A model generated the notes under the pieces. That model was not told the DNA's origin. It saw only the letters and a program-made list of their open reading frames with translations, and searched no databases. DNA of 63,662 bases, the filler included, from Asterionella formosa (lineage: Eukaryota), in NCBI GenBank assembly GCA_002256025.1. It is 11 parts of 11 records of this genome, joined end to end, with 100 filler letters (N's around TTAATTAATTAA, not from the genome) between each part and the next. Parts side by side here need not be neighbours in the genome. Positions count along the whole stretch, not along the records: positions 1 to 24,648 come from NKIB01002195.1; 10 more parts are not named here. One strand, 5' to 3'. Each line of letters begins with the position of its first letter. Position 1 is the stretch's first letter. The position numbers and the translations under genes were made by a program. Shown here one piece after another: positions 1 through 63,662 of the stretch.

Positions 1-2688
1 ATGCTTCCCGGAAAATCTACAAGATACAGACAATGGTCAATTGTTTTCTGGTACAGAGAAGGAGGAACGATTCAGAAAAATTATCAAGAGGTTGCTACAT
101 GGACACGAAGGCGATATGATCTATGATAGGTGCAGGTTGTTGAGGGGAGCCTTGTCATTAACAAAGGTGAGCTACAATATTATGACTTCACCGGTATGTT
201 TCATGGCTGTCGTTCGATTTTCGCAACACTTGGTACCCAGTAGCAGGGTACCGGTACCCTGGTACATCATTCCCACGGGTCTCACACATATTACCTGGTA
301 CCGGGAACGTAGTCGTAAAAAATTAAACTCCCAGTTAAACCCGTAGTGGAAGCTAGCACTAGTACTTTACTGCTACTCCAGGATAGTGCACAAAGCTATT
401 CTTGGCGACAATACCGGTTGTGGTACAAGGTACCAGTACCTAGTACAGGCGCCCATTTGCTCGTATCGATTGGTGTTGAGGGGAACCTTATCGTGAATAA
501 AGGTGAACTACAATATTATGACTATTCCATTGTTGTTCCAAGTACATCGTTGTTAGCACTCACGCATGTACCTAATCTGGTGGCTGCGCCGGTATGGTTC
601 GTACGGCGCATGTATGGAGCATCATATCCAGATATTAAAACCAGGTACCGTTCCAGGGTACGTGTATGCGGGAATAGACCATTTTATGTATTTAGAGTAC
701 CTAGTACTTAATATGGAGTCACCACGAGTACATATACTATAGCACTATATTACAGTAAATAGAGGACCAAGTCTTTTATTGTAGGGGTGTGTGTATATGT
801 CTAATATACATATACCCGAAATGAAGTGAAAACAATAAATTTATAGCTAATGAAAAATAGTGGAAAAAAATGTAGCTACAGTTGTATGATCTAAACACAC
901 ATACTAGCTGTGTATGACCACCAGTGTGATGATCATCAGATATCCTCAATTGATTGGCAATCTAATCTGTGGCACTGTTCTATCTGGAATATATACCTCA
1001 TACATTTTGTCAATTTGCAATGTGGCAGTGAAAAAAAACGCAGCTCAAAGTAGGGCAGTCATCATATCCCACACAACGCTTTGCCAAGCAACAATACTCC
1101 ACCTTTCTTACTATATCCTGCTCAACCCTTGTAAAATTTTCAGCAACCTTACAAACCTAATTCTAAATTTTTGCATTCCTACCACAGAACAAATACTTTT
1201 TGGTGTAACAGAAAGACTACAATACTGACAGAATTGCTTTCTCCCTCCTACCTCTTTGACACACATCCTGCATCATTTCTGTTGGTTCATCAACTTGTTA
1301 ATTGTTGAAAACTTCTTCAAACACCACATTTGAGGCATTTCTGGACTCTCAATCATCATTCTGCATACTTGTCACTCCTGCTACCACCAATAACTAGTAG
1401 TCAGGAGTCAACACTCCTTCAAGATGAGAGTCGACTGGCTGATGTCATCCACCTTAGCTAGTTTCAAAACTAGGCGACACTGCATCTCGATCTGCTGGGA
1501 GTACAACCCAAGTATATAGTTCCAAAAACAAACTGGCAGCTCATACTTCCCTCCTTCACCTGCTGTTGGTGTCCCATCAGTCACACCTTCCTCTCCTTAC
1601 CGCTGCTGCATGCCGAAATACCGAGTACCTGGTACATGAATGAGGATGGGGTTTAATTTGTGTATACGACCGGTACCAGGTACCAGGTACTACAGTGTAC
1701 CGGTAATAGCTAATTTTATGTACTCGTACAGTGTATATTCCTACGATGATCGTGCGTACAGTTATGGTTTAATTAAACCAAAAAATTAAACCCCCAGTTA
1801 AACCGGGTTTAATTTTTCTAGTGGCAAATACTGTTGTAACACGGTGCTTCCACTAGTATTTTCAGATCAATACCGCGCCAGTATTAAAATGACCCAGTAG
1901 ACACATACCAGAGGCCTACGGGAAAATACAACTTGGGTTTAATTTTACCAATTACGGTACGGTACCTGGTGGACCAGCTATTTGGAACGGAGTACCGGTA
2001 ACTGGTACCAGGTACCCTGATACCTACCTGTAGAACCAGCAGTATACCGGTACTGGTACTTACTATGTATTGCCCGAACAATATATACCGGTACCTGGTA
2101 CCAGCACCTGATACCGCTACATATGTGCAGATGACGACAAATGATTCACAGGATCAAACAAACAAGCGTTTTGTTCAAGCGTCCTCTTTTCTTGATAGTA
2201 CAATTTTTGGGGAGACAAAACTCCCCATTTTTCTGCCCTGATTAAGAAGCAGACTGAAGTCCATTTATCAGCCATCAATCACGACCGTGCATGCATGATC
2301 AGCTGCGATCATTTAATATATGTACATGCCATAGTATGCATTATGCATGATTTGTATTCTTGTTATTAGCTACCACTGTATATATTCCTACCTGGTGTAT
2401 AATGTACTCCCTCACCATCATCACGTGACGAAATCGGCACTCATCAGCGTGCAATGACAAAATCACCATACCGGTATGTAAACGTACCTGGTACCTGGTA
2501 CAGGCTGGGACTGCCATCGTTTTGACATGGATCTTATACCGGTACCGGTACCCGGTAGATGATTTGTTTCGTTGGCTGGCTTCATTTGCTCACCATACAC
2601 GCTCGATACACAGATTTTCGTCATATGTCATTACAGTCGTACTGGTATTCTCATTTTAACGACAACATCTGTCTGACATTGCTATTGG

Positions 2689-3845
2689 ATGTATTTCATC
2701 GCCCCGCTTCATGCCTGGTGCCTCCTTCTTTTCCTTGCAGGGGCCGTCGCGAACCTCTCGGAAGTAGATGCCTACGTTCCGATAGCTCGATCGGTTCTTC
2801 GGCCTCGGCAAAATTTTCTCAAGCCACCCCCTCGGAATCCACTACTGGAATATGCGTTGCGGCCAGGCAAGGGAGAATCCAGGAATCTTTTACGAGAAGT
2901 AGTTAGCCGACTAGCTCCTCTGCAAATACGAGCAGGGGAAATCATCACTGGATCGCCCAACGCGTCTCGAAAGCTTGTATTGTCCAAACAGTTCTTGCGT
3001 GAGCTGTTTGCTGAGTTCATTGGAACCTTCATCATCGTTTCATTAGGAACAGGTAGTGTTATGAGTGATATCTTTGGTGGCACTCTCCAAGGTCTCTTTC
3101 AGGTTGCGGCTGTTTGGATCATTGCAGTCTCTCTGGCTATTTCTACAACAGGACACATTTCTGGGGCACATTTGAATCCTTCAATCTCGATTGCGTTTGC
3201 TATGTTTCGACCCTGTTCGCAATTTGGATGGTCCAAGGTCCTTCCGTATGTATTTGCACAAACTGCGGGGGCAACATTAGCATCGTTTGTAAATCTTGTC
3301 ATGTATGGACCCTTGATCAGGGTGTTTGAGGAATCCCATGGCATTATTCGTGGAACAGTAGAAAGTGTCGCATCTGCCAGGGCCTTCGGAGAATATTTCC
3401 TGTACGTTTTCATAGTTTCTGCTGGCATTTGCCTTCTTGAACCATGCTCAAGCGAAGACTACGCCCTTACACTCTTTTTTCTAATTCTCCATTTAGGCAT
3501 CCAATTTCCACTTTGGGTGCCTTCATAGCGGAAGCCTTTGGTACAGCCGTTTTGGCATTTGCGATTTTTGCGTTAACTCATCGCTGCAACGGAAATGAGC
3601 AAAAGAAGGTGTTGGTTCCTCCCCTTATTGGCGCTTGTGTTGGTGCATTAATCGTTCTTATTGCCCCACTGACACAAGCCGGATTTAATCCAGCTCGTGA
3701 TTTTGGTCCTCGAATTGTTGCATATCTTGCGGGTTGGGGAAACATTGCATTCAAGGGTTGGTGGGTGTATGTTCTCGCTCCCATTGTGGGGGCACCAATT
3801 GGTGCGTTTATAGCGGATAAGGTACTTCATTCAGGAGTCCCCTGA
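2689..3845 (+). CDS. Aquaglyceroporin (MIP family) paralogue 1; exons 2689-3401 and 3497-3845; N-terminal signal peptide plus transit-like extension
   Basis: Motifs AEFIGT, SGAHLNPS and GFNPARDFGPR (the D after NPAR is the glyceroporin signature). GT-AG intron 3402-3496 joins two ORFs in frame (..GEYFL/HPISTLG..). Confidence 0.93.
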
Positions 3846-4816
3846 GATGGCGCTTATGTTACCATGGTGACATATGTATGGAGGTAAATCCCCAATGTTC
3901 CGTTAAGAACCTTTAATCTCAAATCTACCAACAGAACTGGTGTAGGATATTTGATGTCTTGGCATCAACATCAATATTATAGGGGTATGCATCAGCCACA
4001 AAATAAATTGGTTTCTTACAAATCATACAATGTGCTCCCCAATATTTATACATAACAAAGAAAACCCCAACCGTCGGATCGAGCTTGATGAAGATTGGCC
4101 GAGTCCTGTTTTGAGAGCATTCAGAAGTACTCGAAAGGTATAACGGTAATTTACAGGAATCGGTGTGATTCTACAAAAAAATTATTTTTGTTGATTCATT
4201 TGTGTCAGATCGCTTTGTCTACAATACCACAAAACTTATTCTAGCAATCCTTCTTTTTGATTCGGTCTTGTTCCCACATACGAAAGTATCTGGATATTTC
4301 ATTCGTGCCTATCATACATATTACTACGGGGTAAATACCGGTAGCTGCAATCTACTTTTTCGTAGTCGGTACCTGGTACCAGCTAACCCTTCACATATAT
4401 CATTCACACGACGGACATCACCATCAGCAAATGGTATTACTGTCTGCAGTTCAGACCACCCCGGTTTTTTTTTCGGTTTAAGACTACCTGGGTATGTCAA
4501 GTGTCTTTATTCACACACCACTTTGCTCATGATGAAAACACTCTCTACCCGATATGATCATGTATTTGTGTAACACATTATATTGAGACACCATTCGTGT
4601 GCATGACGAATGAAAAGATGTGATACATATGGCTCACAAAGTGATGGAAGTAGATATCCGACAGTACCTTCTAGTCATAAATTTGATGCGTTTTATTGTC
4701 ACCCTTCGTGCTTCGCAACTACATCTTTCGTTGAAGTTCCCATCAATAAACTATACTAAGCGGAGACATACATTCTGGTAGGTCGAACAATTCTTTGGTA
4801 CCTTCAAAATTCTTCA

Positions 4817-5885
4817 ATGCCAATTCCTGAGATACTTTCAATCAACAATGAAACAAATCCTGACGAGGGAGGATCCAAGTGCCAGTTAAGTGACCAAAGC
4901 AACCATAGTCGAGTAATTACTCTGCAATCAGATGAAATGACAAGTGGAACGCCTAGCAAGTATCAAAACTTTGTTTTGTCCAAACAATTCTTTCGTGAGG
5001 TGTTTGCTGAGTTCGTTGGCACTTTCATACTCGTTTCCTTAGGAACTGGGAGTACAATGAGCGACATCTATGGTGGGGCACTTGAGGGTCTTTTCCAAAA
5101 TGCATCCATTTGGGGCATTGCAGTCACTTTGGCTATTTCTACAACCGGACACATCTCGGGAGCACACTTGAATCCCGCTATCTCGATTGCTTTCGCTATG
5201 TTCCGACCTTGCCCTCAATTTGGATGGTTCAAGGTTCTACCATACATAGTTGCACAAACTGCGGGGGCAATATTAGCCTCGTTTGTAAATCTCCTCATGT
5301 ATGGATCATTGATCCAGGAATTTGAGGATTCCCATGGCATTATCCGTGGGTCAGCAGAAAGTGTCGCATCTGCACTAGCTTTTGGAGAGTATTTTTTGTA
5401 CGTTTGTGACTCTTCGTTGCATTGTGATGATCCAACTTCCAGTATTTCAGAAACATAATTCTCATCTTTTCCAATTCTCCATTAATAGACCACCGATTTC
5501 CACTCTGATTGCCTTCGTGGCGGAAGCTTTTGGTACGGCTATTTTGGCATTTGTCGTTTTTGCGTTAACCCATCTCTGCAATGGTGATGATCAAAAGAAA
5601 CTGTTAGTTCCTCCCCTTGTTGGTGCCTGTGTTGCTGCAGTAATCGTTGTGATTGCCCCGCTAACGCAATGCGGCATCAATCCTGCTCGTGATTTTGGTC
5701 CTCGAATTGTTGCATATCTTGCTGGTTGGGGGAACATTGCATTTCGGGGTTGGTGGGTTTACGTTTTTGCTCCTATTTTGGGAGCACCAATTGGTGCGTT
5801 TGTCGCTGACAAGCTACTGTATTCAATGGACCCCGAAACGACAGAAGAGCTACCATGCCCAGAATGTTCAGTCGGAATGATCTGA
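4817..5885 (+). CDS. Aquaglyceroporin (MIP family) paralogue 2; exons 4817-5397 and 5489-5885
   Basis: Motifs AEFVGT, SGAHLNPA and GINPARDFGPR. Intron 5398-5488 sits at the same codon position as in paralogue 1. Confidence 0.93.
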
Positions 5886-5930
5886 AAACTTCGTCTAGAA
5901 ACCTATATTTGTGTACCCAGACATCATATG

Positions 5931-7807
5931 TTATAGCTCTAGTTCTTGCTGGTTGTAGACATATAGAAATGCATTGCTAAATTGCGGAAGGTTCATGCTG
6001 TAAACTGGCAGAGCCAGTGGCTGTCGAAACGGGTTGATACAGAGGCTATTTCGAGCATGGCTCCCACCTACACTTGCACAATGCATACCACTGTGCTCGT
6101 TGTAGTCAGTGAATACACCCACAATTCCTGTATTACGATGCAGAAAAGTAACGACGCTCCTCCAAGATTCGTAGGCAAACAAACCAGCGTTTAGGCCAAT
6201 GACCATGTCAGGTGGACCACTGCCGCAATCAAAATTTGGGTTGAGGTCGTCACCGTATGTACCGCAAGCGATAATCAATGTCAGGTTGGTTGTTAGATGC
6301 ACTTTCATGCAGGCATCGCCTCGACAATTTAGAGGGAGCATGTCATCTCTCACAACGAAAACCAATTCAACCTGTGTCATGAAAATGCATTTATTAGATG
6401 CTGATGGCGAACCTTTGATGACGCGATTCAATCAGATCTACATACCTTGGTGTCTTCAGGCAAGAGCAAGCCGATCTCCTTGAATAAATCTATGAAATTC
6501 AGTTCCTTTTCTATTCCAACAATGTGCACTCTGATGACTCGCTTCAGCATTCTGGCCACCATTACGGGCACTTCACCATACTCAACTATGGCATGATAAA
6601 TTGTCAAAGGAAATGACAGGAGGAGGGCACATGGGCTTGAGAGCGGAATCCCTCGCAACTCGTAGTATTCCTTCCATGAAGGCAACGTCAAGAGTCCACA
6701 AGAATTACGTGGGAGTTCGAATTTATTGATTTCGGTATCAGTAACGCGTCGCTCGGGAGGGATCTCTCTAATCGGGTTGAATCCATCTTGAAAGGACAAT
6801 CGAGTTCTAATTTCAACCGTCTTTGCACTGAAACTATTTCCACCAGCCCAGCCATCCCCTTCTGTTCTCCACCAAGAGGCCTTTCCTAGATCGATCCCTA
6901 CATTTTCGTGCAAGAACTTCCTGTACGGATGATCTGATATTTGGCAGTCCCTGCCAAGCAGTTGTTTGTGCCAGTCGCCAAATGGAAAAGTAGAAAGTAC
7001 ATCACGTCGATCCGTATACAGCTTCCAAGTAGCGCAGATGCAGTCATGTGACCAACCTAACTGTCTGCATCCTCGAGGTGCACTGCAAAAGTATGCCCCG
7101 TAGCATCCCTGGCAAAGTGACTCGGTCGGTCCCCTGCAATGGAGGCACAAGGAACTTTTGGCGACAAAGAGGCTCAGATTAGTTTGGTCTTGTACTGATT
7201 CTTGGATGACATTTTTAGTCGTATCAACACTCGCAGCATTTATAGATCGGTCACTGTTGTCAGAAGACACACTGCTGTCGCTCTCGCCTCCGTCGATCGT
7301 TGGTTTATCTACATCCATGACGGCTGCGAACTGTGCCAACACAACGGCGTCATGGTAGTTCTGTTGCGATGCAGTAGCCAGCCACTCTGGAATGAGATCT
7401 GTAGACTCAATATCTCCGGCTAGCTCTACTTGGACCTGTTCCCTTAAATCAGGACTGCCACATGCAGCTCCTTGGATCTCCCCCAAGGTCAAGTCCACAA
7501 AGCCAAAACTACCCTTGGATCGAAACATTATGACATGACCCAGCAATCGAATAGACAAGAGCCCACAAGCCATTGCCAACCTCGTGGCTCTTGTATTTTT
7601 CTCCATAGAAATGGTCGATGAATACGCATATAGGCCAGCAGCATCGCTAGTAGGTCTAATCAAAAGAGTAAGGTTGATGGAACGACCTATCAAATCATTG
7701 GCAACCGTTTCCAGTTCTTTCTGGCCGTTTTCCATGAGCAAGCATTGAATAGCTTGTGTTTCATCTGAAGGAATTACAATGTAGTAAAAGCATGTAGATG
7801 GCGGCAT
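5931..7807 (-). CDS. MYND zinc-finger / MSS51-like protein; exons 7807-6446 and 6371-5931
   Basis: MYND-type Cys/His pattern (CLHC..CQGC..YFC..CRQLGWSHDC). MSS51-C-like motifs SFPLTIY, VHIVGIEKE, PDMVIGLNAGL, FTDY, NPFRQP. Intron 6445-6372 (GTATGT..CAG). Confidence 0.8.
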
Positions 7808-8284
7808 TGTGCGTATCTAATGATAAAGTTTTGTGAAGGGCCATGCTGTTGACTGAAATGTGATTTGTATCATCTGGTGTGTGATGAGGTCAGTTATTTT
7901 TACCACCGGTTCAGTATATGGTACCAGGTAGTTGAAGTACCTGGTATCTGGTTTTGGTACCAGGGTACCTTGTACTACCGGTACCTGGTAGCGTGCCGGT
8001 ACGATAAGTGTTATGGTTTGCTTCTCCTACATAGCTTTCGTGTGCGATCATTTTGCTTAAATAAACATTTTAATCTTAGATAAAGATATCTAAATCCTTA
8101 GTTTCAGCAAAATTACCGCAACTTGCAGGTTCATACACTAAAATGAAATAATCTCCTTCTTTGTTTCGAAAGGTTTTGACACACCCGCACCGCCCCGTCA
8201 ACACCTTTTCTAAATCATCCTTGTCAGCATCAGCTGTCGTATATCTGTCCTCGGTATCAACAGAAGGTCAAGCGCGTCCCAGAA

Positions 8285-9165
8285 ATGTGGTTACCAGAAC
8301 GATGGATTGAAGCGTCATGGTCGATTCGATTCCTTTGTTTTGTAGGGGGCGCTTGTATTTTGTCCATGGCAGTGTTGTTACTCATTCCCATCCTTTGGCC
8401 TCCGATTATTTCCTACCCTTGGCAGTTTACAAACACTGCAAAGGAACGTCGGCAAGTAGTGGTGCTTGCGGGATCGTTCAATCCACCACATAATGGACAT
8501 CTTGCGATGCTGCAGTATCTGTCCAAAAGGTGAGTGTTCGGTGATTATTAGTGTATATAGTGAGTTTGCAATTAGCATGGAGGTTTGGATTAATCCTTGA
8601 GTATGTGCACTTATTGTGTTATTCAAATGATCTATGTAGGTATGGTCATGTGATAGCAATAGTTGGCATGAATCCACAAAAGAAGTATCTGGTGTCTCCA
8701 AAGGAGCGAGCTGAATTGCTCCGGGAGATGCTCAAGGAACATCCCGATACGGCAAACGTTCGAGTGGAAGGTACGATTTGTCACACTTATATATATCACA
8801 TGCATTCAAACATCATTCCTTGGTCTCACCACTATTGCTTAGTTGTTTCTGGGCTCATTTGGCGATTTGCTAAGCAACACGGTGCTACAGTCTTTTTCCG
8901 GGGTATTCGTTCTTGGAAGAAGGACGGAAGAGAAGAACGAAGTCTTCAAATCCTCAACACTTGGGGACCTCTTGTGTTGGGTCCAACATGGCCTCTGCCT
9001 ACCATGTATTTGGAGGGAAATCCAGAATTCAATCACATTTCGTCAACCTTAATTCGCAACCTTTGTCAAGGAGAAGGTTCACCTCCCAATGAGGCACTCT
9101 CTAAGTTGGTTCCTTTTTCGGTTGTTGACACTGTGGCCAATCTTTACAGTCGAAAAGAAAAGTGA
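8285..9165 (+). CDS. coaD: Phosphopantetheine adenylyltransferase, bacterial CoaD type, with N-terminal hydrophobic anchor; introns 8530-8639 and 8771-8842
   Basis: AGSFNPPHNGH (HxGH), NPQKK..ER, FFRGIR and ISSTLIR match CoaD motifs in order. The two GT-AG introns keep the frame. Confidence 0.78.
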
Positions 9166-9982
9166 TGAAACTCATTTCATTTTATTCAATTGGTGAAGGT
9201 TGTCCGTTTCTTGGATTGCTGACCTTTCTCTTGATATTCCTTTTTGCTTCTACTCAGTGTCACTGAATAAGGTGTTTTGGGGTAGGGACTAATCCATCAC
9301 ACAACCAGAGGAGCATACATTACCAAACAAGTTGCCTTGAAGCTGCTTTATTTACCAAGTGCAAGTTATTTTATGATTCAATGCCTTTTCATTAGAAAGT
9401 CAAGTGGAAAGTGTTGAAGCTCGGAGAAATAAATCAAAAAATGAGGAAGGGTTGAGAACACACCTATACTGTGATCAATGAACCAGGTATCAAGTGCAGC
9501 TGGCGATATCAATTAGCAGTGTAGCTACCTGGGAGTACCAGGTAAAGGTCTTGGAGTTTGTTGCCAGCGAGCTAGAAGGAGTGTTCTGGTATTTTATGTA
9601 TGTATTCCGGTAAAGTATTAGGTACCGGTAGTCGGAAGCCCCCAGGCAGACGAGAGTCGCGCGATTGCACCATCTTTATGTACTCCTACCGGTATGTTTA
9701 CACCGTAATATTCATTACTACCGGTAGACTACCAGGTGCTGGGTACTAGGTCCCGTTACTGGAACCTTCTCGCAGTCTTCCCGTTGGCCGATCCTCTCAT
9801 CGTTGAACCATTTTATTTTAGGGATCTATGCCGCATGACGGTATAAGTACTTGTCTACATGTAGTAGCTACGACATTCCGGGGCTTGTTTTGTATCAATA
9901 CATGCAGTACGCTGGTTTCTCATATTTATTGTGCGGTAATGATATAAAAATCCGCATCACCCTTCATTCGGCTGTGACGACC

Positions 9983-11152
9983 ATGACAGCCAGAAGATTC
10001 TGCCTTCGCCTCGTTGCCGGACTCTCTGTCAGCACTTTCTCTGTGGCTTTCTCCGCTAGCCGATTCCATAGCTCCTCTCGTTCTCATCTGTGCCGATCGG
10101 CAACAACAACCAATTACGACAAGGATGAGGTTTCCAAAACAAAACCTCCTCCTCGCCTTTTGCACCCTCGCAATTCCTTCCGGGGATTCTATGATATGGA
10201 AGCTCTCTCCAAGGCATACCCCCCACTTACCCCTCACATTGTTGACTGCAACAAAACAAATCGCCCAACGATTGCCTTTTCGGACCATGCAGCCGTGTTG
10301 GCACTAAATACCGCACTTCTCGTAGCTGACTATGACCTTTCGCCGGATTGGGCAACGCTCCTGCCGAAGGAATCTCTGGTGCCTCCCATACCCGGTCGGG
10401 CCGACTACATTCATCACATTGCGGATTTGCTCGCCAATGAGGATGGAGTTCCGCCATCTGGACAACATGTCAAGGGCTTGGATGTTGGAGTTGGGGCAAG
10501 TTGTGTTTATCCCCTACTTGGCCATGCTTCTTACGGATGGTCCTTCATTGGAAGCGATGTAGTATCGCAGTCTATACAAGTGGCAAAGAGTATCGTTAAT
10601 TCGAATAAGCTTGAGGGATTCATTGAAATACTGCACCAAACAGATGCTTCCAAGATATTGATGGGAGTCATGGAAAAATCGATTGCACTGGACTTCGTCA
10701 TGTGCAACCCTCCATTTTATGGAAGTGCTGCAGAGTTTCAGAGAGAAAGTCGCAGAAAGGTATCAAACCTTGCTATGAATGTCAAGAGCCGAGAATCACC
10801 TATCCCAGCAGCAGAGCCTGACATCTGCAATAGTGATGAAGGATCGAACAACTTTGGTGGTGCTGGTTCTGAGCTATGGTGCAATGGAGGGGAGCTTGCG
10901 TTTGTGACTAAAATGGTTCAAGAAAGTAGGGAGTTTAGGCGTTCATGTCTTTGGTTCACAGCCCTAGTTTCAAGGAAATACAATGTTCCAGAGATTGAGA
11001 AAGAGCTGATACGAGAGAAGAAAGTCAAGGGTGGCATTCGAAAAATAAAACTCATTCCCATGGGCCCTGGCTTGAAGAGTTCGACAATTGTTTGTTGGTC
11101 GTTTTTGGATGACGAGGAACGGAAGGGATGGGCGTCACGGCGACGTAGTTAA
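9983..11152 (+). CDS. rlmF: RlmF-type 23S rRNA m6A methyltransferase (RlmF/METTL16 family) with probable bipartite targeting peptide
   Basis: LHPRN, PPIPGRADYIHHIADLL, LDVGVGASCVYPLLG, MCNPPFY, NFGG..ELWCNGGE, WFTALVSR. Likely ATG at 9983. No intron needed. Confidence 0.88.
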   Translation: MTARRFCLRLVAGLSVSTFSVAFSASRFHSSSRSHLCRSATTTNYDKDEVSKTKPPPRLLHPRNSFRGFYDMEALSKAYPPLTPHIVDCNKTNRPTIAFSDHAAVLALNTALLVADYDLSPDWATLLPKESLVPPIPGRADYIHHIADLLANEDGVPPSGQHVKGLDVGVGASCVYPLLGHASYGWSFIGSDVVSQSIQVAKSIVNSNKLEGFIEILHQTDASKILMGVMEKSIALDFVMCNPPFYGSAAEFQRESRRKVSNLAMNVKSRESPIPAAEPDICNSDEGSNNFGGAGSELWCNGGELAFVTKMVQESREFRRSCLWFTALVSRKYNVPEIEKELIREKKVKGGIRKIKLIPMGPGLKSSTIVCWSFLDDEERKGWASRRRS

Positions 11153-11495
11153 TGCCCGCTAATCTATTGAACCACATTTTAAGAACGTTTTACTCTACAG
11201 TCAGTGATATGTATTACTGCAACATGTTGGACTCTGATTGGTTGACACGTGTTGCGGTGATGCTATGTTTATGATCTCATTGTAACGTACAAGATCCAAA
11301 GTTGTTATAGACTTTCGGCAAAACCCAGTCTTCACAACGGCGTCGTCAAGGTACAGGTTCCGACGTGTGTGCACCAGCCTACCGGTATTCGCCAAGGACA
11401 AAGAATACCGGAAACCTTCCGGCAGTTCTGAAAGTATTTGCTACTTTTGCTACATTAGGAAATCTGAATCAATTCAGTGAAACATCATCTTATAT

Positions 11496-12140
11496 TTAGT
11501 TTGATGGCGTTTCATCTACAGGCATAATCTCATTTGTAGGGGTTACCGTTCGTTGCTTCTTGGCAGAGACACCAGTGCTGCCAAAGCCGGCAGCGCCACG
11601 CTCCGTATTGTCGAGATCCTCCACTTCAACGGCAGGAACCATACTAACTTGTTCTAGAATCATTTGAGCGATGCGATCCCCCTTTTTAATGTCAAAGTCT
11701 GATTCTCCAAAGTTAAAGAGAATGACTCCAACTGGGCCCGTGTAGTCGGCATCAATGACACCAGCACCAACATCGATGCCAAACTTGAACGCGAGACCCG
11801 ATCGAGGAGCAATACGAGCATATGTTCCAGGAGGGCATGCTACAGCAATGTCAGTCTTAACCATTGCTCGGCCTCCTGCTCGAATCGTTATGTCATGAGC
11901 GCTAGCAAGATCAAAGCCGGCAGCAAGATCAGAACCCTTCTTGGGCATGGTGGCATTTTCACTGAGGAGTTTGACCTTAAGAGGAATTTCGTCTAACATG
12001 ATACTGCTGAAAAGGGCAAAGCTTGAAAGAAGAGTGCGAGCAAGGAAGGTTGGAGCGACAATGGTGCTTGTTGATGCGAGGATGAATCGACGACGAAGCA
12101 AAGTGTGCCGGAGAAATGAATTATATGAAAGTGGCCACAT
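11496..12140 (-). CDS. DUT: Homotrimeric dUTP pyrophosphatase; alternative starts at 12140 and 11999
   Basis: All five dUTPase motifs present: [37 protein letters not shown]. Confidence 0.96.
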
Positions 12141-14802
12141 CACATATTTTGCCGGTATTATTTTTTTCCTTTATGGATAGCACTTGTTATTGTACCAGGT
12201 ACCACTGCTTCTTAATCGGCCAAATTTGCATCCGACAGTTTGCAAATTTTGGCGCGCCATCCTTCAGGTGAATATCGGTAAATAACCAGAAAAAAACAAT
12301 GAAGAATGTAGCGGTACGTACGTTGGTATACGAAGTTGAACAGGTTTGTTCTCGTACCTGGTACTGAGGTACAGAATGGAGGTACAATACCAGTACTGAG
12401 TTTACCTGCAAGGCACTTATGGTCATTTTGCTGAAATCGATAATGTGACACAGATACCTGATGCATGGATATTAATTACACTGGCTCATTGTTGTTTGTT
12501 GCTTTTTCATGATCCTCATGATCATTGTTCCTCTGCTGCTGTAGTTCAACAATTGTCCTTTCACATGCATGCACTCAAAATTGTTGGGCAACATCAAAGT
12601 AAATATTACATTTGGGAATTTAGCTAAAAGCCACTGGATACTGATGAGACCTTGGCAGAGGCAAGGCGAACTCTCATCAATAGTCCAAACAACTCCTTGG
12701 AGTAGGTTGATTGTTTGGTTTGCTGTTTTGCCATTCAAAACTTCAACTAACTATCTCCCTCTTTATGAATCTCCATTCTATGGCGGTGGTTGTGATTCCA
12801 TGGAGAGCGACTGCATGAGAGAGGGCTTCTGACCAATGGAACAGGATGAAGATGACGCAGCCATGATTTTATTGCACCCAAGAAACCAGAATGAGTTGGG
12901 CTTTTTCCAGGTGTCCAGATTTGGGAGGTGCTGCTGGAGGGTAGTGTTAGTACATCCGAAGAAATTTCTTGTTGGTACCTTCTGTGGGATCAAAAATGGA
13001 TTTTACATTAAACAAACTACCAATTGACCTATCCATCAGCCTTACAAGCTGACTAGAATGAGGGATGATATATAGATGCTCTATAAATATAGTGGCATTC
13101 CCATATATAGTGGCATTCCCATTCATCATTCCAATAGCCTCTACTTGACTAGCAACTGCTGTTGTTTGAATATTGGTCCATGTTACTTTAGTAATTTTAG
13201 TTATTCATATGGTGCAACCATCATTGATGATGGTGATCTGTGTTGCATGATGCATGATTGCTCTATCCGTCACCTGTGAGAGGGGCGCCCTAATACCGAT
13301 CAAGACATGGCAACTAATAAAATTATTGATCAGTTTACTACTAGCTATAGAAAAAGATTCACAACAATCTCCTTTAAGTATTCACACCTACTACACGTTT
13401 CTGTACCCGGCATCATAGCTACTGGCTGGAAGAAAAATTCTATTTATACATGTCAAGTGTTCCATGTGTAGTGAGCATCTTTTTAGTTTCAACTCCCTCA
13501 TGTCTGTCAGGCGAGATACTATGTTGGTTTTCAATTCCAAACTTAACAAGTAATATACCGTTACTATGCCGTTACATTGTTGTCATTCACTGATTTTAAC
13601 TCGTGATCTTTCCATCCAATTCATGTTCACCATCACCTAGCATACCAGTAGTGGTATTCAGCCTCTGGAAGATGGTTTGCTATACCGGGTCAGCAATCAG
13701 CAACTCTTATGTAATCGTAGTCAGAGCTTCTAGTAGTTATCAGCAATTTATATTCGTGATAATGAATATCACGTTGTGGTTCTAACTAGATGCGACTAGA
13801 AGGGAAATAGATTTTGGTGGTAAAAAGGAATTCTAATTTCATTGTTTACAGCTAAATTAATATCGTTTCGTCGCTGCGATCGAGAGAAAGTAAATGAGGG
13901 GTGATTGGAAATCGATTTCTTTCACTTTCCTGCCAATCCTTGTCATATTAAAAGTTAAAATAATTTAAGTATGGCGAGCTTAAGTCTGAAATGTGACCAG
14001 GATTGGATGAGAGATGAAGAAGTTGAAAATCGCGAACAAGTAACAATAACACATCTTTTTGGACTTTAAGATCTGGTATGTTTTGATGTAGAAACAGCAT
14101 GTGGAAGCAATTTCATCACGATGAAGCTACATATATAAACAAAGGATTGTCACCGTGATGATCCTGATTCAAGCGACAATTACTCTACTGCTAAATAGGA
14201 TGCTTTGCTCCGCTTTTCCGCAGTTGCTCTCCAAGAATTTGCTGAGTCTGACAGCCCACCATGCTTCACTGGAAAACGACTTATAAACAAAAAAAGAATA
14301 ATGAAGGTAATACAGAAGGAGAAGTTGGTATTGTTGTAGTAGGGTATCCCTTGCAAAGTCCACATGTTGAATGTGTCCTTGATCTGCTTTTAGATAGCAT
14401 ATGTAAAGTACCACACTTTGTCAATTAATACATTACATTGGACATTTGACATAGTCTAGCTTCTGTATACATCTAAGTGACCCTTTCATGTCAATATTTT
14501 CCAATTGAAGCTACGAGAGAGTGTGAAAATCTCCCACCATGACTTTCCATTCTATAACTGTTTGAGTTGAATTATTCTCTTCAAGACAAATATTGCCATC
14601 AGCCAGTTTCAAGCCTCCAAATGAATATTTTGCTGCTCACCAAACCAGTGAATGCTCAAACTTGCAGAAGATTGATCAGTTCTTCCACCAACATTGATAA
14701 AGGTCAATCTAACCACACAACATGTTCTGCATATAGTATTATTAATTTTGACAAATAGTAGTTTGAGAAATGGCAGATTTCCTTGCTTCACAGAATGAGC
14801 TA

Positions 14803-16241
14803 TTATGTGGATACTTTGTCATTGGCGTCAGTTTCCATGGTCTCTTCCATCTCATCATCATCGTCATCGCCAGCCTGTTCTTTCTCAGTTTTCATGATTT
14901 TCAACTCTTCCTCTTCTTCCTCATCTTTCTCTTCATCGTCAATATCACCTTCATGTGCTTCTTGACCTTCACCTTGTTCATCATTGTCCTTGCTGCTTTC
15001 AGAATCATGCTCGTCAACTGAACTGTTCTCTTCCTGCTCTGCATCATCATCGAGGGATGACTTTTCCACCCCTGTGCTACTGGTTGCAAAAATATCTTCA
15101 CCTGACAGCCCCAAATCAGGTAAGATCCATTTGACGTGACGTCCAGTTGTTCCTGTTCTCACAAACCCGGCCCTGGTCAAGGCCCTGCTCGTATTAGCTT
15201 GGTAACTCTTGAATTCCATTTTTGTCAGGATTTGGTCGACCTGATAGGGAAGTAATCATTGGTTGGGTTAACATTTCCCTACTTCAATGCGTCCTTAAAA
15301 AGCAATGCAACAAGGAAGCAGTGAGAACTTACCCAATTCTTGTACTTGTCAGTTAGCCTAATTCTATCCATGATTTCACTTCGGGACATGCCATTATTTT
15401 CCTTTGCTTTCTTTTGCAAAGTTTTTGACCTAGCCGCGTCCATCACGGCATGATACAAGACAGTAGACCCAATCATTTGTTGTCGGCGTTCCCAACTCTT
15501 CCCTTTGATGGCATCTGAAAACTCGACCATTAGCTCCTCAACTGGTTTTTCCTCTAAAGCTTTGGCCACTGCTCCAAGGCCCCCAGAATAAATTTTCTTA
15601 GTTTCAGCGCTTAGAGTGGGTGCAACAGAAGGGGCTTTTCGCTTTTTTGGATTTTGATCCGAAATTGACAAGTCCTTTTTTCCTGACACGACATCCGTAG
15701 GCAACAAAAAATACAAGTTATAAGCGTTCATGCGAATTCTCGATCCGCTTTCCAACAGAGCCACCTCCCCTGGATCTACACGTTGTTGGTTGACAAAGAT
15801 TCTATTCTTGCCAACACATTCAATCACAAAAAATCCTTCATTGGGAAGATCTCCTGTCGTGTCCTCTCTCAAGACAGCCTTGTTTGCAAGACCTTTCGAT
15901 CTTTTATCGGGTCTACGATATACGAGCTTTTCGGCATCCTCTGGATCCTCTACTAGCCTGCCACCGAAGCGATCTCGAAAGTAAATGATGGCTTGCTGTC
16001 GACTAAGCGCCTTTCGATTGCCGAGTCCGAAGAAATGGGGATCGTCAGAATCATGCGACCGCCCAATGGTGGCTGGAATTTTGGTCAGAGGAAGCGAGAT
16101 AATGTCGAAGGCATCATCACTGGTGGTAAAGACTCCCGCCAAGAGGCAAAACGCAGGCTTGTCGATATCGCCACCGACTACGAGGCCCTCCGCTTGTAAA
16201 CGTTCGGGGGAGGGCACAATTTCGTTTGCTTCAGTTGTCAT
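14803..16241 (-). CDS. FHA-domain nuclear protein with acidic C-terminal tail; exons 16241-15333 and 15240-14803
   Basis: FHA motifs TIGRS, LSRQQA and GKNRIFVN; basic NLS-like PKKRK; D/E-rich tail. Intron 15332-15241 (GTAAGT..CAG) joins the two ORFs. Confidence 0.8.
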
Positions 16242-17561
16242 TTCACCAACTTGTATTGCCTCCTATCGTTACTTGTTGTGTGGTACAGGCAGAATGAAGG
16301 GATGTGGAATGGTAGAGCAAAACAAAAGCAGGTGGAGAATATTCGTGCAGTCCTCAGCGATTGACTCTACGTGTGGAAGGATTTGAACACGTGCAGCTTT
16401 CTTAGTATGTATGAAGTCGCTGGTACCAGGTACCAGGTACCAGGGTGTACCAGTAAGCATACTCCGGAGGCCGGAGTACCAGGTACTAAGGGAGTTGCGG
16501 TAAAAGACGGTTTTTACTATGAGGAAAACACAGCTAAAATTCTCTTTTACCTCAACTTGCAAGTTGGTTGCTACCGGCATGCTCTACCCAATATATATCA
16601 CAGGAAAAGAAAATACCTTGTATTGCAATCCATAACAAGGTGAAAAAGTAATTGACCAAAGCAAGGTTGACCTTCTTGTATTGGATGGCTTGGTTGTTAG
16701 AGTTGCAAATCCATGTGCTCGCCAATACAAGGAAATAGGCCCTTTTTTCAATACAAGGTAATTTCCAAAAGGAGCCTCCAATACTAGGTATGGATAGTTT
16801 CCCCAAAATAGTATTTTTATAAACAAGGCGTACCTACCTGGCTTGTATTGGTTCAATATTTTGCATCCACCTTGTACTAGGCCTATTGGTATACCAATCA
16901 TATCATCAGTTCCAAGCCAATCTTGTTAACAGAGATACAAAAATCAAAAAAATGTTGCTCGATCCAATTTTTTGTATCTCACACATCCAGGTGATATGTT
17001 CCTTCCAGCAACACTTTTTTGTTGCTCCAAAATGTGTATCTGTGTGTATTGCTGCAGATACAGCGTTAAGCAACCCTAATTTTATAAATATAATTTATGT
17101 CATGTAATTAAATTAATCAACAAAGACACCATTTTTATCGTAATGGCAACAACGGAAAAGAATTTTGGGAGCAGGGATTGCTTCTCAGCAACAATTATTA
17201 TTATCAATAGCTACAAATGGAATAATGCTTTTCATCACTTGTAAAAGACTTCAGCAATGGCATCCTTTGAATCTTCAGACAATGAAACTAACTCTGCAGT
17301 AAGGAAACAGGATGACCAGTTGGTTGCAAGTATCACTCCTGCTGATTTTTTCATTGTCAACAAAGGGTCTTTGACGACAATAAAAGACATGTCCATTCAA
17401 CAGATGTACCTACAACGACTTTGTTGTATTTGCGTTCACATTAAAATCGCCGGAAACAGAAATAAAACAAAGATGATAACGATTACACTCACTAAGAATT
17501 GGTTAAAGACTTTTGATCTTCACGACATGATTGGGTACAACAAAAAGTCATCAAAAAAAGC

Positions 17562-17699
17562 AAAGAAGTATCTGAAAAGAAATGGCGCTCCCTTTACTCC
17601 TGAATCATCAACAAGGACATCTCCTCACCTAAAGAAGTATCTGAAAAGAAATGGCGCTCCCTTTACTCCTGAATCATCAACAAGGAAGTCTCCTCGCCC
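17562..17699 (+). repeat. 69-bp tandem duplication (KKYLKRNGAPFTPESSTR x2)
   Basis: Copies start at 17562 and 17631 and are near identical. Confidence 0.95.
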
Positions 17700-17752
17700 A
17701 CTACTATCAAAGCAACTTTCTACCACCAGAGAAGACATTGCCAATGACTCAA

Positions 17753-17956
17753 TGGAGGAATGGCTTAGTGGTTAGCACACCCACCATGGTGGCGGGTTCG
17801 ATTCCTGCATTCTCCACCAGCCGTTTTCATGTAGTCCATAGGGTTCCGGGGGGTGCGGCTGACTAGTAAAACTGGTACTAATTGTGACCATCTAGCTATT
17901 TGGTGGGCCCGAGTGCAATTATTGGATAGCTTTAATGTACTATAAAAAATTTCATT
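17753..17956 (+). mobile_element. tRNA-derived SINE-like retroposon (204 bp) with 19-bp target-site duplication
   Basis: A box TGGCTTAGTGG, B box GGTTCGATTCC, T stem GCGGG/CCTGC, acceptor-like ATTCTCC-A-CCA. GACATTGCCAATGACTCAA occurs at 17734-17752 and 17957-17975. Confidence 0.8.
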
Positions 17957-19486
17957 GACATTGCCAATGACTCAAGTACAGATTCCGAATTATCTCCTTC
18001 CCAGTTTTCTGCATTTTCATCTCCAGTTCCTGCTGATATTTTATTGGATGACGATTCTGAAAGATCCCACCAAATTATTAAGAAACAGGGACGACCTCCC
18101 AAGAATCAGAGGAAAAGAAATCATGCTGCAACTGCTCCCAAATATATTAAGAAGCATGGCACATACTATCGAGTAATTAATGTCTTCTTCGATGAGAAAC
18201 ATCGGCAAGATGTTTCGTGTCTTGGGAATACACCAACTATGTGTGAGTTGGACCCAGACGATGATACAGTTGGATCCATGGCATACATCAAACACACCCA
18301 GTTTGAATACCAGCATGATATTGATGATAACTATCCCCTCACTCTTGATTTGTTGGATAGCAAACAATTTTCAGAGGTTATGGAATTTCTAAATGATGCG
18401 CATTACAAGATCTGTTTCAATAATAACAAATTTTCTGGTCAACACGATAACTTTGACAATTTCACTCAAAACCGGCCTTATTGTTTGTACTATCCTTTAT
18501 GGCTTCAACACGTGCCACATTTCTGTGCCTACACAGTACCAAGTTTAAGTGATGGTGTTGCCTAGGACGCACAGTCTAATTCACGTTCCTGCAGAGGATC
18601 ATGTTGCCAAGCTACCTGTTCAACAAAGAAAATGTAGAAAATATGGCAGCAATCAGTTTGAAAACACATCAAAACAAGTGGTCAATGCGCTTATAGAACT
18701 TTCAAAAGCAAACAAGCGCTTTACACAAATGACACTTGCCTCTCAACGTTCCAATGCAGAATTTTCTCGAGCAACTTTTCTTGTAAAACGAGAGAAGGAA
18801 CTAATGGATGTTGTGATTTGACAACATTGCTAACTGTGATGGAAGGTCGAAGGAGTTCCAGTAGTTGATTGAAAGCTTCAAGAGACATGCAATATTCACA
18901 ATGAAAATCTATTCTCATGAAGAAGCTTTGTGATATGCTCATTCCAGTCAATTCATAATTCATTGATGCTCCCAATTTGGAATTCACACTGGCTTTGAGT
19001 TTCTTTCATAGGACTCCAAAATGATAGTGCAACTGCTGCAATTAACAAAAAGCTCTGTTGTTCCGCTTCTATATCAAGATTGTCAATGACAGCCCAACTG
19101 TCAGGTTCTTCTGGTCCATTTGTCATTGTCATTACAGTAATGATGATGGTCAGGCACGTTGAATAATTGAAGCACCCATTGCAAACAATATTTTTGCTGA
19201 GTCTGATACACATGTTTGCAGAGACGGCTACCGGTAGGCTAACTGTTTTGCCAGCCATTAAAGAGATATAGTTGTGAAATTTCATCTCTGTATTGATTCT
19301 TTTTTTTCTGAAGATACAACAAAAAATAGCTTGTATCTCTGTTAAGATTGGCCCTTTAAGGTATACCTTGTTTTGGACAATCCCTGAGAAGGTGAACCTT
19401 GATTTGGACCCAATTACTCATTTGCGAAACCCATTAATTACAGTATCAGGATAATCATTTTAAGGTTAATAGCAAACTATTTTTTT

Positions 19487-20524
19487 ATGTCTAATACTAC
19501 CGTTTATTCTTTTACAGCTGATCAAAAATGTTATTACCGAGATGCTTCAACTAATATGACGACGATGATGGACTGGAGCAACGTGTCACAATACATTGAA
19601 ATTGCAGCCCTCCTAGGCCTCCGAGCATTCCTAATCCTCGTAGGTAGCATTTCTGTCAAGCACAGTAAGCATCTCTTCGGACAGAGACTATCATGGACGC
19701 ATCGCTTGGCAGGCGGTTTGCAGTTGCTATGGATCCTTATTGGTGCGACCATGTGCTCGATAATTCCACCTCCGCACCCCTTTTGGATCATTTATGATTG
19801 CGTACTAGCACTCCTGGGAACTGGGGCCACGTTGACTGCAGCCACAGAATTTCCTCATAAATACGTGACTAATGCACCCGGACAATCAGGAACGCTGGCC
19901 CAACGGGCGCTTGTGACACAAGCTGAAATGGTGGAACATTCATTTTATCAAGGACTCAATCTCGTTCAAGCCATCTATTTGCACTTCATGGCTCATATAG
20001 GTGATTCTAGTACCAAAGTGGAACGATTCGCTGGACTATTCCTGGTGGCAGCTCCATGGTGGATCAGACAATCTCACTTTCCAGTTCAAAGCTTTAGCCA
20101 AAATTGGAAGCTAACTCCAAAGGCACAACAAACACCAAACGAAATTTTTCTATACCGAATCAAAAAATGGCAATACTTATTTTACAAACATTGCATATTC
20201 TTTGGGCTTAATATCTCAATGGCAGTCAAACCATTTGTCCTGGACTACTCATGGTGTGTCTTTTGGATCGCCCTGCACACGTCATATGTGATGGAGTTCT
20301 TCCTCCAGACCTTGGTCAAGCGTCACCTCCTCACACAAGCCAACATGTTAAGTCTTCAAAAGTTGCTTATGATCAGTTCTAGCCTTGCGGCCATTGTGGC
20401 AATAATAGGTAAAGTGCAGTGGAGCTTGTGCATAGCGTCATTGGTTCTAAACTTTGTGAATCGGAATTTTAATGTTGTCAATACCATGTTAATTGGAAGC
20501 ATAGCTCTCTTGTTAAATAATTAA
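19487..20524 (+). CDS. Uncharacterised polytopic membrane protein (true start may be a downstream Met)
   Basis: 345-aa open frame with many hydrophobic segments and polar motifs HRLAGG, QSGTL, EMVEHSFYQ, YVMEFFLQTL. Confidence 0.7.
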   Translation: MSNTTVYSFTADQKCYYRDASTNMTTMMDWSNVSQYIEIAALLGLRAFLILVGSISVKHSKHLFGQRLSWTHRLAGGLQLLWILIGATMCSIIPPPHPFWIIYDCVLALLGTGATLTAATEFPHKYVTNAPGQSGTLAQRALVTQAEMVEHSFYQGLNLVQAIYLHFMAHIGDSSTKVERFAGLFLVAAPWWIRQSHFPVQSFSQNWKLTPKAQQTPNEIFLYRIKKWQYLFYKHCIFFGLNISMAVKPFVLDYSWCVFWIALHTSYVMEFFLQTLVKRHLLTQANMLSLQKLLMISSSLAAIVAIIGKVQWSLCIASLVLNFVNRNFNVVNTMLIGSIALLLNN

Positions 20525-20902
20525 TCCATTTTTGCAACGGTGCAGGCAAATCCACGTTTCTTCATGTCAAACAATTTACAGTGTTGTCACAATATACATC
20601 TACTATACCTTGTACATGGTTGGATTATTCTTCAAAAGTTTATCGTCTTATATTTTGTTGCTATGATGAATATCTATGCTATGCATTACATTGAAGACTA
20701 GAAAATATCTATAGTGAAGTGATTCTATTTTGTTGAAAATGCTAATTTCCCGATCAAATTGACAATCGCTTACAGATGTGTTTTGAAAATCGGCATCATG
20801 ACTCATACTTATACGTAAGTGTTTAATGTAACAAAAATTGCGGTATATTTTGCTTGGTCCCAAGAAGCAAGTTGGTGCTTTTCCCAATGGGTTTGATGTT
20901 GC

Positions 20903-22503
20903 TTATCGACCGCGAAGGCCAAGAGCGTGTTCAGCTTGAAGTCTGGCAAGATCATCTGTACCAGAAAGGGAAGTAGCTCCAACCTGCCTTTGAAAGAGCT
21001 GAAGGTGTTGCAAATGTCGCAGTCTTTGAAGCTGGAACAACTGGTCTTGTTGTCCCCCTGTAGATCCACCTCCAGACATGCTACCTCCAAGGCCGCCATT
21101 TCCTCCAGAACCGGGGCTTAAACTGGAACCACGGTTTATGTTACCGCCAAGTCCATTGCTCCCGAGTCCGTTCCCACCGAACCCGTTACCGCTGAGTCCG
21201 TTGCCCCCAAGTCCGTTCTCACCAAGGGCATTGCTGCCAAGAGTGTTGTAGGAAACGACTCCAGATTGACCGTGCCCATATGAGGCGGCTCCAACACCAC
21301 CGAGGCCCGAATAGCCGTTGCCAGGGCCTCCCCCACCGAGACCATTAAATGAGCCAATTCCACCGCCATAACCACCACCACCCATGCCATTGCCGAATCC
21401 ATTACTTTGATTGTTCCCGAGTCCACTAACAAGCCCACTGTTCCCACCGAAACTGGAAACACCACCTCCGAGTCCTTGAATACCACCTCCAAGTCCTTGC
21501 ATACCACCTCCGAGTCCTTGCATTCCACCTCCGAGTCCTTGCATGCCACCTCCGAGTCCTTGCATGCCACCTCCGAGTCCTTGCATTCCGCCTCCGAGTC
21601 CTTGCATTCCGCCTCCGAGTCCTTGCATACCTCCTCCGAGTCCTTGCATGCTACCTCCGAGTTCTTGCATGCTACCCCCCAAACCTCCTATGCCCATCTC
21701 CTTCCCCGGAAGAACGGCCGATCCGCCCATACCAGCTGCCATATTTCCTTGCAAATTGCTGAGCTGATGATTGAATGAATGTGAGCTCGCATTCATGGGC
21801 AAACTACCAGGGCCACCAGTTGATCCCCCAGCGGTATTTCTTCGCAATGCAAGAACGCCAGGATTCAAGGCCTGACTGTCTTCGAGTTCAGGAAGGGGAT
21901 TGGTCTTGTCCAGCTTGTAAAAATCAGGCTCGTCTAGCTTCTTCATGGGAAGCTTCTTGTGTGTCTTTGGTAGACGTCGCATGTACTTCTGAAGATGAGG
22001 CTTGCCTCGTAGGAATAGCTGAGGTCGAAAGCGACGAAATCGGGTTAGGCACAATGGGGCGCATCAAGGGATGGTGTGTCCTTGAGCGTTTAAGGTTCAC
22101 TTACCTCATGATAGTACGAGCCTCGATCAGGTCCAGAGCTGATTCGACGGAAGCTCCAAGCATTGACAAGTCGATTGAAAGAATGATAATTGCTATATTC
22201 AAAAAAGAGCGGCATGACTAAGCTCTCGAAGAGATTGGGTTTCAGAACTTTCCACGATCGACCATGCGGCATCCAGGTGATGATATCACCAAACTCTTTC
22301 TGACCAAGGATGGAGTAGAGCTTGACAGGGAACTTCTGCACTCGAATAGATGATTCAAGACTTCGGTTTGATTGCGACGGAGAGGGATCACTGTCGGGGT
22401 CATCAGGGACATTCGCGAAATCTCGGTACTTGTACATCGTAGCATCTGCATCCTCCTGGAGCATAGGAGGAAGAGGAGGTTCGTCAGAGTCAGAGTCAGC
22501 CAT
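20903..22503 (-). CDS. Heat-shock-factor (HSF) family transcription factor; exons 22503-22105 and 22018-20903
   Basis: HSF DNA-binding domain KFPVKLYSIL..ITWMPHGRSW..SNYHSFNRLVNAWSF..YYHE/LFLRGKPHL. Intron 22104-22019. Gly-rich C-terminus. Confidence 0.92.
21462..21679 (-). repeat. Coding minisatellite, about 10 x 21 nt, encoding (GGGMQGL)n
   Basis: Unit CCACCTCCGAGTCCTTGCATG and variants repeated in tandem on the + strand. Confidence 0.95.
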
Positions 22504-24648
22504 GATTTATTGCGAGAGTGTCGGAGATGAACTAGTTTGTGACAGAAAAGGGTATGAGTACCGTCGCGTGAAGACTGCTGATTAAGATGTTGTCTGAAGT
22601 CCCAACGAACAGAATGGCGCTCGTTATTGTGTCCAAATTCCTACATATTCATCATCGCAGACAGCAGCTGAGAGAGGAGTCTCTTGCCTCCTATAAGATT
22701 ACTGACTATACAGAGTTTTGCCGTAGCACGCACACGAAAGTATGAATGAAGTCACTTCATTTTGTCACTTTTATAGTACAGCCCCCCGAGCGATAATTAA
22801 ATACCAGAATTTATTATAAAATAGAGGTTGGTTCGAACACGGACATTTTGAAGACTAAAAAAATTAGTATCTAAATACAAGAAGATAACGGAAAGATGCG
22901 ATATGAAAATGTCAAACATTCTCTCTATGTAGTCATTTCAAATATCCCGATTACCGGTACATCGCATTCGTATAAGTAAAATGGATTGCAATCACTAGTC
23001 GTTCAATGCTTCTTCAGAATGCAACTACAGTGTACACTGTGAAAATGTCAACTACCTGTATCTGTATTTGCATGGTTTGAATCCTTGTTTGCGGTTGCAG
23101 GTCTTGCTGCCGTGGCAAAGTCATTGTTGGCGATGCCGGCGACATGACCACAACATGAGAAGTTGCATTTGTCCATGTCATACGGTAAGTACCGGTACAA
23201 TTGTGCAAGCAAACAACGGAAGATTCTTCCTAAAAAACTGATACCTACAGACGTGCTCGTATGTACAGAACCTCAATTTTTACGTCGGTCCAAATGCCTC
23301 CTCCCGAAGCAAATTCACCAAACAAGAACACCCTCGGGCTTCTCCTTGCATGTACCGGCAAATTGTGTACACTAAACGGCAGTTATCTGGTTGTTTGGTC
23401 TAACTTTTTGTCCACCTGTCTTTTTATGTAGATTCTACTCCTCAATTCCTCTCATGTACCAACTCCTCAGGTAGCCGTATAAAAGAACAGGTTGTATAGA
23501 GCATACAGTTAAGTCCATACCGGTACATAGGTCGGTGATAATATATTCTTGTAATTACTGCAAAGCATTTTTTGGGAAAGAAAGTGGTACCGGTATACTG
23601 GGCCATCCGGAAAAACGTGCTTAAAACCGCTTAACGGCAATAACTTGGGGGGTTAAATTTCATTAGCTAACTATTCAGAACTGAGAGTATATATTGAGTG
23701 CACATCGTTCAAGGGCTGGCACGCTTCCGTGGAGGCTTGGCTTGTGCTCTTGATTCTTGCTGCTGAAGTTAAAAGTGAAAAAGCGTTTGGGTTAAGGTTG
23801 CTGCATTTGAAACCCCATGTAAGCATAAATTCAAATCATGCTCAGATCATGCTCAGGGTTGCCGAAATTCCCTGGAACTGGGAACATTTATGTACAAATT
23901 ATGACTACAAAGTATACTCTGTTTTCCAACCTACTTCTAAATGTTCTAAATCTAGTAGTAGTGATTAGTTTTCATTCCCATTTTCATTCATTTCAATAGA
24001 ATTACTACTTAAATACCCCACTTACGTTTATGATCAACACGTAACAAGCGCCCTTCTTCTATTTTGTGACAAATAAGCAATGCACTTAAAAATAATTTCC
24101 GAGTGAAGAAGACAAGAAAGCAGAGTAGGAGGGGAAATGCACAACAACAACAACCACAGCCACAGCCATATGTCGCATTCCAGAGGTGGTCGTCTTGTTT
24201 CTAAATTTGGAACTGGTGACATGGAGGAGGTCGAAATATAATTGGGGATGAAATCAGAATTGGTGGTCCTCGAAAATCCCATTCCCTCACCCCAAAAAAT
24301 TAAATCAACAATCTAACCAGACTCTCAACTGAGAAGGAATCATCTAACCAACCATCGTTTATTCCTAAAATTGCTGCAGGAAGATATAAATATATATTGC
24401 AAACAATCACTTTGTGACTTGGTAACTTAGCTACTTTATCGTCTGTAAATAAAAAATATCATGAATATAGGATCAAGGGTATCGTACGCTAAGTGGCACA
24501 GGATTTTCACATATATGATAGTTTTTCGATCAAAAATATGATCAATGTATCATATAATTATGATCATGCAGTAAACTTTTACCGAGCTTGAAGTATGATG
24601 AGACTATCATAGTTATAATACCATTGCATCATATAATTAGTTAAACAT

Positions 24649-24748
24649 NNNNNNNNNNNNNNNNNNNNNNNNNNNNNNNNNNNNNNNNNNNNTTAATTAA
24701 TTAANNNNNNNNNNNNNNNNNNNNNNNNNNNNNNNNNNNNNNNNNNNN
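24649..24748. other. Artificial scaffold linker (44 N + TTAATTAATTAA + 44 N); also at 49359, 50950, 52540, 54130, 55720, 57309, 58898, 60487, 62075
   Basis: Identical 100-nt structure each time. The 12-mer gives stop codons in all six frames. Confidence 0.97.
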
Positions 24749-24865
24749 CCTCGTTTTGGACCACCTATCATCACCCAAGCTGTTCGAATTTCCACAATTT
24801 CCATAAAGAATACCGTATTAACAATTCATTGAGTCGACGAGCCAAGCACTCTTGTACTGGCTGCA

Positions 24866-26295
24866 ATGTCTCAAGTCCCAGAGAGTGAACTGCGCAACGC
24901 TCCGGCAAAAGTTTTGCTGCGAACAGCCGAAGAAATCGTGCAAGAGAAAACAGTTCATTCTGTTCTTTTTCGTAAGAACAACGAGTCCAAGTTGCCTGTA
25001 TTTTCGCTTGATGGTATGTGTGCTTGCAGCTACCTACTGCAGCGAAACGCATTCTGTTTGTCTACGTATTTTCTCACCTCATAGCACTTGCACAAACACA
25101 AACGCAGAGCTTCAATTGGGACGTATTATTGGACGAGGAGGCTTTTGTACGGTCCATGAAATCCAAGCCATTAAAATCGATGGCAAATTCGACAAACTAT
25201 CTAGCTGGATGGCATCGAAGATCAGCGGGTCGAAAAGAGGATTTGTCAGTCGTGCCCGAGATCATGCAATTCATGACGCGAGTTTACATGGAGATACAGA
25301 GATGACTGAGAAGGAGTATATGTCCAATCGGGCATTTCAAGGAGGACAAGCTCGCTATGTAATCAAGAATGTTGCGGAAGAATGGATTTTTCAGAATAGA
25401 GTCACATTCCTCAAGGGAACTGTCGATCTGGCAATAGAAACCAAATTTCTAAGTAACTTGCGCCATCCGAACATTATGGAGCTGCGTGGAGTAGCAGAGG
25501 GAGGACCCTTTCAAGAAAAGTATTTCATCGTGATGGACAAAATGGTTGAGACGCTCCCAAAAATGATGAAGCAGTGGACAACTCGTGATCGACAGTGCAA
25601 GGGAATTACCGGTGCTTTTGCTGGAGCGAAGAAGAAGTTATCACACGTAACGGACCGAATGACTGCTGCCTTTGATATTGCGAATGCAATAGGATACTTG
25701 CACTCATTGGGCGTGGTTTACCGTGATTTGGTAAGTCGTGCAGCGAAAGTACCTTTGATTCCCGTGGAAATAATGCATCCCGTTTTCCCTTTTGATGGTA
25801 GCATCTGAATTACTTTTTTTTAATTTGCAGAAACCAGACAACATTGGTTTTGATGCACGAGGTGTCGTCAAGATTTTTGATTTCGGCCTGGCAAAGGAAC
25901 TTCGGGAAGATGAGCGTGAGGCATCGGGGTTGTATCGATTGACTGGCTTCACTGGTTCGATTCGTTACATGGCACCCGAAGTTGGTCTAAACAAGCCATA
26001 CAACGAAACAGCTGATGTCTACTCCTTTAGTATGCTCTTGTGGTATATTTTGGCGCTAGAACCACCCTATGGTTTCTACACTCCAGAAATGTTTGTGCCA
26101 CGAGTCTTTCAACAAGGTCATCGGCCTGTCACTCTCCCAGAATGGCCGGAACAGATTCAAATCATGATGAAACGCAGTTGGGACAAGCGAATTAATGTCC
26201 GACCAAGCTTTCGTATTATCATGCAAGTCATCAAGAAGGAGACTGGAAAACTAGATGGCATGGTTGCCGCAAGGATGTTGCCCTTTACGTCGTAA
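24866..26295 (+). CDS. Ser/Thr (TKL-like) protein kinase; introns 25014-25107 and 25731-25830
   Basis: IGRGGFCTV, YVIK, YRDL/KPDN, DFG, GSIRYMAPE, DVYSFS. Confidence 0.92.
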
Positions 26296-26699
26296 GTACC
26301 AATAGTTCATTAATTCACACACTCGACAAGGCATGAGTGAACAATGTCATCATACGGTCCCAAAGAAGCTAAATGACAAACGAATCGTAGCGTACAAAAG
26401 TAAATCCCATTGACCTAATTAAATGTAACCATTTCGTAGCGCCTCTACAGCAAGATTATATTTCGTGTGTCGATTTGTACTAATTCCAATTACTGGAATA
26501 TAAAATCTCACTTGCTTTGGCGAAAGCATCACCTGTGACCGGTATGTGAACAAATTCTGCAAAGCGGAGTTAGATGTAAACTATCCTTTGATGGTCAATG
26601 TTGATCAGCTGCACTATATCGACCCGTATACTGACTCCTTGACTTGCTGTGTAGTTCCTTCATTTCTTTATATGCATCATCCTTTTTTCTGGCCAAATT

Positions 26700-29600
26700 A
26701 CTTGAGACCTTTTGTTAAGCTGTATGATTGAACAAAGTGAAATGTTTTTCTTTGTTGAAAGACATCTCATTGATATAACACATTGTCATTGCAATCACTT
26801 CTGCATTTTCAGTTGTATATTATTCTTGATGGTGTGCTTGAGTATGCAAATGATGTTGGACCATAGTCAGTTTTGTTGGTGGTCTTGAGACCCTTCCAGA
26901 CCTTGTAGTTCTAACATTTGGGCCTGTATCATCCTCAGTGCTTGGATTGACTTCTTCTTCTAGCATTGCTACTTCTTCTTCAGTTTCATTTATAAATTCT
27001 TGTCCTCATCTTGTATTTCATCATGATTTTTTTCAATATTGTTATCATCGTTGTCATCCTCAGTTTCAGGGTCATTCTCTTGGATATTAACTTGTTTGAA
27101 CTCTTCTACTTCATATATTTCATCTGGAGTCATTTCATCGTAGTTTCCTTCGAGCATTTAGTCGCTTCAATTGTCATTATTAGCTTGTTGTTGATCGTCA
27201 TAATCTTCATCTTGTGCATCTTCAAAAGCTTCATTGTCATAATCCACTCCTGCAATCCAAGCACTATCGTAAAAAAATTGTCCTGTTCGATTAGATATCT
27301 TGAGACCGTGTGGCATATTTTCCTGCACAGCAAGGGCATGTACTTGATTTATGATTGCTTGGGTAAGTGATACAGGAGTAATTGTATGTCTAGTGATCAA
27401 TGCATTTGTTTGCAGGTGTAATAGTTCATGACCTCCTTGCACCTTGTCATTGTAGTGTAGATAAATGCAATCTAGGCTGCGTGGTGCTTTGTTTTTTTGA
27501 AAACACCACAGGTTCTTCATGTGCTTGGACATCAGCGCCACATGCAAATTGGCAATGCTGAGCATATTACAGGTTTTGTTGATGTAGGATCATACATGGA
27601 CTGTAATATAGGGAAATCTAGTTCTTCGCCAGAAAGAAATTCAGTTTCTTTGCAGAGTCAGTGACTAAAATCTTATTCATTAGCAGCGGCAAATGCTTGA
27701 AATGTAATACTAGGTGATAACTTGGTGCGCAGCCATACGCGTTCTTTGATCACACAATTGTTGCGTTCCACTTCAGGAAAATGTTCTTGTGGGTTTGCAT
27801 AATTCATATTGACTTGAAATTCATCGGCAAGTGGTTCCAATCAAAGGACAAAACTCGTTTCGCAGTGGATCCTTGTAATTTAAAATCGTCTGGTGTTACA
27901 AAGACGGAATACCTGAGTCAAATTATCTTGATCGACATCTGACTGATTCTTGACCCATCGCGCTACCCTATAAATAATGTGTCGCGAAATTGTGGTGAGA
28001 AAGGATTGTCCATTCACTTTCATTCCATCCATGCAAAGAGTCACTTTGCGTTATGCTTATTTAAGCTCATTAGGAATCTCAATGTAGTCATCCATGACTG
28101 GCAGCCGTTTGCGATGAGTTGTCTTGCCTTTTAGTGTGCCGATGTCAGGTCCGAAACTTTTCACGGCAATCTTGATATCGTTGCTAGTCACCCGGTGGTT
28201 CTTGATCATATTCATACGAATTAATTCCGTGAAATCATCGATGGCGTGCCCAAAGCGTGATATATGTCATGAGCTTGCTTGGCTCTTTCAAATTAACATT
28301 CTGAGTCGAAAGTTTTGTTTTCATCAACAGTGTTTAACCTATGAGCATTTTCAGCTTTTATAGATGTAGGAGGCTTGAATACATATAGATTCATTCCGAC
28401 TCTTTCGAATCGATCTGGTTTGTCAGGCAAATGAACAATGAATGCATCGTCCTTTTCCGAATCACAAGTGATCCTGTACCTGTCTGCCATTTTGGCATAA
28501 CTGAAGATTTTACTGATTGCCTTGTTGTGAAACCAAACTTCGCCCCATTGTGGAAGATCAGCCTTCATATAGATGACCATGGATCCACCATTTATGGCAA
28601 GGTGCATGCTGCCTTCGGTAGAAACTCGAATATTCTTGACCATTTTTGGATTGCAAAAGAATGTGACACTTGATAGATAGTCTTATAGCATCAAGTCGCG
28701 TATCTCAGATGCTTGATAAAATTGTAGTTCGATATGGGCTCTGGCCCATCCAACTTGATTGACTTTTGATTTTTGTGAAGCTTACAATGATGTTGGGTTG
28801 TTGGAAGTAACCTTTCGTGTGTCTGATGTTGTAGCCTGTGCATGGCTTTGTTGATTGCCCATTCCTCTTTGGGTATGTTTCTCTCACAAAACGACGGTGA
28901 TTTGTGTCTTGCTCTTCCACAGCAGTAGCATTTTCCTTCTAGTTGTGTGAACGATAAGTACACATCTTCTTCTTCCTTTCCTGCATACTTTAGTTCCCAG
29001 TCTTTATTATGATCTCCTGGATTCTTGCGACTGATGGGCACAGTTGTTACTACATCAAACCTTTGGTTACTGAGAACATTGTTTGACTTGGTGATACTCT
29101 TTGGGTATTGATCATTGTCGAACGACAATTGGGTATTAAGCCCAGTAAGAATTGTTCCTTATTTGGCCTTTTCCGCATTGTGAAGGTATAAAAAGGCCAG
29201 GAATTGACTGAAAGCCTATTCACAATATTTATTGGTAGCTTGATATTCATCGCATCATGCATACCCATCCCTGACTTCAATGAACTTGGTGAGGAGTATG
29301 GGTCCTTCAAAGTGTGACTTGAGCACATCTCGTGCCACACAAAAACTGTTGGTAAAATCTTGTAGACTTTCTCCATCCTTTTGCTTAAAAGCGTTCTCAT
29401 CGCATCTAAAATGATCGACATTGAATATTGATTCTCCTGATAACTTAGTGCGTGTTCTTTAATTGCAATAAGTAATGATATTGGTTTATTCTTGATCTTA
29501 AGAATATAATCCGATCATGCTTCAATCTTATTCTTCATGGCTTTGTTGCATCTTTCCCAGAGCAATGCATATGCCTTGGTATTATTGTTTTTGTAGGTCG

Positions 29601-30247
29601 TTCCCCTCTTGATATAAACATCTTAATCAGCCTTAAACTCGATTTCAAATTGATGAGTTTCTACAGCGCAATACTCTTCTGTTGTTTCAGAGATCAGCTG
29701 CATTCTTGGCTTACATGCCGATGAGTTCATTGGGGTTCTAACAATTTGAACGCAGTTCTTATGTTGTTGCCATTATCGAATACTGTCTTGATGTAGTTGA
29801 TCAGGTACTCTGTGGTAGTTTTATAACTAGATGCCTGCTTTGCCAATCCAAGGTAATAGTTGTAGTCATTGATGGAGTTCTTGTTGGTATGGGAGGTATT
29901 ATTGCTCCCTCCCATTGGCTTGGAACTTGCCCTTGACTTGATCCCTCTTGGTGAACCTTCTTTTGCCACTCATTTTGCGCATTTTGCGACTTTTTCAGAC
30001 TCTGTTTGGTCTGATACCCTCAACTCTTGACTCCAGACTCTCCACGGTCCGCTTGATGTTGTTTCTTAACTTGTGGCGCTTCCTAGCGAAAATTCAATTA
30101 AAACTGTTGAAATTGTGTCCCAAAGCCTACTATTGCTTTCTTGTACTATCCTTTAAGGACTAGTTAGCAACCAAAATAGGCTGTAGATATGAACAACAAC
30201 AATGTTGCAGACATTGATTTTCATTGTTCCTAAAAGTCTTAATTGAA
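26700..30247 (-). mobile_element. Decayed Ty1/copia (CoDi-like) LTR retrotransposon: gag, protease, integrase; probable 5' LTR ending at 30105
   Basis: Fragmented gag, zinc knuckle CYCCGRARHKSPSFC, protease-region GEVWF, integrase remnant around 27770 (EHFPEVERNN), many stops and frameshifts. LTR-like end ..ATTTCAACA at 30105. The outer boundary is approximate. Confidence 0.8.
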
Positions 30248-30982
30248 NNNNNNNNNNNNNNNNNNNNNNNNNNNNNNNNNNNNNNNNNNNNNNNNNNNNN
30301 NNNNNNNNNNNNNNNNNNNNNNNNNNNNNNNNNNNNNNNNNNNNNNNNNNNNNNNNNNNNNNNNNNNNNNNNNNNNNNNNNNNNNNNNNNNNNNNNNNNN
30401 NNNNNNNNNNNNNNNNNNNNNNNNNNNNNNNNNNNNNNNNNNNNNNNNNNNNNNNNNNNNNNNNNNNNNNNNNNNNNNNNNNNNNNNNNNNNNNNNNNNN
30501 NNNNNNNNNNNNNNNNNNNNNNNNNNNNNNNNNNNNNNNNNNNNNNNNNNNNNNNNNNNNNNNNNNNNNNNNNNNNNNNNNNNNNNNNNNNNNNNNNNNN
30601 NNNNNNNNNNNNNNNNNNNNNNNNNNNNNNNNNNNNNNNNNNNNNNNNNNNNNNNNNNNNNNNNNNNNNNNNNNNNNNNNNNNNNNNNNNNNNNNNNNNN
30701 NAATTATGGGTTTTGCTACTTAATACAGAGTAACTCAGAACACCGTGGTAATACCAGCAAGTCCTACATGTATGTTTATTCATATTGTGAGTTAAAATGA
30801 TAATTCAAATATGATGTGCTCCAGGTATTTTGTACCAGGTCCCGGTAGTACCGGTACAAGGAGTACGGTACAGTACCGAAACAGCAGTACCAGGTACCTG
30901 GTACCACCTGGTACCAGGGTACCAGTAGTCACTTCTGCTGCAAGTGCATGACCTACTACCGGTATATTCAGCAGTGAGGATC

Positions 30983-33399
30983 TGTTATGTCATTTCAGCT
31001 GAATTTTTTATTCAGCTGAAATGATATGAGCACACAAAATCTGGTGAGTAATTTTTTTCTTTAATATAAATTAGTTGTAAGTGAACATATTTCTGACGCA
31101 AGCCTCATGATTCCTCCTATCTAAGTTTTGGGTAATTTTTATTTCACCCAAAACCTCTTTTCTCCATCAAAACTTAGATCTATTTAGATAGCAGCAGGAC
31201 AAGTGAGTGATAGCAATCTATCCTGTCAAATGCTTATCTGTAGCCATGTGTACTACCTAGTACCTACTTGTAGTGAATCTTCAATAGAAGTCAATGCACA
31301 ACTAAATCTATTTATTGCTCACAGCAGCCCTTCATCTTGTACTTGTATACCGGAAAAGATCCTCTGATTTGAGATGAATTCTTCGAAGAAGAAGAATCGC
31401 AATGAAGACAGTAGTGATGAAGAGTATGTAGTGAGTGAATTCTCATACATTTCTACATCTTCATCCAATGATCATGGCAATGCCACTGTCAGTATTGGTG
31501 ATGCACAGAGAATGAGAGAATCCTTTCGCACGCATTTCAACGCTGTAGCTTTTGGTTTTTTCAATGAAAAGGCGGGATCAGGCACAATCCAGTCAATGCA
31601 GAAACCGGAACAACTGGAGCAACAAGGAATGAAAAGGCGGGCACAGGTACAACTCCAGTCGATGCGAAAACCGGAACAACGGCTGCAACAAGGAATGAAA
31701 AGGCAACAGTAGCAGGAAAAACTCCAAAAGCGGAATCCGGAACAACGACTGCAACATGGCCTGCAAAGAGAATCGAAAATGCTAAATCAAGAACAAAGAA
31801 AAAGACTGCAAGAATTATAGCGGGAACAAAGGAAAAGAACACACCAGGAACAGGAAAAGCAGGGTCATGTGACATAACTGATGAGAAATACAATGAAATT
31901 GCCTATAACACAACAGGAACAGGAAAAACTAGATCATGTGACATGACTGAGGAGAAATACAATGAAGTTGTGTATATTATTGAAAACTGAGATAATCCAG
32001 AGACATGGCGACAGCATCGAATTGGTTATTCGCTTGTAAAAAAGTATACAGTGAGATCAAAGAAAGATGTGGAAGGCAATCTAATAAAAAGCCTCTATGT
32101 TTCAAGAGAGACAGTGTGAAAGAAGGAGAAAATGTGGGGAGAAAGCTTTTTCGACGCAAGGAAATGTTTGATGCCATATATGATGCTCACTACAGTCTTG
32201 GTCACTTGAAATCATCTGTTACATGGAGAGAGGTAAATTGTCATGTTTACAATATCACAATACAACATGTGAATGCATTTATCAGTGTGTGTCCTGTGTG
32301 TATTCATGTACATCCTCAAATTCCGAAATCTAAGGGAGCCCGATGTCCTATACATTCTGATGAATTTCGTGATCGCATAGAGCACAACGACAGAAGGATC
32401 AAAGCAAATACATGAAAGGCAGACATATGCAGTCAAGGCAAAAGGCAACCATTGGGTCTATAGTTACACTTAAAATGGACTACAGAGATGTAAGCAACCC
32501 ACATGGAATTCCTGCCATTGTCTTCGCCCTATCTACAAATGAACTTGGACGAGGAATACAAGCAGTAACTGATCATGGCATTATATGTTCTGGAAAAGGA
32601 AGAATTGAGAAGATATACTTTGTTATCCCTCAAGAAAGATACATTGTCCATCCAAATGAGGCAGTCATTTCACCATATTTGAATGAAAAGAGACAAGCCA
32701 TACTTGATGGAACTTTCGCTTGTGAAAATTATAGAAAAATGAGTATGCAGCAAGCTCATACTTTATGTTATCCTCAAGATAGCAAGTCAAAACGAAGGTG
32801 TAGTTGTCTGAAAGAATGCACAAATGCTTGTGGATGCTTTAAGGAAAAGTATGGTTGCATTGTGTCTTGCAAATGTTCTGCGAAATGTATGAACAAATCC
32901 AATAAACAATTATGTCATTACGAGGTAAAAATAATTTTTCATAAGATTTTTTGTCATATTAAAATCTGGTGAAACAGCAGTGTATAGGAAACTGTGGTGA
33001 ACAGAGCAATCAGTGTGTACTAGCTACTCCTGATAATGCCTTAGGCTACCATTGGTATTATGCATACTAGTAGTACTACCAGTGAACATACCATACCGGT
33101 AGGCGTATTGGAACCACCCCTATGCCAGGGGTCAGGATGGTGATTGTTTAGACTAGAAAACATTTAATTAAAGTTAAATTGCCTCCGAATTGCCTTGAAA
33201 TTTTTATCCACGACTCCGAAAAGATGGTCTTGACAGTGGAGTGTATTCACAAAACAAGCTCTCATATATCTAGATACTGCGACTTATTGCTTCAAATCTG
33301 ATGAATAAAAGAACCCGGAAAACTAAATAAATAGCGCCGATTCAGCAGATTTTGCTAATAAATTCTGCTGATTTGGATTTCATCAGATATGACGTAACA
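30983..33399 (+). mobile_element. Ginger2/TDD-like (SCAND3/KRBA2-type integrase) DNA transposon, internally deleted
   Basis: Imperfect TIRs TGTTATGTCATTTCAGCTGAA and (reverse complement) TGTTACGTCATATCTGATGAA; flanks GATC/TATC. Integrase HHCC domain (HYSLGH..CPVC) at 32005-32415 and Cys-rich C-terminus (CSCLKECTNACGC..CKCSAKC). Confidence 0.62.
31590..31980 (+). repeat. Internal tandem repeats: about three 66-69-nt units followed by two ~70-nt units
   Basis: CCGGAACAAC..GCAACA occurs three times; CAGGAACAGGAAAA..TCATGTGACAT..GAGAAATACAATGAA occurs twice. Confidence 0.85.
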
Positions 33400-33787
33400 T
33401 ATCGTCCGGATTATTTACACACCGCAACTCTCCCATGGACATAACCACCAAACAAAAATTTGCGGACCCTGGATACCACGACATGCACAGAATTTCAATA
33501 CGTTCGTAAAAAAATCGCTTTCGCACGAAGTCATGATAATACCAGTAGCTCTATGGTGGTGCAGTGTGGTGCAGCGACGACATGATGTCACGAAGTTATT
33601 TTGAAATATTATTGTTGCGCATGTGCACCTTTTCAATATTCATCTCCAATGTTGCATCATGCACATAACCACACAGAAATGCAAATAAACAGCAAACTCA
33701 CCAAATGTGATGATTGAAAGCGGTCACTGGCTCTTGCTATCGCTATCATGCAATTTCTTTTGTTTTACTAACCAATTTACTCTACAA

Positions 33788-35862
33788 TCAACCTTTGCTA
33801 CATCCGCAGCCTTTGGAGAATTTTGAGTGGAGGAACTGGGGATGGAGACTGTGGAAGGTGTCTTTGTTGCTGTCGCAATGATTCAGGAAGCATGCGATGA
33901 TCGGCTTAATGATTTTTACATCAAAGAGTCGCATCCTTTCAGTGACATCTGAGTGGAGGAGACGCTCCATTTTTCTTGCAAGATTCAAGATCAAGTCAAG
34001 CTTCTCATGAGAATTTTTCGTTTTTGCAACCTCAAAAATCTCGTCAAATTCTATGGACCCACTTTTCCGGATTTTCTTTGGTGCTGTGGGGATGGTAGCA
34101 GCATCCGTTGTTCCAATTGCATTAACTGTGTTAGTAGAACCATTTTCCTTTGTTGAATCTTGATAACTTGAAGTAGCAGCAATAGCATTAGAATACATCC
34201 GATTTTCTTCATTCTTCATAACTCGTGCATGTACCACAATGTTGATCAGGCTGCGTGCATGAGGGGTAGCTAGCTCGTTCAAAAATAACTCGAGCTGTTC
34301 ATTGGCATTCTGTGGCCATACTTAGCTCATAGCAAGGGTATGTATGTGCGCAGGACTGAAGGAGCTTGGGTGTGACCTTGCGACATTCAGTCGATCATGT
34401 ACATACCTTGTAGAAAGCTCCGAAATTTCGCACTGAAAAACCACCGATGGTAGGTTTAATACTAGTGTAGCTGTAATCACCTTGACAAATATAGACTTGA
34501 ATGTACGCACTTTGTTTAAATGATTGTTGTGTATGTGGGCAATTGCTAGCTGGGCATCTGCATCCTCAATATATAACATTGCAGTCTTGAGTGACTGGTG
34601 TCGAGCAGATTTCATCAAGGCTTCCACTGCTCCACCACTGCTCTACCACCCCAACGACCAAACAGGTACCCAGTCCTATGGAACATGTGCATACCAACCT
34701 TCAGATTCTCCAAACCAAGCACCTCCCTAACAAGTTTAGCTAACCGGTTTGTTCCCACTTTGTATGACATCTGCGTGACAAAAATGCCATTAGCCGGTGG
34801 ACATTTTAATTCGTCCTCTGTAGGAAAAAGAAAACCTCCCCTGATCTTTGCACAGTGTATGTAAGACAGTAGGAGTGACACTGGACAAAACTCGGTGAAC
34901 TCTTCATCGATCCAGAGGAACAGATGCACCCAGTTTTCGTCTGACTTCCCAAAGACTTTTAGACATAGAGCTCGGATATTTCCGGCATCATCAAAGACAA
35001 AATGCTTTGCTTCGAAATGGTCTAGCTCGATGTCCACGAAGTCATCAAAGCGAAGGAACAGACAAATAGAAACCTGGATGATTGTAAATGTCTGCAAGTC
35101 AATTAATGAATTGCTGGACAAAAGAAGATCACGCAACTGTCGTACCCAGTAAGGTAGTAGCTGCTCTGTAGGTTGCCTTAAGTAGTCTCATCTATCCATC
35201 CCAATTCTATCCAAACAATCTGTAAAGACCAAATTGTATGCAGGATTACCAGATCTAAGTAGAGCAGGATGACCCTTGTGGGTACTGCATCCCTTATACC
35301 ACTCATCAAAGGGCATATCACGACAATCCTGACAAGTCTGTATGTAGTTACCAGTTTGATTGTGAGCTTTGTGAATGCACCATACTGCAGTACGAAATCC
35401 CTTACGCTTTTCAGGGGCATTCCAATCCCCACGACATTTTATAGGATGCCCAATGACATTAACCACTTCATTTCCACCAAGATCCAATAATGTCATACTT
35501 GATGTGTTGAATTTCCACCATACATACATTACAAGGGATTCTACCTTCATCGATGGACAGTTTGCAGGACATTTGTCCCTAAGCATCAACAGTGACTCAT
35601 AATCACCAATCAACTTGAAGAATTTTGTAAGACCACGAAAGTGAACCTCATAGCTTATCTCTGTACAATACCGGAGTGCACTTGTACCAGTCAATTTCGC
35701 CAAACGTCGGTCAACAGATGTCTTTTTCAGTTTGTCCAAAGCATTCAGAATTCCTTGGGCTACTTTATCTTCAATATCTGCTGGTATATCCTTGGCATAT
35801 AAGACATCCTGAGGTAGATTGGCAAGCTTTTTAGTCTCACCACGTGTATTCTTCTTACTCAT
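33788..35862 (-). pseudogene. Tyrosine-recombinase gene (Crypton-like DNA transposon) broken by frameshifts and stops
   Basis: Four consecutive minus-strand ORFs carry YR catalytic motifs in order: FLRFDD (R), VFGKSD (K), HMFHRTG (HxxR region), SARH (H), TAMLYIEDA (Y). Confidence 0.8.
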
Positions 35863-36439
35863 TCTGACAATTCAAGTATATGGATGCAAAATTGGCAAGT
35901 TACGTGAACAAATTATTCATCAAATATTGGCGGGCTGTAATTTTGAGGATCACATGTATTCCTATACAGTTATGTATATTAATATAGTTGTACGGATTTG
36001 ATATACCGGTAGTCTGGTGCAATTCAGGTTACTCTAAGTAAAGTGGTGCAATGGTGGTGCAAATGCCAATCGGCAGTTGAATTTACTAATAGTTTTCCCT
36101 GTTTCATCCCGTTTTGGGAAAAGTCCCGGTATACCACGAGAAATAGATTTGCACAACATGCCCCTACGAAGTACCACTATTACTGTTAGTACAGCGTGGC
36201 GGTTTATTGATCCACCGAGCATTTCCAGTCGAGTTCTCTAGCTACTCTGTAGTTCGCAGCATTCATCTACTAACACAAGTAGAGGCTAATGGCGAAAGCA
36301 AACTCCCTGCAAGTAAAAGAAGCAAAAACTTAGACGGAGAGACGTTCATTTCGTAGAGCAAAATAATTCTTAGGTAATGATTCTTGATTTCCATTTACAT
36401 ATTTCCATGATATTTCTCGCTGCCATCGGGATATCGTCT

Positions 36440-38311
36440 CTATGCGCATGTGTAAGAATCTGGTTGGAAAACAGTTGACATTTGATTCGGGATTTGCGTG
36501 CCATTATCTGACGACGTGACGCCAATCACTGCAATTGGACACAACAATTTTTCAGACCGGAACCCAATTTGAACTGGGAAAAAAGCATCCACATTACGAC
36601 CAGGAATGGTAAACTCTAGCGATCCTGTGGCGTTGGCAGCACTGACGCTATCAAAGTGCCAGCACATCATACCGGCAGTAGGATCATGCTTGTAGACGCC
36701 ATCAATCGCATCGATAACGGGAGGATCTGTCGTACCAAGAGGCAACAAGATGTTCACGTCATAAAGAACCAAGTCAGTTCGAACAAGTTCCATTTCAACA
36801 TTGACATTGATAGAGCCGCTGCCTTCATCTTCGGGCCAACAGTTAACAGTAATCGGGGCAGCATCCTCGCTACCATAAGACCAACGCAAAATTCCCACAC
36901 CACGACCGAGTGGAAACTCGCCTTTTTTCAGAAGGAGAATGCCGTCCTTCTCGTAAGCCTTCTTGTCAACCTTGGGATGCGTTGCAAAGGTCCAGTCACT
37001 AAGACCCGCAATGACGTTTTTGTTGACAGTGACGAGTGCCTTAGCGCCCGCGTCAGTGTTCGCAGTAAGAGTAAGCGTCCCCTTAACTTCACAAGATTCG
37101 ATACCACCTTCGCGGTTCATTGCGACAGTAATCTTTTCTTCCAAAGCCAAAGTCAAAGGGGTTGATGGTGCCGCAGGCGCTGCAGCGGGGGCAGCAGTCA
37201 AACCGAAACCCATGCCCAAACCTCCCCCAATCTTTCCGCCCCCGAACAAGTTGTCCTCGGCAGCCATAGCGGCCATAAGAGTATCCTTCTTGCCCCCTCC
37301 CATGCCTCCTAATTTCATACCCTTTGCAACAACCTTCGGAGGCTCTGGTTTGGCAGGCTCTTGAGCAGCCTGTTGCTGATACTGGTTGTACCCTTGCTGT
37401 CCTTGACCACCAAAGTCATTATTGAAGGCGTCGAACATGTTACTCATACCTCCGCTGCCCTGTGCAGGTCCTCCACCTCCAAATCCTTGCATACCAGAAG
37501 GAGGTCCCGCCAAACCCTGTCCCGAGACGAGATTCTGCCGTAATTGTGCCATTTGACGATCCTTGATATTCTTTGCCTGTTGTCGCATGATGTCCTTCGC
37601 CGCATCTTCCTTTGACTGCTTGAGCGCTAGGTGTACCTTTTCTTCGTGTGAATCCATTTCTAAGTTGGTCCGAATCGAGCTAATCGTCGCCTCTTCCTTG
37701 TATCCACCAGCAGTGAGGACTTCGTCAAAGGCGAAGATCAAGTCAAAGGCGTGTTCATTAATGTTGTGCTCTTGAAGGCCTCCAGCCACGTCTGGGACGA
37801 CCTTGGCAAGAAGGCGGAGCGTTCCGAGATCTTCAACAATATTGGAAGCCTTTGTAGTAATCAGCAATAGATACATTTGATTTTCGAGAGGTTGATAGAC
37901 ATATCGAACTGAATCTGTTTCGACGAAAGTGTGCTGCTTCGAATGACCAACGAGTTTAGGAAACGCGGCCAACAGCCCCTCCACGCGCAGCCGGTTCATC
38001 TCGACAAACTGACGAGATACGAGGGCCTTGCCGCTGCGGGTGCAAACAGATGCAGATAGAACGACCTGATTGAGGAAGCAAAGGCGTTAGAGTTGGAAGC
38101 ATTCATCATGATGCCGAAACGCCGATGCGTACGGTCTGGTAGTGATTGTACGCGGACAAAGCCACGCGAACAAGCCACCATGACTATGACAGGTCCGTTT
38201 GGAAGTCTTCCTTCTTTTGTTTGGCTGTTTACTTCTTAGTTTCTCGTCCCGACTCCATCCGCAATCATCTCTGTCAAGTCATGACGAAACGAATGTAGCA
38301 ACGCTCACCAT
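36440..38311 (-). CDS. ARCN1: Coatomer subunit delta (delta-COP); ATG-only first exon 38311-38309, intron 38308-38066
   Basis: M/VVLSASVCTRSGKALVSRQFVEMNRLRVEGLLAAFPKL..QHTFVETDSVRYVYQP; C-terminal mu-homology domain. Confidence 0.96.
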
Positions 38312-39887
38312 TTTGATAACTCGTCAATGCTAGCAAAAATGGAATAAAGCAAGGACGACGCTGATGAGATCTTGCTGCGCGCAGGTTTGAGCACGCAACC
38401 CTGAAACACACCACCAATATGTACTGCTGCAGGCGTGATTTGGCTACCAGGTACAAATGCGCGACCAAACCACGCACAGTTTTGTTCCTCCTCGGGCCTT
38501 TACTAACAGGAGTACCCTGGTACCTACCGTGCATAACGGTACATGCTCAATTAAAGGTCGAGCTCTGTCTTTTTTGGAGAGCTTTATGCTGGCCAGCAAT
38601 GCAAAGAACCCCTACTGCACTACCAGTAATATTACGTTTTTACAATATTCAATAAAAAGCAACTGATTGTCAACTCTTGCAGATTGTTGTCATGCATGTA
38701 ATACATCTACTCCTTCCCTGTTGCAGATAGTGTGGAAGATGTCAGAACCTACTACAGGAGAATGTCTTAGTAGTGGCATGCATGCCTCCTCCTAGGCATT
38801 TGGTTTGATTTTCCTGTATTCTCCACCTTCCTTGTGTATGAACTATACTATACATAGCGTTCCTATGATGTGGCTGATAATACCAAGTCAGGTCACAAAT
38901 TTCCCAAAAAGTCTTGGAATTGGAAAGTACAAGGGAAACAATCCATGGTATCAACAATTGCATCCAACAAGGCCCGCACAAGAAGTGAAATATGAGGACA
39001 GCTTTAATGCATGATATAAGGTCGCTTTTATTGTCAAAATGTACTTAAATCAATGACATACTACATAGTCTGATGTATAGTAGTGACCATGGAAATCACC
39101 TGAATTGTACAATCACTGTAACAACTAGCTACAGGAACAAAACAATACACATGCATACATCATTCAACTGTTTCATGAAGCCCTTTATTTGGCAGCAGCA
39201 AAGGATCAGCCAGGCAGCATCACAAATCACTCCTACTCTAATTAAAACGCTCCTGGTCTCAAAAGGCCTTTTGAAATACCAAAATAATGTAAGAAATATA
39301 GCAGATCAGTGTGAGTTATCCCTCGCATTGCTGATATGCATAATAATCTAACCTTAAAAGTGTCTATTGCGGATCTCAATGTTGAATCATTCCACCTTCT
39401 TCTGTGGCAGATAAAAATTTGTGAGTTGATGAAAGCGAACATTTTGACGAAGGATGTTTTAATAAGGCAGCGGAAACCTGGAAAGGGACGCTTTAAGCAT
39501 CCCCATGTTTTGAAAAATAATTTTCCTTGTGCTGAATGTGGCTTTGATTAACTGTGATGGTCAAAATTCCTGGCGCAGTCATGATTTACAAATCGTACCA
39601 TAACAAGAACGTGCAATGAACACAGGTAAATCTGCCAGAGTCTTGCTAACAGTTTCGTCTGGACCATTTTCTGATGCTGCAAGTATGACTTTTGAACAGA
39701 TACAACCAAGACGCCGTTTACAGCACTATTTCGAATTTATGTCTTAAGTGGCTGACATAGCTATTTATGCTACTTTTCTACAATATTATGTTACTTTTTC
39801 AGAAAAGTAAGAAAGGGAAAAGCCAATGGTTACTATTACTAGCCCCTGAATGAAATATTAGTATACTATTGAAATAATTACACATCT

Positions 39888-39959
39888 GGAAGGGAATGCA
39901 GTGGTTAAGCACGTTGCCTTTGATCTGAGGTTGTGAGGTTCGATTCACGAAGTTTTTTT
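39888..39959 (+). other. Degenerate tRNA-like sequence (A and B boxes followed by T7)
   Basis: ATGCAGTGGTTAAGCAC ... GTGAGGTTCGATTCAC then TTTTTTT. Acceptor and anticodon stems do not pair well. Confidence 0.4.
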
Positions 39960-42744
39960 GAGAAGCAATTGTTGAGGTCGACTCCCACAATCCTTACCGT
40001 GCCGCACGGTCTTGCCTTTTTTGTGTGCAAGAAATAGTGGGTTGTCCCCCTACAAGCAGCTTGTGCCGCCTTCCTACTACTAGGCGGTCGGAGTTTCTCC
40101 TAACGCTGCGGCTAAGACAATCACCTTTCGCGAAAAGTTGTTGGGGAATCACCTACGCTAACAAAACCAGGGAAGCACAGGTCTTGTCTGCAGGAAGCAC
40201 AATGAAATACTTGCCTTGAAAGACGAGGGGAGTACAAATGGGCTATAAAACATACTAACATTTAATTACGCACCTGGAATTTGCATTGAAAAATGAGATC
40301 AACTGGATTGAGGTGGAAAAGTTCATTAGTCATTATGACTAAATTTGTTTTGTCCTTTATTCGCCAATTTCTATGCAATTCATGCATTCCTTCGCATATG
40401 ATGAAGTAGAGGATACTGAGTGGTACTCACAATATATTGAGTTGATGCTGCCATGACGACATTTGAATGATGTATGAACATAGAAACTTCTATATTTTGC
40501 ATCATGAAATAATGCAATCAACCAGTGATATTGACAAAGCTTTTGTCCTTCCTTCTTTTCTTAACCAATTTCTGTGCAATTCATACATTCCTTCACCCAA
40601 AGCACTACTATATAAGTATTGATTTGATAGTGCCATGACAAAATGTGAAGGATATATGTACAAAATAACACTTCGATATATTTTGCATCGAAAAATACAG
40701 TCCAATAATGAGTAGTAGTCGCTATTAAGGCCGAAAATGTTTTATCAACAAAGTTAATTTTATATTTACACTGAAAATTTCTTTAAGCCGATAGACGAGG
40801 TATTCATTTGGGTGCATCGACACCTTCTATATTGTTACTTTTCGTGACATTTAGTTGCTTGTAACAAATGAATTATCCTTTAATATAATTATTTTTGAAA
40901 CTTTTAAAGGAAATTTGTCTAAAAAAATCAAATATTTCTATCTCGAACTCAATGTATGAATGTGAAATAGTATGGCATGAAATCTGGGAAGAGTAGTTTC
41001 GGTAATCTTGTTTACTCCTGGTTTAGTGCATATTATTTACTGTAAAATTTTGATCATTCATGCCTAAAAGCAGACATCGAATTTACTGTTAAATTTCCGT
41101 AAATGAAGATGAGTATCGCATATGAATTATCCACTTAAGTAGGATGTTGGTTGAAGTTTGAAAGGAATTATTTGAAACATCAAGTAATTCAATTTTTGTT
41201 CATAAAAAATTCACATGATCCCGTTAAGTTTAACCTCATTTTCAGGGAAGAGGCATAACTTCATGGGAATGATTCAGATCGCTAGCTATGTAGACAAAAT
41301 TTTGAAAAGTGGCGTGTTTTGCGGCTTAGATGTACCGGGCCTTCCAAAAACACACACTTGGGACGGCAGTGTATAAATGTTAATGATGACCTGATTTCAT
41401 GCATTCTTTTTCATACTGATGTGGAATATGTATATAGTAGTATCAATGCATAGTTCTCGAATTGTCAACTATATTTTTAGTGGATTAAAGCGATCCAATA
41501 ATCGCACTTATTGTGCATGGTAGCTTCGTTCTTGGGTTGCTGGTTCTCTACGACTGTTATTCTCGTGTCAGCCGTAGAATTGGATTGTAACAGCAGTCAA
41601 ACATATAATGATCATTTTTATAGCGCATTCTTACTATTTTATTTTTAGAGTTGCCGAAGTCTTTTCGCTCCATGGCCCGCATAAAGTGGGGCAGTGGAAA
41701 GTTTTTGGTTGGTTGTCACTTGCTCCTTCCTTAGTACTTGGAAGCGATTTGGTAGCTTTGTTCTTGGGTCGATTTTCTATGACTGTACTTCTCATCTAAG
41801 GGGGGGGGAGGAGTAAATGTATTGTGAGTGTGTATTGGTCCTTTTTGGCCCCACCACTTGTAGTCCTTTTTGGAGTATCCATAACTTATTATGATTCCAG
41901 GGCTTTGAACTCTTTGCTTTTGTCTTTGTCATCATTGTCTTTGTAATCACAAAAAATTGCTGTGACGAGTGCATCTAGCTGTGGCTCATCTTCTTCATCA
42001 AAAATGACTTTTTTGTTTCTCTGTCTTCTTCACTCTTTGTCAGTGTCTAGCACATCGCCATTCTTGTACTGTAATAGCGCTCACTTTCTTGAAATAGGAG
42101 GCAAACTCTTGCTTTTTCTTTTCTTTTCTCTTGTTTTCTCTGTGTCATTCTACTTCTGTTCTGTTGTGTTGATAACTTTTCCATGTTTCCCATTTTAGTG
42201 TTTGTGTCAAACATCAAATTGACATCAATGCAATCATCACCATTGTTCATTGCTGCTGCATTATACTTTGTCGGCTTTTCCAACTCCTCCTCCCTTTTCT
42301 GCATTCTTTTTCCATCAGATTTCATTAATATCTCATTTGTCTGTCCAAATTTTTTTCTTTCTCTGCTTGGTTGGTTGCTGGGGTATCACCTTTTGTCATG
42401 GTGAATTGGTCGCTTTAGGGGTATTGGGATTCAGAGATTACTTGGTACCAAGTTTTTTTAAACAGACACTCATCACACCCATAAGAGTCAAACCAGGGAC
42501 ACTCATCATGCCCAAAAGAGTTCTCAAAGCAGGGGACACTCATTCTCATTCTCCTTCCTTGTTCTCCACACTCTCTTATTTCAACAACTGGCCTTACAAT
42601 ACATCTAAATTAAATAAATTACCAGTATATCCGTGACAATCCAGTATCTGGTACATATACAATTTTATATGTAATGAAAATCTATGTGTTTCTGAAATGC
42701 ATTTTATTTTGTTGATATAATGTGCCAGAAATACAAGTAGCAAT

Positions 42745-42914
42745 TGAAACTTTGCTGGGGCGGAAGCTTTCTTTTTATCCTGTATTAAATTGTCTATTTA
42801 AGCAAAAAGACCGCAACTTGCTGCAAGTTGCGGTCATTTTCCTTTTTAAAAAACTTAATAAAGGATAAAGATAGCTAAACTTTTAGTTTCAGCATAAATA
42901 CTGCAACTTGCAGG
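42745..42914. repeat. Foldback / MITE-like inverted repeat with perfect 27-bp core palindrome; one arm recurs at 8044-8129
   Basis: GACCGCAACTTGC-T-GCAAGTTGCGGTC at 42809-42835 with imperfect extended arms. Arm sequence GATAAAGATA..TTAGTTTCAGCA..GCAACTTGCAGG is shared with 8044-8129. Confidence 0.7.
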
Positions 42915-43297
42915 TACCGAAAGAGTGACGTAATGTTGCACTGACCTCGACGAGCCGGCGAAGAATACGACACACCAGGTCCCTCGAACTACGGTAATCT
43001 GCGGCGGAGTTAGTACCTGGTACCCCCTGGTACCGGGATATGAAATAGAATCATGATGCATGTTGACAACAGCAAGACATGACGTTTGCTCCTGATTAGC
43101 CATTACATACACGTCGTAGACGAGACTAACTGGTATGGTACCTGGTACCTGGTACCATGAACTGCAATGACACAGTATGGAATCAAAGCGTGAACCCTTC
43201 TGCTCCGCTTACTATTCTCGACCGCTTGCTTCATCACAAGTCATTCTCTTCCTAGCATTTAGCAGTGTAGTCTCTGTAGAAGCAGCATTCACATGAC

Positions 43298-43846
43298 ATG
43301 TCGGTAACAATACACACAAGTTTGGGCGACTTGAAATTCGAGATCCTCTGCGATACAGCGCCGCGAACATCATTCAACTTTTTGGCTCTTGCTGCCTCTG
43401 GATATTACGAAGGGTCCAATTTTCATCGCAACATGAGGGGATTCATGATTCAAGGTGGAGATCCTGAAGGAACTGGAAAGGGAGGGGAAAGTATTTGGGG
43501 AGGCATTTTTGATGATGAGTTTCATCCGGACAATCGTCACGACAAGCGCGGTTGCCTCAGTATGGCAAACAAGGGCCCGGGGACAAACCGATCTCAGTTC
43601 TTCATCACTTACGAGCAGCAGCCGCATTTGAACAACGTATTCACCGTGTTTGGGAGAATGCTGGATGGTTGGGAGGTTCTTGATCAGATGGAGCGATTGG
43701 TTGTCATGGGTGGAGCAAAGAAGTCTCAAGCATATAGACCAATAGATCCACCGGCAATTTTTGCTATTACCATACATGCCAATCCACTGGCAGATGAAGG
43801 TATAGTGTATCCTAGCAAGACTGGTCCCCCTGAAAAACGATTATAG
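43298..43846 (+). CDS. PPIL3: Cyclophilin-type peptidyl-prolyl isomerase, PPIL3-like
   Basis: MSVTIHTSLGDLKFEI, FHRNMRGFMIQGGDP, GGESIWG, SMANKGPGTNRSQFFITY, HLNNVFTVFG. Confidence 0.92.
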   Translation: MSVTIHTSLGDLKFEILCDTAPRTSFNFLALAASGYYEGSNFHRNMRGFMIQGGDPEGTGKGGESIWGGIFDDEFHPDNRHDKRGCLSMANKGPGTNRSQFFITYEQQPHLNNVFTVFGRMLDGWEVLDQMERLVVMGGAKKSQAYRPIDPPAIFAITIHANPLADEGIVYPSKTGPPEKRL

Positions 43847-44978
43847 ATGGTAGCGTTATCAATTCCAGGACAAAAAAGCCGTGCTTAGTCCATGTCGCTG
43901 TCATGAGTTGCTGTTCTGCCCCTATTTTTTTCACCCACCAATGATGGAATCTTTACCGACCTATGCACATGCTAGTGAACGAGTAAACCGGTACCTAGTT
44001 AGATTTAAATTGACTCAAGACAAAATGCAATACATTTGTTCCACCACGGCTAGTCCTCGTTCTCGCACCGGACAACTGTATGTAGAGTATATCAACCCTT
44101 CAGGTTCCCTCATCATTCGCTTCGTTTACATTTGATGTATCGGAGGCGATCACAAGTTGAAAGTAACCCCATTTTCCTGCCGACAAGCAAAGTCATTATA
44201 GGGCGGGGCGGCGAAGATGAGAATCGTACACACTGGTAGTTATATGTAAAGGCAGCTATCCTCTAGCTTGAAAAATAATCATGGCGACTCCGTCGCCTTA
44301 TAAAACCCACTGGTGATGGTGTAAAAGGTAAAACCAAGCACTAGAATCAGGATGCAATGAAGCGACCTGCATGCAGAGCCGTTGAGGGCAATCATCCCCC
44401 GAAAATTCATTCAATCGTGCTACATGTACTAACTAGCCAATCACGTTCCAAAACGCGGGCCACGCGCACAAAGCTCATATTGTTTCTGCCAAGAATTTAT
44501 TTATGGCTTCGCTTGCTTTCACGAAAATGCGGCCAGCAAGCCGACGATGAGACTGCCAGGTACTGGTCCCGTATGTCATAGTACATGAAAGATGATATCC
44601 CGGTNNNNNNNNNNNNNNNNNNNNNNNNNNNNNNNNNNNNNNNNNNNNNNNNNNNNNNNNNNNNNNNNNNNNNNNNNNNNNNNNNNNNNNNNNNNNNNNN
44701 NNNNNNNNNNNNNNNNNNNNNNNNNNNNNNNNNNNNNNNNNNNNNNNNNNNNNNNNNNNNNNNNNNNNNNNNNNNNNNNNNNNNNNNNNNNNNNNNNNNN
44801 NNNNNNNNNNNNNNNNNNNNNNNNNNNNNNNNNNNNNNNNNNNACAGCAAAATCGGAAATGACAAACTGTATCAAATCATTTCATTTTCCAAATACATAA
44901 CGACTAGGAACGAAGGTCGACTACAGTCGTTTGTGACAACGCTTACTGCTTTTTAACAGAATCAATTCGTCTCTCAAG

Positions 44979-46910
44979 ATGACCTCTCGCGTAGCAGTCG
45001 ACCATGATGAAGCTATGGCAACGGCCGACAAGGAAATGGAAGAACGCGCCAATCGAGCCCGTCAACTCCTCAGTGATCGCTATCGTGGCCTTCGCAACGA
45101 CCAAGTAAGTACTTGCTGTCATGAAAGCTTTGTGCGTTCCTTGACATTTTCGACGCTAAGTCATCGCTCGTGAAAAATAACAGGAAGCGAAGCATGATCG
45201 GAAGATGCAATTGGAACGTAGAATGATTGGCCTCGCAGAAGAAAAGAAGCAAACGCTGCGCAATGTTTTGGAACAGGAGGAAGTCTCCATTCAGAAGGAA
45301 TCTCGCAAGACCATTTCCACTGCGGACTTTGAATCCCTTGCTGTAATTGGGCGCGGGGCATTTGGAGAAGTTCGTCTTGCGAGGCGTAAGACTAAGGACA
45401 AGTCTGACCCGGCCAATGGCCAAATCTATGCGCTCAAAAGCATGAAAAAGGAAATGATGGTGGTCAAGAATCAAGTTGGGCACGTCAAGGCGGAACGAGA
45501 TGCGCTGGCCAAGGCTGATTCGAATAATCGATGGCTAACTTCCTTGTACTATTCGTTTACGGATGAAACGCATTTGTATATGGTAATGGAGTTCTTGCCA
45601 GGAGGAGATTTGATGTCACTTTTGATGAAGGAAGACACTTTTTCAGAACCTGTCACTCGCTTTTTCATGGCTGAAGCAGCTCACGCTATTTCCAGTGTTC
45701 ATGCCTTGGGATATATTCATCGTGATATCAAACCAGGTAAGTATTTGTTCGATTCTTAATGAGGCATTCGTGCACTGCACTCATGCTTTTATTGCAGATA
45801 ACATGTTGCTGGACGCTAGAGGGCACTTGAAATTGACTGACCTTGGTCTTTGTAAGAAGGTTGGTGAAGTTAGTCCTAGCGATCACCCTGAAGCGATTTT
45901 GGAAATGATGCGGCAAGAGTCGCAAGTGGGGTCGCATGTGTCCTCTGGCCACTACAACACAGCACATCAAGTTGGATCTTCTGGAATGCACCGTGCTCAT
46001 GGTGATCCAAACGCCATGTCGATTGACGATCCACATGCGGTTGGAGTTGTTCATGAAAAGCCACAGAATCTGGCTACTGGAAAGGTGAAACGTGAGGTAT
46101 GTCATTGCATTTTGAATTGGGTTCGTGTTGAATATGTGGACCTAGCGCTCACAAATAGCTTGTCATATCATAGATGGCATATTCTACGGTTGGAACCCCT
46201 GATTATATTGCTCCTGAAGTCCTGGCGGCGCAGAATGGTGCATCGGGTTACTCCTATACGGTTGCTGTCGATTGGTGGTCATTGGGAGTCATCATGTATG
46301 AATGCTTAGTTGGTTACACCCCCTTTTACGCAGACGATCCAGTAACGACGTGCCGCAAGATTCTTAGGTGGCGTCAATGTCTGGAAATTCCATCCGAAAT
46401 AAAATCACAGCTCTCGCGTGAGTGCATAGACTTTTTGTCGTGCTTATTAGCTGGTCCAGAGAATAGAATCGGGAGTGCTGCAAATGGCCAGGAAATACAG
46501 AATGGGTTTAAGCAAGTTGTTGCTCATCCTTGGTTCAAGGGCTTTGACTGGGATGGCCTAACCGAGAATGACGGACCGTTGATTCCAGCTGGTGGACGCG
46601 AATTCCCGGAACTTCTGCAGTATTTAAAGTGCGTGTACTTTGGTTAAATTGCAGTAATATTTATTCTTCTGTGCAGCTGACCCGCCTCATTCATTGTCAT
46701 TGCAGAACGTGTCCAACGAGCGACCCTCGCTTCAAGCAGTTGGTCGAACGTGTCACACAAAACTTTGACACTTTTGAAGATTTTGGAACGAACTTATCTC
46801 AAAAGAAAAATAGAGTCAATGTCACCCATTTGGATCAGTTCTATGATTACACTTATCGTCGCACTCGCAAGCCAAAGATTCCGCTTCCAGAACCCTTTGA
46901 TATGAAGTGA
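44979..46910 (+). CDS. NDR/LATS-family AGC kinase; introns 45105-45183, 45737-45797, 46097-46173, 46629-46705
   Basis: [36 protein letters not shown], a long insert before [17 protein letters not shown]-terminal FYDYTY motif. All introns are GT-AG and keep the frame. Confidence 0.94.
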
Positions 46911-47127
46911 GCGGGTATGATTTCATCCGAAGGATTGGGCAGGAATATGTCCACCAGAAGTGCGCTAAATTCCACAATACATTCGTTCTAGACAAGTAAA
47001 TGTACTAACCAATATCATAGATTAGAAATGTATGCTTGTTGGACTAGACAACTGAATATAATAACTAACCTCATTGAATAGAAATGCATGCTTTTTGGAT
47101 GCCAAGCAATGAGATCCAGATTTATAT

Positions 47128-48810
47128 TTAGTCTTTGTATTTCTGGTCAGCATATGTTGCTATCACTTTCCATGGCGATGGTCGCCCCTGGATGAACGAA
47201 AATCTTGCATGCATATCCTCAATGTACGCTGAATGCTCTCTACTCACATCCTCCAGAGACAAGCAGACACCATAAAACGGGTCGAACAAAACTTGACTCA
47301 AGACAATTTCGGATTCGAATGATCCCAATGATTGAAACGGTCCATTCGACATCACTTTCCAAACGAGGCTCTCCTTATTATGGCAAAAGAGTTCAAAGAC
47401 TTTCCCATTGACCGTGACCATTATCCTTTCCCTGTTTTCCGTACATTCTCTTATGTCAGTGCGGGTCATGCAGGGCATGTCGTCATTGGTTTTACCTAAA
47501 GAAAGGAATTGATGCGGCTTCGGGCGAGCTTGCTTTTCGTGTCTTCGCAGGAACTCGATGTGTTCCCTCTGGACCCCGTGGTATTCGCAACCAGTTCTTA
47601 TGACGTCTAGATAGCGCTCTGTTGGATACTTGTCAAATTTTGGGCTCCGCTCGGTACCAGCAGGCCTAGAATAACATTGGACGGCCAACTCCGTTCCGTC
47701 ATAGGTTATGGCTGTACCAGGTACTCTAATATATCCAATTTCAAAAGAATCCAGTCGTTCCATACTGGTCTTGTCCAATAGATGCGCCACGCCATGAAAT
47801 GAATTTCCAGGCGCTGGAACGGCCTCAGCAACGCCGCTTGACCCAAAAAAATATAACCGATAGTCAATTAGCACAGCTGGTTTTGATTCCTTTGGAGTTA
47901 TGTTTCGTCCTTTGCAACTCATGGGGTGTGTCATGGAGCCAATGGCGAAGTACCACAAGAGCTCTTCCTCGTCTTCCTTGTATGATTGATCGGCATAGCT
48001 TCCAATCAGCTTCCAATTATCTATCATGTTGGTGGAGGTTATGTACCTAACAAAGACATCCTCTTGATAGGCTGAATGTTCTCGGGTACATTCGTCCAAT
48101 GAATTAACAATCCCATACTTTGGATCGTACACAATCTTGCTGAGAGAAATTTCGCCTTCAAACCCCATACTCTTGGTAAAACCAGTCATTTCATTCAAAG
48201 TCTTGCCCGTTGTGTCATCCATTACCAACTCAAAGACTTTTGAGTGAATTGTCAAGATGATCCGATCTTGGTTGTTAATAAATTCCGCAATATCCCCTCG
48301 CGTCAAGTTGGGCATACCGTCAGAAACTGTTCCATGCGTAAGAAATTCGTTTGGAGTTGGTCGCCTAACGCAATCCAATGACTTGATAGCGTCGATGTAC
48401 TCTTGCTTGACTCCATAATGCAGACATCCTGCCACGATGATTTCAACGTAACGCTCGCCCGGGGGCTTGTCAATGGCAGGCGAGCGCTCAATGTCTTGTG
48501 ATCTAGAGTACACTTGCACTTGAACAGTAGTGCCATTGTAGAATTTGGCAGTGGCCAAGATTCGAATGTAGTCTCGTTCGATCTTGTCAAGCCGTTCCAT
48601 CGTTTCCCTGTCTACCAAGTGAGCCACGCCATGGAAGGACGCGCCTGGATCGGGCAAGGCTTCGCCAATGCCAATGGACCCGAAGAAGTAGAGGGAATGA
48701 TCCAAAAGTTCCGCGGGCCTTGATTCCTGGGGCACAACGTTTCGGGCAGCACAGCTGATGGGATTGATCATGGCGCCAATGGCAAAGTACCATAGGGTTT
48801 CACTCGACAT
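47128..48810 (-). CDS. Internally duplicated protein: 2 x (gamma-glutamylcyclotransferase-like domain + cytochrome-b5/MAPR-like domain)
   Basis: LWYFAIG, FHGVAHL, MERLDxxExxY and PxERY each occur twice. Each set is followed by TRxDI..TxxxKVFEL..SL(D/E)xxxREHSAYxED..WKxI..YADQ. Confidence 0.75.
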   Translation of the reverse strand: MSSETLWYFAIGAMINPISCAARNVVPQESRPAELLDHSLYFFGSIGIGEALPDPGASFHGVAHLVDRETMERLDKIERDYIRILATAKFYNGTTVQVQVYSRSQDIERSPAIDKPPGERYVEIIVAGCLHYGVKQEYIDAIKSLDCVRRPTPNEFLTHGTVSDGMPNLTRGDIAEFINNQDRIILTIHSKVFELVMDDTTGKTLNEMTGFTKSMGFEGEISLSKIVYDPKYGIVNSLDECTREHSAYQEDVFVRYITSTNMIDNWKLIGSYADQSYKEDEEELLWYFAIGSMTHPMSCKGRNITPKESKPAVLIDYRLYFFGSSGVAEAVPAPGNSFHGVAHLLDKTSMERLDSFEIGYIRVPGTAITYDGTELAVQCYSRPAGTERSPKFDKYPTERYLDVIRTGCEYHGVQREHIEFLRRHEKQARPKPHQFLSLGKTNDDMPCMTRTDIRECTENRERIMVTVNGKVFELFCHNKESLVWKVMSNGPFQSLGSFESEIVLSQVLFDPFYGVCLSLEDVSREHSAYIEDMHARFSFIQGRPSPWKVIATYADQKYKD

Positions 48811-49458
48811 TGTTCGTTGCGTGATGATAATTAAAGTTAGGGGAGGTTCGAATTAATCCCACTTCGATCGATGAGCAATCAGTTGGGTTTCTTGGCTCGT
48901 TGTTCTGTTGGTTGAATCTCAAGTGAAAGGCTGAATAGTTCGTCGAACAGTAAAGATCATTCCTCATTACATGCATCATGACTGCTGATCTACGGCCGTA
49001 GGTAAGAATGTTTACTTTTGTGAACATGTTATCGTTCGATGTCCTGATGTGATGAGATTCTTGGTTGTTGTCTTGAGTCAGCTGGAACCAGGAACCCTTC
49101 TACCTGGTACGAGTAAAAAACAATCTGGTATCACCTGAAGCGGTAACGGTAGCACGGTCACATACATTTGCAAACACCTATGTGTTTACTGTCATATAGC
49201 AAACATTTATTTAGGAAAGTACAAAAAATCAATATTCATGTCTGAATGATGACATTGACGCTGAAGGCAATTTCGCTGCCCACTCCAGCTATCGTCATGG
49301 CACTGAGGTACTCTAAGGAACTTTTAAGTTTTTAAGTGATTTTTATTTAGGGGCAATANNNNNNNNNNNNNNNNNNNNNNNNNNNNNNNNNNNNNNNNNN
49401 NNTTAATTAATTAANNNNNNNNNNNNNNNNNNNNNNNNNNNNNNNNNNNNNNNNNNNN

Positions 49459-50949
49459 GAGTAGCCTTGCTCATAGTGATTTTAGGAACACTTTTTGCTT
49501 TAGCCTTAGCTAGCGCACATCCTTCACATGTATACATCACACCTGTCATTTTGATACCAAGCGATTTCATAGTAGCCCGCAATGCTGCTTCCCCAATATG
49601 TCCGTATTTAGCATGAGCTTCATTAATGTCCATACTGGTCAATTTCGTTGTGATGACCTCTGCAGATAAGATATCACTCCCACCTGGGTAAATTCCACGA
49701 GTTCCTTGGAAATAGTACAAAACATCTGAATGATCACGTTTGAAATCTAGCGTCTCAGTTTTTCCCGCTTTTGTCAAAGTCATTTTGTTGTGCTTCATAC
49801 CAAGTTCGTATTTACCATCACGTACAAAAGTACCAATGCTGATAATATTTTTATGAAAGGTAGGTGTATAAAGGACATTCTTAAGCAAGAGTGTCTCATT
49901 GGTCACTTTGTTTCGCACGCAGACATCTCCGCGTTCCTTGCAAATGACTTCTTTACCATCGCCTACAACAACGCGTACATTTACTGCTTTCACATTTGTC
50001 ATATACTTATTGCACATAGTAATATGACTGGTTGCGCCTGTATCAGCTAACCAACGTTCATTTTCCTCGATTGATGCGCAAATTTTACTCTCGCTGTTTT
50101 TGATGCTTGCATGGTGTGCTTGATTGATCTCTTCATCCACAATTTCAACCGTCACTCCAATAAATGCATATTCTGTTTCTTCGCATGTAATGTAGACCTT
50201 TGTGTCTTCAACATATTCATAGTCAAAAAACGTCTTGTTGTTTGTAGTCAAGTCAATTATTTCAAAATCATCATCTGTATCAGACTTTTCATCATGGATT
50301 TCGATCGTTTCAACAATACCAACAAACATTCCAGTTTCTTTCTTTTCCTTTGTTTTCTTTTCTTCAGGACAATCCTTAGCAATGTGACCTGCATACTTGT
50401 TGCAATTGAAACATTTGACACCTTTGCCTTTCGTTTCTTTGTTTGCGCCTGCTGTATTGCTCTTGGATCGGTAGTCAGCTGCCTTGTGTCCTTGTTTTCC
50501 ACAATTCTTGCAAAGTCCCTTAAATTTACCATTTGCAAACAAAGCAATCTCGTTGGTATTTAGATCCTTGAACTTCCTTTTGTAGAATGCACGAAGTTTA
50601 GACTTCAAATCTGATAAAGTAATAGTACCCATTCCTTCAATAACAGTAATGACTTCACTGTACTCTTTAGGTAACTTGTTCATCATGTGCGCAATGACTT
50701 CAACCTCTTTCTTTTCAAATGATGTATCAATTTGACGCATTCTGTTCTTGATGTTATCGAGAGCAATGAACCATTCATCTGGGTCTGCTTTAGTACTCTC
50801 CAAAGTACAATCGTTGAATTCTCCTGTTAGCTGAATCAAATCAGTAACTTGATGAGGAGCATATCGATCTTCCAAGTACTGCCAGGCAAGAAAAGCATCT
50901 CCATCCATCAAATCATCTGTCTTGGCAGAATTCACAATCCCAAATGCAA
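49459..50949 (-). mobile_element. Ty1/copia fragment: gag (two zinc knuckles), protease, GAG-pre-integrase
   Basis: CKNCGKQGH, CFNCNKYAGHIAKDC, WLADTGATSH, HAKYGH..CEGC. The frame is open across the contig. Confidence 0.92.
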
Positions 50950-51049
50950 NNNNNNNNNNNNNNNNNNNNNNNNNNNNNNNNNNNNNNNNNNNNTTAATTA
51001 ATTAANNNNNNNNNNNNNNNNNNNNNNNNNNNNNNNNNNNNNNNNNNNN

Positions 51050-52539
51050 CTTTGCTTGACACCAGAGAGTATGAGGTCGAGTTCTTTGACGGACACTCAG
51101 AGGCATTGTATTCTAACCTTATTGCTCAGAGTTTGTTTTCACAGATAGACGAGGAGGGCGAACGACACGTACTTCTCGACGACATTATCGATCATAAGCG
51201 GAATGCGACGGCACTCGACAAAGAGGACGCGTTCATCACAATGTCTAACGGTGTCAAGCGGCGGAGACAGACGACTCAAGGGTGGCAACTCCTGTGCCAA
51301 TGGAGGGACGGGAGTACCACTTGGGTCGCACTTAAGGATATGAAGCAATCGTACCCCATACAGGTGGTGGAGTACTCAATTGCTAATCGTATTGATGACG
51401 AGGCAGCGTTCGCGTGGTGGGTGCCGACTCTTCTAAAGAAACGGGACCGAGTCCTAGCAAAGGTAAAGTCTAAGTATTGGCAGCGAACTCATAAATACGG
51501 TATACGGATACCAAAGTCCGTCGAAGAGGCGTTAGCGATTGATAAAGCCAATGGCAACACATTATGGTGGGACACCATCTGCAAGGAAATTAAAAATGTG
51601 CGACCGGCATTTGAAAAGTGGGAAAAGCGAGAGGGAGACCTTCTGCCAGGGTACCAAAAGATAAGGTGTCATTTCGTGTTCGACATCAAAATGGGCGAAA
51701 ATTTTCGGCGTAAGGCGAGACTAGTTGCTGACGGAAGCCGGACGGAAACGCCCGCAGCCCTGACGTATTCGTCATTTGTGTCGAGGGACTCAGTGCGCAT
51801 TGCCTTATTGGTTGCTTCATTGAACGACTTACAACTTCTTGCTTGCGATATTCAAAACGCTTATCTAACCGCAGATTGCAGAGAGAAAATTTACATAATT
51901 GCAGGGCCGGAATTTGGGTTGGAAGCGGGAGCTACCATGGTGGTGAAGAAAGCGCTGTATGGGCTCAAATCTAGCGGTGCGGCATTCAGAGCGCATCTCG
52001 CAGAAACCCTCCATGATTTGGGTTACTTGCCCACGAAAGGGGACCCTGATGTATGGATTCAACCGGCAGTAAAACCGGATGGGTTTGAGTACTACGAAAT
52101 GATTCTTGTATATGTTGATGAAAATCTTTGCATTTCAGCGCAGCCTAGAGCGACTATGAGCGGGATACAGTCGACCTTCAGATTGAAGGACGATAAAGTC
52201 GAGAAGCCGGAAAATTACCTGGGAGCCCAGGTAATGCAGAAAATAGTCGACGGAGTTGAGTGTTGGGCCATGACTTCTGAGCAGTATGTCAAGGCGGCCA
52301 TTGCCAACGTAGAGTTCAAACTCGACGAGTCGGGTCAGCGGCTTCCAATGAGGTGCACTACCCCATTGAAGGGGAATTATAGACCGGAACTGGATATTTC
52401 TGCCAAACTCACCTGGGATACTGATTTTTGTGAATCGGGCTCCAATTATATGGTACAGTAAGCGACAGAACACTGTCGAGACATCGACGTTTGGTAGCGA
52501 ATTTGTGGCTTTGAAGATCTCGGTCGAACTGATCGAGGC
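51050..52539 (+). mobile_element. CoDi-type copia pol fragment (RT) with an internal deletion fusing it to RNase H
   Basis: RKARLVA, DIQNAYL, ALYGLKSSG, and YVDE in place of YVDD. After about 52408 a shifted frame reads GILIFVNRAPIIWYSKRQNTVETSTFGSEFVA. Confidence 0.92.
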
Positions 52540-52639
52540 NNNNNNNNNNNNNNNNNNNNNNNNNNNNNNNNNNNNNNNNNNNNTTAATTAATTAANNNNN
52601 NNNNNNNNNNNNNNNNNNNNNNNNNNNNNNNNNNNNNNN

Positions 52640-53819
52640 AATTAAGTCGTACGCAACGCCGGGTGTACCAGGAAAGACATTGAACAAGAATGACGGTGAA
52701 GTCATTATGGAAGGAGAATATCGAAAAATTGTGGGCAAGTTACTATGGTCTACAAAGAAGGATTCGCCGGACTGTGCGAATGCGGTTCGGGAACTATCGG
52801 CTCATTTAAGTTGCCCAGGTGAAGAACAATGGCATGCAGTGGCAAGAGTCATTGGTTACCTATCCAATATGGAGGATAGAGTTCTCAAGTTGCGTAAGCC
52901 AAAAGAGTTAAGAGTCATTGCCTACGTGGACAGTGACTGGGCTGCTAATAAGGTTAACAGGAAGAGCACGACTGGCTATCTTGTTACTATTGGCGGGGCA
53001 CTTATCAGTTGGCAGTCGAAGGGACAACAAACGGTTACGCTGTCCAGTACGGAAGCCGAGTATGTGGCGATGTCCCAGTGTGGACAAGAGATCAAGTTTA
53101 TAGCAATGCTACTGAATGAGGTTACTGGTGGTAAGGTCATGTTACCAAGTATCCTACGAGAAGACAATACAGGAGCTATTTTTATCGCGAAGAATCAGCA
53201 AATCGGAACCAGGACAAAACATATTGATATTAAGTATCATCATGTAAAGGACATGATTGAGGATGAAGAATTGGAAGTCATTTTTATAAGGTCGGAAGAT
53301 AATTTTGCGGACATTATGACCAAGAACGTGAAGGAACAGATTCATACGAGATTGTCCGAACCAGTTCAGAGTGGAACGATGTTACAGCCTCTTGAGCGTG
53401 GCAATGGGGAGGATGTCAAGAATATTAGCCCGAGTCACAAGGATTGTGGACTCGATTGTAATCGAACGAGTCGAATATTGCATTGCCACGTCAATCAGCT
53501 GTCTAACGAGATCAGAGATTGAAGATTTCTATGGAAATGTTAAGTGGAAACTCGAAGAGAGTCTTAGAATGACTTTGCAGGAAGCAAAGATGCATGGAAA
53601 GGAAACATTTAGTTTAGCTTATAATTTAATTTGAGATTTAGATTATCAACCGAGGAAACAGTGTGTTAATTGACAGGAAGGTCAATTAGTCTATCTAGCA
53701 GGAAGGCTAGAAGCAGAGACAAGAGAGAAAGTGAGTGGTACTAGGTAGTACTACGATCACGTAAGAGTCTACGTGAAGAGAGACCCAACCCGCGGGAAGG
53801 AGTACGGACCATTTCAACA
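52640..53819 (+). mobile_element. Ty1/copia 3' end: RNase H, polypurine tract and probable 3' LTR (53414-53819)
   Basis: YVDSDWA, LSSTEAEY, EDNTGA, TKHIDIKYH, ADIMTK. GGGGAGGA is followed by TGTCAAG...TTTCAACA. Confidence 0.85.
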
Positions 53820-54229
53820 GGTTCTGTGGTACCAGGGTGGTACATGCAAAAAATTCAACCCCCAGTGCAACCATTTATGGCCGTAGTGAAAGCTAGTGTA
53901 CTAGCAGTCAACTAGCACTATGTACAAAGGTAAACTACAAGCTACCCTGGTACCGGTATAAAAAGGCATGACCAAATTCATGAAACAACGTTTCGACTTC
54001 ACTATGGCTCAACAGTGCAGCATAACCAGTTTGAGGCGCTTGCAAGTTGCAAACAAGTGCCACAACTGGGAGTTGATATTCTTTGGAATTCAAGCCTAAT
54101 GAACAACCACATCGAATCGCAAAATGTGCNNNNNNNNNNNNNNNNNNNNNNNNNNNNNNNNNNNNNNNNNNNNTTAATTAATTAANNNNNNNNNNNNNNN
54201 NNNNNNNNNNNNNNNNNNNNNNNNNNNNN

Positions 54230-55046
54230 TTTTTGATGCTTGCATGGTGTGCTTGATTGATCTCTTCATCCTCAATTTCAATCGTCACTCCAATAAATGC
54301 ATATTCTGTTTCTTCGCATGTAATGTAGACCTTAGTGTCTTCAACATATTCATAGTCAAAAAACGTCTTGTTGTTTGGAGTCAAGTTAATTATTTCAAAA
54401 TCATCATCTGTATCAGACTTTTCATCATGGATTTCGATCGTTTCAACAATACCAACAAACATTCCAGTTTCTTTCTTTTCCTTTGTTTTCTTTTCTTCAG
54501 GACAATCCTTAGCAATGTGACCTGCATACTTGTTGCAATTGAAACATTTGACACCTTTGCCTTTCGTTTCTTTGTTTGCGCCTGCTGTATTGCTCTTGGA
54601 TCGGCAGTCAGCTGCCTTGTGTCCTTGCTTTCCACAATTCTTGCAAAGTCCCTTGAATTTACCACTTTCAAACAAAGCAATCTCGTTGTTATTTAGATCC
54701 TTGAACTTCCTTTTGTAGAATGCACGAAGTTTAGATTTCAAATCTGATAAAGTAATAGTACCCATTCCTTCAATAACAGTAATGACTTCACTGTACTCTT
54801 TAGGTAACTTGTTCATCATGTGCGCAATGACTTCAACCTCTTTCTTTTCAAATGATGAATCAATTTGACGCATTCTGTTCTTGATGTTATCGAGAGCAAT
54901 GAACCATTCATCTGGGTCTGCTTTAGTACTCTCCAATGTACAATCATTGAATTCACCTGTTAGCTGAATCAAATCAGTAACTTGATGAGCAGCATATCGA
55001 TCCTCCAAATACTGACAGGCAAGAAAAGCATCTCCATCCATCAAAT
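54230..55046 (-). mobile_element. Second near-identical copy of the copia gag at 50100-50915
   Basis: Colinear with the 49459-50949 contig, with scattered substitutions. Confidence 0.93.
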
Positions 55047-55719
55047 GCCTATTTGGTGTCTACTGATGATGACGAGAAGAAGAAGTATGAGTTGAATGAC
55101 AACTATCAATAAGTCTACTCCATGCATGGCTCCGCTTACTCAGGATTTCGCTGATGCCAACTTTGTTGGTGCTGTTCTTGATCGCCTTGCTTACCCTGGA
55201 AGAGTCATTTTGATCAATGGCACTGCAATTTTCACTCTATGTCGCAAACAAAGTACTACATCTTACAATACAACTGAGGCTGAATTAGATGCTGCTACCA
55301 CATTGTCTAAACATGTTTTATGGCTCCTCCGCATCTATATGGAAGATATTTCTCTGCCATACCACGCCCCAGTCCCCATAGGTGAAGATAATTCTGCTGC
55401 CCAAATTATTGCTCATGCAGGGAAACTTACACGCAATGTTCGTCATATTGCCACTAAAATGCAGACTCTCCAAGAACATGTCCGTCATGCCCATGTATCA
55501 TTTCACCGTTTTTCATCTACTTGCAATCTAGCTGATCACTTCACTAAGGCATTACCTTTTGCGACTTTGCGTGCACACTGCATGACTATGATGGGATATG
55601 CTTTTATTGATCATCTTCATCAGGCCCTTGTTCATTCACTTGATTCCTTTCCACCCGTGCTCTGACAACTGCTGATTTCTTTCTCTTTTCTATCTCCATT
55701 CTTGATGAGATGGGGGGGG
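55047..55719 (+). mobile_element. Decayed copia RNase H fragment from a different family, ending in a polypurine tract
   Basis: FADANF, TTEAELDA, GEDNSAA, RHIA, NLADHFTKAL; GAGATGGGGGGGG at the contig end. Confidence 0.8.
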
Positions 55720-56911
55720 NNNNNNNNNNNNNNNNNNNNNNNNNNNNNNNNNNNNNNNNNNNNTTAATTAATTAANNNNNNNNNNNNNNNNNNNNNNNNN
55801 NNNNNNNNNNNNNNNNNNNAATATTTCAATGAAGGAAAGGTATATATGCAATGCAGATAGGCAGCATTGAATATTCACGATTGTTCTACTAAGTGAGTGG
55901 AGTTGAGTTGTCAGTTGAGAATTGAATGTCTAACAACACAATGAATATCTATATACAAATTTGGGAAGAGAACCTTAATAATTGGTCATGTGAACGATTA
56001 CAAGATAGATCAGATAAGCTCACAATAAGGTGGGATTAGAACAGAAGGTTTTAATACACTGAGCTTGTCTAGAAAGAGCTAGCATTGCAGTCAAACTGCA
56101 GAAGAATTTAACACCTCGTACCTTGTACCAGGTACCGATACAAGGCATAATACATGTACACAATATCATAAAACAAAATAAACTTCGGGTATACTCCTAT
56201 ATACTGTATTTATACAATGTACAGTTATATTGTTTGATTACCGGTATATAGCGTACCCGGTCTGCATCTTCTGACAAATATTCGCAATATTCGGACTTTT
56301 CCGGAACTCCCTTTATGCATACCGGTATCAAATACCGATTCATAATGGTACCTGGTACCAGGTACAGTACCAGACTACCGGATACCACCCTGGAACAATT
56401 GACTTCATGTCAGTATATGGTTGTTAGTAAATAGCTACCAGTAAAAAACTGCTGTGACCCACTAAAAAAAATTTGGAACCACTGTGACCCACTGAACAGG
56501 AGAAAAATACGGTTTGACCCTTCAAAATGCAGATTTGTTAATTTTAAAACTTCGACCCCAATCCTGAGCATGTACGCTCTAAAGCTACCGGTATGCCATT
56601 AGATAAAGTTTATAGCAATTGGTTTCTCCTAAAATATTGGTTGAAAAGTGCGATCGACGAAAATATTGCCAGAACACGGATTACCCCATGTTTTGAGGAC
56701 TCACTGTTATATGATATACGCAGCTTGATACAAAAATATCGCCTTCGATTTATTTGTTGTATGATTCCTGTCATATCCTTATCCCTGTCACTTGATAGTG
56801 CCTAAGTAACTTGAGCATCATAAAATAAGCGCCCTTTCACCCATACACTTGAAAGGAAATGTGAACATACCACCAGTATAGAATTTTTAGCTCATAATAT
56901 GCATCCAAACT

Positions 56912-57199
56912 ATGGCAAAAAAGAAATCGAATGTGCCTTCGGGCAAGTCGGCTCAGTCTATTAGCAGCACAAACAAAGCCAGGATGATTGAACATTGCCT
57001 ATTAAACATCTCTACAAATATGGAAGTGTTGAAAGCGAACAATAATGGAAAACTACCATATGGCGCAATTTCTCGTGCTGTGCACGATGTAGAAGAACTT
57101 GTCCCATGGGTGACTACACAGAAAGTGAAATACTTTCTAAGGAAAATGAGGTTATCTGGTGGCACCAGTAGCTACCAGCATGGACAAACAGCCTGCTGA
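56912..57199 (+). pseudogene. Possible N-terminal fragment of a DNA-transposon protein
   Basis: Short basic helical ORF (NNGKLPYGAISRAV..PWVT) downstream of repeated CTGTGACCCACT motifs at about 56450-56495. No catalytic domain is visible. Confidence 0.25.
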
Positions 57200-58217
57200 G
57201 GAGGATGTGCATGAAGAATCACAAGAAAGCGAAATATCTATGCTGACAATGGAAGGTGTAGAAAATTACAGCTATAGCAGAAAAATTCATTATCATTCTT
57301 CCATTAATNNNNNNNNNNNNNNNNNNNNNNNNNNNNNNNNNNNNNNNNNNNNTTAATTAATTAANNNNNNNNNNNNNNNNNNNNNNNNNNNNNNNNNNNN
57401 NNNNNNNNTCCATTCTCATTGACTAGCTATTGGCGAGCATGTTTGTATGCTGCAGAATTAGAGCCGCAACATCACTAATCAGGAAGTAGCTTCATTTCAT
57501 TCAGGAAATAGTAGCATCACATGAGCCTTGAATAGCAGGGGGTTCGAAATAACAATTGTAACTTTGCTTAATAACATTGTACTATCCCATTGTTTTAAGA
57601 AATCTCTTTATCGGCAACATCAGAGGCACTACATAGGACAGCCTAACCCCATTGCCACACATATACTACTTTCCACAAAGTGACCGCTTTATATATATAG
57701 CTTAAATACTATACGTAGTGTAGCTTGTCCCACACATATGTTCTTGCCACTCCGAAGTGTAAAATATTTATGAGGGTACCAGAACCATTATTCAATCAAT
57801 AGCTGATTCCAATGTCGCACAGCAACAATGGTTGTCGAAATGAGTCCAATGATATTGATAAACTTCTCCCTTATTGGGGCGTTTCAAATGATCCCTGTAT
57901 TTTTACTAATTGAAGACCACTGTGTGCTCATTCTGATAGATGATGCACAGTGGAAATTATGGGTGACCGGAAGGCCAAGTAGAATATTTGAGTATTAAAT
58001 AGCAATCCATTTAATTCGATTTGTGTTCATCATTGATCGAACATGATAATGGGTTTGATCAATGAGAGGAATAAGTTAGATCAGTAGTAATGAATGTTAG
58101 ATCGAAAGCTAAAAATTCTATTTGATATTCTTAGCAATCCAAAGGTTATGCTGAATGAATAACTGATTTGATCTCATGATTACTATTTTTAGATCGAACA
58201 CCAAAACATTAGTTGAT

Positions 58218-58308
58218 ATCAATCAGTATTTTTGTATGATCAATCAGTATTTCTGTATGATCAATCAGTAATTCTGTATGATCAATCAGTTTTTTTAATG
58301 ATCAATCA
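58218..58308 (+). repeat. Minisatellite, ~21-nt unit TGATCAATCAGTATTTCTGTA, 4-5 copies
   Basis: ATCAATCA recurs at about 21-nt spacing. Confidence 0.9.
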
Positions 58309-58997
58309 AAAAATAATACATCATACTGAGAATTTTTGGGGCAGTGGGTCTTACAGCAAAACTGTTAGGCCTAATGGTTTTTTTTAACAGACGTTGCGAA
58401 AGACAACTTTACTACTAATTGTTTGATTGCAATCTGCCCTTATTTGATTGAGGAAAACGGAGCGAAATGGATCTCGAGAAATATCGCGACATGATTCGTG
58501 ATGTAAGCAACAACCAACCCTCATGAGCACAAAACAGGTACGGAGCGAATCATTTAAAAATGAATTTGAAGTGATAAATTAAATATCTATTCGAATTAGT
58601 ATGTGTTATCAGCTGCAAATCTTCGAAGTGCTATCAGGTATGAATTGATGGAGAAAATCGAAGCGATGTGGTTGTCAGCAACTGGGTGCATGAAGTATAT
58701 CAACAATCATCCTTACCACTGATATTGTCAGCATCTAATATGAATTCTCTTATTTTTTACATAAACTTTATTTCATATGAATTCTAAAGATACAAAATAT
58801 ATGAATAACATACCTGCATTGTGAATATGTCTGGAATGGCATCGTGATGCTGAGTGTCTTGACCTCAGCTAATGAATAGGTATGGTACCAGGTACCGNNN
58901 NNNNNNNNNNNNNNNNNNNNNNNNNNNNNNNNNNNNNNNNNTTAATTAATTAANNNNNNNNNNNNNNNNNNNNNNNNNNNNNNNNNNNNNNNNNNNN

Positions 58998-59913
58998 CAC
59001 CAGATGGCTGTGGGGCACCACTGGTGGTGGGCACCCTTAACATCAACGGGCTGCAGCGGAAAAAAACCGATCTTCGGTTTCTGTTGCAACAAACCCGGTG
59101 TGATGTTATGGCGGTGCAGGAGACACTGCTCCGATCAACGGATTGGCAGCTTCGTTTGCCAGGTTACCATTGCCTCACAGCAATGGGGGACCTGACAGTG
59201 TCGCAGCGAGGTGTGGCAATACTGGTGTCGACCAAATTCAACTGTACCCCAGTTGGTAAGGCCACACCATTTTGGACTTTTGCGAGAGTCTATGGGGCCA
59301 CGCTCTTGAGGCCTATTCTTGTGGGAACAATTTATGTCCCATGCAGAGCGGATCGCATCCGAGTGCTCAGGGCCCTGCCCCGAGCCTTGGACGCTCTGCA
59401 TCGGGAGTTTCCAGAAGATCCCATTGTGATGATGGGAGACTTCAACATGAAGATGACGGAGTTGCAGATTCTGATGGGACCGTGGCGGCTTCCCTTTCGG
59501 GTGTTACCCATCCAAAGGGGGGGGCCTCCACTCGCCAAAGCCGGCGGGAGGGACAGCCAACACCTGCCAATGATTTCATCACATATTGTGGTGACACAGT
59601 GGCGGCTGTCCCCCCTGCCAGGGTCCTCGACACATGGGATATTTCGGACCACTTCCCAGTTGTTGCGGACCCATCTGGGCTTACCAGAATCCCAGAGATG
59701 GGGATTGCCCCACCACGGCCGGAATCACTGTACCGGCGGATTGTGATGGAGGAGAAGGAACTCAAAGTAACCGCAACTGTGGCTAGTAGTAACTATTGGC
59801 AGCCACTAGCTGACTCGCTGGAAGAGGACCTGGAGGATGTAATCGAGTGTTCACATTCACTTGAAAACCCCACCAGTTACCACCAGGAAAGGTTGAATGG
59901 TATGGCCAAGAAG
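58998..59913 (+). mobile_element. Non-LTR retrotransposon (LINE) AP-endonuclease domain, frameshifted
   Basis: GTLNINGL, DVMAVQET, GTIYVP and MGDFN, then after a frameshift near the G-run at 59517-59524 NDFITY and DISDHFPVV. Confidence 0.88.
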
Positions 59914-60486
59914 TCGATGATGTTGATCATCTCAATTGACTGGGAAGCTGTATAGAATCAGATTGTATCCAAATCTCAAAATGGGAACAATGACTTACAC
60001 CATAGAATGGTCATCATGTCATGTTGCTGCAATAGTACACAAACTTCAAATTATAGGTTTCTACTACTGGATATTCCATAACTTTACAACTATGCGACCT
60101 TTCCATGATGTTGGACATCTCAATTGTCTGGGTAGCTGTATGGAATGAGATTGTATCCTTATCTCGATATTGGAAAAATGACTAACGCCATAGATTGGTC
60201 ATCATGTCATGTTTCAGCATAAACACACAAAATTCAAATGATAGTTTTCTATCACTGGATATTCCATAACTTTGCAACTATGCAACCTCTCGATGAAGTT
60301 GGACATCTCAATTGACTGGGAAGCTGTATAGCATCAGATTGTATCCAAATCTCAAAAAGGGAACAATGACTTACACCATAGAATGGTCATCATGTCATGT
60401 TGCTGCAATAATACACAAACATCAAATTATAGTTTTCTACCTCTGGATATTCCATAACTTTACAGCTATGAGACCTCTTCATGATG
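59914..60486 (+). repeat. Satellite with 188-bp monomer (3 copies, running into the contig end)
   Basis: CATCTCAATTG starts at 59928, 60116 and 60304. Confidence 0.93.
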
Positions 60487-62174
60487 NNNNNNNNNNNNNN
60501 NNNNNNNNNNNNNNNNNNNNNNNNNNNNNNTTAATTAATTAANNNNNNNNNNNNNNNNNNNNNNNNNNNNNNNNNNNNNNNNNNNNGGCTATGCCATGTG
60601 GCCGAAAATTTCAAAGCACATTCATTAGATATACTATTCAAGGGGTTTATTACGAGAACGAGGCAGCATGCCAAACACATACAATGTCAACCTACTCGGA
60701 TCTGGAGAATTCCGCAGTTTTCTTAAGCGATCCCGTTCGTGCTCACATTTGAAGTCGCCCGCCTAGCTAATTTACAACGATTTAGTTAGCTTTCACATTA
60801 CTATAGTAAAATATATATCCTTGTGTGCTCACATTTATTTTTTCTTGAGGTTCTTGTTGCGGCCCAGGCTTAACCCTAGTTTGGAGAAAACATCTCTAGG
60901 GTTGTAGAATTGGTAGGGAACAGGGAGTTCATTTGCTTCTGTGAATTCCCATGATTAGAGTGTTCGTTTGAATACCAGTATTTAAATTGAACAATAGTAA
61001 TTGGCGCCAGATTGATAGAGTAACATTTCAAACTATTGATACATTGATAGTATATCTTCTTTCGCTCGTGAATGTAGATATGATATTAGTACTCCATGCC
61101 AAAACACATACCGGTGTATTTAAATCAGTAACAGCCAGTATGCTAGTATGTAAAATCATGGGTCTTGTTCAAATGATATGTATTCATATAGCTATGTTGA
61201 ATCTTCGTTGCTGGATGTAGATTTAATATTTCGCTATTGCACGTTACAGGCATATACACCAGAAAATCAGGATGATGTATGTAATCTTGCTTGGTTCATG
61301 ATTCATGATGATGGGAAAACTACTGGCACTAGTAGCACCTATTTTATTTACCAGTTACAGTACATCTAATATATATGGTTCAAGTGTTGCTGGCGTGATT
61401 TTACAAGATCAGGAGACTCTAGCCAATCTGGAGAAGGTAAAAAAATTCAATTCAAGTGTTGTGATGCAGGAACTTACCATGGAGTCTTTTCGGATTACGC
61501 AAAACTCCAATGTCTTCAAAAACGTTTTATTTAAATTCTGATTCCCATATTTTGGGTAACTGTTGAAAAAGCCGATTGGGTCGGCTTTTTGGAAGGGGAT
61601 TGCTAGACATCTGCAGGGTTTCATGAAGATAAAATACCAGTAGATAGCCGAGTACTCTATAATGTCAGGAGTTAACTTCTGGAGAGAAACTGCAGTTATG
61701 TATGGCAGATTTTTTAAAGCTTCACAGCCCCTTTTTGACTATTTTTGGGATAGTTATGAATCTATGATACATAACTGCAGTTTCTCTCCAGAAATGAGGT
61801 TCATACCATATCTGAATACGAACATTCCCCTAAGTCGAGCAATGACTTTATCTAAGGATATGCAAAGTGGTCATATTGGTGAAAGCTAATTTCATCTGTA
61901 ACTATTTTATTTAGTTGTACGTAGTAGCTAGTAATATGTGGATTAACGTACATCATATTAATATTTTGGCAAATTACAGACCTCGTGAGGTGGCCACAAC
62001 CTTAAAGATGCTTGTACTAACAAGAATATGGAAAATTTATAAAAACAAAGTTTGTTAATAGAAGTTATTGCTATNNNNNNNNNNNNNNNNNNNNNNNNNN
62101 NNNNNNNNNNNNNNNNNNTTAATTAATTAANNNNNNNNNNNNNNNNNNNNNNNNNNNNNNNNNNNNNNNNNNNN

Positions 62175-63662
62175 AAGATCAGTAATATAAAAATACTTGA
62201 TGTTGAAATGTCGCGTGCATTTTCCTGAACTTGCTTTTCCATTTGCTTCTAGCTTCATTGTGCTAGTGTTGTCACGGTAAATGACATTTGTAGTCACCTT
62301 GTGTCCTTGTGCTTCAATAAATAATTTTGTCCACAACACCTTTGATATAATGTCATCGACACCAACCAATTCTGCTTCAGTTGAACTTCTAGTGTTCACT
62401 TTCTGTTTCGTAGACATAGAACAGATAATTCCGTTTCCAAGTGACATTGTAGCTCCTGTGTGACTTTTAAAATCTTTGTGCACTGCAAACGCCGCATCAA
62501 CGTACCATTTAATGCTCTGAGTGTCATCAGCACTCATAGATGCAACCTCATTCTGAGTTGCTTTCAAGAAATTCATGATCTTGACTAATTTTACCCAATC
62601 ACCTTCATTCAGTTCAGTAGTTCGGGTTGCCAGAAATGCAATTCCTGGTTGAATGTCCTGTCTTCCTTGCTTACATAGGAACATTCCTTTCATAACAAAA
62701 GTATGAATTATTTTTGCTTTTTCATATTCAAGCTTCTTTGATTTCGTATCAACTGTGAACAATTTATCTGTCCATGGGAATTTTCCAACACCTTCAAGTT
62801 TCACTGGAAAATCATCATTCATTGATTTCACATATTTGGTCATGTCCACCCTCAACACTCCTGGAATAGAGTAATCTAGTGTCATCGCCAAATAATCATG
62901 CTTCTTTCCACGCATGACCTTGACTTCACCACTTTCGTCAGAAGCGTATTTCTGTTTGAGCCATTCCAAAAATTGATCATTCACTTTGCTGTACACGTGA
63001 CTTGATTTCAAATCGTCTACGTGCCAAGTAACTGTGTGCTGTTTGCCATTAACAATGCGATTTGCAACACATGGATCATATGGGTTTACCTTGAATCCAA
63101 TTGATTCAATATCCTTCCGAAATTTCTTGTAATATAATAATGATGACTGTAACATGCCATGTAATGCCTTGATCATCCTAACATATAGGACCTTGTTGTT
63201 CTCTTCATAAACAACATATTTTTCATAAGTCTCGGGGCTGAGTTCTGTCAACATATTGACAAGCAAACCTCTAATCTTCATAATGATTCGTTCCCCTTTT
63301 TCTTTCTCATCGATATCCACTTGCACAAATGCATTGGGTATATCTGCAGTCATAACATCGCGATTTTGCTTCGCATCAATTGTTGCTGTTATCATAACAG
63401 ATTCAGTCATGGTAGTTGGACTAGCTGCTTCATCTCTTTCCATGTACTCACGTTGCGAACTGCCATTGGCACATGCTCTGCCTTTAATGCTCTTGTCTCT
63501 CTTTTCAACCAAAAAAATTAGACTTTCCATTGCACGTCGCTTTTCGATATCGGTTAGGTCTTCAATCCTAATCGGTTCAAACACAACTCTATCATGTAGT
63601 TGTTTCATTTCCTTATAAGCAGCGTCTCTTCCTTTCTGGCCAAATTTCTTGAGGCCTTTCCT
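62175..63662 (-). mobile_element. CoDi-type copia reverse transcriptase and RNase H fragment
   Basis: IKGRACANG, DIPNAFVQ, HVDDLKSSH, YVDAAFAVH, SSTEAELV, DNTS, RHFNIKYF. Confidence 0.93.

Follow-up and report, generated by a model that had tools for sequence, protein, structure and literature searches.

Pairs of SINEs and LINEs of the 'stringent' kind are known from animals and plants, where tRNA-derived SINEs carry LINE-related tails that are not poly(A). Such pairs are the subject of reviews (e.g., PMC5786205, PMC3747384). For diatoms, the accessible text on Phaeodactylum tricornutum lists 13 'putative SINE' copies (1,454 bp), called the first in a diatom (PMC5859163), and that on Cyclotella cryptica presents SINEs from a RepeatMasker-type annotation (PMC7466962). 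Neither text, in its accessible portions, describes a structure, a duplication, a type of head or a partner. A search of the full-text literature (with subscription journals, Repbase and SINEBase outside it) found no description of the anatomy of a diatom SINE family. The diatom SINEs of the searchable literature are 'putative' automated calls without anatomy.

Here we analysed an insert of 204 bp (17753-17956) in a stretch of 63.7 kb of DNA of Asterionella formosa, hereafter the window. We conclude that the insert is a real copy of a tRNA-derived SINE family. The family seems so far undescribed, though its kind is well known. Coordinates refer to the whole stretch, the insert delimited by the 19-bp repeat described below is called the 17753-17956 copy, and features are on the plus strand unless stated otherwise.

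Genomic context and insertion site

The window consists of assembly contigs joined by N44-TTAATTAATTAA-N44 linkers: contig A (1-24648), contig B (24749-49358) and, from 49359 on, pieces of ~1.5 kb that make up the last 14 kb. Its genes are those of an ordinary nuclear eukaryotic genome, with aquaporins, a dUTPase, kinases, a cyclophilin and coatomer delta. For one neighbouring gene, the best relatives with a name are from Thalassiosirales diatoms, at only 44-46% identity, and a structure-based Atlas entry leads to a cluster that is commonest in Bacillariophyta. These weak leads make a diatom plausible. The minus strand of contig A also carries a long ORF (20906-22063) with glycine-rich repeats of seven residues (GLGGGMQ-like) encoded by 21-bp tandem repeats; it matched no Pfam family.

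The 17753-17956 copy lies between two copies of a 19-mer (17734-17752 and 17957-17975), which are 100% identical, 204 bp apart and 223 bp from start to start. This agrees in coordinates and identity with the perfect 19-bp target-site duplication that the original prediction had placed around 204 bp. When the window was block-shuffled 100 times, a single shuffle contained exact direct repeats of at least 15 nt within 500 bp, so the 19-bp repeat is unlikely to be the product of chance. The remaining real repeats of this kind in the window are tandem arrays.

The insert interrupts a host ORF, as had been claimed. The upstream half (17245-17772) and the downstream half (17936-18562) both translate the 19-mer as D-I-A-N-D-S, in phase; hence removal of 223 bp fuses them into a single frame. 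With the insert in place, a stop follows after seven codons. Uninterrupted relatives exist: two intact proteins, P0001 (416 aa) and P0002 (415 aa), were the sole matches to the host protein among 352 candidates. The downstream half is 82% identical to P0001 over 97% of its length, and both proteins read through the site with a single D-I-A-N-D-S, which provides an empty site at the protein level. An introner was rejected on reading the sequence, since no AG|GT within the repeat is so placed that an intron of exactly 223 nt with GT..AG ends could result.

The host is itself a repeat. We aligned the contigs of four runs (X1, X2, X3 and X7) to 17000-18700 at a likeness of at least 85%; runs containing the locus carry the label of algae or of freshwater metagenomes. 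This stretch behaved as a very high-copy, protein-coding repeat, with 8467 contigs placed on it in X1. Neither half of the ORF matched a Pfam family or an Atlas entry. The host had been labelled a Harbinger element, a name that the data do not bear out: Pfam matched no transposase domain in either half or in 54 ORFs of the window, of which 17 come from 16300-19450, and none of these sequences gave any other convincing Pfam match.

Within the upstream half, a 69-bp tandem duplication (17562-17698, two 68-nt units with 96% identity) doubles a unit of 23 residues. The unit is single in P0001 and P0002, and contigs of X1, X2 and X7 skip 81 bp there with 12 letters in between, so that on balance one unit is missing. 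Hence the duplication is private to this host copy or to its subfamily.

A search for empty sites had been proposed, and insert-free sites are found in DNA as well as in protein. One contig of X1, with a shorter side of 73 nt, and one of X7, with 35 nt, skip exactly the 223 bp, and diverged host copies free of the insert occur in 3, 2, 2 and 1 contigs of X1, X2, X3 and X7, respectively. Contigs of X2 and X3 break at 17752 and 17960 of the insertion site. Since the host stretch is present in such high copy, these DNA-level empty sites are probably paralogues and not alleles.

A dispersed family with common ends

The contigs of the four runs point to many further copies. Bins that cover the head of the insert (17798-17854) and its tail (17912-17968) were 5-10 times deeper in X2 and X3 than the host flanks, where depth is a sum over placed contigs and no copy number. 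Between 62 and 102 contigs covered the tRNA-like head in X1-X3. Thirty-three contigs of X2 had loose ends before 17757, and these agreed with each other at only 0.43, which indicates many different upstream flanks. In this run, 60 contigs had loose ends behind 17945/17947. Overall, the agreement between loose ends was 0.43-0.7.

Scanning metagenomes with a pattern for the tail returned 90 loci, two of which, L048 and L050, proved to be genuine copies, and their flanks are unrelated. The other 88 match in the pattern of 19-25 nt only and look like chance matches. A pattern for the head and trailer had no match in genome_contigs and none in viral_contigs. Several related organisms may have contributed to the metagenome contigs. 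The L050 locus is composite (1-300, minus strand): a full tRNA-like head is followed ~40 nt on by a second partial head, and then by body and tail. As read from this order of modules, it could reflect dimerisation, the insertion of one copy into another, or template switching.

We built an nhmmer profile from the four copies, i.e., L048, L050, the 17753-17956 copy and a second copy in the window. It matched three places in the window, of which only one (41457-41516) is independent of the profile, the other two being rows of its alignment. The second copy (38757-39059; E 2.6e-64, as a member of the profile) is older and more diverged, and has a longer anticodon-like arm. The 6-bp sequence ACTACA abuts both of its ends (38751-38756 and 39060-39065). 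The independent match (minus strand, E 1.8e-6) contains the ~50-nt 3' module only, with unrelated sequence upstream. Its alignment score is 44-57 vs a maximum of 25-30 in shuffles; no target-site duplication was found around it, and it could equally belong to another SINE family.

All four full copies start at the first base of the tRNA-like head or one base before it. A long clean duplication is found only around the 17753-17956 copy, against 6 bp in the second copy and no clear duplication at L048. The element had been proposed to be a multi-copy retroposon with the same ends and different duplications, and the two metagenome loci, the second copy and the contigs of the four runs bear this out. 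Instead of a single copy, or of copies sharing their flanks, we found numerous copies, in four runs and on two metagenome contigs, each set in other flanks. These observations bear on the view that the insert is a one-off retrocopy of a tRNA-like transcript or a captured strong-stop cDNA, or that it arose by segmental duplication or by duplication in the assembly. In its favour, the 63.7-kb window holds only one full close copy, and this copy carries a CCA; yet the CCA is private to it, empty sites exist, and the copies are many and unrelated in their flanks. We regard this explanation as very improbable, and tRNA-primed capture of a strong-stop cDNA or a one-off retrocopy was dropped once the family had been seen.

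The tRNA-like head

A head of 63 nt (17754-17816) resembles a tRNA, with an A box (17761-17771), a B box (17795-17805) and a T arm (17792-17808). Extended to the CCA (17754-17819), this head has a cloverleaf as its minimum-free-energy fold. The acceptor stem has 6 bp, the D stem 3 bp and the T arm 5 bp, and the place of the anticodon arm is taken by a stem of 4 bp that closes a loop of 6 nt. The folding energy is unremarkable for the head (z -0.61, with 54 of 200 shuffles at least as stable), and ordinary for the entire element (z 0.93, 169 of 200). The combined pattern of A and B box has a single match in the window (17761-17805) and none in 100 shuffles.

Automated tRNA detection gave mixed results. 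ARAGORN called no tRNA in the window, nor in L048 or L050. The best Rfam match of the 17753-17956 copy was at chance level (14.4 bits, E 7) and fell in the tmRNA clan (RF01684, mascRNA type), and the second copy in the window had no Rfam match. The head of L048 matched the Rfam tRNA model over its full length, with 28.3 bits (E 0.0034), just under the cut-off of 29. RNAalifold on the four heads gave no cloverleaf, with 12 pairs and one compensatory change. Because the L048 head comes so near the cut-off on the full-length model, the family head is, judging by its sequence, derived from a tRNA and ~8 nt short in the anticodon arm. The predicted tRNA-like head was sustained by the minimum-free-energy fold, by the unique box pattern and by the score of L048. 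The predicted 'shrunken anticodon arm' is present too. It is no private deletion, however: the arm has the same spacing of 15 nt in all three closer copies, so its reduction is a feature of the family. No parent tRNA could be assigned, and loop sequences vary between copies; the L048 head has a G3:U70-like pair, which is at most a lead to the parent.

Behind the head of the 17753-17956 copy stands a CCA (17817-17819), from which a short trailer leads to a T4 run at 17824-17827. The CCA is private to this copy. Position 17819 was covered by 102, 62, 63 and 14 contigs in X1, X2, X3 and X7, and nearly all of these have T there, not A; nearly all other contigs also have T instead of C at 17821. 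The counterpart of the CCA is CCC in L048 and CCT in L050 and in the second window copy. A run of T4-T5 directly follows the head in three of the four copies (the 17753-17956 copy, L048 and L050) and is missing from the second window copy. The CCT or CCC of the relatives, with the T-run, looks in sequence like the trailer and terminator of a tRNA gene, not like a mature tRNA. The head had been predicted to come from a mature, CCA-tailed tRNA. The data do not support such a retrocopy, as there is no CCA in the family consensus (T at 17819).

The T-run is the main argument against simple expression by Pol III, which it could stop before the body. One may accordingly picture a SINE-like element that is not driven by Pol III, in which the tRNA unit ends at the T-run and a LINE copies, via the tail, an RNA made by Pol II or by read-through from neighbouring genes. 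The T4-T5 directly behind the head in three copies fits this, and the trailer-like CCT/CCC with GTC suggests that a complete tRNA gene unit was captured. Against it, the four full copies start where an internal Pol III promoter would make them start, and there is no T-run at all in the second copy of the window. We consider it unlikely that the element works without Pol III.

Body and 3' tail

Behind the T-run follow a family-specific body (17828-17911) and a 3' tail module of ~50 nt (17912-17962), which ends in TTGACAT(T). The tail is the best conserved part of the element (90.7% identity with L048 over 43 nt) and the part shared with the tail-only fragment at 41457-41516. The body lacks ~34-37 nt that other copies have after 17863: contigs join 17863 to 17867 with 34 letters between, and have loose ends at 17863 and 17896. 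The element is 204-210 bp long here vs ~245-300 bp in its relatives. An insertion of very recent date is hard to square with this internal deletion, unless the copy belongs to a short subfamily or lost the bases during reverse transcription.

The element fits a short, non-coding one. Two ORFs overlap the insert, one of 68 aa (17768-17971, minus strand) and one of 73 aa (17645-17863, plus strand); both lie outside the Pfam-scanned set and have no support as genes.

The family 3' end runs through TTGACAT according to the consensus of loose ends, L048, the second window copy and the tail-only fragment. By homology to the family, the 17753-17956 copy may therefore extend to ~17961-17962, and its 3' limit is ambiguous by 5-6 nt. 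Since the family end includes GACAT(T), the first 5-6 nt of the 19-bp repeat represent microhomology between the element end and the target. Of the length predicted for the target-site duplication, 13-14 bp are thus unambiguous, while the other 5-6 bp are shared with the family's own 3' end. At the second window copy the target reads GAACCT+ACTACA and the junction GACAT+ACTACA, a comparison of two copies that is descriptive only.

The ends of the element also bear on its class. No terminal inverted repeats were found at the ends of the 17753-17956 copy, and the length of the duplication varies between copies; we rejected a MITE or cut-and-paste DNA transposon on these grounds. A broader form of this idea is a non-autonomous element that was moved by an unrecognised DNA transposon, or captured during repair, and not by target-primed reverse transcription of the LINE type. 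The unequal duplications (13-19 bp vs 6 bp) could be read in its support. Variable long duplications with microhomology at the 3' junction are nevertheless what target-primed reverse transcription typically leaves, which is not the case for cut-and-paste transposases, and the lack of inverted repeats and the recurrence of defined ends across copies also speak against it. We judge such a mode of movement to be quite improbable.

Proposed insertion mechanism and putative LINE partner

Taken jointly, the evidence is best explained, and with high probability, by one copy of a multi-copy, tRNA-derived SINE, which would descend from a Pol III-transcribed master, would have been reverse transcribed by a LINE via its tail and would have entered the host ORF by target priming. 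The master copy would be transcribed from its internal A and B boxes, past the weak T4-T5 run. The reverse transcriptase of an endonuclease-type LINE would recognise the ~50-nt tail ending in TTGACAT. The nicked target strand would then anneal to the 3' end of the SINE RNA via GACAT/T and prime reverse transcription, and a staggered second cut would give the 13-14 further duplicated bases. The insertion broke the ORF of the host, a high-copy repeat in its own right, into two halves and introduced the stop. Identity between the start of the duplication and the 3' end of the element is what target-primed reverse transcription is expected to leave.

A possible source of the enzymes is present in the same assembly. 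The original prediction had reported an AP-endonuclease LINE fragment at 58998-59913, and we recovered it at 59000-59913 by a Pfam match (Exo_endo_phos, E 2.8e-11) and by 91-94% identity to residues 217-518 of P0123. This protein of 1475 aa, with APE and RVT_1 domains, is the closest relative of the fragment and belongs to a 90%-identity cluster of 222 sequences; RVT_1 is found in 18 of 23 relatives of the fragment. The fragment, of APE and RT type with one frameshift, comprises only the endonuclease part and the stretch that directly follows, and has no 3' end. It lies on its own contig of ~1.5 kb and hence has no physical linkage to the SINE locus. A tblastn search with five LINE proteins covered the window and the fetched metagenome loci and found no other LINE piece in either. 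A tandem array with a period of 188 bp (59928-60290) starts directly after the end of the fragment at 59913. The arrangement suggests that the LINE copy was truncated by, or is embedded in, satellite-like DNA.

A bolder reading is offered here tentatively, as we find it rather doubtful. The 3' end TTGACAT would pair with GACAT-like targets, so that sequence, next to the endonuclease, would in part guide integration; the multi-copy LINE family with the protein of 1475 aa would be the partner; and the family would be the first structurally documented and fairly recently active SINE family of a diatom-like alga.

Comparison with known systems

The small cloverleaf, the shrunken anticodon arm and the CCA of the 17753-17956 copy recall mascRNA-type small RNAs and retro-copied mature tRNAs. 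The family differs from these in that the CCA lies outside its consensus and that the head is placed 5' in a dispersed repeat, not 3' in a long transcript.

Oomycetes of the genus Phytophthora reportedly carry tRNA-related SINEs, the infSINE families. Likened by description only, these are also tRNA-related SINEs in a stramenopile, but in another lineage, and the hosts and their ecology differ. The calls in P. tricornutum and C. cryptica are of the SINE class and probably of the same algal group, as far as the accessible text goes, and can be set beside the Asterionella family by description only.

The family leaves the understanding of how SINEs work unchanged. It is a usable repeat model for the annotation of freshwater algal genomes and metagenomes, its insertion and empty sites offer presence/absence markers for strains, and it is a starting point for work on SINE-LINE pairing in this algal group.

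The closest described systems are the tRNA-derived SINEs. The family departs from them in its anticodon arm, reduced to a 4-bp stem and a 6-nt loop with no variable loop, in the T4-T5 run directly behind the head, and in a tail that ends in TTGACAT, with no A-run or microsatellite; its LINE partner is putative. Features in common are the A and B boxes of the head, a body particular to the family, conservation of a tail of ~50 nt, a defined 5' end, target-site duplications of variable length and many dispersed copies.
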